Assembly (NCBI GenBank): GCA_965644295.1
Contig: CBFFRP010000108.1
Location: 248,001-312,000 of the forward strand
Source: Paraphysomonas bandaiensis
Taxonomy: Eukaryota > Protista > Chrysophyceae
Direction of reading: 5' to 3'
DNA: 64,000 nucleotides
Position 1 is the first letter of the stretch. The number at the start of each line of letters is the position of its first letter. Below are positions 1 through 64,000 of the stretch, piece after piece. The notes beneath the pieces were generated by a model. That model saw nothing but the letters and a program-made list of their open reading frames with translations, did no database searches and had not been told where the DNA came from. The position numbers were made by a program, and so were the translations under genes.

Positions 1-499
1 TCTCCATCAATTGAACATAAATCCTCCTGGGCCCTCAATGGTTGGATTACATTCTAACCGATTACGAGAGGCTTGGGCTAACAAAAACCTCCACCGGGCT
101 ACTCGAATGTTCCACCAGTTCTGGAACAGTTGTGACTAAACTGTCGATATCCTGTTGAATTGCTCGCTCATCGAGATCGTTACCTCGGTCCACACGAGAA
201 TCAATTTCTGTAAAAAATGTGATACCAGCGTCTCTGACCCTGGCTCAACTAAACCAATAACGAGTCCAATATCTCTGACGCGCTGCTGATCAGCACTCGA
301 TATCGACTGTTGTTCTTCAATAATCATTGCTCTGATCCTTCTCAGAGCTAAATGAGACAGACTAGAGTCATGAACCTCCATTTTAGGTTCTCCCTCCATG
401 GTACTAATAGATAACTAACAATGAATATGACTACAACTACAATACTATCTACAAGCAACTTCCAGAGTACAGAAATTGCATCTTATTATCAACAATCAA

Positions 500-970
500 T
501 ATATACATATGATTCCCAGGCCAGAGGAAGGCCTCCAGGAATGACCTTCATCCATATACATCACTAATAACTCAGCCTGATCACAACTGATTCATCATCA
601 ATGCATAAGGGAAGATACATTCAGTATTCTCATTGTAGTTGAAGCCTTGTATACGTACTTCCAAGTACAGTTCAATAAACAATAAGTACCTAATGAAATA
701 CATAAGTACAACTGTATTACTGGATAATCTGGCAATACACGTCTATCAGCATGGATATCAAACCCGGAATTCTCCAGTAAACTTCTCCAGCCTTAAGCAT
801 TAATATATATATATAATAAGAACATATACATATAAATCATCAATCATAATATCTTCATCATTGAACTTCATTATTGGTAATCCTGTCTTTCTTTGTCTTT
901 TGAATAGATATATAAGTATCAATGATAAGCATAAATTGTCATATTCATAATATATCATATAGCTTAATGT
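500..970 (-). repeat. Degenerate dispersed repeat, homologous to about 55200-55450
   Basis: The reverse complement of 700-800 (aaggctggagaagtttactggagaattccgggtttgatatccatgctgatagacgtgtattgccagattatccagtaatacagttgtactt) aligns without gaps to about 55347-55437 (aaggcttgagaattttactcgtgaattcctggttttatatccaggctaatagaggggtattgccgaattctccagtaatgcagttgtactt). Weaker similarity extends on both sides, so the boundaries are approximate. Confidence 0.65.
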
Positions 971-2786
971 GAGATACGGTAATAATAATAATATTCAATC
1001 TATGTTTGCACAGATAGTATGTACAAAGTTAAGCATATACAATAGAGAGCTCATGTAGCATAAAATAACCAGATATGGCTGGTTATTACATTTTGCTGTA
1101 GTTAAAACGATATTTTTCTTTGTCTTTTAAATATGTTGGTTATAAATAGCTATATGATTTAGTTAATATACGCTAGTCTTTTCTAGAGTTGTACAGATAC
1201 TATGTACAATTATATTCTGGAATAGTGATACTATTATTTATGAACCCAAAGGACATGGATTGAGATTTTTTTGCATTCCTATTACAAACTGAAAATAAAA
1301 TTAATCTTAATAAGAAAAGTGTAATCGTATGATTACACACTTACTGGAGAATTACAGGTAATATATTCAAGCTAGTAAATGTGTATTTTCAAATTAAACT
1401 GTTGTGCGCTACGTGCTTCTGGTATAGTCTTCAAATAATAAATAATTTGACCTCATCTATATATGTTTAGGACACTATACATCAACGTCAATAAGCGTAC
1501 TACATGTATAAATATACTTAATGTAACATCTCTAATAAACTGAGTATTAATATAACGATTAGCCTCAAATGTAGTTTGTTATAAATTACTAACGAATACC
1601 ACTACTTAAAGCCAGGGATCGTAGATATCATTATAGCGCACTGAAAATACAAAGCGGGTTATGATATTCAGTAATTTGTTACATTTTTGAAGGAAAAACT
1701 GGTTTATAGATGCTGTAGTTTTTTTTAATGCTGATCGAGGATGAAACGTGAATTGCAAGGACACAACAAAAGCACACTCAATAAATCCTCTGCATGAATG
1801 TCAACCTTTCTTACTCCAATTATTAAAGTAATTCTTCTAAAAACTATTTATTTTATTTAGTAGATCTGAAATTTATTTACACTATTCCAATAAAAAATCA
1901 AGTTTTCCCAGCATTACAATGTAAACTTGTCGCTTGTCGTTCAATTATTCAAACCATGTCTGATTTGTCAGCGTTTCGCCAGTTGTAGACCTTGAATAAA
2001 TCATTACAGCTCTACAGCTCTGGCGTCTCACATTTCAACGATAAGGTTCTCAATATCGCTATAATCGATTCGGAATTTTCAACGGAGTTAACTCTTGTAG
2101 TGGACATATACTTTCATCATTAGCTTTTAATATATCGACTGTGTCCCTTCATAGACAACAGGTATTCAGCTACGCGCTTCTTCCTTGTAGATATCATTCG
2201 TATGTCATTGAGATAATTCTCTCTATCAGAGGCTGCTTTCGTCCACTGGGCAGAGAATGTACAGTCCGGAGTGCAACGATCCTCCATACCTCAAAAAATG
2301 GATATTTTGGGGGTTAGAGTTACTGCTGTGTACATGTATACTGTAGCTTTCTAGCCATCACCTGTCATAAAACTGCAGCTTTTTTATAAAAGTCGAGAAT
2401 GATACCTTGTGTATCTTTTTTATATATCATCCTGGTACAGTTTTCAGTTTGTCTGCTGAAGGTTCCATCCCCACACTTTCTCTACCCCCTGACATAAGGT
2501 AGGGGTCTGTTATACTCCCAGCAGTGCATACATCCGTATGTCGTATGTATGTATGTGTGTATGTATGTATGTATGTAGGTATGATCTTATACACTTGTAT
2601 GGTATACTTCAAACGCTCCAGCCATCCCACACACACACACAACACTGAGCTGTACTCCTCCCACGAATACATCATACATATATATATAAGCCCCCCTCTC
2701 CTCACATACACTGTAGATTGTAGGTTCCATATATTTATTAACTATCAATTAGATTTGGAGGAGTGTCTGGGTACCTCTTTCTGGGC

Positions 2787-4505
2787 ATGAAAGGATTTCT
2801 GAATAAAGTACAGCGGCGTGTGAGTGGATCAGGCCCATCGAGTGGTAGTGAGAGTAAAAATGAGAAGCCCTCAACACCCATAACCACAGGTAAAGCCGGT
2901 GCTCGTACAAATGGAATAGAACCTACACCAAAAGCGGATGTTACATTACCAAGACGTGAAAGAAGGTGAGCAATAGAGGGCTGCTTGTTAATGTATGTGT
3001 GATTGTGTGGATAGACGATCTTCTTTTATGAGAGCACAAAAGATGCAAGTTCTTAAGGATCTGGCACTTCTATCAGATACACCCATGCAGAAAAGAGAAG
3101 TAATAATATTTTATTGTGTGTATTTTGGTAAATTTCCTTCTTAGGCATTGTTTAAGCAAAAGCTGCAACTCTGCGGTGTTATCTTTAATTTCGATGATGC
3201 TGAGTCTGACATGCGCGGAAAAGAACTGAAAAGAGAAACCTTATTAGAACTGGCTGAATATGTGAATTCTCCTGTGGGACAAAAAATATTTACAGAGTCG
3301 CTAATGCCAGATGTGGTGGAGATGGTGCGTGTGAATCTCTTTCGTACACTTCCCCCACAGACAGATGACTTTGACCCCGAAGAAGACGAGCCATCTATGG
3401 AGGCTGCATGGCCACATCTACAGGTGCATATTATTATTTTATCATTGGATTAGTAGTGTTGTGTTTTTTCTAGTCTGAGGGATTGTGTTGTACATATAGG
3501 TTGTGTACGAATTCTTCCTCCGGTTTGTGGTAAGTTCAGAGGTTAATGGAAAAGTTGCAAAGCGGTATGTGGATCAGGCATTTATCCGGAACTGGATCGA
3601 GTTGTTTGATGCTGAAGACCCTAGAGAGAGAGATTATGTGAAGACTATTCTACATCGTATGTATGGAAAGTTTATGTCCTATCGTTCATTCATCAGGAAG
3701 ACTATCTCACAAGTGTTTTACCGATACATATACGAGACTGGGAAACACAACGGCATTGGAGAACTATTGGAGATCCTTGGCTCGATAATCAATGGTTTTG
3801 CCATTCCTCTAAAGGTGGAACACTTGCAGTTCCTTGAAAAGGCGCTCATTCCATTACACAAACCCCGTGCCCTGTCAGTGTACCACCCACAGCTCTCGTA
3901 CTGTATATCACAATACGTAGAGAAGGACGCGGAGACTGTCGGTGTCATTGTCACAGGACTGATTAGGTTTTGGCCTTGGAGTTGCTCAAGTAAACAGGTG
4001 CTGCTGCTTAATGAGCTCGAAGAGATCATGGAACTGTGCCGCGGGGAGCAGTTGAACCAGGTTCAGGATCAAATATTTAAACTCCTTGCCACCTGCCTTG
4101 CTAGTGAGCACTTCCAGGTGGTCGAACGAGCCTTATACTTCTGGAACTCAGAGCATCTGTGCGCCAATATACTCGCCCAGAACAAAGCACACATATTCCT
4201 TCCCTACATATTTGGACCGCTCAGTAAAAATGCACAGGGTCATTGGAACCAAACTGTTGAGAGTCTTGCACAGAGTGTTCTGAAGATGTATGTACCATGC
4301 ATACTATCTATAAATTTGATGGTTTGTGTTGAACTCTTTTCTTCACAGGTATATGGAGCTTGATATCAACCTCTACGACCGGTGTGCTCGGGAGAACAAT
4401 GATAAGGAGCGCATAAAGGAATCTCAGCTTGCAGCTTCTAAAAGTAAATGGCAATCCATCATTGAAGCTGCCGCAGAGAAGGGTGTTAAGCCTGACCCCA
4501 ACTAG
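2787..4505 (+). CDS. PPP2R5: Protein phosphatase 2A regulatory subunit B' (B56 family), 5 exons: 2787-2965, 3015-3099, 3145-3423, 3500-4287, 4349-4505
   Basis: B56 motifs VNLFRTLPP, EAAWPHLQVVYEFFLRF, EDPRERDYVKTILHRMYGKF, HNGIGELLEILGSIINGFAIPLK, HFQVVERAL and HWN are present. Four GT-AG introns join the ORF fragments in frame, ending at TAG 4503-4505. Confidence 0.96.
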
Positions 4506-5055
4506 CCTATCATTTCTTACTCGAAACACTGCCTTAGTATGTGTCTTTTCCAAGCCGGCCCTGTCACTCCTCCCCCCTAACTAGAACTTGCTGTTGGAGA
4601 GATATTCTGCGATAAGTGAACATATAATGATATACAATGCCTGTAATGCCACCTGTTATTCATCGAAAAATTCGTCGTAGTTGTGTATGATACCTTACTG
4701 CAGCATCATTATTGCGGTGATGAAATTTTCGTTGTTTATTTGGTTTAGTTAGTACTTGAGCAAGTTAGGCTGTATTGTTTCTTGGATGGGTTGGATTGTT
4801 GTGCGGATTGTGTGTGGAACTGTATCACGATGTGTACCGGTATGAAGTTTCTGGCAGTGTTATATCAACATTTGCAAAGATAATCTGTAGATGCATTTAA
4901 TTGTCGGGTGCTATCTGTCACTGATGATGTAGTAATAGTATAATAATTTATAAGTATTTTCTGTTGACGTATGTACTAAAAGAAGGTATTACGTACGTGC
5001 ATTACAATAATGTAGTTCTATTGACTATTGACCAGTATATTGACTATATTGATCA

Positions 5056-5275
5056 GGGCGAAACTCACAATCAACATTAAGAACGGAAGCGGTCGCACCT
5101 TGGTGCTTGCGGCGACGCACAAGCAACTTCTGTAGCGCTAAATAGTAGGATAATAGAGTTTGTACGTTTGTACTGATTAGTTATGGGTAGAAGTCTAAAT
5201 AGTCATATAGTCTGTCTAGCATTCAACTAGCCACTACATTGGTGCAGGTTTTTTAAATAATAAGACTTTCAATAT
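5056..5275 (+). mobile_element. Short 3'-end fragment (3' UTR) of LINE subfamily A
   Basis: Matches 9338-9549, including gaacggaag.ggt.gcaccttggtgcttgcggcgacgcacaagca, aaatagtagga and ctagccact. No convincing TSD. Confidence 0.9.
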
Positions 5276-5309
5276 ACAGTATAGCGATAGTAAGAATTAG
5301 TATATTTCC

Positions 5310-5680
5310 GTCGGACAAACAAACAAGTATGTTATACCAACATTTCAGGGTGTCATTCGCTTGCTCAACAATCTTAGCTCTGATCAAGAATCCCTCATAA
5401 ACAGTGATAGTGTTATACCAAGTACAAATACCATGCGGTTTGGTGCCTGCTTTCTTGCACTTTTGGCTGATTTAAAGTGAACAAATAGCCTCTTTCACTT
5501 CATTGAATTAACATTCGTCTGCAGGTACACCTGTACTTTTACCATGCTGAATCTTGACTACTGCTTTCTCGAAACCTGCATTTTTATTGATTTCCTTGTC
5601 TGCGCCCCCCGGTCGAATTTCATCCCAGGGCACTGACGATAACCTCGATTAATTCTTCTCTAAATGCAATGTCAGAATTC
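5310..5680 (-). pseudogene. Possible decayed hAT-like DNA transposase C-terminal remnant
   Basis: Minus-strand fragments NAGFEKAVVKIQHG and VYEGFLIRAKIV resemble the FExAVVKIQ and ERxFSxAKxV (hAT dimerisation) segments of stramenopile hAT-like transposases. They are broken by stops and frameshifts. Confidence 0.35.
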
Positions 5681-6149
5681 TCACCTTCTCTCAAACTCTA
5701 CAGCACAGCAAGCATAACATCTCAATTACTCTAAACTGCAAACACAGAAAATAGTGCGCTTCAGCACAACTCCATCCGTCCAAACTAAACAAATATACTT
5801 GGAAGCATTTCTTCATCAATATTTTCCAACATTCACACCACTATACTTGAATATTTCGATGTCGGCAAATATCAGGTATCAGTCAGATTATGCTATGTCA
5901 CGACGATAGTTATGGAGGTGCTGAATTTATTGTTGCCAACTATAGTTGACATGATAATATTACTCTCATGCGGCTGATGTTAAAGTGCATACTAACCCTT
6001 ATATTGTCACACAATTATGATTTACAATGATAGTGACCGAGTATACATACATAATATATTATGCTAACTGAAAATGGGTTTTTACTTACAATCAGTAGCT
6101 ATATTATACAGCTTAAGAAGCAATATTATACCAATAAAATTGGCGTAGT

Positions 6150-6253
6150 ATTCTGCCCACTCAAAGCCAAATCCTTTTGTGCAATAAAAGGGGCACTAAG
6201 TAGTGTCACTTGTGTAGTAGACGTCTTTGGGCTTGACGAATAAACCGGCATCC
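6150..6253 (+). repeat. Internal fragment of the ribozyme-headed non-autonomous element
   Basis: ttctgcccactca...gtgtcacttgtgtag...acgtctttggg..tgacgaataaac.ggcatc matches about 56365-56462. Confidence 0.8.
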
Positions 6254-6463
6254 ACTATTGCTAATCAAAGCTCAAATAGATGTTTCAGTTTCTAGTTTAA
6301 GTGTTAATACATTGTTATATTGTACCCTAGCTCTGCAATATACAATATACTGCTACCTATCTCTGAAAATTGTATATCGTGGAAATATAAGTCATGTCAT
6401 GTTTTTCATCAAAACTCTTCACTCAGCATTACTTCCGTTATAGCTGTATGCTTGCGATAAACA

Positions 6464-6848
6464 TATTGAATGTCTTTTTATTTAGCAATAGGCGTTAAAA
6501 ACTCGTTCCGATATAGTGGCTAGTTGAATACTAGATCTACTAGTTAGACCTCTACCCATAACTAATCAGCACAAATTCTATTATCCTACTATTTAACGCT
6601 ACAGAAGCTGCTTGTGCGTCGCCGCAAGCACCAAGGTGCAACCACTTCCGTTCTTGATGTTGTGTGTGAGTTCGCCTTGCTCGTGTGTCTGAGGACTCAC
6701 TGGCGCGTGTTGTCCGGGGGTCTCCCCTTGGGATAAGGTTCCGCCTGGCTCTGAGGTACCGGGTTCTGTATTAAGGTCCTGAGTGTACCGAGCACTAGAT
6801 GTGTGTACTGAGATGTTGATAGTGTGGTGGAATGTGGCGGTGTCACCA
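6464..6848 (-). mobile_element. 5'-truncated LINE (subfamily A) copy: ORF end plus 3' UTR
   Basis: The reverse complement matches about 9170-9549, encoding PKGRPPD and carrying the same 3' UTR. It is flanked by an 11/12-matching TSD: TTGCGATAAACA (6452-6463) and TTGCGATATACA (6849-6860). Confidence 0.9.
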
Positions 6849-6914
6849 TTGCGATATACACCTACACTAGCATTCTCATGCTACATGCCGAAAAGAAAGG
6901 ACTGACTAACATTT

Positions 6915-9317
6915 GGCTACATCATTCTCTACGACTGGTCGTGGCGTCCACACCCAGTCCCTATCCAAACATCACTAGAGTCGATACATTACCTCGGAGC
7001 AGACCTTCCTCTCACAATCACAGACAAGGCCTCCCATGATTGGTGTCTAAAATACCTGAAAGTCGTGACCACACACCTAGGGATTAAACAGGCCTCAGCC
7101 GGCTGTAAAGTCATGGTTATCGAGACCCAAATCATACCGACTTTGCTCTATAGAGCCACCAAAGCTTCATGGCCGCTACACTGGTACAGAGAAATTGACG
7201 CTGCTTGCGCAACCCTCTACAGAAAGGCCCTCAGTCTAGGCCCTGGATACCCCACGGAACTGATCTACCTCTCACTCAAGCACAACGGATTAGGTATGAA
7301 ACGTTTCTCAGACTCGGCGCAGGAGCAAAAATGGGGATCTCTACAGCGCGCAATAACCCTCGGGGGAGAAGCAGGTCAAGCAGCACATTTTCTACTCACT
7401 CAGACAACAGAGCCACAGCCCCAATACCACCACTATGTTCTCAGCCTCAGGGAATGGGGAACGGAATTGGGCCTTACCCTTCAGCAACCTGAGCCCCCCG
7501 AACCACAGGATGAACACATGCTGACCAATCTAAAACAAGAACTCGGCCTTAATAGCGTCCAACCAGATACTTTCAAGGCAATCTTCACAGATGGATCATA
7601 CACAGCCAGTGCGCTCTCCACGCGTCGCCTCACTCATGTCAATCCGCGAACACGATGGACACACCGAGGAGGTGCAGCGGTCGTCTACTTACCCCCAGAA
7701 AATGCCTGGGAAGATGGTACAACCATAATACTACGACTAGATACACCCTTTCGTGATGTGCCAGGTTTGGACTCATACGCATATGAACTCATAGGCACAG
7801 CCATGGGGCTTATACTCTCAACACGCATTCCCGAACACATAAAAAGCCACACAGACTGTCAGGCAGTGTGCACCCGTACTGAGGAAGCACTCTCCACAAG
7901 ACGCAGAGCTCTCGGTCACCGTGCAAAAGGGGTACTACTCGAAAGCATCGCGGCCAGTAGAGATTGCAAACGACAGGTGACCTGGGTGAGGTCCCATCCC
8001 GAACGACGTACCACAGATGAAACGGAGTGGACGTTTGAGGACAAGGGCATCTATATTGCGGACGCAGTCGCGGGTGAAGACTGGCATGAAGTCGATCGCA
8101 TCCTTGGAAAAAATAACTACACTGTCTGTACAATTGCGATTGACAGTGCCATTGAACGCTTACTAACCGCTGGATTATGGCACTGGCGTTTGCACAGTAC
8201 AAGACGGCCATACTACTCTAGCCCACTCCTTACTGATTTCCAAGATCTCTGCGACCTAAGGACACTTGAGAACTACACTTCAACCAGAGATCAACGCTAC
8301 GGAAACAATCCTGATCGAGCGCCTGGCTACTGGACCAATAGCGGAGTACACCTCCCGCGCAAACTAGCTCAAGCGGATGGCAGTGCATCCAAAGACAAAC
8401 TCAGCTCAAATCTACGCCAAAGAATTCTCAACACGGCACTGACATGGGACAAATCTTTCTGCATAGGGAGGAACCGGGCCAAAACCAAACAGGGGCTTGA
8501 CCTGACCAAAGCCGCATGCTCTGACTGCGGGTTTCGACTAGATTCCCTAAAACATATGTGCCTCGACTGCACACATGAATCCATCACCCAAATAAGGGAA
8601 ACTGCATTTCAATCGCATAAAAATGTGCTACACGAAATACAGAGAACTCAGACCTTACCCAACTGGATCACATCTGCACTACGGAGACTCTCCAGCAGAG
8701 CCTGGAATCCCTCCATCCCACAGGTCGAGAGATACTGGACTGGAACCATCACAGCAGCCCAACTGGAAACGGTCTTCGGAGATGACATACACAACCACCT
8801 GACGGCTCACAGTCTACGGAACCTAGAAACAGTGGTTATTAATCTCCTGCAACCGCTTTACACTGCAGCGAAGCTTATGTTACAGGATCGCGGTTGTCGC
8901 TATATCACCATGTCCAAAAGGCCGCCCAGGCTACTCCCGAGACCCCGTCCGAAACGCAGTCAGTCAAGACAACGTCCGAGAGTCCTTCGACTACTAGGGG
9001 TCCAACGAAGACCCCCCACAGCGTATCCGACTCCAGACACACGTGCACACCTCACAGGTCCTACCCGACAGAGCACTGGACTGCCCAGACCTCCACAACG
9101 CCGACGGCTTCGACAACTCTATCTACACCCGCGGCCCCACAGGAGCACAGTAACACATACTACAAACCCAACTCCTCCTCCCAACAATCCCCACCACTCC
9201 CAACCCACACATCTGGAACTAGGTGCACTCAGGACCCTAATTCAGAATGCTGAGCCCCCTCCAAAACCAATGGAGACCCATCCCAAAGGGAGACCCCCAG
9301 ATCAAAAGCGCCGGTGA
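6915..9317 (+). CDS. LINE ORF, 5'-partial: end of reverse transcriptase, RNase H and C-x2-C-x8-H-x4-C zinc knuckle
   Basis: IHYLGA (late RT motif, in frame upstream of the 7065 ORF call) and ELIYLSLKHNGLGM (thumb). RNase H motifs IFTDGS, YELIG, HTDCQAV, WVRSH and IADAVA, then CSDCGFRLDSLKHMCLDC. No internal stops. Confidence 0.9.
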   Translation, partial: GYIILYDWSWRPHPVPIQTSLESIHYLGADLPLTITDKASHDWCLKYLKVVTTHLGIKQASAGCKVMVIETQIIPTLLYRATKASWPLHWYREIDAACATLYRKALSLGPGYPTELIYLSLKHNGLGMKRFSDSAQEQKWGSLQRAITLGGEAGQAAHFLLTQTTEPQPQYHHYVLSLREWGTELGLTLQQPEPPEPQDEHMLTNLKQELGLNSVQPDTFKAIFTDGSYTASALSTRRLTHVNPRTRWTHRGGAAVVYLPPENAWEDGTTIILRLDTPFRDVPGLDSYAYELIGTAMGLILSTRIPEHIKSHTDCQAVCTRTEEALSTRRRALGHRAKGVLLESIAASRDCKRQVTWVRSHPERRTTDETEWTFEDKGIYIADAVAGEDWHEVDRILGKNNYTVCTIAIDSAIERLLTAGLWHWRLHSTRRPYYSSPLLTDFQDLCDLRTLENYTSTRDQRYGNNPDRAPGYWTNSGVHLPRKLAQADGSASKDKLSSNLRQRILNTALTWDKSFCIGRNRAKTKQGLDLTKAACSDCGFRLDSLKHMCLDCTHESITQIRETAFQSHKNVLHEIQRTQTLPNWITSALRRLSSRAWNPSIPQVERYWTGTITAAQLETVFGDDIHNHLTAHSLRNLETVVINLLQPLYTAAKLMLQDRGCRYITMSKRPPRLLPRPRPKRSQSRQRPRVLRLLGVQRRPPTAYPTPDTRAHLTGPTRQSTGLPRPPQRRRLRQLYLHPRPHRSTVTHTTNPTPPPNNPHHSQPTHLELGALRTLIQNAEPPPKPMETHPKGRPPDQKRR

Positions 9318-9549
9318 GTCCACGGACACACGATAAAGGCGAATTTCATATCACACAAAAAGAACGGAAGTGGTTGCACCTTGGTGCTTGCGGCGACGCA
9401 CAAGCAGCTTTCGTAGCGTTAAATAGTAGGATAAAAGAGTTTGTATTGATTAGTTACGGGTAGTGGTCTAACTAGTATGACTAGCATTCTTCTAGCCACT
9501 AATTGATGCAAGGTCTCAACGCCTATTGCTAAATAATCAGACATTCACT
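6915..9549 (+). mobile_element. 5'-truncated non-LTR retrotransposon (LINE subfamily A) with RT C-terminus, RNase H and CCHC zinc finger
   Basis: Perfect 10-bp TSD ACTAACATTT at 6905-6914 and 9550-9559. The reading frame is open from the 5' junction to 9317. The 3' UTR is shared with several other loci in the window. Confidence 0.93.
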
Positions 9550-9966
9550 ACTAACATTTTTATAAACTTTATGCAAAAAACTTTCTTAAAAGATTGTTTG
9601 AGTTTTATGTTTTATATATTGTGTTACTATATATTGTATATACATGAAATACCTTTCAACACCAACTTAACCAACTAGCACGATGCCAGAATAATACATA
9701 AAACTACTATTTACTATTGAATATTGAAGCTAATTCAAATTCTTTTCCAGTCATATATATAGCTTCTCTTCTAGATTTCATTCTATGATTACAACATACA
9801 TTTGCCATGCACATATTTCTAAATAGGTATGCAGCAAGGTAGAACAGCTTGTGGTTAATTTTGTAGGAAATGGTCGTTTAAGCATATAGTAAAACACATC
9901 AGATTGAAATTTAGGAGACAGGAATTGATTAATTATAGTGGCGTCAGCGTGGCTTGCAAAACAGAT

Positions 9967-10863
9967 CTAAACAATCAACTTTCTCTTCTTGACAATCATC
10001 TCACGCTCCTCAAGGATGGTCTGCTTAATACCCTTGCCCTTGGGGAGGGTAATGTCGCTCGAGTCCTTGGTACCAATGACAAAGACGTTCTCAAGACGAG
10101 TGGAGAAAGAACGACCAGCGGCATCACGAACAGTCACAATGTCGAAAGAACCAGGGTGCTTCTCGACGTGCATGATAGTACCAACGCGACCGGTGTTTCT
10201 ACCCTTAGTGATCATACACATGTTACCGACCTCGAACTTGATGAAGGAAATGACTTTGCCAGTGGCGATGTCAACTTTGACGGTGTCGTTGGTAGTGATG
10301 AGAGGATCAGGGTATCTGATAGTGCGACCGTCATGAGTGACAACAACTGGCACCTTCTTCAGGGTAAGTTCCTGGCGCTTAACACGGCAGAGCTTAAAGG
10401 CCTTCTCCTCATCGCTGATGCGGTGGAGAACGAAGCGACCCTTGGTGTCGAAAATAAGGCGGAACTGGTCCCCAGCCTTGGGAAGCTCGACAACATCCAT
10501 GAATCCAGCAGGAAAGTTGGGATCAGTGCGGGTCTTGCCATCAACCTTGACAAGCTTCTGCATGCAGATCATCTTGGTCTCCTTACCAGTGAGGGCATAC
10601 TTGAGTCTGTTTCTCAATATGAGCATCAGAGGCAAGCACTCTCTCAACTTGTGAGGTCCCTGAGAGGGTCTGGGGGCCTAGTAAATATCTTATTAATTAT
10701 ATCCAGGCTTAGTATACAGAGACTCACCCAGATGCCTTCCATCTTCGAAAGCATCCAGTGCTTTGGCGTATTTAAACGCTTCAAATGCTTCTTGGGTCCA
10801 CGTGCCTATACAAACACCAGTGCATTAAAATATCAATTGCAAAGATATCACCAATTATACCAT
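9967..10863 (-). CDS. RPS4: 40S ribosomal protein S4 (eS4), exons 10863-10861, 10805-10728, 10677-9967
   Basis: Spliced product M|[26 protein letters not shown]|[17 protein letters not shown]...[20 protein letters not shown]...[12 protein letters not shown], with GT-AG introns. Confidence 0.98.
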
Positions 10864-11017
10864 GTTTACTGTGTCTCTATACTATATTCACCACGTCCTG
10901 TCAATATCAATGAAGGTCGAGAGGCGCTATTGCCGTGTCTCGGCACTCACAGGGACGAGCCGCCTTTCACAACTCCACTCACCGCCCAGTGAAACTTAGA
11001 ACTTGAACGGACGTGTG

Positions 11018-11054
11018 TTTTTCAGTTTATTGAAATTTTGTTGGGGTGGAATAC
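11018..11054. promoter_or_regulatory. Candidate promoter motifs shared with the RPL26 upstream region
   Basis: TTTTCAGTTTAT (11019-11030) and GTGGAATAC (11046-11054) recur in the same order and orientation upstream of RPL26 (13734-13745 and 13774-13782). Confidence 0.45.
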
Positions 11055-11341
11055 AGTATTTTTGGGATTTTGCTATTTACGAGTTGTGTAGAGATGTCTA
11101 AATACCCCTCTTTTGGTGCCATTAAACCACTAAATCCATGGATTTATATTCAAATCTATGAAGGTATGAAGTATGAAGGAGGTGGGTATGATTGATATGA
11201 ATTTCAAATACTGTGTTGAGATTCTTCCTTTCCATGTACATATACACACACTGTGCAGGACACTATGTGTACATACAGTGATATCAATATGGGCTATAGA
11301 GCACAACTAAATGACATCTAACACATAAACACACGCAACGC

Positions 11342-12421
11342 ATGGATAAGTTTGTCACAAGACTGCCGAAGAAGAAGATCCATTCCCGCTCAAGTTCATC
11401 TACAGCTACGAAACCCATTATAGATAAGAGCACTCACAAGCAGTCGTATCTAGACTGTGGGCAGGTGCCTATTGGCTGTAATGATTAGTAGATTGTGTTT
11501 ATAAGGATATCTTGTTACCAGAGGACCCTAGGAGCCACTCGCTCATGCTCACACTGTAATATGGTGTACATTGCGGATGATGTCGACGATTGCGAGAATC
11601 ATAAGCAGCATTGTAAAAAAGTAAAGCTATTTTTATAGTAGTTTTCATTTCATAAATATTCACAGTTTGGGGAAAATGTAAAGCTTCGATCAGCACTAAA
11701 ATCTAATGTTATCTGGGAAGATTGTGACACGAACTCCGCTGTGATCAAGGTAGAATATTCGTGTATAATACAATCTCTTGATTTTATTTCTACTGTCAGA
11801 TAAAAATGAATCGTATTAACGATATTCAAACCCAATATAAGACTGTCATTATGCGAATGCTTGATGATCTTGGAAGCTCTCCCGATGAGGTGCTTAATTT
11901 TTCTGTACTTGAAGTGACTTTGTTAATGAGTGCATAGTTTGACAGTTGTGTATCATCTGCAGCCACTGCTTTTTTCTTTACCGAAAGCAACAGAATTGTA
12001 GGCATAGCTGTTGTTGAACAGGTAACTGTTTCATAGGGAATTTGACGTGACTGACTCGTATCCGAAGGTAAAGCGTGATGATTTAGTTGTTCAAGTAAAA
12101 GACAGTCGTGCTTGTGAGAAACACATTTCAAAGCGACAGAGAACTAATTCATCTCCTCAAACTCCTAAGAAAGCAATCGATATGACTTTCCCACTCCCGT
12201 CAACAATAGGCATACGGCAGATGTGGGTTGACCCACAATGGCGCAGAAGAAAAGTTTGCTTCAAACTGCTAGACGTCATAAGACTTTTACATTCTCCAAG
12301 AGTCCTGGTGTCTCGTATGCATGTTGCATTTTCGCAACCAACTGATGATGGAAAGCTATTTGCATATAGTTACGTTGACAAAGACTATTTTTGGGCTTAT
12401 TCTTTCAGTACAGACGTGTAG
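11342..12421 (+). CDS. ECO1: Cohesin acetyltransferase Eco1/Ctf7/ESCO, about 6 short exons
   Basis: Spliced by eye: KQSYLDCGQ (PIP-like box), zinc finger CSHCNMVY...DDCENHKQHC, RIVGIAVVEQ, then acetyltransferase motifs GIRQMWVDPQWRRRKV and VAFSQPTDDGKLFAYSY. Confidence 0.9.
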
Positions 12422-13037
12422 TTAGTTACTTATTTCTTATATAATTTTTATTGTTTTTAAGCTTGACTGTACCAATACATTGTGACTAGTATGTAAGACA
12501 TAGGATATAGTAATTTATGATAAATCCAGGCATGTAATTTCACTTCTTCAAGCCGTATTACCTACTCAAACTTGAAAAATCGCAGCGCTGTCACGGTACT
12601 ACCTATTAGTAGTTAATCTACCAGACTGGATCACTTTTTCCGAAATAAAAAATTTTCTGTTATATTCGTATGTTGCCAATCTAACAGTCTAGAACCGCGT
12701 CCTCGGCCTGAATAGTATACTTGCACTCCTTTGATAGTTCAGGCGTCGTTCCATTTGAATATATTTTGCTTAATGAACTCGGTAATCAGCCCTCTATTAT
12801 TGCTTCTATATCACACATTACACATCATCGTTGCTTGCTGCTGTATCACACTTTAGAGCTATAGATTATCCTAAGAGTAGTATCTGACGCACATATGTAA
12901 CTATACAGCTACATTGCAGGCAGGAAGCTCATTTAAAACCATGGATCAAGTGTGCTGTAAGAAAGCAATGTTAATTACATGTGGGCTATTTGGTGCCAAA
13001 AGTTGAGAGCCAGGTTAAGTCAAACACGCTATTACAT

Positions 13038-13582
13038 CTAATCAACACCAGCCATATTCTCAACTTCCATGGCTGATTTACCGGTGCGACCTTCAGCAGA
13101 GCGGTTCTTGCGATCGAGAATGGCCTTGCGGGACTTGTCCATCTTAATCTTAGTGATGACGCAGTTGGAAGGGTCGATTCCACGGTGAACAGTCTGTCCG
13201 TTGACCTTATCTCTAGTGCATCTCTCGACATGGATGACGTACTTCTTACGGTAGCAGGCGACAACCTTGCCTTCCTGACCCTTCAACTTTCCTCTCATGA
13301 CCATGACCTCGTCATCCTTGCGAACAGGCAAAGAACGAACCTAATCGACATATGACCATACAATACAGGCAATTTCATAAATCAACATACGTTGTGCTTC
13401 TGGAACAACTCCTTGGAAAGCCCACAGCTCATTCTAACGCGGCGCTCGACGGATGTGGCGGAAAAATGAGCCTTCCTCATTTTCCTTCTGGAGGACGTTT
13501 TATTCTGGTCAAATTTCACTGCAATAAACAAGAACAATTAACAAATTCATTTTAAAAATACTGCTATAATTTGATTCTTACT
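13038..13582 (-). CDS. RPL26: 60S ribosomal protein L26 (uL24), exons 13582, 13518-13391, 13340-13038
   Basis: [21 protein letters not shown]...HN|[17 protein letters not shown]...[11 protein letters not shown]. The start codon appears split A|TG by a 63-nt GT-AG intron. Confidence 0.97.
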
Positions 13583-13985
13583 TGTACTCTCAAATGATCC
13601 CAAACTGCCACAGCAATTATATGTTAATCTTACCCCACTGAAAGCAGTGCTCGATACGTGTAGAATTAACTGGCGTGGTTTTCTACACACCGCATCTCCA
13701 CAACTATCACACGAATCTTGAATAGCGGTTCAGTTTTCAGTTTATGTAGAAATGATGTTTAGAGTTTGGTGTAGTGGAATACGCTTGTATGTGTGTGTAT
13801 AGCAGAGTTTACGTACCTGTGTACAGCAGCAGTGTACATACTCGTGCTGTACAGCAGTGTAGTACACAACTATGATTCCATATGATCATATGAGCCCATT
13901 GACTTCTGCAGTCTCCAGCATACATACATCCAGCTCCTCATAACACCCTCTCGAGCCATACACACGAACACCACCCCATACTAAC

Positions 13986-15161
13986 ATGAACAACGCTTTC
14001 GAGGATGTGAAATCATTGCGTCATTATCTTCATCAGCATCCAGAGCTCTCATTCTTAGAGACCAACACATCAGAGTTCATTGAGAGATACTTAGCAGACA
14101 ACTACACACCAGATCATATATACAGTCACATAGGCGGCACAGGTATCGCTGCTGTGTATGATAGTGGCAAACAAGGGCCTGTTATACTTCTCCGAGCTGA
14201 GTTAGATGCTCTGCCAATACAAGAAATCAATGCGTTTGATCACAAGTCAGTCACTGATAATGTATCTCATAAGTGTGGTCATGATGGTCACATGGCCACA
14301 CTCATAGGTGCTGCTCAACACTTTCATCAAATTCGTCCATCGTGTGGTAAAGTAGTGCTTATATTCCAACCTGCAGAAGAAACAGGCGAAGGAGCCAATT
14401 CCATGATCTCTGACCCAGTATTTCAGGAACATATCCGTCCTGATTGTGTCTTTGGTTTTCATAATGTACCTGGGTATGAGCTTGGTCAAATCATTCTTCG
14501 AAAGGGTTCTTTTACTGCATCTGTGCGTAGCATGATAATAAAACTAACTGGCAAAACAGCCCATGCAGCTGAACCGGAGAATGGCCGGAATCCCTCCCTT
14601 GCTATTGCTCGCCTACTCCTACGCCTCAATGAAATGTCCAATAATTCTCCTGCTAGGGAAGACTTTCGATTGATTACGCCGGTACACGTGACTGTCGGGG
14701 AAGTTGCCTATGGAGTATCTGCTGGATACGGAGAAGTTCATCTGACAATCCGTACATGGACAGAAGAGGAGATGTCATCGCTCGCTGCAGACATCGTTAA
14801 TGCCTGTAATGAACAAGCAAATCAAGAAGGTCTTGCGTGCTCCGTAGGATATACTGAATGTTTTGCGGCGAGCGAGAATGCTGATGCTTGTGTGGATACT
14901 GTAGAGGTGGCTGCAAAGACAAACCAGTATTCATATTTCCACAGCTCGTATCCGATGAAGTGGGGTGAGGATTTTGGGCTTTTTACACAAAAGTTCAATG
15001 GGTGTTTTTTTGGCATTGGGGCAGGAAAAGACCATGCGTCACTGCACAATCCTGACTACGATTATCCAGATGAAATTCTTTCGGTCGGAATAAATATGTT
15101 TCTACAGATAGTAAAAGCTATCACCGAGGCACATAATGCAGAAAATAGAGAAAAATTGTGA
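13986..15161 (+). CDS. M20 family amidohydrolase (hippurate/IAA-amino acid hydrolase-like), intronless
   Basis: Motifs LHQHPELS, LRAELDALPI, HKCGHDGH, IFQPAEETGEGA, HAAEPE, GEDF and LHNPDYDYPDE in an intact 391-aa ORF. Confidence 0.93.
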   Translation: MNNAFEDVKSLRHYLHQHPELSFLETNTSEFIERYLADNYTPDHIYSHIGGTGIAAVYDSGKQGPVILLRAELDALPIQEINAFDHKSVTDNVSHKCGHDGHMATLIGAAQHFHQIRPSCGKVVLIFQPAEETGEGANSMISDPVFQEHIRPDCVFGFHNVPGYELGQIILRKGSFTASVRSMIIKLTGKTAHAAEPENGRNPSLAIARLLLRLNEMSNNSPAREDFRLITPVHVTVGEVAYGVSAGYGEVHLTIRTWTEEEMSSLAADIVNACNEQANQEGLACSVGYTECFAASENADACVDTVEVAAKTNQYSYFHSSYPMKWGEDFGLFTQKFNGCFFGIGAGKDHASLHNPDYDYPDEILSVGINMFLQIVKAITEAHNAENREKL

Positions 15162-16207
15162 AATTATATGCTGTGATCCAGAGCTGTTGTGCTGTTTCCG
15201 AAAAGCAGGTGCCTTGGTTGTGACCCTTTTTCACTGGAAAATATTTTTTTAAGTTTAAACTAAATTTTTTCAGCTAAACAAGTAAATAATTTTGATTCAT
15301 CGGTCCTTGCCGATGTAAACTTAAATGTATACACTAAGTTTTTTATATTGCTCTACACAGCACAGCACTATAAAATTTGTGAGTTTGTGTCCATTGTTGG
15401 AAATTGTTCACTCTTAACTAGATCTCAGAGAGATTTTGTCGTTAGACTAGATAGATTGATTAATATCGTTTACACGAAATTGTGACAAACAATACAATCT
15501 CATTTTGTTCCACGCATAATCTCCTACATATGTGAACCTCTCGATACTAAACATATCTCAATATCATCACAGCATTTGTACATCACCATATTTCACTGTA
15601 TTCTCGTACATTGTCTTTAAGTGACACACTGAATATACTAGAATATAGAATACAATCCGTATTCTAATATCCATCACGTCAGAAATCAATTCGACCTTGC
15701 AAAGATAAGTCAAATTCATACGAGTAATTCATAATCAACAAAGTTATGAATTTAAACTTATATTGCCTCGATAAGGCCTAGCTAGGCATTTCGCAGGAGA
15801 ATAGCTAAATAACCTTAGCAGATTACGCTGCATATACATGAAATGTTTATTGTGAAAAACGACTGCAAAGCAATAGTGCTAGTATTTCTAGAATACTCTT
15901 AACTTTTAATTAGTTGTCAGGTGTCAGAATCCGCGATTTATATACGTAGCAAGTGTGAATATGTGCGCATATTTATTACATGTTAATGAACGACGCTTGT
16001 CGTGTAAGATCGTAAGTACGGTTATACATAGTTTATACTAGTGTATATAATATTTTGAGGTCGTGCAATAGAAATGTGTTACCTCTACAATTGAGGCTAC
16101 GGAATCTTCAACGTTAGCGCTTCCGCTCTAGTGTAGCAGAGCTGATTCCTACTGACAATATAAACATAGAGGTATCTGTAGAAAGTATTATTTCAATCAC
16201 AGTTGAT

Positions 16208-19200
16208 TTATATAGTCATACCTTTTCCAAGTGCTTGCACCTGCCTGGCAGTGTATATACTACGCAATATACAATTATTCAAAACAAATAGTTGACACAT
16301 AACACATTCCCACCGTCCACCAATATTATACGCAACGACATCGCCCTGTTCTGTATCCACTGTACGAAGGTCGCACTGCAGTGCCAAGCTGTATTCGAGT
16401 AAAAGTTTTAAAAACGACTAAAAATATATCATGATAAACACCTTGCATGAAGAAGCATAGTATTGTATAATATTGTAAACAGAGATAAAGTATCTAGCTC
16501 TCCATCTTCTGCTGCAGCGGCCATAATTCTTAGATCAAACTGTTTCCAAGTCATCTCAGAATCCCACTTTATATATATATCACCTTCTTTAGCTCCACTG
16601 CTTTATTCTGAGCGGTTCGATACACCGCTCCACCCCCGTCCAAATCCTTCACAGCTACAGCCTTTTGGATTGTCCTAATCAATAATTAGCACAAAAAACT
16701 GAAAATAATATAACGACAACGCATACGTGTTTAGTTTATCCACCATATCTTTCATCCTGCGACATAATTAGATACAAAAAATAAGAAACTATTTCATATA
16801 TATACTCACAGTGACGCGTTAGTGACAGAGCGTACAGAGGGTCGCCCAAAGCCTGGGGCTGGGTCAGTTCCAGGAATCTCATTCAAGACGATTAGGTCTG
16901 ACAAATAATACCAATGTACATAACTTCACTGATATAGCCTTTCCTATTTCCTTACCTTTATTTTGAGCCGTCATCGGATTACTAGCGCTACTCCCGATGA
17001 CTCCTTGTCCAAAGTATTATTTTAAAACCACAACCATAGGTAGTTTCACCTGAGGGTGTAGACGAAGTGTCACCGAACAGCGATCCCCAAAATGATTTTT
17101 CTTCGGTTTGCTTTGGTGATTCTTTCGGCCTAGTACCATCCATCATACATGCGTATTTTTGACAGCGCATTCAATACCTCACAAATACATGCGATTTCAG
17201 AGGCTTCTTAAGCTCAATTTGTCCATTTGGAGGAAGAGGCCGGGATTTATGTCCGCCTTTCTCAACGTCGCCTTCTTCATCGGAGTCAGATTCGTCGTCA
17301 GAGTCAGGAAACCCGCCCTCTGCCCTTGAAGAATGAACAAGCTCTTGGTTTAACGTTATACAAATTTAGTTAGCCACAAATATGAAAAGAAACGTACCAC
17401 TTGTAAGTTGCTTCAAAATCCCATTTGGTGTGATTCCACGCACTTTTCCGTCCCGTATTCGTAGCATGACAAGGGCAAGAGTTTCCACAGCGGCATCTAA
17501 CTCTGACTTGGCGTACTCTTCCTTCGGTGGCGCATGCCCTGTGACCTATAGACATTGCACGTCAGAGTGACGAAGTATGAACAATGCATGGACTTAACCT
17601 GAAGGTACAAATACAATAGAGGGAGTAATAAGAACATAGCCACCGGAACAAACGTTGCTGAGGATGTAGCTTTAATCTACGTAGACATCTTGTGTATAGT
17701 TGCAAAATACCTGTGTTTCCACTGGCAATACCGATACTGCTGAAGATGGCAGATACAGGCAAAATCTGAATGCATCTTGTCGCCACTCTGGTGTTACCAC
17801 TTTAGTATACTCTTCGGTGTTAAACATTGAGGCTGCCCATGAGGCGTTGTATGCCATTTTATTCAGCATAATATTGTTAGTTGTCATCATCAACTCTAAT
17901 AAAGCTAATGCAGCTAACGGAAGCTGGGGTAAATCATTGTCGTCATCATAGTCAGCGCCAGTTGGAAGATTGTAGAACAATAGTCCAAGCATGAAGTCAA
18001 AGTTATGACAGTAGCTTGAAATTTTCCCAGCCTTTTTGCTGTCCGCAGGACTAAATAAACAATTAGCTACAATATCATAGTGTGCGATACATCAAATAAC
18101 TATTTGCACTGTACATAGAAAGCATGAAATACCCACCATTCGCATGGTTCAGGAAACCCATTATCCGTTCCAAAGTGATTAAGAAACGGAAATCCATACG
18201 TCTGTCCCATGCGAATAACACAAAAATTTTGATCATTAACTATTAGACATGCGGTTGTATCCATTCCTATGGAGTTAACCACAGAAAAATGATATTAATT
18301 AATAATAATAAATGCAGCTCATGTGACGCATCTCGACAGTATATCACAACATAAGTTTCCTGCCGGACGAAGCACCAAATACAATTGAAGAACATACCTG
18401 GATAGCGATCAGCAAACATCTCTGTGATTGTGAATGTTGTTCCATTATAATGAAAAGTAACATTAGACCCAGCCACAGCATTCAGTTGACTGATGTCAAT
18501 AATACCACTATTCACCTGAAAGAAGATGGTAATAACAATCTACTTCTATGATACTGTGTACTTACCGCTGCAGCAATGGCTACAGTATTAGTATCTACCT
18601 TTATCTCGAACTTGTCGTAGTGATAGTCGTGCACGTATCCTAAGTGCTCAGGCTCGATTGCACTTATGCAATACGGATTCTGCCGAAACTGAGTCACGTT
18701 GTACTGCAAAGAGAACTTTCCTGTGGACTACAACATAAAATCGATTAAGAGTGCTATAAATACAAGAAAATGGCTTACTTCATCAAAGGCAGCTTGTGAA
18801 GGAAGGGTACACTCCCCATCAACAGATGTAAACAAACCAAGCTGATTATCACGACTAAATATAATCAGAGGGTTCCCCATCATATGGAATTTATTGACAG
18901 TCTTTGTGTGAGGAAGGATAGTTTCCCAAGTCATCCACAGCAACATGTTTTCTGCCAAATCTCTCAAATATGCCCCCTTACTTAAAATTTCCAACTCTTG
19001 ATAAACTTCATTCATTATATCTGAAAACTCATCCTCTGTAGCTTCAAAATTATTCAGCTCCAGAAAGTACTGACCCAATGAGGGGTCAAATGCAGCATCT
19101 CCAGACCACTTCCCATTGGTGTCACCATAATATAGCCCATCAACTTCTTTCATAACATCTTTACACTCTCCATCATTCTTATTCAGTGATATGAACTGAA

Positions 19201-19441
19201 TGCTACGAGCAGCATGATAACCCGTATATATAAAGTATATAAAACACACGAGAGTCATCAAATGAGCCAAAGCACCAAAAAAATACATGAATTCAGTGGG
19301 AAGCTCTTTGATCGACTCAAGAGGGATGGAATCTACGAATTTAGCATCAGCTGTACGGGTTAAGTACTCCCACAGAGTCTCCTCCTTGGGCTTCTCGTCA
19401 TCCACAAAATCCGGTGTTTTATTGGTTGTTTTATCTGGCAT
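16208..19441 (-). CDS. Uncharacterised multi-exon membrane protein with two predicted TM helices around a large Cys-containing loop; 3' end approximate
   Basis: A 237-aa first exon carries TM MYFFGALAHLMTLVCFIYFIYTGY. Further GT-AG-bounded exons give a second hydrophobic segment AIFSSIGIASGNT|ATFVPVAMFLLLPLLYLYL and an acidic cytoplasmic tail (PDSDDESDSDEE). Confidence 0.65.
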
Positions 19442-19902
19442 GAGTGTTGTTTGTAGTATTGTGTGAGGTGTGGGGTAGATAAGGATGAGGGAGGGCAGTG
19501 ATTTGACCCCTTAGTAATTCTTAGTAACGTTATATGAGCGAGATATGCGGATAGATATGCAGCCTGCGCTGTTATATGCATGTACTGTGTATACATGTAC
19601 GTGTATAGCTGTGTATATGGACATGCTCTGTATAGATATACCAACATACCGCCGTACGCTGACGTAGCACACTGCTACAGCAGTATATGTTAGAATACAT
19701 AAATACACACATCAACGAATAGCCATACTACGATACTATTTCCATAGTTTTCATTGGGTAGAAATGAGAATCTAGACGTCAGCGAAGAGTGAAGAGCGAG
19801 ATGATGAGATGCAGCAGTATGTGAATTGGCCTTCCTCCACTTGTCTGACATCGACATGCTGTACACGTACACGTACACGTTTATCAGCATGATACGCTCT
19901 GT

Positions 19903-22869
19903 ATGTCCAGTGGCACTATCGATATCCATACTATTAACATCACAGCACCCCATACAGCCTGTCAATCGCCAGAGACCTGCGAGAGGGGTATCTGCATACA
20001 CCCACTCGTCACTAGAGTAATTCTAATCAGCTACAATACACCTGAGGACGCCTCTGTGCTTCAGCCTATAGAAAGAGCCATGTCCGGTGACTGTATAGAG
20101 AGCGACGATGATCTGAGGTATCAGAATGGAACTCTATCAACATTCGACACTTTTCTCTTCTGTCTGGATAATGTGGCGGGTCCCAAACTGCTCCCTACAC
20201 TGTATGGAGGTCAAATACTGAGGCCTGTGGATATACGATCAGTAGTAGGTCTCAATAATATCGGGGATGTATGTACACTCCTCTGTGTTTATCATACTTA
20301 TACTGTATGATATCGCTGCCATTCTTCGGTGATAGTGTGCTGTTTTGAAGTCATTTATGTAATTGTAGATTAATCCAGCCGCTGCAACGGTCACAATTGA
20401 CTTCTTTCTTGATCTTTACTGGGTCGATGAACGACTCTCTATGCCTCCATACTGGGAGAAAGTTGATGTGAGCCTACGACGAGAGGGCGTGAGGATAGAG
20501 AGAATATTCTATGATTCTGCGGGTATACACCAAGCCCATGATGTCATCAGTTACATAACGACATTACTTTCATTTTTGTATCAGGTAGCTTCATCTGGTT
20601 ACCAGATATCTCTTTTACGGATGGACTAGAACTACAAGAACTGGGATTTGTGAGTATAACCTCTACACTGTAACTAATATTCTGTGTATCATTTTTGCGT
20701 AATTACATATGTCACATGCATGATAAAATCACAACACTATACCTACTAATACCTGTCATTTGCAGTCTCTGTCGCTCAATGCGACAAACACCTTACATTG
20801 GCGGAAGCATTATGTTGCTACTTTTTCTCAGGTACGATATTTGTTTGTACCAGTATACTGAGCGAATCGTAGCAACGAATGATATCATACTGAGATATTC
20901 AGTAACACTGAATAAGATATCTGATTCTAAATGATGTACATTACAGCAACACTTTGGGTTTCGGCAATTTCCTCACGATACACAAGGTAGGACTTCGTTC
21001 TTGATTGAATAGAACTGTCATTGTAGCAGCAATAATTGATGTGCTTTTGAGGTTTATCCTCGTTTTCGTCTTACTAATATCCATGCAGATGTATCTATTC
21101 GCTACACAGTCTTCAGTTATGACGAGACGTTTGTAAGACTAGAACTGATGGATCCACCAGTGACATTTGTCGAAAATACGGAGAAACGTGGGAAGAATAA
21201 TTTCTTCATGCACAGTGAATGGGATTTCTTCCGAAATGATGCTACCAGCACAGTGTATTTGGATTCAAGTGGAAGCATGAGCGTTGTCCTCACCCTGCCG
21301 GTAGACAGGTAGCTAATGTGGTGTCTTAGTGGACTGTATGTACGGCGGCATCGTCAAATATACTTTAACAGTCTAATGTACGCTACACTTAAATAGATAT
21401 ACCGCCGGTATCGTGGGGCGCTTATGTGTTCCAATCACCATATTGCTACTTCTAGGCGGAGCGACGTTCTGGATTGGTCTTCCCGAGAATCGTATCCCTG
21501 CTTCTGCCAGCCTGATCATAGCTGTCACAGCTCTCTACATTGTAATCTTGGCTAATGTTCCGTTTGTGGGATATGCAACCCGAATAGATGAATATGTGCT
21601 TGTGGTAAGTGTCGTAACTTCTCCATTTACTTGTACGGAATATTTAATTTGTGTTGTATGTAGATGATTGGTCTTTTAGCAGGCATTGTTACTACTCACG
21701 TGGTATACCTGGTCATGTATCGCTCGGTATATAGCAGCTCTGAACACGATTACAATCTCACGAAATACTCCCGCCCCTGGCAGCTATTTGTCTCAATCTT
21801 GAAGAATATTTGCTGTTTTGTTTGGGTAGGCGTGAACGTCGGAGGAAACGAAGACAGAGAAACGAGATCGGATCTAGTTGCTCAAGCAAAAATACAGAAA
21901 GCCGCACTAACAGCTCTCAGTGATGCTACCAGAGAGAGGCAAAAGGGGAGTCGTGGCGAGGAGAATATTCGAGACGATGACAACGAAGGGCAGATGGAGA
22001 GAGAGAACAAAATTAGAAGGGTCAACAAAGGTGGCAATACGAGTTTGACGGTTAGTATACGTACATATGCATATCGCTGTGTTTGTTTGTACTCACATGC
22101 GTAAATGTGTACAAATATTCACCGAGAGCTGCACTCTCAGGATCATGACAAAGAACGAAACAAGCCCACTCTGACCCTCGTTATGCAAGGCCTTCAGTTG
22201 ATTGGTCGTATTGGTGTGATTCCCACTGTACTTCTCTACACTGCCTACATCCTGATTATTAACCGACGGAATCTGGTCCTTGCTTTTCAATGCATAGCAT
22301 ATGTATTTCTTGCTACAGTGGGCATGTGGGAGATATGGACGTGGATATGCAAATATCTTGAACTATCTTCAATATATGACCCGATGAAGGACCTTCGTGA
22401 AGACATCTCAAGGGCTTATGTTTACCTGACATGTAACTCCAATAGTGGAGATCTGAAAATGTCCGATATATCCGCTTCTGCTGCGTATTCTCAATTATTA
22501 CATGAGCACATTGATCTTATCGTTTCTCAGCATAAGTGGACGATTGAGCTTTGTCGCCTCCAGGAGCTGTCCACTACCCACCATCATATATTTCTTATGA
22601 TAAAGCAGTCCGAGCTTCTCCATGAGCACGACTTATGCCGCAGTGCACTCATGAAATTTTTTGAATACAAGCTGGCGATTCCTGGAGAAGAAGGGCTACA
22701 GGAGGCGTATGGGGAATTAGGGAGATATATGTACGCAATATTCGAGCCATACCCGCACTATCAAGAGAAACTCAAGGAAATATATGGCCATAGACTTATT
22801 GAGCGCAGGCCTGAATCGAGGACCATGCAATCCATGGATATTGTTGAACATAAGTTTTCCATCGAATAG
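19903..22869 (+). CDS. Pentameric ligand-gated ion channel subunit, Cys-less (Pro-loop) type; multi-exon, start uncertain
   Basis: Spliced by eye: TVTIDFFLDLYWVDERL, loop A FIWLPDISF, Pro-loop QHFGFRQFPHDTQDVSIR. M1 is RLCVPITILLLLGGATFWI, M2 RIPASASLIIAVTALYIVI, and the M2-M3 loop VPFVGYATRIDEY. Confidence 0.85.
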
Positions 22870-23670
22870 TACCGGAATGGACGTAAGTATGCTTGAGTCT
22901 TCAAATGTAAATATTCGACTACTCTTTTTGTCACGCCATTCTTCAATACTCTATGACACATGTAATAGAGTTTTCGTGTGCTTGAATGGGAATTTTAATT
23001 GTATTAATAATTATTAATAATAGCATTGAAACAATTATTCACTCTTCTAATTCACATTCTACCTTCGGGGAAGAACATTATCTAAATTTGAAAAAATTAG
23101 TACTCATTTTCCTACAAGTACTGTGGAATTTGGCTATATTATAGTAAAGAGTAAAGTGAGTATGTGAGTGATGTGTACATGTGTATCAATATTATTAAGT
23201 CTATTGTATAGTGCGTGATGTGTGATCCATACCACTTTCTCTGTTATATGTTCTTTTTCCCTGCTATTGCATTGACTGGCGTGCATATGATAAAAGACAG
23301 AACAGGAGAGGGTATTCAACTTTAGCAGTTTCGTTTCAATAGTTTAAAGTGTGTCTGAGAAATACAGATTGTGTAAAGTAAACAAGATGAAGGACTACGT
23401 AGCACAAGACTGAATTCAGTGTCTAATTCTAGTTGCACTTGGGGGCTACAGAGACTTCTTATGTACTCTACTGTATTACCCTATATATCAGTAATCAGTA
23501 GTGCATCTCCTAAAAAAAATACTAAAACTTTTGACTTTCAAGTATTGTTATTACGCTGAACGGATTCAAAGACACGCCGTCGTGTCAAAACGTTTGCGAT
23601 ACAATCACTTTACTCAATTGTCTATTGCACGCGGAAATCTACTAACTGGCACTTGAAACAGACAACACGA

Positions 23671-25968
23671 TTACATCATGTCACTGTTCTCGCTATCCTG
23701 TGCAGCGACTCTGTTCTCTTCCAACAGGCCGTTGCCTTCAACATCACCCTTAGCGTAGTCCTTGTAGGTAATGTCACCCTTCCAGTACTTCTCGTAACAG
23801 TACCAGGTGATGATGAGACCAATGATAACAGGGATGAAGCCATAGTAAAAGTGGTCCCAGTCATCATTACCAGCGATAAGAGGAGCTACAGTGAGAGAGA
23901 TAATGCTCATGAGTTTAATAAGGATGTTAAGAGCAGGGCCGGAAGTGTCTTTGAAAGGGTCACCGACAGTGTCACCGACAACACAGGCCTTGTGGGTATC
24001 TGTGCCCTTGCCACCGCACGCCTTCTCAATCTCAATGTACTTCTTGGAGTTGTCCCAAGCGCCACCGGCAGTGCTCATCATGATGGCAAGCATAGCACCA
24101 GAGGCGATAGATCCACCTAGAAGACCAGCGAGGCAGCGAGGGCCAACGAGAAAGCCAATAAAGAGAGGGGAAAGGATGGCATAAGCTCCAGGAAGGACCA
24201 TCTCCTGAACAGAGGACACAGTGCAGATCTCCACACAGCGCTCGGAATCAGGCTCAGCGGTGCCCTCCATCAAACCGGGAATAGTGTGGAACTGACGGCG
24301 GACCTCTTCGATGATGGCAGCAGCGGCCTTCCTGACGGAAAGCATGGTCAAAGCGGCAAACAGGTAGGGAAGCATAGCACCAAAGAGCATGCCAGAGAAC
24401 ACAATAGGGTCGCCCATGTTGATTTGGCCCTCAATATCAGCCTGTTTCTCGAAAGCAGAGAGAAGAGAAACAGCAGTGAGGACAGCAGAACCAATAGCAA
24501 ATCCTTTGCCAGTAGCAGCAGTAGTGTTTCCTAGAGCATCCAAAGCGTCAGTGGTGTCACGTACACGCTCATCGAGTTCAGCCATTTCAGCAATGCCACC
24601 AGCATTATCAGCAACAGGTCCGTAGGCATCAGTGGCAAGGGTGACAGCAAGAGTGGAGAGCATACCAACGGCGGCAATAGCAATACCGTACTCGCCAGCA
24701 AGAGCATTACAGCAAATGACAGTAAAGACAATCACAAAGATAGGACCAACGCAAGAGATCATGCCAACACCAAGACCCTGGATGATAACAGTGGCGGGAC
24801 CAGTGAGACCAGCATCGGTGATAGACTTAACTGGCTTGTAAGAGTAAGAGGTGAAGTACTCAGTCAACTCGCCAATAAGAACACCACAGAAAAGACCGAG
24901 GATGATGCATCCAAAGCATCTCCATCCATCAGATTGACGTCCAGGGAACAGACCCCAGCAGATAAAGATGGAGAAAACGATCACAAGGAATGAAGCGGAG
25001 TGGACAGCTTTGTGAAGAGCGTGAAGGAGGTCCTTCTGGGAAGCATCGTCCTTGGTAGACACAAACCAGTATCCAATCCAAGAGGAAAGCACGCCAGCAC
25101 CAGCCAACCAGAATGGAAGAGCCATAAGAGCAACGTCACCCTCAGCAAGAGTCACAGTCGCAATGATAGATCCAACAAAGGATTCGAAAAGGTCAGCACC
25201 CATACCAGCAACATCACCAACGTTGTCTCCGACATTATCGGCGATGACAGCGGGGTTACGGGGGTCATCCTCAGGAATGCCCTGTTCAACTTTACCAACA
25301 AGATCGGCACCAACATCGGCAGCCTTGGTGTAGATGCCACCAGTGACACGGGCAAAGAGAGCAATAGAAGAGGCACCAAATCCGAATCCAGCGAGAGACT
25401 CAGCCGCCCATTGGTATTTGACAGCTCTGTCGGGATAAGAGGCGGCGTCTTCGGAACTGATATCATCAGAATCCCGTCCGTAGCTCATGAGGATGAGGAA
25501 GATAGACACACCGAAGAGACCGAGGCCAACAACACAGAATCCCATGACGGCACCTCCAGAGAATGCAACACGGAGGGCAGCATTGAGTCCCAGCTTATCA
25601 GCAGCATGGGTTGTACGAGTATTTGCGTCGGTTGCGACAACCATACCGACCCAACCAGCAGTAGCAGACAAGAGGGCGCCAGCAATGAAGCACCCAGCAA
25701 CTCTGATACCGTCGGTGTCATCAGTGCGAGTGGAAGAAACAGAAAACATCAAGAGGAGGATAGCAGCAACACACAAAACAAAACCAGTGAGGTACTTGTA
25801 TTCGGTAATAAGAAAAGAGCGAGATCCAGCAGCAATAGAGTCAGAAAGCTTCTGCATTTTCTCACTGCCTCTATCGTATCCCTTAAGCTTCTGTGTAAGG
25901 TACACACACATTACGATAGAGATGGCGGCACCAACGAGAGAAAGAGCGACAATCTCGTCGACTCCCAT
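23671..25968 (-). CDS. Membrane-bound cation-translocating pyrophosphatase, K+-dependent type
   Basis: 765 aa with many TM helices. Motifs [84 protein letters not shown] and [18 protein letters not shown] probable 5' UTR intron lies at about 25974-26037. Confidence 0.98.
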
Positions 25969-26516
25969 GTTGCCTGCACCACATCATTGAACGATAAAGT
26001 TAGCAATCAATGAAACAGTGTGTATATATGCACATACAGGGGAAAGTATCATAGTTTTCCTTGGAGCAGAAATCCGACTTGGAATCACCAAGTCCATCCA
26101 GGGTGTAGGTCATTGTTCAATAGTCGATGTCAAAACCAGCTGTTTCCGCAATGCAACAATTGTTTGTGACAACCCAAACAAATGGTATATATGGTTGCAA
26201 TAGATTGTTGATTTTGTCAGGTGATAGAGAGCAGAGCCACAAGATTCAAATCAATTGCGAATGTGTGGTTGCAATATGGCGATAGCATCTTTAATAGACA
26301 CTTTTTTCAGTTTGGTAGTTGTGTTGTTTAGTAACAGCTCGACTGTGTGTGTTTGGGTCGAGGGTCCAATCTATGGACATGTAGGGATAGAAATACCGCT
26401 CCAGACTACAGCAGTGTGATGTGGAGTCAGTTGAGTGAAAAATACAGAGGAATACAGCACTATACGAGATGGGAATACATTATATAGTTATCCTATTGCA
26501 AAGTGCTGCATATGGT

Positions 26517-26562
26517 GTGTATGTATATGTATGTGTATGTGTATGTGTGTGTGTGTGTATAT
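26517..26562. repeat. (TATG)n/(TG)n microsatellite between the divergent PPase and presenilin genes
   Basis: gtgtatgtatatgtatgtgtatgtgtatgtgtgtgtgtgtgtat. Similar tracts occur at about 2537-2577 and 63980-64000. Confidence 0.8.
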
Positions 26563-26636
26563 GCGCATGTACGCATCACTGTAGCGTAGCTCCACTGGAC
26601 TGACCCTCATATCTGACCCTCATATAGATATAGAGC

Positions 26637-28832
26637 ATGCCGAGCAGTCGAAGGAGCTCGGTGTTTAATCCAGAGTATTGGTGTGACTCTGAATGTGAAA
26701 CCAGAACACTGATTGATTTCTCTGGTCAGCCTGAGCTCGATATTAATGTAAGCCCGCCCACACCCACCTCTACATACACATACACACATACACTCAGCTG
26801 TTATCGGTGTGATATAATCAGAATATAATTCACAGGAAGTTGTTTATGCATTAAACGCATTCTGGGCGACACTAAAGCCTGTGGCTCTGTCTCTGCTGCT
26901 GTCAAGGTCGCTCATCAGCTTGCTCTGCAGATGTATATAATTAACTGTATGATTAGTTTGGCTGTTATATATATACAATCTGAGGCGACGAGACAAGACA
27001 AACAGAGCGGTTTAAAGTATGTTAATATTACAGTTATTTTTATCAATGTATAAGTATACTGTACTGATATCAGAGTATACGACATCAGTGATGATGACGC
27101 AGTCACTGATGACGAAGGCGGAGATTCTAATTCTCAGAAACTTGGAAAGTCTCTCATTAATGCTATCGTTATTATTTGTGTCATTGCAACCTTCACATTT
27201 GTACTGGTGTTCTGTTATTGGATGAAGTGTATGAAGGTTTGTGTGTGCTGTATTCGTATAATGTGAACTTATCGTCTGATTACCTCTAGTTTCTCCTTGG
27301 CTACATGATATTTAGCTCAGGCATATTGCTCTCTTTACTGGGAGGCATTATATGGTACACCGGTGAGCGCTTATGTATTGGCTATACTAGTGTTAATTTT
27401 TGGATGTGGTAGCACTCATCAAATGGGAACTACCGTGTGACGCTTACACATTCTGTATTGTTTTGTACAACTTTGCGATAGTCGGAATTATAGCTATTTT
27501 CTATCAGAAGGTAGTAGCTCTAAGTATTTTGGATATATGTGTTAAATTGTTTGTTCAGGGTATACCCACGGTGGTAACACAGTCCTACCTAGTGTGCACA
27601 AGTGTTATACTGGCATGGCAATTGGCTAGGTATGGGCTTCCCGATTATTCCTTATTTCTGTGTGATGACAGTCGATGAACTTCATTTGCTATATAGATAG
27701 ATGCCATTTAATATGATATTGCCAGATGATTGCTTGTGTATGTCAGACTGCTCTGTATAATTATGAAATTTTGTCGACTGTAGATTTGACGAGTGGACAT
27801 GTTGGGCTTTGCTCTTGATGCTTGCTCTCTACGACCTCTGTGCCGTGCTTACTCCTTGTGGTCCACTGCGTATGCTGGTCGGGCTTATGCAGGAGCGCAA
27901 CGAACCCCTTCCAGGTCTGCTCTACGAAGCGAATCTACCACAGCCTCAAGACTACTCGGTGAAAGAGTCCTCAAATCCTCCGTCGCGGTCATATAATCCT
28001 CCGGATGATGCGTCCGATGGATCCACCTCCGGTCGATCTGAAAATTCTGACAAGTGTCTCATTCCGTCCCCAATGTCTCTGGGAGTGGGTATTGGAATGG
28101 GATCGCTCGCCATGATGATGACTGACTCCTCAGATCACACACCAGCAGGTGAGTTTTCCTCTGTACCATGTGTATCACTACGTATATAATGGAAACTTTC
28201 TACGACTGTACGCTTTAGCCCCTGCGGAAGGGAAAGTGTCTTCAAATACTTCGGATGGTGGTGATATGGAATCATCTGGTCATGGTCTGCTGAGTCGCAG
28301 TCAGCAGCAACGTTCATCAGGAAGTATGGGCCACACGGTTGACCTCAGAAGGAGAGACCCAGAGAGCCTAGCAGCGGCCTCAGCAGCCAATACCCTGGAC
28401 CTCTCACAGGATGATGAGTTTGATAAAGGTTCTTCATGTTGCATGCAGTAATGTTGTGTGTAACTACTGTGTGTGTTGTGTTCTTGGCGGCACAAATAAC
28501 GCGAAATTTGTAGATCATTCTATTAAGCTAGGACTTGGAGACTTTGTTTTTTACAGTGTTCTTGTGTCACGAGCCGCCACATATGGTTTCACCACCTTTA
28601 TGTCATGTTACCTCGTCATTTTAGGGGTAAGTAAGGTGTTTTACTTGAGTCACTATTCATATTTTACCGTGTCTAGGGACTGGGAATGACTTTGGTTCTT
28701 CTTGCCGTGTTCCGCAAAGCTCTACCTGCTCTACCCATCTCTATATTTTTGGGGATTGCGTTTTATTTGTGTACCCGGTTTTTCATTGTGCCATTTGTCG
28801 AAGCCAGTGGAAGTATTCCAATATACATGTAA
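26637..28832 (+). CDS. PSEN: Presenilin (gamma-secretase catalytic subunit), multi-exon
   Basis: Catalytic motifs LALYDLCAVLTPCGPL and KLGLGDFVFYSVLV, C-terminal KALPALPISI, stop TAA at 28830-28832, GT-AG introns. Confidence 0.95.
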
Positions 28833-30057
28833 CGTGAGATGAAATGAAATAATCATTAGTTGCTTCTAGAATGCATATTATACTTTAAAGCCGTTATTCT
28901 AGTAATAGATAGCTGGTTCATGCGGCAGATGTATATTAATGCACTATTAACATTTGAAAAGACTAACTTATCGTAGTTTATATCATCAATATTCTTAGAT
29001 TGTGGTGGGAGAATTATGCTTTTCAATGATTCACTGTGATAATTATTGTTAACATTCCCGTATAGGATACTGAGCTGTCGCTGGAGTGAAAGGTTGGCGT
29101 GATATAGTATACAGCTGCAATATATGCTGCATACTTCACTATACAGCTGGTGTATAGTATGCAGTGTAGTGTGGACAGTAGCTACAGTATGACAGCAGTA
29201 TGCAAGAGTATACTACTATATACGGTGTATGATGACAATGCGATGTAAGATACGTACAGTCTAAGATTGGTGAAGGATAAGGATTGGTGTAGGTATTAGG
29301 TATATAGTCTGTAATACAGTTAGACAGATAGTCATTACTATCCAGGGCTGTGTAACAATTAGTTGAAATTAGCAATAAAAATTGCAATTTTTTTGAGCGA
29401 TTAAATTGCAATTATTAGTGATAGCTCGCGCGATTATAATTTCAATTTAATAGCCAACTATTAGCTGCTCGTTACAAGCACGAATAGCATCTTCAACTAT
29501 TCTTGGATTTCATAGAAGTCTATTAAAGCGCAAGAACATATAGTTGGGTAAAAAACACTCTTGAAAAGGATTCTGGTGATAAATTGCCAGAAATTTCTAG
29601 ATTAATGATAATATATACTACATAATATATATTATACACAATTGTAAATTATAATTATATAATCGAGTAAAGTCTTTCAAACAGGAAAAAATATGTAAAA
29701 ATATTTACATGACCAAAACTCTAATATCCATGATTTCGACTGCATAAAACAGTAAAAAGCCCTGATAATACCATGTGCATACCACTGCACGTCCCGTTCG
29801 TAGTGAACTTCAATCCTGCAGTGTCCTGAACGGCAGGATCGGTAAAAATATGATTGCCAAACTACTTATTGATATCTTAAAACTAGAAGGGTATTGAGCA
29901 TCACATAATATACGCTATACGCTATGGATCGAGCTGAACATAGTCTTATAGCTCAAGGTCAAGAGGAAAGAAACGTTATCGACCGTACAAAGAAACAGTA
30001 TCTTTCAAAGTGAATATAAACTTATAATGAGAGGCCAACCTTCCCACCATTATAATA

Positions 30058-30105
30058 ATAGTCATTAAGGGTGATAGTTATTAAGGGTGATTGTCACTAA
30101 AGGGG
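30058..30105 (+). repeat. 16-bp tandem repeat, 3 imperfect copies
   Basis: atagtcattaagggtg / atagttattaagggtg / attgtcactaaagggg. Confidence 0.7.
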
Positions 30106-30476
30106 CAATAAATGGCCATCGTCTTTAATGTTTTCCACGTTTTAATTCTAATATTATGTCCTTATATATATAATATATACTACTATAAAGTAAATGTCCT
30201 CGTTTTCTTTTGTTGGATGACCACTTATTAAGTATGTGCATACTCCTCATTCTTCAGTTTAATCACGTACACGCAACATATATATCAGTAACTAGCGTGT
30301 CTGAAAATCTACGCATTATTGATATTTGTCCCCTACTCATTTTCCTCAAAGTTGCTTCGCTTGGCTTCTCCGGAATAGTTATATTCGACCCAATGAAATG
30401 TTGTAGCATATATATATGGCATGTGCTATAATATAATATATTCTTCTGTACAATACGTCAAATACCATGGGACCCT

Positions 30477-31189
30477 ATACCACACCTCAAGTTGAAAGAT
30501 ACTGGACCTGTCAACTCACCGCATCGCAACTCTAGCAAATGCCTTCGGCCGTAACATTTCCACCTCGCTACTCGACCATCACTTCCACAAATTAGAAAAA
30601 TCCGTCACCAAGATTCTGCTCCCTCTCTATACAATGGAGGGATAAACATGCTCAAAAACAGAGGCTGCAGACATCACAACATCGATGTGACAACAATGAC
30701 ACAACCCTCGACTCCTGCCAGCTTACAACCACACCGCACACACACTGCCACCAACCCGACATCTTCCAGCTACTTCAAGTAACATCCACCCCTCTATAGA
30801 GAGCCACGCCCCCCACGCGTCCTCGCTCCCAACACAAACATGCCAACCCGTTCCGGAAGCAAACGATCCTCACCACACCTAACGAATCTCCCTGACACGA
30901 ATGGAAATCCCAGACCCTCTCTGTCACCGAATCACACTCACGAATCATACCGTACCCCCCATATCCCGGCTCACATGCGGTTCCGGACCACCAGAAACAT
31001 TACCCAAAGGAAGACCACCGGACTAAGTCCAATACAAGGGATGGTTGCACCAAGGTGCTTGCAGCAATACACAAGCAGTCCCGAGTATTTAGTAATCGGT
31101 GCTACTACTACTAGTCTAAAGTCGTAGATATAGAGATAAATACAGTAGTTCTCTCATGTAGTAATCAGATCTTTATATATATAGTTATA
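30477..31189 (+). mobile_element. 5'-truncated, decayed LINE copy (subfamily B)
   Basis: Translates to TPQVERYWTCQLT (subfamily A has IPQVERYWTGTIT) and ends LPKGRPPD*. The 3' UTR carries the related core ggttgcaccaaggtgcttgcagcaatacacaagcag. TSD GGACCCT at 30470-30476 and 31190-31196. Confidence 0.88.
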
Positions 31190-31326
31190 GGACCCTGCAC
31201 TATTTCAGGTGGGTTCCAATAAGGTGAAACAATAGAGACTCGATTTCTAACTGACACCGGAGTGGCAGCTATAGTAGATGAGATGTATTCTTCATATATA
31301 TATTATGGCGTACAGAGGGGCTTGGT

Positions 31327-31415
31327 CCCTCAACATAGTCGGACTCGCACCTTTTCAAGGTGTTCTGGGGGGATAAGAAGTACCGCAGACGCTTCTTCGG
31401 GAAACTATCGTGAGT
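31327..31415 (+). ncRNA. HDV-like (Pr77-type) ribozyme fold, copy 2
   Basis: P2 ACTCGC/GTGAGT; P3 ACC/GGT with 7-nt loop TTTTCAA; P1' GTTCTGGG; AGTA-P4(CCGCAGA/TCTTCGG)-GAA; J4/2 ACTAT. Confidence 0.55.
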
Positions 31416-31873
31416 TGCATAATAATATAAAAACTTAAATTGACATTTTCAAATTTTCACCAGGTTTTGACCGTTTCACCAGCAGAAGGTTTGGTTATCA
31501 AATCGACTAATATGTAGGACATGGTACTAGTAGAGGAACACTTCTATAAAAGTAGCACTTGTGTAGACGTCTTAAGGCCCTGACGAATACACAGGCACCC
31601 GGGAATGGGCCCACCTCAATGGTTAGCGGGGTTTTGGGTTTTGTTGCCTGCTGAAGTTAAGTATCCGGGAAGTTCACCTTCTTAAGGACTCAACAACCCT
31701 GAAGTCAATTGATGTCAGGTATATCAGCATTCTGCTTTCTCACTGCATTTGCTTTAATTGAGTGATTGATGTCGAGTTCGAGTTCACATTATTCGGCATC
31801 TGTGTGGCCAGTGACCGAGGTAATGCTGCGTCGAATTTTCCTCATGGATGCATGGCAATAATGGCAATGTGAT

Positions 31874-32078
31874 TAGATATACATAAAGATCTGATTATTA
31901 CATGAGAGAACTACTGCATAATTACTTTAGACTAGTAGTAGTAGCACCGATTACTAAATACTCAGTTGTCTCAGGTCTGCTTGTGCATTGCTGCAAGCAC
32001 CTTGGTGCAACCATCCCTTGTATTGGATTTAGTCCGGTGGTCTTCCTTTGGGTAATGTTTCTGGCTGTCCGGAGCCAC
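31874..32078 (-). mobile_element. LINE subfamily B 3'-end fragment nested in the non-autonomous element
   Basis: The reverse complement matches 30971-31180. It is flanked by ATGTGAT at 31867-31873 and 32079-32085, a TSD that overlaps a 5'-junction microhomology. Confidence 0.88.
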
Positions 32079-33734
32079 ATGTGATGTCTTACCACATGTC
32101 TACTGCCTAGTCTTGGTTCCTACGGGCCCAGGTCATTAAGATTCCAAGAAGGCTCTGGCACTGTTCTCCAAGTCAGATACAATTGTCGTAATTATTTTAT
32201 GTTATTTTTAGTAGGCTTTCATCCATGCGGGGAAGTTCACGGTTCCCTACTAGCGTAAGTCACTCGGGAGTAGAGTGCAAAAGGTGGATGCATGTGCGGG
32301 ATGAGTGCACACAATGGAGGGAAGTCATTGGAGTCAGCTTGAATTTGTAACAGATTTTGGTAGACATCTGTTTCATGCTTCAATAAAAAATATTGAACCA
32401 GTGAGACCGTTTTGTGAACGTGGGAGGACCCGGCGCTAGAGCTACTCTATACCTGTTGCTGTGAACACCTCCTTGTAAGGCTTTAAAGATCAGCCGCATA
32501 TAAAAGAGACACATGTCGAAGACGCCGACCACAAGTTGTTTGTGTTAGGACAACAAGTAGATTGGACAGGAGCATATGATCCGGCTCAAACACACAACTC
32601 TCGTCATATGCCCTTATAGCTAACTAAATTGCGTTGTATAGTTGAGCACTTGTCGGTGCAATAGTAACTAAATGAGAGTAACATAACTTACGTTATGCTT
32701 AGTGTCGCGCAAGTTGTTAGGTTGGTTGCGGCAGCGCACAAGCTTGCGCTTTTTAATAATTACATATTCAATACAGATACTGATATACTGATTATAATGT
32801 TTACTAAAAATGATTATTATCCTAGTGTCAAACACTGATATCATTTTCTTCTATATCAATATCTCGAGACTGACTTCACTGGTGTTACGATGTTGAGTTC
32901 AAGGAACCCTCTACAATAGACAATAGACCATTTGGCAATAAGAAAACTATATAATAATATGAGTCTTTTATAACAATATCGTTTTTCTTTCTGCTAAAAC
33001 ATCTAATAGATATCCTGTTTTGCTCAGGATATCTTTGGGTATACTTTTAAATACAAATATTTTAAGTATAGAAATACTCTGTATAATATATAATACCCAT
33101 AAAATTTTACCTTTCTGTCAAGTTTAAGCACATCTCTTATGTATAATGTAACACATGGGTTATGTATTTCATTTTATTTCGCACGATTACAGAGGTATAA
33201 ACATATTTTATTTTTTCTTCATCATCTTGTGCATGTTACTGTCAGCATTTTGCATTATCACGATACCACTTTTCTCTAATTCTATACCTGTTTGCACTAT
33301 GGAGTGCAGGGCAGGTGTTTAATTAATAGCATCATTGCAGGGCTAGAGCACACTTTGACTTGATCTTTAAAAGGACTTATATTTTTAAACACCAAATACG
33401 ATCCAGAAATCGTGAATAATAACCACGATAGAGATATCTTCATAACACAGCATCATATATGCAGTCACGAAGAATGAATTATACTGCTAATATACTGGTA
33501 GTGATATCCTTCTCACAAAGCCAACATAAATACCATTGTCTTCTTCATTGGTCAATGAACGCAATGCACGATCAACTCAGAGACCAATTCTAATTTAAGC
33601 ACTACACACTCAAACAATCACTATAAATACCTCTACGGACACCCTTCAGTGAAAGCGTCGACACTGGTAAATATATGCCCCTTTGCCTCAATGATACGCA
33701 ATACATACCTCACCCCAAAATCATTTCCATTCCG

Positions 33735-34430
33735 TTATTTTATATCTTCTTGAGGAAGATTCTTGAAGTAAACTTTTGCGCTACCAGTAGAGGTTTCACG
33801 GTAGCCCTGCGACTCATACCATCGTTGAGCATATACATTAGCCGTCTTCAGAGCACAAATTCTAATACCCTGTTCCTGAGCCCACCCCTCGGCTGCTCGC
33901 ATCAAAGCCTGTCCAACTCCTCGTTTTCTCCACAACGGCGCGACACTTACCCTCCATACTGTGCAAATGATGTCGTCGGTCAATCCGATACCCGAAAGAG
34001 CACTTGAAAATGATGAGGCTGAATCTTTCTGTATAGCTACAATACCCACGATAGTATCCGGATATTCCATATGAGGCGGACACTCCGCTCTTGGTGCAAC
34101 AGCTACAAAAAAGGCACTTTCTCCTTCTTTACACCAGCTTCTGCGTATGTCCCTCATGTCCCCCCATATGATATAGACGACTGCCACTATACCCATAAGG
34201 CACCCCATACAGCACCTAGATAAACACCCCTCTGCACTGATAACTGTTTGCCAGAAGCCGAATAACCATAGTTTAAATATCTTCCATTCATCAGAGTAGA
34301 AACACTGAGAGTGTGATTAGCCGCATGACACACACGTATGACCGTTACGGCGATATGTTACCTGTGTAGACGACCTCTCGGCTGGGATACTGCTCAGTTC
34401 CAGCACTGTAATTGCCTTGGAGCTAGACAT
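33735..34430 (-). CDS. GNAT-family N-acetyltransferase (NAT8/camello-like, with hydrophobic segment), 2 exons
   Basis: Motif A RVSVAPLWRKRGVGQALM and motif B TANVYAQRWYESQGY. The first exon MSSSKAITV...STQ splices in frame. Confidence 0.85.
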
Positions 34431-34925
34431 GGTGCGGTTGACTGATAGTGGGACTCTAGAGGGGCTGTCTGTCCCTCTATATGAGCGACACAGCAGTGTA
34501 TAGAGATGCCTGCATCAGCTCCATGCGGAGATTTTTATGCTTCAAAAAACACCCATTTTATAGATATGTTGAGTGAAAAATCGTACCATTCGTAGTATGA
34601 AGATATCTAGATATCGGGATATATTGCTGTACAGTACATTCTGCTTCGTAGATACTAGAATATTTAATGAAAAATGCCGATTTTTTTAACCTATTTTCAG
34701 TATGTTATGACGGGGCACACACATCACTGGATGGATCTGAACCCATCGGATCCCCACAACCCTCAACAACACGATCACATTAACACACACACGCAGAGCA
34801 TATTCACCAGACGATTTCATTGCCTCACCAGCATCGTGCTGCACCAGTGCCTAAGATGCCATATCATTGCAGGTCAATAGAATGCTGCAATGACAGCCGT
34901 TGGATGCAACTGTCTGATCATATAG

Positions 34926-37625
34926 ATGCAAACCTCTGCACTGCATATGATTCGACACACCTCATGCTATATATGCATATATCTTCTCTCTTGTACCATT
35001 TTCATATCTGGCGATACGACTCCTCCGCCTCGCTTTAATCTTGCAGCGCAGGTGCCGTTACTTGTGGAGGATGGTGAACCAGTCACTTCAAGTCTTACCA
35101 TTCAGCAGGCAATACTTATGGCTGTAAATGAAATCAATAATAAGACGGATGGTGTTGCTGATGATTTACTTCCTCAGACTCATTTGTATATCACCATACG
35201 TTCAGTTGGTGCTTCATTTGAGGATGGTGTCAGTGCGACAGTTGAGCAAGTGTCGGCTTTTGGAGAAAATGAGACAGTTGTAGCATGCATCGGTCCATCT
35301 AATTTCGAGACATACAAAGGTGGGTCCTCGATTTTTTTGAACCATCACGTAGCCCAAGTTGGCTACCATGCTAGAGACTCAGCAGTAGGGATGTCGGATC
35401 TATATCCCAATTCTCTCCGCACTGTACCAGGACATTACGTCGCAGGATACATTATAGCGGACTTTGTTTCCCATCAACGCTGGAAACGAGTTTCACTCTT
35501 TTCTACTTCAGATACATTTGGCAATATAGCGTCCTTCTTTTTTGCGAAGGAAGCAAGAAAGCATGGTGTGACCATCTTAACACAGCACAAAATATCGAAG
35601 TACACGAAAGACTACTCCTCTCATATTCTCCGTGCGAAACGGTCGGGGGCAAAAATTTTTGTTCTATTAATGTCATCTGAATCCGCTGCAAAGTTGTTAA
35701 GTCAGGCTTATTTACTGGGGCTCTTTAATTCGGACACCGTAATCATTGGCAATGAAGAAATATCGAGTTTAACAACATGGGCACGACTTAATCCTGAGTT
35801 ACCATCTCTTGTGACGGGGTTTATTAGTTTTAAATACCATGAACATCCAGAACTGAGTAAAGAAAAGACTGAATTTATTCAGCGCTTTCGCAGTCAGTCA
35901 CACACACTAGGTAGAACTGAGAATAGTTCAGAAGTGTGCGACAACTCAACGGATGCCACAGGCAATTATTTATACCGCGTTGATTACTATGAGGATCATG
36001 GAAGTGTCAGTACCTGCGTTGGCTTAAATCATTCCTTATTTGTAGAGGATGGAAGTGATCTACATCCTGCAGTATATCACGCTTATGATGCTACCTACGC
36101 CATCGCAAATGGCCTGCATCGTTTGGTGTATGAAAAGGGGAATTACTTGGTAAATGATGACGGTCTTACTGAGGAGCTTCTATATGGAGTACATTTCCCA
36201 GGTGTTTCTGGTGAGGTAACGTTCTCCACACAATATGAAGAAGCTGGCCTTGACGTGGGGGGGCGGAGTACTGGGTTCACTTTTGATATTCTCAATTATG
36301 ACAGCTCGTTTTCCTCAGCTGAATTTGTTTTAATTGGCAAATATCACAGTGAAACTGGGGTCACTTTCTGTGAAAATTGTCGAATAACATATGCTGGCAG
36401 CGAAAAGAAACCTTTGGATAGAGCTGAGGCGAAAGTTGTGCATCTGAACTCTTTCAAGTTTGCTGTCGCGATGGCTTTCTCGCTTATGGCTGTATTATTC
36501 GTCATATTTTACTTGCTCATATTTGTTGTGTACAAAGAGACTCGCTTAATAAAAGCAGCACAACCATTGGTATGTTACACTATCCTGTTTGGGTGTTGTT
36601 TAGGTTGTATTCGATCAATCGCGGCAACTGTAAATCCGACAGTGGGTCTTTGTATATTGCAATTGTGGCTGTCACACATGTCATTCGCTATTGTATTTTC
36701 TGGTATGCTTGTGAAGCTCTGGAAAGTGCACAAGGTTATGTACTCGTCATTTAAACGGATAAAGCTGTCACGCATTGCTACTGTGCGGTTAATTCTCCTA
36801 TGCACGCTCCCTGTGTGCATTTATCTGTTTTTCATTTCTTTACTCGGCGGAGTAGAAGTTATCGATGTTTTGGTTCGGGAGAATCAGCATAGTATTGTGT
36901 ATCAACAGCAATGTGAATTTGAATTACGCACTGAATTGTACGGGCTGTATGCTATCGAACTGATGTCCGTGTTGTGTGGTTTATATCTTTGCTACCTCGT
37001 TAAAGATATCCCTGAAAGCTTATCGCATTATATTGCTCTGAGCAAAAGTAAGTTTTTTCATTGAAAACTTTATGTATGTCATACATTTAATGCAGGTATC
37101 ACATGCGTTACGTTTTTGTCTTCAGTGTGTTTCTTCGTAATATACTCGTTTCAGCTCGACCCGAATAGCGCCCAATGCTTGGTATCTGTTGCATTTTCTT
37201 TATGTATTATTACCATACTTGATTATTTATTCCGAAGTACTTGTGTCAATTTGCTCTTGGGGAAGGACATTTCAAATTCCTTCCTAGTTAAAAAAGGAAT
37301 GCATAAAAGTGTTTTGGAAGTTTGGAATGGGGTACCTATTAGCCCAGAAGAAGATGAGAACTATTGTGCATCTCCCAGTACGAATATCGTGAATAACTGG
37401 AATTTGAAAACGATTCCAAGGGATGTTGTTGAAGTAGCAGAGAGGAAAAAGGAAATCCATAATGTTATGGATGCATTGCGACAAGAGTTATCTCAATTGG
37501 TCGCCTCAGAAATATACTCTGATTCAGACTATGTTTCAGATATGTCTGTACTATCTCAGGCTCCGCGTTCTCGGAATAGTAGTCCAACAGTTTCGGTACC
37601 TTCGTATGTTCAACGTTTTTCCTGA
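34926..37625 (+). CDS. Class C GPCR (GABA-B-like): Venus-flytrap domain plus 7TM, one intron at about 37048-37095
   Basis: Signal peptide, AVNEIN, YPNSLRTVP, WKRVSLF, HAYDATYAIA and FPGVSGEVTF, followed by 7TM motifs IKAAQPLVCYTILFG, MLVKLWKVHKV and VKDIPE. Confidence 0.9.
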
Positions 37626-38529
37626 TAATTGGGTTTGAATATGAGTTTGGGAAATCTGACTGATTTGTTGTGATACGAGTAGAAAAATATTATTTCTATC
37701 AACGTTTCGCATGTGAATTTGCTATTCTCTTTTCAGGTCTCTTCAAACCTTGTACTCTTTGACGTCCTTATTTTTGCCCGAATGGACTCAGTTTTTTGTA
37801 TTTGTTTCCCATGGACGACCATCTGGATACGTTTTAGTCCAAGGTGTTTTGCTGTTATGTCTATATCTGGTGGTTGAAATTAACGGAGCTACACGTTCTT
37901 TCTCATTCATCGGTATGACTGCATCGTTGTAAAGTTGTGATTTATGAAAATATCTCATACGTATTCGTACAGTGATATACCGTAAGTTTTCTTACTGCTT
38001 TCTGAAAAAATAGTAAATATTGTAATTGTACCTGTTTAATTTTGCTGTATTGCGCAATTAGAGGATATTTGTGATGTTGTCGGATTGACTGCTGAGTGTA
38101 TGATAAACATGTGAAGGAGAACAAGTGTTACGTAAATCTTAATTCAAGAAAGTATTGTTATTAATTAGAAAGTAACGTATAATTTCTTGAATGCGAATCT
38201 GGCATTTAAGCATTGTGTGTAAGAAAGCAAGTTTAAGGTGTTGTTGTACAAAGTTAATTTCAGTGACATGATATCCGACTCTAACATAGTAGCGGGCCAG
38301 TTATAAATAGAGCTTGACAATTATTTGGCTGAGATCTCAGAGCAGAACATATAAAAACGCCAGGAACTAAAGCTAAAACATTCTGGAAAATGGCACGAGA
38401 AAACTACACTTGTATTTGCGTCGTTTTGGGAGGCTTGACAATTGGGGGTTGTTTACTGCTTACAGGTAACTGATACATGAAGGCAGACGAAACTCAAATA
38501 GTCCCTACTACCAATTAGAAATCAATTAA

Positions 38530-38994
38530 GAATGTCTCATTATTAGCAATTGGCGTTTAAGATTCAGTGCTTAGCTCTGATATCCTACTATTTAACGCTA
38601 CGAAAGCTGCTTGTGCGTCACCGCAAGCACCAAGGTGCAAGGTGCAACCACTTTCACTCTATTACTCAAGAAAGACGCAGTGAGTAACAGAGTGTTGATA
38701 TATCTGACATCTGCTGACTTCAGGACTTTTGAGTCCTTAAGGTGAACAGCCCGGAGGATGCCTTACTTCAGCAGGCAGCCTAATACCCCGTTGTTACCCT
38801 TGAGATGGCCCATTCCCAAATTCCTGTTTATTTGTCAAAGCCCAAAGACGTCTACACAAGCATTCGACTAAGAGTGGACAAAACGTTATCTGCTGTCTAT
38901 ATGTTTGAATCTAACGTTAGTTTCGCGGAGAAATATCTCCGCTATTTATCCCCCAGAACACCACGAAAAGTGCTAGTCCGACTTTGTTGCGGGG
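38530..38994 (-). mobile_element. Non-autonomous element: HDV-like head fused to LINE-A 3' tail
   Basis: The reverse complement starts CCCCGCAACAAAGTCGGACTAGCAC, continues through the shared body, then joins aagtggttgcaccttg...tgcttgcggtgacgcacaagcagctttcgtagcgttaaatagtagga and ends aataatgagacattc. Confidence 0.88.
38911..38994 (-). ncRNA. HDV-like (Pr77-type) ribozyme fold, copy 3
   Basis: P1 CCCCGCAAC/GTTCTGGGG; P2 CTAGC/GTTAG, compensatory relative to the other copies; P4 GCGGAGA/TCTCCGC; GAAACTAA. P3/L3 is one nucleotide short. Confidence 0.6.
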
Positions 38995-39391
38995 AAATTT
39001 ATATAACTGTATAAGTTAAGCATCGATTTTTACTGCGAGTTGACTGACCCGGAGACATCAAAGTAAGCAACGTTTATGATTTTAGGGTGTTATTTAAAAC
39101 TAGAAGCCCGTTCCCAGAAAACCCGAAGAAGTAGTACAGGTGAGTGTTTTTTACTGAAGGTTACCGTTGACTGTTGATAGTGCTAGAGTGCTGTATATAT
39201 ATTATTGAATATATATAGAACTATTATTATTGAGGAATGGTTCACATTATATTTAAATTGTCCATATACCACCAGGAATAATATAAATATAATACTATGA
39301 CTGGGTTAATCCCTCCACTTATCCCGGAATATATTGTCTTGAACACTATCACGGTTATGGGGTTCGGCGCTACAGTGACATGGATCTTTAC

Positions 39392-39950
39392 TCTATCAAC
39401 AAAGTGTCGGATTTGCACATTATCGTGATGTACTGGGAAATAAATACTGGATAGATTTTATCTGAGAAAAAGTAACATGAGGCCAACTTTCAAACAGAAG
39501 ATTATGTTCTGCTTGTTTGGTACAAGTTACACCTTTCTCTTGTATAAAAACACGCCTTGACGAATAAATAGACACTCGGGGTTTTCAGGCTGCCTGCTGA
39601 AGTTTTACACGCCCGAAACAAGCAAATCTTATGGACTCAAAAAATCCTGAAGTCAGCAGATGTCAGGCAGATATATATCAACATTCTGCTGGCTCACTGC
39701 ATCTGTTCTGAGTGTTTAGTGCCGAATATGAGGTCACATGATTGGTGCAGCCAATAGCAGAGGTAGCGCGATAGGCGTACCTCATGGATGCATCATGACA
39801 ATAGAAATGTCTTACCACACATACTTACTCCCCAGTCTTACTTACCTGACTCAGGTCATATAGATTAGACCTGACAATATATTATTCTAGCAGTGTTTAG
39901 TGCATTTGTGATGATTTTAAGTTTTTTCTTTCGTACAGCAGCGGAGAAGG
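39392..39950 (+). mobile_element. Older, diverged copy of the ribozyme-headed element; boundaries approximate
   Basis: Degenerate head caacaaagtgtcggatttgcacattatcgtgatgtactggg, then ttgacgaataaa, ggctgcctgctgaag, ggactcaaaaaatcctgaagtcagcagatgtcag, cctcatggatgcat and gtcttaccac, collinear with the 31327 copy. Confidence 0.8.
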
Positions 39951-41799
39951 TTTACGTCTCTGATAATTGTTTACGAATACCTGTCTACTATTCGTTGAAA
40001 TTGACTCGATAATATTACGTTCATAATGATTAATTTTCTTTTGGTTAGAGACTCACCCATCTTTCTATACCGCCGTTTTGTGATTTTCATTTGAATTGAA
40101 AATTTCTGTTCCAGGTGGTTCATCTCTAGAAGATATAGAATAAATTAATAGACACAAAGTAAAGAATAAATTAATATTTTATATATTTTTATAGATACCC
40201 CACACGATAATTTTATTTCATATTTTAGTATTATTATTTCATACTTGCGAGTACCACTCCAGTAGTTTCGTTTGCCATCAAGAAATAATGCAACTACAAT
40301 ATTCAATCTCCTTGACTTATCTCCCATATGGTCGGCCTATTCATAATAATAACATTAAATCAGTAGATGGATAGAAGATTCCCATTCATACTGCTGCTGT
40401 TGTTATTGTTAAAATCATACTATTAAATCTAACCAGTAGTCTACTATGAAAAGCAGTACATCAAAAACGGTCTCTAGACGAGAATCTGAAGAAACCTGAA
40501 GAGATCATTAGGGAAAACTCATAGACTGGTTTAAGATTAAAGACTATAATGAGAATAGCTGAAAGTACACTCATTTTTCGGGCTTGTTTTCGTTTGGCAG
40601 ATGTGTATCAGTTAATTGTGATGTGTTCTTGTTCTTGTCATGCGGAAATAACTAACTAATATATATATAGTAACTACGTGAAATCGTGACTATGTCTACG
40701 ATTGTAAATTTTGAATTAGTTGTGATGGTGAAGATAATCAATGGGGCAAGTTGAAATGATGATGTGAAATGTTTATCAAATTTTAGTTAATTGAATCAGA
40801 AATTGATACGTATCGAAGCAGTATAAATACTTATAGCTAACAGTCTTTTGTAATTTTATTCAAAATCCTACAAGTTTGAAAGTCTTCTCTGAATAATTTG
40901 GCTTTCGTTTACATTTCCAGGTTATCCCACTGTCCACGAGTCCAATTATACGTTGTGTATGATGGCTGGTAGTAAGAGTTGTTGTTACTCAAATCGTGCT
41001 ACTAACGTAGTTCTGTGTTTACGCTATTTCTAACGTTTTTGGCCATAATAAACGAAAAAACTGTCCCATCAATATGCGATAAAAGAAACGAAGTTTACTT
41101 GTAACACCATATGATTGTTTCAGGTTGATTGGAGCCCTTTCCGTCAACTGATATACGCATACAGTTCAAAATTGTAATCTATGACACATACATAATTCAC
41201 AACCAGCCCCAAATCAACATTGTATACTAAAAGAATCTACCACATGTCATGCTGTTGGAACACTACTCGTAATGGTTGTGTACATACATACATGGCAATT
41301 GTACAACCCCACAATACAATACATCCCATCCGTAACAGCTAAATATCACTGTTTAATACGGTAAATATCACCGTGTTGTGCTATTAGATGTATGATCCGT
41401 ATCGTTGTAGAGGTCAGAACCTTCACATTAAGTCATGCAAGGAGGCTCCAGAGGACTAGAAGTAACCCGCTATATATATAAGACAGTGGGTGGTTCATTC
41501 GATTAGAGGAGACTAATGAATTAAGTATAGCATGAGTCCACTACCCTCCAGTGCATGCCATGACAATCTCAGTTAATAGTGAGGTATGTGGACAGACAGA
41601 CTTGAGAGATAAATGAAAGCTAAAAATCTTTGAAAACTGATATAAATCCCTGGTTTCCGTAAAATACATAGTTTTCCACTATCAAAAATTCAGTACCAAC
41701 AAGCACACATAATATCATCACTAGAATAAATTTGTAATATATATATCCTAAATTTATTGCATCCAAACAAGAAGTCTGCGCGGTGCTAAGGCCCGTATG

Positions 41800-41892
41800 G
41801 CAGAATTCGTCTAGTGGTTAGGACAACACGTTGTGGAGCCTACAACGTGGCGAAAGTCCGTGTAAACCTGGGTTCGATTCCCAGATTCTGCA
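41800..41892 (+). tRNA. tRNA-His(GTG) with a 21-nt canonical intron (41837-41857)
   Basis: Acceptor stem GCAGAAT/ATTCTGC+A, D arm GTCT-AGTGGTT-AGGAC, anticodon stem ACACG/CGTGT with loop TT-GTG-G^C, T arm CTGGG-TTCGATT-CCCAG, and a downstream T-run terminator. Confidence 0.93.
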
Positions 41893-41943
41893 TTCCTTTT
41901 TTTAATGTTATTTTCCGTGTTTCTAAAATAGCAAAAAAGAATA

Positions 41944-42025
41944 TGTCAGAAGTGGGATTTGAACCCACGCCTACGAATAGAGCACGACCTGAACGTGCCG
42001 CCTTAGACCACTCGGCCATCCTGAC
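41944..42025 (-). tRNA. tRNA-Leu(CAG)
   Basis: GTCAGGATGGCCGAGTGGTCTAAGGCGGCACGTTCAGGTCGTGCTCTATTCGTAGGCGTGGGTTCAAATCCCACTTCTGACA, with a long variable arm and a T6 terminator on the minus strand. Confidence 0.96.
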
Positions 42026-42957
42026 TTTCATAACATCAATATTTCAAATAATTTGTATATATATATTGCTTTCTTTGTCCCACCCTAAGGTTAAACACAT
42101 ATGCTTTTATCAACAATCATTTGTATATCTATCCCGGCCTCACACCTTTATATCGTTGATCACATACGGAATGGACAAGATTTGTTGTTACTATAGAGTG
42201 CGCTTAATGGCAAGTGTGGAATGATATTATACATCACATAAGGCTAGGAATACCTATGTGGTATATGGTATATGGCTGGTATTGCTGCAGTCAGTAAATG
42301 TTATACATAGAGTATAACCGGTATACCGCACAAGCATATTTTTCACAAACGGAACTTTCTGCAACGTTCATTGCTGGACAATACCTGTCCAATTATTTGT
42401 GATCCATTGGCTGAGAGACGTCGTTGTCAGAAAGTTGGCCAATAGCATCAGGAGCAGCAGCAAGGAAAAGTGACAGGTGGGGCACAGGGGAAAGTGTAGG
42501 ACTATTTACTGTATACTCAACGCCATACACTGTACTCGTCTGGTCCATGCCCCACCATCAGTCATTCCACGCATATTCATTCACCCAGCCACCTATCCCT
42601 GTATATGTACAAGTACAGTCCTCCTCTACCCCTACACACATACGTCTCTCTCCTCTGCTCTCCTGTAGCGTGTATATCGCTCAGTGTAGTGGTTTCTATC
42701 CATTATATTCATCAGATAAATCTCGCTAACTCCTGCATAACATTCAAGGCATTCATGAATATGTACTAGATATTTACGAATATCTGTACAGTAACTGGGA
42801 GGGGATAGTTGCGTATTGTTACTGAAGGTAAGCCCACATATCTCTGTCATAACAACATGCCCTCCACTGCCCTCCACACTGCATGGACCATCTCTCATAT
42901 ATGCCTTATATATACACACATCCCTATATAACACTCTGCGGTGTTGTCGTATAGGAA

Positions 42958-44689
42958 ATGGACGACAATGCGAGTGACTGCAGTGATAACTACATCGATT
43001 TTGAAGACCTGCTGGACTTCGGCTCTCCGAAGAAGGTCATAACATCATCTGTTTTGGTCTTAATAATGATTGAAATGCAGAGATCATTCAGTGACGTAGA
43101 TACTCTGTTTGACAACCACAGCTATGGATTGCTCCCAGATGCAGTGTACGTTGTTTTTAGATGAGTGGTACTCGTGAATGACGCTGTCATATGTAGGTAT
43201 TCAACTTCAGGCCCCAACGATGATACCACTCCCTGGGAAATATTCTCTATGGACCAGTGGGCCCAGTTGCAGCTCTTAGGAGTCGTGTCAGCCGATGAAC
43301 TAATTCCTAGAGTAGACTCCATTGCTCTATCTGGTCGACGCATTTCAGCATCCACTGTACCACTGCAGTTACACACCGAGACACGGCACCTATGGTCTAA
43401 GGAGCTTGAGCTTTGTATGAATTCAGCGGTTGGTGTCATGTCATCGAGCAACAAGTCAGGTGGGTACTTTGAGGGTTACCGTATCGTCTGGTCTGGGGAG
43501 CGACTGCCAGAAGGCCTTACAGCAGAGAATATTACCTCACTTACACTTGATCACGGAAACAAACACGGACTTGACTGGAGGCATGTTTTCTACCTTGAAA
43601 AGCAATGTCAGTTCACGTCGGACGAGAGCGAATACCAAAAAACAGACGCAATTAAGCGGGATGATGTTTCGTACGTAACGGCACTATGTACACACGAAGG
43701 CCACCTGATTCCACATCCGAAACATGTGCTGCCGTTCACGATGGCTTACGCCACTGCTGACACCATTCCCATAAGGTAGCTTTGTTTGCGCACGAGTGTA
43801 ATGGGTCGTTCTTAATATCAATTTCTGCAGCAATATCATCACTGTGACGTACTCCCAGCGGTCCACAGATGGATCCCAAACCTCTACTCCTGTTACACTC
43901 AAAAGACAATTCTGCGACTCCCGGCACTATGTGGAGATTTACCGACAAGTTGTCGGTAAAAGGCTACGTGACCGTCCCGACCTTGTGGAGTAAGTTCAGC
44001 ACCATTAGTATGAATATTTCTTTTACGCTTTGCTTGTGTGCAGCCCTCTCCTTGCCCTGGATCGCGAACAGAAAAGTCACCGTCGACGGAGTTACCAGCA
44101 CAAGATTCTGAACTCCGTTGACAGTTCATCTAGCTCCACGATATCTGTGGAAGAGGCAGGATCCACCCCAACTACTCTAGAGAACTTGGCGGAATGTATC
44201 GCTGACTCGCGCAAGCTACTTACACCCGAGACTAACCGCACCCGTGCTACAGACGGCATGGGGAGCATGAAGGTAGTTTATACTGGGACTGACGGGGAGT
44301 CCGAGCGGAAGAGAGCGCGGATTGATAACAAAGGGATCACAATCAACTCAAGCACGCCTATTCAGGTGTCTTCTACGAGAGAGCCCCAGCACAATCATTC
44401 AACGGTTGAACCCGTTCTCGATTCCGATCCTACCACGTCCCCTGCCGTGCAGGATTCTCCACTGTTTGGTCTCCCAAAGAATATGAAGGAATGGTCACAA
44501 CTATTTAAACAGAGTTCTGAGCTATTATCAGCCCTCTCATCAATGCCAGCTACAAATCGTGACACCAAGAAAGCTGAACTTATGCAGGTGTATATGGCAC
44601 TACAGTCTGCAGGAGTTTCTCTTGGAGTGAACGAGGTGTTAATAGGTCATGTGACCGAAAAGCTGACTGTACTGTTGTCCTCAAGGTGA
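42958..44689 (+). CDS. Uncharacterised multi-exon protein
   Basis: Successive coding-like ORFs (42958, 43165, 43869, 44030) are separated by GT-AG intron-like gaps. No family recognised. Confidence 0.6.
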
Positions 44690-45420
44690 TGGAGACGATC
44701 TTGTGACGTATATATATTAGCACCAATTGGGGTGTGTGGACGGGTGAATTACTTATGTGCCTTTGTACACAGCTGGTTAGATGGCATAATAGTGCAAATT
44801 ACTGTAATTTTCATTGTTCATGCTCTAATTAATTTTTAGCTATCTTTCTGAAAGCAATGTCAGCTTTGATAATAATTATATTTGTGATTATGTCATATCT
44901 ATATTATGTTACATGATTTTCATAGCCCACTCACACACAACGACGACGAATTTTTTTTCAAATTGTCATTGTGTCTTTATCATTGTCATACAGAATACAG
45001 AACAAGCAAGGAAATAAAGCCATTCCAGGTATATTGTCTTTGATTGTTTGTTGTGTATCTTGTGAGTATATATATTATATTTATATTCATTCATTATATT
45101 CATAGTTATATAGGGTATAGGGGCTCTTCTTATTCTTGCTTGTTGTGCTTCTCCAATTATATCTCCATAATGTGCGAAAAACTTCTTGAAGTCAGTGAAA
45201 GTCTTAGTATCTCATCTGGGCTATGAAAAATATTATAGTGCAAATTACTGTTCTGCAACTAATAGAACCCGTGTATATAATACAAATGGTGATCGATAAA
45301 AATGTATATCCATGTGCTGCTATCTGGTAAACGTATTAGGTATTAAGTCCTACAGTCCTACAACACTTTTACAAAAACATTACGATATCTAATATAACAA
45401 TCATCACGTATTGAGGAACT

Positions 45421-47643
45421 TTAAGGAGCATGTATTGGTATAGGTATTATTTTATTTTTGGTTTTCGTCTTCCTGCATCCTTGCAGCTTTAGTTTCTGTG
45501 TTCTCGCTTCATGAGAAACGCATAACGACGAATCTTTTTTTCTTTCTATTCCAAGATCCAATTTTAACGTGTTTCTCGTTGCACTCTCTATTGAACCATC
45601 CGGATGGAACACAAATAGCTGTTCTACCGCGCTGACACTGGAATCAGGCTGGCAAGGTAAGAAACCAATCGACTCACCCTGGTGCCTCTGTCCATCCAAA
45701 TCTTGATAGGCAAGGCCATCATCAGACTGAGTAAAGTTTGGGATATACGCCAGTACAGCTGGCGATAAACAATACTTTCGGGAGTATTGGTGGTCGATTT
45801 CCTCCACTGTGGATAGTCTACAATGTCCAAAAAGAAACCCACTAGACAGCACACTACTTGAGAAGAGTGACGACTTGTTCCCCCAAGAGTTATGTTGATG
45901 ATCTAAACACGAGCCCTGCCCACCACCATCTGCAGCGCAATATAATCCAGAGCTGTCATCAGTGCGAGTGGCAACATGTCCTACGCAACCTTCCAAAGCA
46001 AAAGCCGTCGCAGGCGAGACGGGAGAACCTTCACTGTCACACTTTACCCAATCGTATGACCCATCACGGGATACAATTCTTAAGCATTTCCTGCGTTCTG
46101 GTTTCGTTTTGAGTCCCTTTGACAAGTAAAATTTCGTTGTCGGGACATGAAAAACTTTTTCTTCATCCAACATTCTCAGTATCTCATCCGTGTACTGGTC
46201 CTTCCTCAACTTGCGGGCAAACATAGGGCGGCGGGAAAGGAGGAGAGGCACATCTCCTGGTTGAAGCCACTGAGGGCTTGTGCCGAACCACCAAGCCATC
46301 GGCTGATGCATCATAGAGCGACATAACTCCTTCCCCTGATTGTTTGTGCTATCACAGTCAGCGCTCCAGGTGTGCGCACTGAACTCCTCTCCAAAACCAC
46401 GGTAGCTCTTCATATCCGCCATGAGGTGGCAGTAAGGAGAGTTATAGAATAAAGTACCCCAGAATATCTCATCGCTTGTAACCATATATTGCAGGCGCGT
46501 GTACAGATAAGTCACTGCATCTTGACCCTCTTTGGTGTGCAGAGTCCAGTTTAGGAAATCACGGGAGATGAATGAGTACAAATGCACGCCGTGATAGTAT
46601 CCGTCCAAATTGCTTATTGGCTGCTTTCGCCAACCAATGTGGCTTACCTCCCGACCACATAGGAAAGTAACGTCATTTAGGGAGTATTTCCACACACTGG
46701 TATTTCCTGGTACAAGACCTGGTCGACCACCCGGGAAGCTTAGCCCTGCATACCGACTAAAGAAATTTCCGAGCTCCTGTGCAGCAGATACAACTATGTG
46801 TGATTCGGATATGGTGACTACATGTGTCAGTGAGGGCCACAACGAGAGAGATATACGCATTGCAGTCATCTGCGCAGTGATAGTTGATATGTCTCCCCAT
46901 TCGACATCGATGGCCTGATCACGCGGTACGAAAGCAGCGCTGTCAGAATGGTTGTCCACCCACTTGATAACTTCACCCCAAAGCGAGTCAGAAGAAGACG
47001 CGTCTACATGAAAAATGTAACGTGCATTCCATATATCCAGTGATCGATTTAGTATTCGCTCAGCAGATGCTAGCGCTATAGTTGCCTCACGATGTAGTAG
47101 AACAATGAACACAACTAAGATACCTTCTCTGCGGTATTTCTTCTGAAGAGAAGCAACTTGAGTCTTGCTTGGCTTCACAGAGGGGCAATGTCTTGGGACT
47201 AATGAAGAAATGCATCTCGGCAGATGTCTATATTTTTCTCTTGATTTGTATGCACTCTTTAGCCGTAGCATACAATCGCTTGATAACTTCTTCTCCTGCG
47301 CACCGAAAGGCTCCATCAAATCACCTAACGAATTATTCACAAAGTAATGCGGCATATACGCAAAATCTGGAATAAGTTCTCCACAGTACTCATATTCATG
47401 CACACCGTTATTTTGACGGATAGTTATAAATCTTTCGTTCGGGTCGGATGGATTCGTATCAGTCTGTGTCTCTACGGATACAAATGCATTCAACACAACC
47501 AGCACCCATAGAGCACGGCATGAACCATGGGTGCGGTGCATAGTGCAAGAGGAGCAATACTCAACGAAAGTTACAATCAGTGCTGCAGCGTAATGCCCCA
47601 GTGCGGGTGATTGAGTTGCTGCCTGTTGATTGCATCTCATCAA
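45421..47643 (-). CDS. Glycosyltransferase family 14 (Core-2/I-branching, xylosyltransferase-like) with a Cys-rich, possibly ricin-type lectin C-terminus
   Basis: Motifs YIFHVDA, VEWGDISTITA, VTISESH, SDEIFWGTL and PMFARK. The true start may be the downstream MHRTHGS..., which precedes a hydrophobic signal/anchor. Confidence 0.8.
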   Translation of the reverse strand: MMRCNQQAATQSPALGHYAAALIVTFVEYCSSCTMHRTHGSCRALWVLVVLNAFVSVETQTDTNPSDPNERFITIRQNNGVHEYEYCGELIPDFAYMPHYFVNNSLGDLMEPFGAQEKKLSSDCMLRLKSAYKSREKYRHLPRCISSLVPRHCPSVKPSKTQVASLQKKYRREGILVVFIVLLHREATIALASAERILNRSLDIWNARYIFHVDASSSDSLWGEVIKWVDNHSDSAAFVPRDQAIDVEWGDISTITAQMTAMRISLSLWPSLTHVVTISESHIVVSAAQELGNFFSRYAGLSFPGGRPGLVPGNTSVWKYSLNDVTFLCGREVSHIGWRKQPISNLDGYYHGVHLYSFISRDFLNWTLHTKEGQDAVTYLYTRLQYMVTSDEIFWGTLFYNSPYCHLMADMKSYRGFGEEFSAHTWSADCDSTNNQGKELCRSMMHQPMAWWFGTSPQWLQPGDVPLLLSRRPMFARKLRKDQYTDEILRMLDEEKVFHVPTTKFYLSKGLKTKPERRKCLRIVSRDGSYDWVKCDSEGSPVSPATAFALEGCVGHVATRTDDSSGLYCAADGGGQGSCLDHQHNSWGNKSSLFSSSVLSSGFLFGHCRLSTVEEIDHQYSRKYCLSPAVLAYIPNFTQSDDGLAYQDLDGQRHQGESIGFLPCQPDSSVSAVEQLFVFHPDGSIESATRNTLKLDLGIERKKDSSLCVSHEARTQKLKLQGCRKTKTKNKIIPIPIHAP

Positions 47644-48018
47644 CTGCGCTCTCTATTCAACCGCTCATTATACACTGCTGTACTCAACTGTATACTCTTC
47701 CTCCTTCATACGGACTGTATACCTGTATACACTGTATTTCATACCAACGCACCAAACAGTTCTATCTCAGCCTCACAGCCAAACAAAACTAAATGATAGG
47801 TCAGGAATACACGAGAAATAGGAAGGGGCGGGATGCGACAGTCTCCCCAGTCAACCCTTGAAGCGTATGCGTCTCGCCAGTGGTTAGAAGATGAGGGATC
47901 ATCATGCTGTCCATGTAGTGCACAGGATGGGCCTACATGTACTTCACATAGCGTTAGTCGAACACCGCATCCCTGATACCTAGAAGCCGTAATGTATGAG
48001 TGTTAATTTACCCCAATC

Positions 48019-48492
48019 ATGCTACGATTCACGAACTCGACAATAAAGAACAAGCCGCCGCCTATCATAACGACAAAGAAATCTGCTGTGAAGACCGTAC
48101 GTGTTGAACAAGTCCGTACGGATAATAGCAACAATAAGTTAGATGTATATGAATCTGAGAGCACAGAGCCACTGGAAATACAAACACAAGATGAGCAAAA
48201 GAAAGCTCCCGTAAAAAAGATGGTCTCATTACCATCTGCCCCAAGAAGCCAGCGAGACAAGATATTCTCCCGTATGCTCTCCAAAGCATCAAATTCATTC
48301 AGTACTTCCATTAGAGGTGATCTATTCTCTGATCGGTCATCCTTCCGAAGAAGTCTTGGGGTGGGATCTCCTAAGGTCCACGCCGAAGTGTATAAGGCTC
48401 CTCGCACTCCCCCGAAGAGGTACAAAAGGGAACGAGTTCTCAAAAGAATGCTTAATAGTTCATCCCCAACTCCTAAAGCCACTGAAGTTTAG
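48019..48492 (+). CDS. Hypothetical basic, low-complexity protein (possibly a terminal exon)
   Basis: 157-aa K/S/R-rich ORF, divergent from the GT14 gene. No motif recognised. Confidence 0.4.
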   Translation: MLRFTNSTIKNKPPPIITTKKSAVKTVRVEQVRTDNSNNKLDVYESESTEPLEIQTQDEQKKAPVKKMVSLPSAPRSQRDKIFSRMLSKASNSFSTSIRGDLFSDRSSFRRSLGVGSPKVHAEVYKAPRTPPKRYKRERVLKRMLNSSSPTPKATEV

Positions 48493-49301
48493 TAACCTGT
48501 GTAACACGTATGTCAGTCATTGGCATAGCTTATATTATTTATCGTTAGTGTAGTGTTGAGGCGTAAATATTGTGGCCCTACTTTCATTCTGTGGTATTAG
48601 ATTGAAGTATGCGTAGCACTGTAATTATTCTGCTTCGAGTGAGTTTCGTCTAAATTTTTCCTGTTGGTTGCATGTCAAGTTTTTTTAAAAAACATGATTA
48701 GAAAATGTTTCTTTCTTCTACGACGCAGCCTTGTTTCACCAGTTGCTCGAATGGGATCACTACATTTGTTTTAGAAAAAGCTATCTTATAGCATATGGCA
48801 TTATAGAAGGTATTGAGTGAGTAGATCGCATAGGTTAACAATGCCTTTAGAAAAAGTAATAGCTTCCTCGTGGAGCATGTCATATGTAAACGAAAATACA
48901 CAACACTTAATTAACAACCGCAGCACTACCGCATCATGGCGCCCGTGCCATGTATTAAGTACCTATAGTAATTGACAATTGCATGTAAGTCGTAAGTGAA
49001 ATAGTATTTAGTAGGGAGTGTAGTATGTACATGAACAATAACATCCTTATTGCCAAGAAAAAAGTCAACAGGACTGTTATACCTAAGAAGTAGTAACCTA
49101 ATGCTTTTTCAGCATCTTGTAGTTATTTCGTAAGATATATTGACATTCATTGCTATCCCATACTATTAATTATTAGTTGATGTGCGTGCATTGTGAGCAC
49201 CTACTGCGTATATTCTAACTCTTGCATTTTGGTACCCAAGATAGTAAACACTGCGTGAAATATTGTTGACTTATATCTAGAGTTGGATTCAAGATCGACC
49301 T

Positions 49302-50201
49302 CTAAACTCCGACATTAGCGACTGCTGCTGCGGCTTCCTCCTCGAGGGTTGGGGGTTTTGGGGGGGCATTGTTCTTCTCTGCAGGAGCAAACACGTAGCC
49401 TGCATACACGAGCATTACACCAGCACAATGCATTCCACACAAAATAATCCATACGTGGTATCATAGTATAATGTCAGTGCAATTATATAATTCTACAAAA
49501 CGATAGCTACATATATCCGACTTATTCTGCAGCGAAACCAACCTTTAGCATTGCGGAAGGAGCTCATGTCCCTCATGCTTGTAGCATGATGCTTATACTC
49601 AATCATAGTGGATGGTTCCAGATCAAGAATTTGCTTCATTTTCTCTCCAATGTGAAATCTCACGTCGTCATTGGTATTGTCTTTATTCCAGACAGAAATG
49701 AGGTCCTCACGTGACCGGATATGCACGCTGATACCAACGACATCCGGCTCCTCAAAGAGCTCCCCGATGGTGGAAAGGACCATGTCATGCCACATCTTTC
49801 CCAGAACAGAAGCACCTGTGTCGAGCTTCTTCTTTACTTTGAGAATCCAGCAACCACCTTTTGGAAAGCATTCCCACATGGGGGCGATGTCCGGCCCATC
49901 ACGGAAGAGATAAAGATTGACATTCACATCGAGCACACTGGGGCGCTTAAGGTACAGGTAAAGTTTCCAAAAACTTTCGACGGTGTTGAAAGACCCTAAT
50001 TTAACTAGACTGGCGCGGTATTCACTGGCTCCAGCGACCTTCTTGTTCTGTTTTTTGTCGTACCAGAATGCCCAGTCTGTCTGGAGTGGGTGCTCACTCT
50101 GAGCATTGTCCCACACCGTACTATTTTCCATTTGTCCAACATCTAAAAGCCTATTATACATACAGTACAGTATATCATATATTCTTACCTTGTTTGCTCA
50201 T
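49302..50201 (-). CDS. EIF4E: eIF4E-family cap-binding protein, 3 exons
   Basis: HPLQTDWAFWYD, FNTVESFWKLY, LYLFRDG...PMWE...GGCW, DLISVWN and IEYKHH. Short first exon MSKQ|D; last exon ends ANVGV*. Confidence 0.92.
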
Positions 50202-51434
50202 GGCGATATCTGGCTATATAATAGTTATATGTAGTTTATAACTTCTGCTACGCTTAATACGTCAAACGGTAGTCCAGATAGACTAAAGTATATTTACAAT
50301 CCAGAAAGATGACTGCTATGCAATTCAAAGTACAGCGCACAGTATATGGAGCGCAAACGGACAATAGAGTTGGACATTAAGTGCTCCAGTTCTTCTCTAT
50401 AGTCTACAGAGCCCAGCTGAGCCCTCCAGCCAGCCATTCAACACCATACAGCACAGGGCTATACGTACACTATACAGAGTCTGGAATACTGCTGTTCCAT
50501 TGTACGACATAGTACAGGGAGTATTCTTGTACTACTATATACAGCGTATATACGTCCTCTGCGGTGCATGTACAAGCAAGATCTTGTATGAAGATCAGGG
50601 GCGGCATACTGAACTCTGCTTGCAAGTTTGGAGCTCGACTTATGGGAAAGAACTCCACATTACCGCATGTGAATGCGAATGCCTGCGTCTATTTAAACAC
50701 TATTCCCCGTGTTTAAGCAGGTGTCAGTAACAAGATTCTGTTATACTTACTTCTACTTTGAACAATCCATCTACGTATAGTTAATCTTACCTTGTTCATG
50801 TATTCAGTGTATGATGTGCTCTGACCTTTGTGCATATTGGCCAATAGAAGCACGTAATACAAAGTAAATGTATGTGTACAAAGATAAAATGATCAGGATT
50901 AATTGACACCCATATAAGCATGGAGTCGATTGAAGTCTTAATTGCGTATATATAACTATAGCCACATTTACAAGAACTAGTTTTATGAATTGTTTACTGT
51001 CAAGAGCGAGAATATATGCCGAGATAGAATTACTGCTATGTGATCAATACATGAGAAATTTCTCTCGACCTTTATGCTGTGCAAGTGTTTTAATAGTCAG
51101 GTTAGCAATGTATCACGTGTGTTTAGACAGCAGAATAGCGATACCGTAAGTATAGTTTTACACAAATAACTTCCGCTAATAAAGCATTGGTATGAATGTA
51201 ATCATAAATTAGCTTCGACCGAATCTGGGTTACCGTGAATCGCTAAATATGATATATCCGCACATCCAATTCTTTCCCGAGAATACGATTCAAGTATTAG
51301 TTAGGCACCCACCTGGCTCTACCTAAGTATGCGCTCAGAATGGAGCAGTGATAAAAGGATATCTTCAACCCCTGTTTGTAGTATTATATACATTAAACAT
51401 ATTATTACTGACTGTTCAAAGTTTTAGACTAATG

Positions 51435-53428
51435 CTATGAATCTAATGTCCGCTTTTTACGTCTAGATCCAGTGGTAACGACTGCTTTTGCCTTTTTGCC
51501 TATACTACCACTATTTACATTTCTTTCTTTCTGGGATAAATTTTCTTTCGTGGCAATTTGCAAATCAGCACCTGGCATATCAGACGGGATATTTATCATC
51601 CGTGAATCTAACAATGCAGCCACCGTTGACACATAGGATGTCACGCGACTATATCTGTACACAAAGTAAATAGAAGTTTTACAGCAACTAAACATGACAC
51701 CTCTCTCTAAAAAAGTCACTGAAATGAGATATAACCATATCCACTTCTTCCATTTCCCATCCTTTGAATATGCCTTGCTCGTGTCTGAGCCGTTCCCCCA
51801 TCAACCACTGTAACTTATCTTTAAACAAATGGAACACATCTCTAAGGTCCAGCGCAATCAACTCCAGACAGTGCAGATCGATGTCGGCTGTAACAAGAGA
51901 GGAGAAGCATCAGGTAAATGAAATCGAAAACAGTGTAGATATCAATATTTTATCAGGCTAAACGTGGGACATACACATATAAATATATATCTACCATGAC
52001 GACGAACGTACTCATATCATTATCCTTTTTCTCAGTTAGTGGATTACATTGGAGCGCGCTGTCGATCATCTTCGAAGCTTTGAGCATCTGTGTCAGGCAC
52101 ATAAAACATATAAAACGATTATAACCATAACATTGAATCCTTGTGGAACACAATTCATACTACGAAAGATGGGCACTAAGTCATACGTACTGAATACCAC
52201 ATAGTCATTCAAACAACATCAATAGTGCGTACATGTGCGCAGGAGTCTTCGGGAGTTGAACTACGATGCACTTTTCGCATTTCATGAAACTTAGACACGT
52301 GGTTCTTTCCACGAATAAATACATATTCAGCATACTGCAAAAGAAATTTCGTGGGGGTAGTATAGAGCTCTGTGTTCCGACGAATAACATTCACATCAAA
52401 GTATCTGCAACATACTAGATAATTACAATACCCACATCACAATTACATCTCTCAATGAGACATTAACAATGTTCATATAGTCTTACTTGGAATTCGTCTT
52501 GGACGACATCTCAGATGACATACGGTTAAAAAGGGCCTTGAAGATAATGCCGTCCTCGGAGTCCGACTCTCTGAATACACGGGGTAAATATATTTGTATG
52601 CTTATTTCGCGATATTGTTTCATGCATACTACCTGATCAGTGTGTGCAAAAGAACAAGACCTTTCATTGATGTAAGAGGGTTGGGTTCAGAAATTTTAGC
52701 CCATATTTTTCTCAAAGTTATTCTGATGACAATATTGTTTCAATATATACATTTAGAAATATATTCATAGACATTACTCACCTGTAGGGATTAGACTCAG
52801 ACGTCAGGTCTGTGTCGCTGACAAAGTCTCGTGTGATGTCCATCATCGCTTGCACATCCCTTGCAGGAGGTCTACACTGATCTACGCAAGTGTCACATTA
52901 CACTACAGAATAAGCACTTTAGTGTCGACCTGGGGTAGTAAGACGTAACAGTAAGGATTCAAAATCACTTGAAAATATAATCTTTATATCTCTTTGTATC
53001 TTCGATGTTGCACGCCTGGCAATGGAAAGTAAGTCACTGATACCTTCATTTACAACCTCTAGTTTCCTAATTGTTCCAGTAAATTAAATTCCAATGGCAA
53101 AATAAGATTCATACCGTAGTAATTTAGAGGATAGCGGAGTTTTTACTTCTGGAAGAATGACATCATTCCCACCACTTCTGTTGATCTGTACTTTTGACAC
53201 AACAGAACTGTCGGATAGAACCCTTTGCTTATTGTTTGTTCTCGCATAAGCTCTGGTAATAAACACTGAGAGTAAAGAACAGTGAGAGATGTCACAGTGT
53301 TTGTCATATCTGTGATACTTACAGGGCTGCTTGAGGCCACATACCGCTACACACCACATAACGAGGACGAACCATTGCAATCGGATAAGTCGAGGGTTGA
53401 TCATGTCATCTATTGTCTCCACTGACAA
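51435..53428 (-). CDS. Uncharacterised multi-exon protein with N-terminal signal-like segment; boundaries approximate
   Basis: Hydrophobic N-terminus (LQWFVLVMWCVAVCG) and several minus-strand coding-like segments bounded by GT-AG. No family recognised. Confidence 0.5.
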
Positions 53429-54021
53429 TTAAACAAATGCTGCCATGATAAGCCTGCGCAGGTAGAGTGCAGTAAGCTATGAGTGCAGTGAGCGTCCACA
53501 TCTCTCTATGCACTCTACTGTACTGTATGCGAGCATATACACCACCGTATAATGCCTGTATTAATACGGAATACAGTGCTGTATAACTACGAATCTGAAG
53601 TATGTATATGGTGGACAGAATACTGCTGCAATGTTACAATGGTGGATGAGGACAGCTTAATTGGGGTGTGGTTCATTCCATAGTAATCGTCCATAATGCA
53701 GATTCCATCGAACGACTTAATGTCGTGAAATGTCTTGCACGGAGTATTAGGCAGAGCAATGCGAGGTCAAGAGTCGAAATATGCATTCCATTTAAAGTAC
53801 TCTGAACTGTATTCTAAGCTGTATACTGCCGTACTGTACGAACACCACCACATACACACAGTAGTCCAATCTGTATATCGTGTCTGTATTATTGTATACC
53901 GGTACAGTATACTGTATGGTCGTGTGAATGGAATGTGAGGCATGTTCCACATTCCATACAGACCCTCATCAGACAGAGAAGCGTCCAAAGACGTGTACAA
54001 GTCCCGATAAATACCACTGCA

Positions 54022-54420
54022 ATGAATATGATTCACGGAGATCAAGATTATGATGGCCCTGAAATGACAGAGGCAATGTTTCAGGAGCAGATGCACGGCG
54101 CTCTTCGTAATTTTTGGATGGAGCAGATAAGAGAGATGGAAGATCTTGGAATTGGATCAGAACAAGACTTCAAAAACCATAACGACTTACCTCTGGCTAG
54201 GATTAAGCGTATTATGAAGTCTGACGAAGATGTGCGCATGATTAGTGCAGAAGCTCCGGTTTTGTTCGCCAAGGCTTGCGAAATGTTTATCCTCGAACTC
54301 ACACTTCGAGCATGGTGCAATTCTGAAAAAATGAAGCGTCGCACATTACAAAAGGACGATATTGAAGCTGCTATCAAAAATACTGATATATTTGACTTCT
54401 TGGTAGGCTTACAAGCATAA
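54022..54420 (+). CDS. NFYC: Nuclear transcription factor Y subunit C (HAP5, histone fold)
   Basis: LPLARIKRIMKSDEDVRMISAEAPVLFAKACEMFILELTLRAW...RRTLQKDDI...DIFDFLV. The first ATG is at 54022. Confidence 0.96.
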   Translation: MNMIHGDQDYDGPEMTEAMFQEQMHGALRNFWMEQIREMEDLGIGSEQDFKNHNDLPLARIKRIMKSDEDVRMISAEAPVLFAKACEMFILELTLRAWCNSEKMKRRTLQKDDIEAAIKNTDIFDFLVGLQA

Positions 54421-55199
54421 CCGGTACTGTTGGTGTAATTACGAGGACATATTCAGAGTGAACAGTTGCACTCTGGTAGTTTCATTTGTACACTTTCATA
54501 GAACGTACGTGTAACTGTGTCATGTTTTTAACGTTTAGTCCATCATATATGCTCTGAATAACGGGCAGTAGGCCAATCTAAGGCGTACTCTATGTCTTTC
54601 GTTGCATTGACGCTGTCATCATAGTGACTGTATACGCTGCGCTTCCGAACAATATTAAGGCGTCAGTTTATATAGAAGTCCTAGCATCATTATTCGTGGT
54701 TGATATAATTTATAAATTGCAGACATCTATTATTATACGAGTGCGACAATTGACACACATTTTTTTTTGTCAAAATTCATATAATTACGACCTAAGTTAC
54801 AGTCAGTAGTGAATAATCATTTCGCTAAATTTGATAGTGCCGTATCTCGCACGTTACAACGAGCCGATACATCGAGTGAAAGATAATGTTTTTTATATAT
54901 AATGTAGTTTAAGATTTAAGAATGTAAACAGTACTCATATATCGTACTGTACATTGCACAATACACAACACTTCATGCTGTTAAAAACATAATATATACA
55001 CTAGAATGTATAGCTATTTGTGGCTTGCATGCTGTTAGAGGAAATAGGAGTTCCCTGATTAACATAATACGGTTGTTTCCTTAAGATAGTGAAATAACCA
55101 GCTACTGGATTATTCTATACTATTCGTATATGATTAAACTTGTACATATTCCATGTTTAAAAATATACAATTGTTATAAATATCGACTCTATGAATCAA

Positions 55200-55450
55200 G
55201 ATCTACTGAATGATATGACTATTTTATGATAGGCTTTATATTGAAATATGCAATGATATATATAACTGAAACAGATAAAGAGATAACAGATATATTATGA
55301 TGAGGACCATGGTTGATGATATTTGCAGGACATTATAAAGATACGCAAGGCTTGAGAATTTTACTCGTGAATTCCTGGTTTTATATCCAGGCTAATAGAG
55401 GGGTATTGCCGAATTCTCCAGTAATGCAGTTGTACTTTACTTGTGCTATG
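55200..55450 (+). repeat. Degenerate dispersed repeat, homologous to about 500-970 (-)
   Basis: About 90 bp of gap-free similarity to the reverse complement of 700-800, plus weaker flanks. Confidence 0.65.
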
Positions 55451-56254
55451 TTGTCCTGAAGAGATTGTATTTGAAGTATACTATGTCAAGTCTTTGGATG
55501 AGGACAGTGATGATGACTCTTCTTTATCCGCAATGAAATAATCTTCGCATATTTGTAGTATTGATTCCCATTCAGGAGTACGACCTCCAAAGCAGAGAGC
55601 TAAATCCAAACGGAAGGTTCATTCAGCACGGAAAGTTGTCTATGTTGTCCACACGGTGACTCCATGAGATGAGTCTGCTGATAAACTTTCCATGTAGCAT
55701 GTTTCGTATCTTAATAAAGTTGAACAAGGACAGTGAGTTCAAAGAGAAGGCTGGCACCAGGTCGGCCATGGTTAAATGGAGTCATTAATTGACAAGGATT
55801 GTGCTCAACCTTAGGAGAGAACTCATTCCCAAGAGAGCGATATTATATTCGTGGAATCGGCTCGTATATATATTGGTACAATGGAGAGGGCAGTTAAGTT
55901 TATATAGTTCGAGCTCGGCGTGTCTTACCGGTTACAGTATTGCCTGAAGAGGCATCACTATTAAGTGATGATTGGAAACTGGTTCAACTGCAAGCATGGG
56001 TTCCAATCATCCCACAGTGTTCGATGTATGTAATCTTTGGGGGTCATCCATTACGGGAAATAAAGATGGTTGACCTCTTTGAACATAAGCTATTGCTAAA
56101 AATAAGTCTTTCACACATTATAATAATCACCATAGTCAGTTTTACTTCTAACTATTCCGTTGTGTGTGATAGTTATGTTCTGAATTTTATTCACTTTTCT
56201 ACATTACTGTGCTCAACACTTTGCATTCTAATAATCACAACATTCTTCTGTGCT

Positions 56255-56340
56255 CCCTCAACAAAGTCGGACTCGCACCTTTTCGTGGCGTTCTGGGGGA
56301 TAAGTACCGGAGAGATTCTCTCTGGGAAACTAACGTGAAC
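56255..56340 (+). ncRNA. HDV-like (Pr77-type) ribozyme fold, copy 1
   Basis: CCCTCAAC (P1), TCGC (P2), ACC-TTTTCGT-GGC (P3/L3), GTTCTGGG (P1'), AGTA-CCGGAGAG/CTCTCTGG-GAA (P4), ACTAA (J4/2, candidate catalytic C56330), GTGA (P2'). It begins exactly at the TSD-defined 5' end. Confidence 0.62.
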
Positions 56341-56739
56341 CGCAAACATAGTCAGCAGATATTCTTCTGCCCACTCATAGCCGAATGCATGCGTGGTACA
56401 AGGGACACCAATAAGTGTCACTTGTGTAGACGTCTTTGGGCCCTGACGAATAAACAGGCATCTGGGACAGGGCCCACCTAAAGGGGAACCGGGGTATTGG
56501 GCTGCCTGCTGAAGTCAAGCATCCGGGATGTTCACCTTAAGAACTCAGAGCGGAAGTGGTCACACCTTGGTGCTTGCGGCGACGCACAAGCAGCTTCCGT
56601 GGCGTTAAATAGTTAAATAGTGTGTAATGATTCGTTACAGGTAGAGGTCTAACTAGTTTGTCTAGCATTCGTCTAGCTACAAAGTTGGTACTGGTTTTTA
56701 ACGCCTATTGCTCTCTATAAGACTTTTAATATACTACTA
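56255..56739 (+). mobile_element. Complete 485-bp non-autonomous non-LTR retroelement (HDV-like head plus LINE-A 3' tail)
   Basis: TSD CTGTGCT at 56248-56254 and 56740-56746. Starts CCCTCAAC; from about 56550 it matches the LINE 3' UTR (9364-9549); ends in a (TAC)n tail. Confidence 0.92.
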
Positions 56740-57179
56740 CTGTGCTTAAATATGCATTCCACAAGCCCAGGTAAGTGACTCTAGTACGCATTGTAGATAT
56801 TTTAACATGCTGCTGCATACTATATATCAGGGCCTAGTAGCCATTAATGGTAATACCATTTCCATTTTAATTGCCGGGACATTATTCACAGGGCTGCGTA
56901 TCAATTAATTGACGCAGGTTGTAGTCAATTATAATTGCAATTATTACTTGCTGCCTCAATATCTACAGTACTTGCATTATCTACAGTAAGTTCTCAAGGG
57001 TATACAAGTAAAATACCTTTACAGGTATACCACCACATTCTTTCATTGATATATCGTTAGTTTAAAAAATGAAATCAAGTGTGACTACTGTACTAAAAAA
57101 TTATTTAAATTATTTTAATAAAGACGCATCAGATGTATATTTGCTGGGAAAATAAAATTAGGGATATACCTGTGGTGGC

Positions 57180-58747
57180 TTAGGTCAATTGTGACAGCAG
57201 ATTTGCTTTACTTTCTTGCATTCTCTTAAGAGCAATTGATTCTGATTCAACTTTTTCGACACTAGCTAAATCTATCAGTACTGGTTTCATACCAATGACA
57301 TCATCTCCACTGTCGTCCAGGACTGGAAGCAATGCAACATGTCTCCACTCAAGATCGCCATGCACAAGACAGTGCCGAGCGAGTTCTTCGACACTATCAT
57401 TGAGCACACTCTCCGCTGCAATATCTGAGGACAAAATAAAGTCGTTTATTTTTGTCGTCCACGCTTCAAACCGTTCGTCACTAGGCGACTCACTGTTCGC
57501 AACTCTACCCCAATTTGATAGATCAAAATCAAAGCAAACTGACCCCTCTCGTTTTATGCAATGGAATACAAACGGCATGACGAGACAATGTGAATCAGCA
57601 ACACAGTACTGAACACACCTACTCCGTACACTTCTCTCCATACATTCAATTCCTTTTCACAAAGCTTCTCATAATAAAATTTCTTTACAACAACTAAATT
57701 GAAATCTTTAGTCAGTGCGAGACAAACCTGACCATCCGCCCCTCCGTGAAATTGCCGCAACACTATTACATGATTTGGTTCATAGTTGGGTAGTGCAAGT
57801 GTAATCGCCGTGTGTCCCATTAAGTCAGTGTTGGAAATCGTGCCCCAACGCCAATTCTTTTCAGAGAGAATGGTGTAAGCCCTTTGTGAGGTTAGCAGCG
57901 ATACCACTCGATATTGAGATTGCATCGATTTCAACAATACTGTTCCAATCAAGGGAAGTACTTGAGAATCATCCCAAGAGTACACCTCGCTCCCATGGAG
58001 GTGTCTTTCCAGTGTGCTCGCCACGGGAAACTGGGTGTACAAGTCTTCATACATGGGTGGATTCAAGTCTTTGGAAGCAGCAAAGTCGTCTGTGTCCGGA
58101 AACCAGACTACTCGCCATGCATCCAGTGTAGTTAAAATCCCGAACATTTCACATTGCCCAAAAGAGTTACGTAAATTGGACATATAATCGAATATTTGTC
58201 CTAGCACTTTATCATCGGACAGCTTTGATTTCTCCGGTTGTTTCACCTCAATCACTGTAATCGGTACACCAGATTTGGTCTTAACAACCCAAATATCAGA
58301 TTTCGACTCTCTCCTACTCGTTTCTACCATACACACTAATGTTGCTTGATAATGAATCGATAATTCCATATTAACACCCAAGAAATACATTACATCTCGA
58401 ACAATTCTTCGGACATAATCCTCAATTTCTGCCTCATTAAAGTATGATATGCGTGTTTTACAATCCTGGTTTCGAAGTGCCAGGAGGTATTCACTTGCCA
58501 TGGACAAATTGTGCGCTTCAATATTATCAAAGATACCAACGTCCTGAACATCAAACATATTGACAGCCGTATGTGTAGACGTATAAGTAGAAGCCGAAGC
58601 GCTTCTTCTACTTAATTCCATGCCACCTAATCCACTTTTCCAGAACTGCTCAATGGAATACACAGCCTGCTTAGCCAGGTCCTCAGCCTGCTTGAGAAGT
58701 AGCAGTCGAACAGGTTCCGGAAGTACTTCAAGATCGATTTCTTCCAT
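57180..58747 (-). pseudogene. PD-(D/E)xK nuclease plus atypical kinase fusion (Crinkler-type architecture), with one frameshift near 57600
   Basis: ORF 57554-58747 has SDIWVV...VIEVKQP...GQIFDYM...GILTT and the kinase N-lobe HGGADGQV/VVVKK/ELNVW. Overlapping ORF 57180-57641 continues CLVMPF...HGDLEWRHV...VLIDLA in another frame. Confidence 0.75.
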
Positions 58748-59315
58748 TGTTTATATCTATTGATGACTGGAATATATTGGTGTGAAAACTCCGTCTTAAC
58801 GGATGGAACGTCTCAATTTATTGCTGCTGGTGCTGTATGCATGGTGTGTCGACAACATAAGGTTTTACTTAAAACTAAAGGTTTATATAAAAGTGGGGGT
58901 TTATGGTAAGAACCGTACCAAAATCCTGCATTTCTAAATGTTTCATTGTGTGCTACCCTGCTGCACAAGGCACTCATTTGGATACATGCATCCGCACACA
59001 TAGCCCTGTATATTCGAGTACTTTAAAAGAAGTGAACCCTCTAGCGCGCAGGTTTCTGACCACTCGAGTGTGGGCGTGTATAATCTACGACAGTACACTG
59101 TACAACTGTATCTACAGCGCCTCCGTGTCCCAATACACTTCTACTTCATACTCATATACACACTGCTGTCTCGTATATTCACACTGCTGTCTCGTATAGT
59201 CTCGTATAGCAGTACTCCACACGACTGTGCCCATATCTCATACATCTGAACACACACCCCCCCTGCTACCACAGGCCTTGGTGTTCATGCACTTCCCCCT
59301 TGACCCTATTATCTC

Positions 59316-61912
59316 ATGATGAACAGAGAGGACGTACCTGCTGCTGCTAGTGATGATAGTATACTATTGGGGAGAACGGAGCTAATATCTATGCGTGAAA
59401 TATTCCCTGATGAAACAGACTCCACTCTACTGAACTGTCTGCAGAACACTAATTGGAATCTTGATTCTGCAGTTCTACTGTGCTTAGAGCAACAGTCATC
59501 CTCATTTATCACACGCACACTGCCAAAGTCTCAGTCGTCTAGTAGTGTGGGATCTCTGCTTACAGATGAGGCAAGTCAGTCCCCTTCAACGAACCCGATG
59601 CGTATGCAGCAGCAGGGAGGGTTGAATAGCCGATCCCCTATACGCCGCTCAGGTCCACGACGAGTGGCTGCGCGTATGACTCTGCCAAATGACTTCATTT
59701 GTGTCCCAAGTGTACGCACAGTAATTGACTCCACATTTCCTATACACAAGGCCGATAGCATAGACTTCACGGTATACATTAATCGCTCTGGTGCATCCCT
59801 TGGTCTCAATGTCGAGAAACAAGGTGGGAATATCGTGGTGAGCGGATTGAGTAATGAATCCTCCAATACCCCAGGACTCTCTTACCAAGCAGGAGTTCGA
59901 GTCGGTGATGTACTTCATGGCGTAAACTTTGAATACTTCAATACTGGTGTTTCTAAAGCTAATGTTACCAAAGTAGTATCAGCTGCTGGACCGTTCCTCT
60001 GTCTTCATTTTATTCGCTATCTAGATGTAAGCAGGACTCCCTATACGGATGGTAGCACGCGACAACACGCTGCATCTCTGCGCAAAATTCATCCCTGTGC
60101 CTTGATGTTGTTAGACCAAGAAGTGCTTGATGTGGAGGACATGGAGGTCTTTTGTGAATCTTTGCAAAGACTAAAATCCCGAACCATAGACTGGAGCACT
60201 GGGGTTATACGACAACGAACGAAAATTAGAGACATTGCTGCTGCAATACAGTCTTCTGGTTTGGGTGCAGTGGATGGGACTGGGACGCGAGACGACTCTG
60301 CACTTCGACTGGTGTCTAGCAGTAGTGGCGGTAGTTCGTTGCGCAATATGCGCTGGCCTGTAACCGGGTCCACTGCTCCTATGGCGCTATCTGCGTATAG
60401 ATCTAGCGGGGAAATATCTGACATTCGGCAAAGTTGGTATAAGGAGGTTACTATGAGTACTCGAGACATCCAACCGGCGATATCTATCCGTATAACTGGG
60501 ACCACGGTGATTGATGATCACACGGAGTATGTACTATGGGTGCAAGACGTGAGCACCGGGTTACAGTGGTATACCACCAGAAGATTTAGGGAGTTCTTTA
60601 AGCTCAGAGAGGTAAGCATAGCGTGAAACAACATCTATCTGTTTCATATCGCAATTGGTAGACTCTAGTTTCACTTTGGGGTGTCTTCGGATCGCTTCCT
60701 TTCCCTGCTCGACGCCTCTCTGTTGGACGAAATGACCCATCAGGCTCCCTGGTAGCGGAGCGCCGTCCTTTGTTGGAGACATTCCTGCGGTCTGCGTACC
60801 AGGTAGTTGTCGCTGAGCACCTGGTCCATCCCGCGACGAGAAAAATATTCTTAGCGATATATCGCTTTGTAGATGTATCTCACAATATGCCATCAATCTC
60901 TGCTATATACTCGCAGCAAAAGAGGCTGCATGACGCGTACATCGAGAGACTGATGGAGGAGCATGCCTATGTAGGTGCCTCTCATCGCGATGACGAAGAA
61001 TGTACCATAGACTATTTAAACGATCCATTCATTTTTGTGCGCCGATGGGTGGAGATCTACATTCACTCTATACTTCAGTTGCCGGTGTTTCGTAGGGTAG
61101 TGGGGAGATTCGTTCGCAATTATCTGAAGAGTAGTACAGGCGATGACTCGAAGTCGTGGGATGAGCGAGAATCTGTGAATAACGTCAAGTCTTTAGGTGA
61201 ATTTATTGATAACCTCCAAGATGTACTATTAAGAGGCATGCGTACTGACGTTGCGGAAGTAATTGAACACTTTGTCCATGGTGACACTCGGGGAAGGTAT
61301 GGGGGCCAGCCCAGACAGCTACAGAAAATAGATGAAGATACCATCTATGTAAATGCGATTTTGAAGATGGACTGGGTGGATAGTATTACACAGGTAGCTG
61401 TTAGGCGGCAGATCGAGACAGAGGTATACGTACCATGTGCGGATGCCGTGAGAGCAGTACTTAATGAGGGGTTCGCTCAGAGGGACAAACAGTTAGTTGC
61501 CAAGTGCCAGTATCTGAGGTGCCAGCCTCAGTCGTTTTTTGGCATACCCCTGAAGCATATTTCTCCCTCTAGCTGGGAAGATGTCGTCCGTGCTATAGAT
61601 AAAGTGCCTAAGATGTCCATCCCTTTTGACAAATTACAACTGCTCGTTGCGGCTGCAAAGCAAATTCCTGAGATCTACCGTAAAGAGCATCCAGATGCAT
61701 CCATTTCCCTAGGAGCCGATGATATGCTCCCAATATTTATATATTGTTTAGCTATGTCCAAAATTAGACGGCTCTCCACTCTCTCGAAGGAACTGGAGAA
61801 TGTATGTGACTCCGAGTGTAGGGTGTCAGAGATAGGCTACTATACAGCAACTTTAGAGGCATCACTTCAGCATATACTAGACATGGATGAAATCAATGGC
61901 GATATTAGTTAG
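59316..61912 (+). CDS. VPS9-domain Rab5 GEF with N-terminal CUE/UBA-like, PDZ and PX domains; intron 60612-60661
   Basis: MREIFPD...NWNLDSAV (CUE-like); SLGLNV...AGVRVGDVLHGVN (PDZ); HTEYV...RRFREFFKLRE|...LPFP...ERRPLLETFL (PX); LGADDMLPIFIYCL...EIGYYTATLEASL (VPS9). Confidence 0.88.
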
Positions 61913-62773
61913 CACCCTCCGTTGTAGTTCTTTATTTTACAATGTTCTTGTGTTTTTCGAATGCTGTGTGCACAATACATTCGTTTTTATTTGCACCGAC
62001 GAATTCTTAACAATAATACCTTTGTAAAAGTAAAAATACGTATATTTTTGTACATTTTGCGTAAGCGTGTTACTAGATATATATTCGAATTGCTAATTAA
62101 AGCCTAATTCCTCTTTTGTTACAATACATGCCTAAGTGCTGCTCATCAAGGAGCACCAATATTGCTAATCGACCAACTAGATTTGGCGCTGCATAGTCAA
62201 CTTACGTGCTATGTAAATCACGAAACAGCATATGTAGCTTGCTAATGGCTAATAGTGATATAACAGCGGCGTAGATGTATAGATAAATAACTATGAATCC
62301 TTAATTTACGGAAAAAGTATCACAAAGACCACTCTTTAGGGTTATCCATATTCAGTGAATTCATTACGTAGATTTACACACTACTCATGTTATCAATGAG
62401 ATTGGAAGGTTAAATGGCGATGCCTATTCTTCTTCCATAAGCCATAAGTAATAGTGAAGGTAGACTAATCCTTCTCTAAGATATGGATCATGAGCCTATT
62501 GGTTATTCAATAAAATATGAATGAATGAGGGAATATTATCCTTTATCGTGGTTGCGCTTTGCAGCGTATTATTATCATCATCTAGGATCTAGGATAACAA
62601 TATCGCGGCAGAAAGATATAAAAAAATTAATGAATATATTTTGTATCACGAAAGGGTTTCCTCGACATACATACGAAATAACCAGAAAAAGCCCTTTCAT
62701 ATTGATAAATAACACAATACACAAATTTTCACACCAAAACATTGTAGCGCCGCAGGACACAAAACAGGAAACC

Positions 62774-63919
62774 CTAAGGTGGCTTACAAGGATGATTTTT
62801 CGGATACAGTAGCATTTCTAAATATACAAGTTTTCCACTTCTAGTCCGGCCCTCTTCTATTGGTGGCAACATATCGTGACCACTTACAGATATACAGGAC
62901 ATACAAACGCTTCGAAGTATTTGTTTGCATTCCCGATATATATCTTCGAAGCTACGAGTGGTGGAGTCCCTTCCAGCAATGAGTATGGGCAAGTTCTGCC
63001 CCGATATTTCATTATCGACACAGGTAGAGGGGAGAACACACGGTGAGCGCAACAGAACACACAAACCTTGTTGCAGCTCGCGCTTTACTCTGACCAACAG
63101 ACTTGTCTTGTACGTACCATCCGTGCAATACTACAAATCAAATATCAATGAGTCACAATAATACACTCCAACAACAGGATATAGATACTTATACACTTGA
63201 GTTTGGTATACGCTTGAGGGATATGAATACCTTGGAGTAAACTAGGTCATCCACCAACACTGTTCCTGGAGGGCACGGTACGGAAGTCACAACTTCATCA
63301 GGATCTTGCACATCTTCTTCGACTTTAACATCCTTGGGCATACGTTTAGATGCCCGGGCACGGCGTCCACCGTCAACACTTTCACGCTGAAGTGCTAAGC
63401 CGTGCTTCCGAAGAACTACGGCGTGCTTCTTATTTGCTTTCGTCTCAGCATCTTTACGAAGATTGCGGTATCTACGCAGATATAAATATATTAAAGAGCA
63501 GGCAGAGGGAATACATCAGACCTGCTTCGGACAGTACCAGCGCTGTAAATCAGGGTCTTCGGTTGTGATTCAGCGGACTCCCTGCGCACAACAAGTCAGC
63601 GACAGCTGAGTGCCATATGCGGACCTCACGCTATGGACGGTTTCATCTGCTGGTCGTCTATGACACTATCAAGAAGCAGAGGAGGAGGCTGAGAGACAGA
63701 CAGAGGGGGCTCATAGGGGTCATGTGAGGGGCTATGGGTGTTATGAGAGGGCTCATGTGAGGGCTCATGTGTGTCGCTGTGTGTGTCGTCGTGTGTGTTG
63801 CTGTGAGGGGGTCGGGTGCCGTTAAGGAGATGGCGTCGTCTGTTCAGCTCTGCAAAGGAATGCATAGTATCGACAGAAGCAGCACGGTGTGTGCGGGTGT
63901 ATGAGGGTTGGAAAATCAC
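62774..63919 (-). CDS. Uncharacterised multi-exon protein; 5' structure uncertain
   Basis: GT-AG-bounded minus-strand exons (ESAESQPKT..., YRNLRKDAETK...DDLVYSK) and a terminal exon ending at 62774. His/Pro-rich repeats lie at about 63700-63800. Confidence 0.45.
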
Positions 63920-64000
63920 ATGAATTGGGCGCTTATTAGGCCCTCTCTCTCCTCATATGGACATGCAGGAGATAGTAGCTATATGTATATATGTATGTAT

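Follow-up and report, generated by a model that had tools for sequence, protein, structure and literature searches.

The window, that is, the whole 64-kb stretch of DNA analysed here, carries on its minus strand a spliced and expressed nuclear gene for a K+-dependent membrane pyrophosphatase (M-PPase), whose gate residues are those of Na+-pumping enzymes and are strictly conserved among its eukaryotic relatives. The protein has the M-PPase fold and stands apart from the H+-PPases that carry the gate glutamate at position 6.57. The ion that it transports, the membrane in which it sits and its physiological role are what we infer from these features. From the sequence comparisons taken together, Na+ transport, with dual Na+/H+ transport counted in, would be the best reading and in our opinion a probable one. 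That the enzyme "may pump Na+", as the original prediction had put it, seems to us the right strength of claim, and all those parts of it that are open to an in-silico check were borne out.

Gene structure, expression and genomic setting

The gene had been placed at 23671-25968. The uninterrupted minus-strand frame of 765 codons (765 aa) listed there among the open reading frames of the window was confirmed to the base as M-PPase coding sequence; it proved, at the same time, to be exon 2 of a two-exon gene and not the whole gene. Transcript proteins possess 27-32 extra N-terminal residues beyond the genomic ORF, and the counterpart of this extension is located 64 nt upstream in the window. The spliced product has 792 aa, of which 27 N-terminal ones are added by exon 1. 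The features of the gene are listed below; gate residues are numbered in the 765-aa ORF, helix 17 and the tail in P0122, the corresponding transcript protein.

26038..26113, minus strand: exon 1, 76 nt, with the start codon, 25 codons and 1 nt; the first 26 residues of P0122 are exactly this frame
25974..26037, minus strand: 64-nt spliceosomal intron with GTATGT donor, CTAAC branch-like site and CAG acceptor; its splicing gives P0122 exactly
23671..25973, minus strand: exon 2, coding for the remainder of the M-PPase and containing the stop codon; the 765-aa core is P0122 residues 28-792
25168..25206, minus strand: helix 6 gate motif, 13 residues (255-267), with D6.50 at 259, E6.53 at 262 (codon 25183-25185), S6.54 at 263 and G6.57 at 266, by alignment to the Vigna radiata enzyme (VrPPase)
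24514..24531, minus strand: K+-dependence signature GNTTAA, residues 480-485, with A12.46 at 484 (codon 24517-24519); G12.49 is residue 487
23914..23928, minus strand: helix 16 gate residues, N16.46 at 681 and K16.50 at 685
23782..23850, minus strand: extra, 17th transmembrane helix, eukaryote-specific, P0122 residues 734-756, seen as an AF2 helix and a hydropathy peak
23674..23781, minus strand: variable, acidic C-terminal tail containing YKDY and EGNGLL; pLDDT below 50 at residues 767-792

The 792-aa product is 100% identical to P0122, a transcript protein of MMETSP1103 (taxid 36769, Paraphysomonas, a colourless chrysophyte), which is also the nearest database protein. It follows from this exact match that the gene is spliced and expressed, and from the residue-for-residue agreement that the genome belongs to the MMETSP1103 strain or a very near one. 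The fold model and the alignments were made with P0122, which equals the product after splicing, and expression rests on the same transcript identity. The codon usage had been described as similar to that of ribosomal protein genes, with high expression suggested. The gene has an ENC of 40.6 with only 8% of A-ending codons, and its RSCU correlates with that of RPS4e (9970-10677, minus strand) at r 0.80, which confirms the similarity; seven other reading frames tested in the window give r of -0.18 to 0.12 with RPS4e and of -0.01 to 0.24 with the M-PPase gene. The codon bias and the exactly matching transcript together support the suggestion of high expression.

The closest non-eukaryotic relatives of the protein are bacterial (48-57% identity), and one could think of bacterial contamination or a very recent transfer instead of a resident eukaryotic gene. 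We regard this as next to impossible, being already refuted by the spliceosomal intron and by the position in the middle of the 64-kb window among eukaryotic genes (RPS4e, PP2A-B56, an M20 peptidase, a class-C GPCR and a VPS9 protein). The codon usage matching that of the host RPS4e, the paralogues on other contigs and a deep eukaryote-only clade that spans chrysophytes, diatoms, bolidophytes and others argue against it as well. The intron and the neighbours also bear out the initial description of the protein as a eukaryotic M-PPase, and the gene is nuclear.

Fold, gate residues and eukaryotic additions

The ORF matches Pfam PF03030 (H_PPase) with 849 bits against a cut-off of 29.7 over residues 16-693, and its sequence matches in the PDB are membrane pyrophosphatases only: the Vigna radiata H+-PPase (553 bits), the Thermotoga maritima Na+-PPase (511) and the Pyrobaculum K+-independent H+-PPase (432). 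The AF2 model of P0122 (pLDDT 87.4, pTM 0.88) likewise finds only M-PPases by Foldseek in the PDB, with a TM-score of 0.83 to Vigna and 0.81 to Thermotoga, a comparison that does not separate Na+ pumps from H+ pumps. The catalytic Asp/Lys motifs are in place, the invariant columns of our 42-row alignment A1 including an 18-residue and a 10-residue motif, and an Atlas search returned generic M-PPase clusters only. Database names are of little help with the ion. The protein passes TIGR01104 V_PPase ("V-type H+") with 769 bits against a cut-off of 652, which could be read in favour of a H+ pump, and it passes the cut-off of NF001960 ("sodium-translocating") too; neither name carries ion-specificity information, as both models also pass in the Caulobacter, Bacteroides, Thermotoga and Methanosarcina control genomes. 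Some members of the clade are automatically labelled in databases as "K(+)-stimulated pyrophosphate-energized sodium pump".

Two motifs had been singled out in the original prediction at approximate positions: GNTTAA, with Ala at the K+-dependence position, and a helix 6 motif with Glu one helical turn earlier than in the plant H+-PPase. Both are found with the exact coordinates given above. The change between A12.46 and K12.46 is the switch of K+-dependence (PMC6882861), and in the window protein GNTTAATG, residues 480-487, has Ala and not Lys at 12.46 and Gly and not Thr at 12.49. This assigns it to the K+-dependent subfamily and away from the K+-independent H+-PPases; the K+-independent relatives in the same comparison set have K at 12.46 and T at 12.49. 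In the HMMER alignment to the Vigna radiata H+-PPase (4a01) the helix 6 motif stands opposite Vigna GMGSDLFGSYAES, which gives E6.53 and G6.57, so that the Glu at 6.57 typical for plant-type K+-dependent H+-PPases is Gly here.

In TmPPase, the Thermotoga enzyme, Na+ is bound by D6.50, E6.53, S6.54 and D16.46, with K16.50 swinging away, and the shift of Glu to 6.57 has been proposed to destroy the Na+ site (PMC5150537). The window protein has D6.50, E6.53, S6.54, Asn at the D/N16.46 position and K16.50, in agreement with the predicted residue pattern of Na+-pumping enzymes. These five together with S5.43 (residue 200), G6.57, A12.46 and G12.49 are identical in 129/129 full-length eukaryotic relatives from the first protein search (65-97% identity; diatoms, bolidophytes, chrysophytes and many marine metagenome and transcriptome clusters), are shared by 18 of the 21 K+-dependent bacterial relatives of the set, and do not vary in alignment A1. 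Such invariance of a complete Na+-site set across more than 129 relatives speaks against a H+ pump. Most characterised enzymes with E6.53 and A12.46 transport Na+, which points in the same direction.

With the K+-dependent Na+-PPase of Thermotoga (4AV3, 5LZQ) it shares the 16-helix fold, A12.46 and the D6.50/E6.53/S6.54/K16.50 gate at 39-40% identity, and adds to these a C-terminal helix 17, a Cys-containing N-terminal extension and a eukaryotic spliced gene. With the vacuolar H+-PPase of Vigna (4A01) it shares the fold, K+-dependence, N16.46 and K16.50 at 43% identity, but the Glu is at 6.57 there and at 6.53 here, and the two fall into different clades (AU p 0.007). At position 16.46 the protein agrees with Vigna (Asn) and differs from Thermotoga (Asp), an observation that counts against a Na+ specificity; Asn is the norm at this position in the bacterial E6.53 set.

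The motif narrows the options without settling the ion, because E6.53 is also found in a K+-dependent H+-PPase and in dual pumps, and the gate residues alone do not fix ion specificity; the reverse mutation, too, does not produce a Na+ pump. Published tables list K+-dependent H+-PPases with Glu at 5.43, 6.53 or 6.57, Carboxydothermus being the one for 6.53 (PMC6882861 Table 1; PMC5150537). The window protein might then be a K+-dependent H+ pump that retains E6.53, similar to that of Carboxydothermus hydrogenoformans, and would acidify a vacuole, an acidocalcisome or a food vacuole. Its slightly higher score against Vigna than against Thermotoga fits with this, as does the fact that the eukaryotic M-PPases characterised so far all pump H+, Na+-PPases still being described as a prokaryotic subfamily (PMC9405524). 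Weighed with the conserved Na+ site and with the paralogues and trees discussed below, we find such a H+ pump unlikely, though by no means far-fetched.

The additions of the eukaryotic family are found at both ends of the protein. In every eukaryotic member helix 16 is succeeded by a further, hydrophobic helix, the 17th, and this in turn by an acidic tail of variable sequence; in the prokaryotic relatives and the E6.57 paralogue the chain stops directly behind helix 16, and the 17th helix is absent in all of them. In P0122 the AF2 helix at 734-756 has a block pLDDT of 87-92 and coincides with a hydropathy peak at 734-752. In canonical M-PPases both termini are on the non-cytosolic side. If helix 17 spans the membrane, the tail would be cytosolic and could, as a speculation on the model, carry sorting signals; this sorting role is only a guess, since YKDY and EGNGLL are not conserved beyond close relatives. 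The N-terminal extension, kept across the eukaryotic clade, bears two conserved Cys (motif ..DFCS..FPC), which would face the lumen or the outside. With this extension and the extra helix the eukaryotic family has diverged, and this also counts against reading it as Na+-transporting. The extra helix of the Streptomyces coelicolor H+-PPase is C-terminal too. This bacterial, K+-independent enzyme differs from ours in both respects, and it offers a precedent for more than 16 helices; M-PPases with 15-17 helices are on record in PMC9405524, which cites Mimura 2004.

Paralogues and phylogeny

When the 62.6-Mb assembly was searched for the family in six frames, about eight M-PPase loci came to light, given here by contig.

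C108: the window gene, E6.53
C78: a twin of the window gene, plus a truncated third copy 3 kb away
C451: a two-exon gene, E6.57
C182 and C275: two multi-exon genes with His at 16.46, which look type II
C412: an M-PPase copy with stops
C150: an M-PPase gene with Ser at 6.53

The product of C451 has an exact counterpart among the MMETSP transcript proteins (100% identity). Over 506 aa it reaches 588 bits against VrPPase and 334 against TmPPase, to be compared with 553 and 511 for the window protein. Judged by its sequence, it is a canonical H+-PPase of Vigna type and a true orthologue of the latter. With the canonical H+-PPase already in the genome, the window gene should be something else, and the presence of C451 and of the type-II-like genes weakens the case for a second H+ pump. 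The C78 twin has 97% protein identity to the window gene with only 84% identity of DNA, and the similarity ends at the gene borders; the two are old paralogues under strong purifying selection. A haplotig or contamination as the source of this pair is excluded by the same two figures, the DNA identity and the borders.

The C150 paralogue stands for a subfamily, conserved among eukaryotes, that has no Glu at 5.43, 6.53 or 6.57 and in which 53 clusters have Ser at 6.53 and about 10 have Gly; Andalucia godoyi and Chlorochromonas danica are among its members. No relocated acidic residue was found elsewhere in this subfamily, and its substitutions fall mainly in helix 5 (5.40-5.47) and in helix 16, with Ile to Tyr at 16.54 and Leu to Val at 16.57. 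As the reviews consulted assume that the Glu is always present, the subfamily may be undescribed. A sister that has lost the Glu entirely tells us that the gate is evolvable, which is a further point against a Na+ reading of the window protein.

The trees were built from 80 named prokaryotic loci, 50 more from species genomes and the eukaryotic matches of three protein searches, in three IQ-TREE runs (LG+G4, quick search, SH-aLRT support only) rooted on the K+-independent enzymes, and their topologies agree. Among the sampled sequences the only relative of a characterised enzyme is that of Anaerostipes sp. (L016); Anaerostipes caccae has a characterised Na+-PPase. The window protein falls inside a eukaryotic E6.53 clade (SH-aLRT 99-100). 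Together with two eukaryotes that branch deeper and also have E6.53, Rhodelphis being one, and with the Glu-less clade, it makes up a single eukaryotic 17-helix family (92-98). On the prokaryotic side this family is joined first by E6.53/A12.46 enzymes of the Chloroflexota type (97-99) and next by a Spirochaetota/Poribacteria group (97-98). We know of no characterised enzyme from these nearest groups, that is, the Chloroflexota, Spirochaetota and Poribacteria types. Clostridia, including the Anaerostipes sequence, are more basal and not sister to the eukaryotic family. Outside all these groups stands the E6.57 clade (support 100) with C451, brown algae, xanthophytes and one genome of the spirochaete phylum, which we take to be Leptospira-like.

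In an AU test the union of the 17-helix family and the E6.57 clade into one clade was rejected (lnL difference 52.5, p-AU 0.0068). A grouping with H+-PPases, the outcome against which the original prediction had been set, is thus not what we observe: the protein is nested among bacteria with E6.53 and A12.46, and the test refuses to join it to the E6.57 H+-PPase clade, which tells against a H+ pump as well. The grouping with Na+-PPases would hold only in this sense, as nesting among bacterial enzymes with a Na+-type signature, and it would be logical to derive the eukaryotic family from bacterial ancestors that had the gate of a Na+-PPase (Glu 6.53, Ala 12.46).

Among the enzymes of these nearest bacterial groups are long forms of about 730-760 aa whose N-termini resemble signal sequences, which would be in line with a special case of Na+ transport, namely a dual Na+,H+-PPase transporting Na+ and H+ alike when Na+ is at its physiological level, as does the enzyme of Bacteroides vulgatus. 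Four signature residues of the dual pumps, outside the channel, are said to have been defined by Luoto in 2013. Dual pumps have E6.53 and A12.46 in common with our protein (PMC5150537), and as their distinguishing residues are outside the channel, the gate is compatible with this case; the Bacteroides enzyme, K+-dependent and with E6.53 like the window protein, is Na+-requiring (PMC11593465, PMC5150537). We hold this special case to be distinctly improbable, and count it within the probability of Na+ transport.

Putative Na+ transport and its significance

Na+ transport remains the reading that we favour, owing to the descent from E6.53/A12.46 bacterial enzymes, the absolute conservation of the whole Na+-site set, the separate canonical H+-PPase and the heavy marine representation of the family. 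We propose that the K+-dependent M-PPase would hydrolyse cytosolic PPi and thereby drive the export of Na+ from the cytosol, either through the plasma membrane or into a compartment inside the cell. By analogy with the Thermotoga enzyme, the D6.50/E6.53/S6.54/N16.46 site would hold the Na+ ion, which would then leave past K16.50, and H+ may also be carried at low Na+, like in characterised Na+-PPases. In a marine phagotroph the favoured role of such a pump would be Na+ extrusion or a Na+ motive force, with a saving of ATP.

The core idea of a eukaryotic Na+-PPase had been published before on the strength of in-silico work: Perez-Castineira, Serrano and co-workers proposed in 2020 that marine prasinophytes and diatoms carry putative orthologues of prokaryotic Na+-PPases (PMC7438732). 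The diatoms Cylindrotheca, Seminavis and Nitzschia are in the clade of the window protein with 66-69% identity; the 2020 paper contains neither a gate analysis nor the 17th helix, a chrysophyte member or biochemical validation. To this idea the present analysis adds a precise two-exon gene model proven by a transcript, a quantitative test of codon usage, a description of how the 17-helix family is built, the outcome of the AU test and the finding of three gate types in one genome. The Serrano group has pointed to a possible use of such enzymes in engineering salt tolerance (PMC7438732).

We may even suggest, with the chances for and against being about even, that this is the first family of eukaryotic Na+ pumps powered by PPi: ancient, 17-helix, spread across marine stramenopiles and other protists, of bacterial origin with the Na+ gate intact, and a source of Na+ motive force that needs no ATP. 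The Glu-less sister would then be a further undescribed transport or non-transport variant. If verified, a eukaryotic Na+-PPase would be a primary Na+ pump for abundant marine protists, beside the P-type ATPases, and the E6.53, E6.57 and Glu-less enzymes would offer a natural three-way comparison, in one genome, of how the gate sets the choice of ion.

Surroundings and N-terminus of the window gene

The M-PPase gene of the window is neighboured by eukaryotic genes, among which the ribosomal one has a strong codon bias (GC3 0.63):

3500-4360, +, PP2A B56
9970-10677, -, RPS4e
34926-37061, +, class-C GPCR (ANF receptor and 7tm_3)
60662-61909, +, VPS9-domain protein

The encoded protein starts with an extension that is found across the eukaryotic E6.53 clade:

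26038-26113, -, N-terminal extension with two conserved Cys (..DFCS..FPC..)

This extension would reside on the non-cytosolic side of the membrane, and therefore a disulfide is possible. N-terminal extensions resembling signal peptides occur in bacterial E6.53 relatives from the Poribacteria/Spirochaetota group (loci L030, L099, L102 and L116), whose open frames span 740-800 aa; Clostridial forms are shorter.

Other M-PPase genes of the genome and doubtful hosts

The Paraphysomonas assembly (G000) carries further M-PPase loci, including:

G000:C78:207945-209978 (L002), second full copy of the window gene
C78:204139-205236 (L005), truncated third copy, 3' half only, 3 kb from the full one
G000:C451:18224-20350 (L004/L007), Vigna-type E6.57 H+-PPase gene, two exons

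The full C78 copy, which matches the MMETSP transcript protein P0001 at 99%, has 97% protein but only 84% DNA identity to the window gene, and the similarity stops at the gene borders. The C78 copies are old paralogues under purifying selection. The C451 gene is expressed, its transcript protein P0300 being 100% identical. Contigs C182 and C275 bear one multi-exon gene each, with His at 16.46, and both look like type II; the C412 copy contains in-frame stops and may be a pseudogene.

Database proteins P0054, P0021 and P0160 have doubtful host labels. An incomplete entry named 'Symbiodinium microadriaticum hppA1' shares 88% identity with the chrysophyte protein of the window, a transcript protein of the phagotrophic euglenid Ploeotia vitrea (75% identity) is placed inside its clade, and a Ser-6.53 protein of eukaryotic type occurs in a MAG labelled 'archaeon'. 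The organisms named in these records do not look like the real hosts; contamination, sequences from prey or misbinning seem likelier.

A subfamily without the gate Glu

One more paralogue was found on contig C150:

G000:C150:394998-396770 (L003:1519-3534, + on L003), Glu-less M-PPase

Having Ser at 6.53 and 5.43 and Gly at 6.57, it is devoid of the semi-conserved gate Glu. Its subfamily, conserved in eukaryotes (Andalucia godoyi and Chlorochromonas danica among the members), has Ser at 6.53 in 53 clusters and Gly in about 10. No acidic residue moved elsewhere was found in the subfamily, and the gate surroundings in helices 5 and 16 are remodelled. Within the eukaryote-only 17-helix family it is the sister of the window's clade, and it may represent an undescribed type of M-PPase.

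Follow-up and report, generated by a model that had tools for sequence, protein, structure and literature searches.

The 485-bp element at positions 56255-56739 of the window, a 64,000-nt stretch of the genome of the chrysophyte Paraphysomonas bandaiensis, belongs to what we take, with a probability of roughly 0.6, to be a SINE-like, LINE-dependent family assembled from two borrowed modules: an active HDV-like ribozyme as its head and the 3′ UTR of a LINE as its tail. Under this proposal, read-through from a neighbouring promoter would yield an RNA that includes the element, and this RNA would adopt the double-pseudoknot fold and be self-cleaved immediately 5′ of element nt 1, so that no upstream promoter would be needed for new copies to carry an identical first base. 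The LINE protein would then recognise the 3′ module (nt 293-479) in trans, and target-primed reverse transcription would insert the RNA, making target-site duplications (TSDs) of 7-15 bp. The catalytic activity, the co-transcription and the lineage of the mobilising LINE are the parts of this scheme that we infer.

The structure of the family, its TSDs and its exact 5′ end can be observed directly. The window copy lies between perfect 7-bp repeats, and BLAST within the window places the meeting point of the two modules at element nt 293 (Table 1); at the level of the family, the tail module comprises element nt 293-479. A search of the genome (62.6 Mb in 669 contigs) recovered at least 40 full-length copies with 89-93% identity, and first-look counts gave ~3,100 candidates genome-wide for the whole element and ~2,500 for the head alone. 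Exact TSDs of their own, 7-15 bp long, flank 20 of 30 copies. The first base is constant, with every copy starting at CCCTCAACAAAGTCGG, and the family ends in ...GACTTTCAATATA followed by a few variable bases. The earlier note on this DNA had described a complete non-autonomous retroelement, and the full-length copies, at least 40 in number, bear this out. The chance adjacency of head and tail, a doubt that the earlier note had itself raised, is contradicted by the recurrence of head-plus-tail composites throughout the genome: the shared 5′ end, the recurring copies and the individual TSDs together argue that the junction did not arise by accident. The (TAC)n terminus that had been proposed for the element turned out to be private to the window copy and is absent from the family end. 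Further copies of the head, as had been claimed, are present within the window at 38993-38730 (minus strand), 31327-31413 plus 31550-31692, and 6151-6252, and a degenerate head copy lies at 39393.

Dispersed copies with TSDs of their own and a 3′ end in common with a LINE of the same genome, the marks of a LINE-dependent retroposon, are both present, and we have little doubt that the retroposon family is real and depends on a LINE. The window copy is a slightly decayed member of this very abundant, ~480-bp parasitic retroelement. We also examined 24 public runs as assembled contigs, and the runs containing element sequence were marine. Among the contigs of one run of the organism, 108 depart from the element precisely at 56255 and a further 49 at 56254, break points that mark where family contigs diverge and not where an RNA starts. 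As for the surroundings, an intronless host gene for an H+-pyrophosphatase (Pfam E 3e-255) is found nearby at window positions 23671-25968 on the minus strand, and 34926-37064 on the plus strand encodes a class C GPCR whose ligand-binding domain is of the ANF-receptor type.

Table 1. Coordinates of the element, its predicted parts and related copies in the window (nt, element numbering).
Feature	Window positions	Strand	Remarks
Left TSD, CTGTGCT	56248-56254	+	Read directly; same 7-mer at 56740-56746
Putative L1Tc/Pr77-type HDV-like ribozyme module, nt 1-88	56255-56342	+	Model R2; consensus passes HDV descriptor
Predicted P1 5′ strand, CCCUCA	56255-56260	+	Pairs with 56294-56299 (UGGGGG)
Predicted P2 5′ strand, nt 14-22, A17 bulged	56268-56276	+	Pairs with 56335-56342 (nt 81-88)
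Predicted P3, ACC/GGU, nt 23-25/33-35	56277-56289	+	Encloses 7-nt L3 loop UUUUCGU, nt 26-32
Predicted P4 hairpin, nt 53-71	56307-56325	+	Conserved AGUA before hairpin
Predicted J4/2, GAAACUAAC	56326-56334	+	Candidate catalytic C at 56330 (nt 76)
Remaining head/body, nt 89-292	56343-56546	+	Variable, often deleted middle; nt 201-293 a second conserved block
LINE-derived tail, nt 293-485	56547-56739	+	82.5% vs LINE-A 3′ UTR, 79.8% vs LINE-B 3′ UTR
Right TSD, CTGTGCT	56740-56746	+	Read directly
5′-truncated giant LINE copy, 2,640 bp	6913-9552	+	3′ UTR 9318-9552; AACATTT flanks
Second, longer family (~1.06 kb), member	31327-32772	+	Ribozyme head in common, body and tail different
Diverged copy, head plus LINE tail	38575-38993	-	74% identity

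The head is predicted to cleave directly 5′ of position 56255 (element nt 1), and L1Tc-type ribozymes are reported to cleave 5′ of C1 (PMC4035085). Anchored at nt 1, the family consensus shows the strand order P1-P2-P3-P3′-P1′-P4-P4′-P2′ of a double pseudoknot. Consensus P1 consists of nt 1-6 opposite nt 40-45, plus C8-G36; it is present in both the MFE and the centroid structure given by RNAfold, and, over 38 copies, its pairs are kept in 94% of cases. Within the window copy, the C at 56262 may pair with the G at 56290 across the 1x3 internal loop. Of the seven nucleotides of loop L3, the first is U and the fifth and sixth are CG, features that are invariant in eight relatives (below), and the UUUUCGU of L3 and GAAACUAA, which contains the C at nt 76, are nearly invariant in the 38 copies. 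Likewise, J4/2 supplies the C-N-A-A that the HDV descriptor requires, and GGAA..CUAA is invariant in the eight-sequence alignment of relatives. The P4 hairpin is kept across subfamilies despite a differing apex, with three of its pairs changed on both sides, and the diverged minus-strand copy at 38575-38993 shows compensatory replacements, C-G to G-C in P4 and C-G to A-U in P2. For the P1.1 pseudoknot, a single A46-U pair is possible, and L1TcRz has likewise been reported with one P1.1 pair (PMC3185411).

The fold departs from the L1Tc/Pr77-type form at one point. Where a 7-bp P1 abutting P3′ is expected, the head has six contiguous pairs, then a 1x3 loop (A7 opposite U37, U38 and C39) and then C8-G36. 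A UUC between GGUG and the 3′ strand of P1 is found in every head of the genome and is absent from all eight relatives (8/8), and this insertion together with the displaced seventh P1 pair might impair folding. The window copy itself carries two private changes: a C replaces the family's T at 56289 and breaks A23-U35 in P3, and an A replaces the family's G at 56339 and breaks C18-G85 in P2; nearly all family contigs read T and G at these positions. Through these two mutations the window copy fails the HDV descriptor and, since each of them breaks a helix pair, it is probably decayed and inactive. Every helix and core base is intact in 11 of the 38 heads inspected, which is an undercount because the register of P4 shifts in two subfamilies. 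Among diverged copies, nt 1-90 stay 85-90% identical where the middle of the element drops to 62-84% identity or is deleted, which marks nt 1-90 as a conserved module. The block at nt 201-293 (56455-56547) shows 82-89% identity in diverged copies and is kept where the middle is deleted.

We then turn to the question of whether this fold could have arisen by chance, and whether it has relatives elsewhere. Applied at nt 1, the HDV descriptor, some of whose ranges (P1 of 6 bp, linker of up to 4 nt) were chosen after the sequence had been seen, accepts the consensus and the positive control Pr77 and 6 of 20,000 dinucleotide shuffles; run from each of ~128,000 real starts along the window, it accepts 57. 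A core pattern scan of a metagenome collection returned nine contigs with seven distinct sequences, and these relatives, which also have the CACC-UNNNCGU-GGUG block, fold as textbook HDV-like examples in which P1 (CCCCAGC/GCUGGGG, CCCCAUC/GAUGGGG, CCCUCCC/GGGAGGG) and P2 (GGCAUU/AAUGCC versus GGCAAU/AUUGCC) covary. In an alignment of these seven sequences with Pr77, whose oligonucleotide sequence is printed in PMC1874656, P1 is 100% paired, with a covariation score that was reached by none of 500 shuffles. The same eight sequences make up the covariance model R2, which contains no sequence of this genome. The best R2 hit of the whole window (both strands, filters off) is 56255-56342, with 21.5 bits and an E value of 0.0037, and the alignment runs from end to end with model position 1 on element nt 1; intact copies score 29-31 bits (E ~1e-4 in 208 kb), always from nt 1. 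At the scale of the whole genome, where such scores are not significant, R2 returned nothing at E ≤0.001.

Other comparisons gave weaker signals. The head was not among the hits of the model built from Pr77 only (R1), global and local alignments of Pr77 with the head gave z values of 1.0-2.8 against shuffles, which are unconvincing alone, and when three mismatches or fewer are allowed in the 15-mer block of Pr77, roughly one chance match turns up per window. Within the family there is little covariation, with 93% of cells paired and five double-sided changes against 1.0 expected (reached by 0 of 500 shuffles), and this test has low power because most differences between copies are neutral decay. 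As a separate observation among the metagenome relatives, an L1Tc-type ribozyme at L055:4730-4813 (the same sequence as in L060) sits 78 nt downstream of a 1,248-aa ORF that matches the Ulp1 (C48) protease; it does not head an RT gene. From the topology and core sequence of the L1Tc/Pr77 type, which give in silico support to the HDV-like head proposed in the earlier note, we consider it likely that the head is related to the L1Tc-type HDV-like ribozyme, and we lean slightly towards a head that is catalytically active and sets the 5′ end of the element.

A very different origin would make the element an ordinary pol III SINE, whose head came from an unrecognised small RNA gene and whose HDV-like fold is a product of chance. 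The head-body-LINE tail build and the copy number are indeed typical of SINEs, and the RNAfold energy of the head equals that of shuffles (z 0.0), though P1, P3 and P4 appear in the centroid structure. However, an Rfam scan of 55800-57200 at E values of up to 10 gave noise, without a ribozyme, tRNA, 5S, 7SL or snRNA match, and ARAGORN found no tRNA, in agreement with the previous claim that the head is not of the tRNA type. Moreover, a chance fold at a fixed position is expected at a rate of ~3-5 in 10,000, and the independent model R2 matches exactly at nt 1. We therefore regard this origin as very improbable.

The conservation of the head could also reflect promoter use, since the CGTG at +30 to +33 of the element, which is invariant in all relatives, is also the sequence of the essential DPE motif that Pr77 carries at +25 to +28 (PMC4748587). 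In this case, the 5′ module would mainly be an internal RNA polymerase II promoter, the 5′ end of the element would be a transcription start and the fold would be a vestige or have a secondary role. In Trypanosoma cruzi, Pr77 serves as promoter and as ribozyme, and contigs from poly-A marine metatranscriptomes include SINE-family sequence, where DNA carry-over is possible. Against a role in promoting transcription alone, P1 covaries in the eight relatives, and P4 and, once, P2 covary among the subfamilies of this genome; such covariation points to selection on RNA structure and not on DNA motifs alone. While we consider it unlikely that the module is mainly a promoter, the roles of promoter and ribozyme are not mutually exclusive.

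The homology of the tail with LINE 3′ UTRs is again a direct observation, and it extends to the very 3′ end. Element nt 293-458 match window positions 9361-9530 at 82.5% identity (BLAST), a region that sits just downstream of a 750-codon ORF terminating at 9317, and the derivation of the tail from a LINE, as previously claimed, is thus confirmed by its match to the 3′ UTR of the LINE copy at 6913-9552. This copy corresponds, with 99.9% identity, to nt 6717-9356 of LINE-A, a full-length copy of 9,356 bp, which is located on genome contig C440 (L043:474-9521, minus strand) and encodes a single ORF of ~3,016 aa. According to Pfam, the ORF contains SET, APE and RT domains, with SET preceding APE and RT, and ~1,080 aa of its N-terminal sequence have no Pfam match; OTU domains were likewise not detected by Pfam. 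An RNase H-like region was seen in the ORF by a feature search only, and Pfam and PDB sequence searches detected no RNase H in the C-terminus. Dozens of copies in the genome are 98-100% identical to the C-terminal protein, with open frames of up to 3,021 codons, and this near-identity suggests that the giant LINE is young and probably still active. A second lineage, LINE-B, is 71% identical to LINE-A, and the SINE end ...GACTTTCAATATA is closer to the ...GACATTCAATATA of LINE-B than to the ...GACATTCACTACT of LINE-A.

Two repeat structures were noted along the way in these LINEs. The 5′ coding region of LINE-A (C440 12533-12634) holds a 42-nt tandem repeat, visible as overlapping 60-nt self-matches offset by 42 nt. 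The LINE-B copy on contig C143 is bracketed by identical 880-bp direct repeats (23925-24804 and 33411-34290), which are composed of other short repeats; a duplication, either tandem or segmental, might explain them, as might an artefact of assembly.

In pairs of the RIME/NARTc type, the LINE and its short derivative share a 5′ hallmark. The earlier note had proposed such a pair, and on that reading the element would have arisen from a LINE by internal deletion and would share the 5′ hallmark as well as the 3′ end of its partner. The element and the LINE do have a tail in common, and the ribozyme type is the one that heads L1Tc, ingi and their derivatives. Also, metagenome contig L061 (PDWI01058735.1) carries a compact L1Tc-type ribozyme (3021-3091, minus strand) directly ahead of an APE-RT ORF (702-3095, minus strand), so that this LINE starts with such a ribozyme; the closest relatives of the ORF are at most 29% identical and bear no trypanosomatid label, and we conclude that ribozyme-headed LINEs of this type exist in environmental eukaryotes. 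The LINEs of this genome, however, begin otherwise. When a full-length LINE was recovered, as the earlier note had suggested, the 9,356-bp LINE-A did not start with the head: seven independent full-length copies start (A)ATTCTCTGCCCTACGATGG / AATTCTCTGCCC... between unrelated flanks. The LINE-A′ and LINE-B lineages start AAGRAGCTC..., and in an indirect flank check the 1 kb upstream of one LINE-B copy was absent beside the other six. Neither BLAST nor R2 found the head in these three LINE 5′ variants, which is a direct observation, and no stronger, high-scoring canonical ribozyme appeared among 150 genome candidates scored with R2, a weak negative. In these variants the autonomous partner thus lacks the 5′ head, the proposed pair is not supported in its defining feature, and we find a deletion origin highly doubtful. 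Because the three 5′ variants of the partner LINE are without the head, the element is, as far as its sequence can tell, a chimeric SINE-like composite and not an internally deleted LINE.

The two-module composition is also apparent from a second, longer family that has the same head. Many contigs change to the sequence of this family exactly at 56547. It is ~1,057 nt long (reference copy L011:2087-3143, minus strand, with a 13-bp TSD) and contains an internal duplication, and its tail ends ...CTGACATTCAAT; this end, ...AATAATCTGACATTCAAT, looks like that of a third related LINE. One head is therefore found on at least two different tails. It is tempting to speculate, as a tentative and rather doubtful extension of the chimeric reading, that the Pr77/L1Tc-type ribozyme, which may double as a promoter, is not confined to trypanosomatids and is an old and widespread retroelement head, which in this chrysophyte has become a free-standing module on unrelated giant-LINE tails, giving rise to true SINEs that are defined by a ribozyme. 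If true, such SINEs would do without pol III and without a parent LINE that carries this head.

Most work on short retroelements with a ribozyme head has dealt with trypanosomatids and the rDNA of Drosophila, and the trypanosomatid Pr77 hallmark, which has roles in transcription and mRNA control, is regarded as a signature of that lineage. The literature that we searched, which was not exhaustive, held no description of HDV-like ribozymes in stramenopiles. If the reading of the element as a ribozyme-headed chimera is true, the module would be far more widespread, with thousands of heads in a free-living stramenopile and further ones in environmental contigs, and it would be exchangeable between LINE lineages. 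The 3-nt insertion between P3 and P1 would be a natural variant for probing how much the HDV fold tolerates, and thousands of potential self-cleavage sites could affect host transcripts.

The trypanosomatid elements L1Tc, ingi, NARTc, RIME and SIDER likewise carry an HDV-like ribozyme at their 5′ end (PMC3185411, PMC4035085, PMC1874656). The kinship of our head with the tested ribozyme Pr77, in sequence as well as in fold, is a direct observation: in common with the Pr77 of L1Tc, it has the CCCU start, the CACC-UNNNCGU-GGUG of P3/L3, the AGUA before P4 and the GAARCUAA with the catalytic C, and both the trypanosomatid hallmark and this head have a CGTG near +25 to +33. The short elements are non-coding in both cases, with TSDs of ~12 bp. 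They differ in host, a chrysophyte stramenopile and not a kinetoplastid, and compared with the L1Tc ribozyme, the present head has three extra nucleotides between P3′ and P1′, and its J1/2 and P2 are longer. Unlike in the L1Tc/NARTc pair, the partner LINE here is without the hallmark, and the element ends in a LINE 3′ UTR without poly-A.

Self-cleaving RNA that frees retroelement RNA from co-transcripts is found in the hammerhead SINE Sm-alpha of Schistosoma and in the twister non-LTR elements of S. mansoni, which belong to other ribozyme classes (hammerhead and twister) and to another host lineage (PMC8501958, PMC6765202), and according to a review some metazoan SINEs carry HDV-like or hammerhead ribozymes (PMC6765202). 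Classical LINE-tailed SINEs have the same modular arrangement of head, body and tail, with a tail from the partner LINE, tail swapping and thousands of copies; their heads derive from tRNA, 5S, 7SL or snRNA, whereas the head of the element has no A/B boxes and resembles a ribozyme (PMC4494074). The R2 SIDEs of Drosophila resemble the element in being non-autonomous and in their two ends, a 5′ HDV-like ribozyme that fixes where the RNA begins and a LINE 3′ end for recognition by the reverse transcriptase. They differ in being site-specific to rDNA, low in copy number and derived from known full-length parents, and their ribozyme is of the R2 type, with P1 pairs that start with G in the opposite orientation (PMC3414825). 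In the R2/R1 hybrid SIDEs, head and tail come from different LINEs, as they do here, which makes these hybrids the nearest precedent for the present family (PMC3414825).
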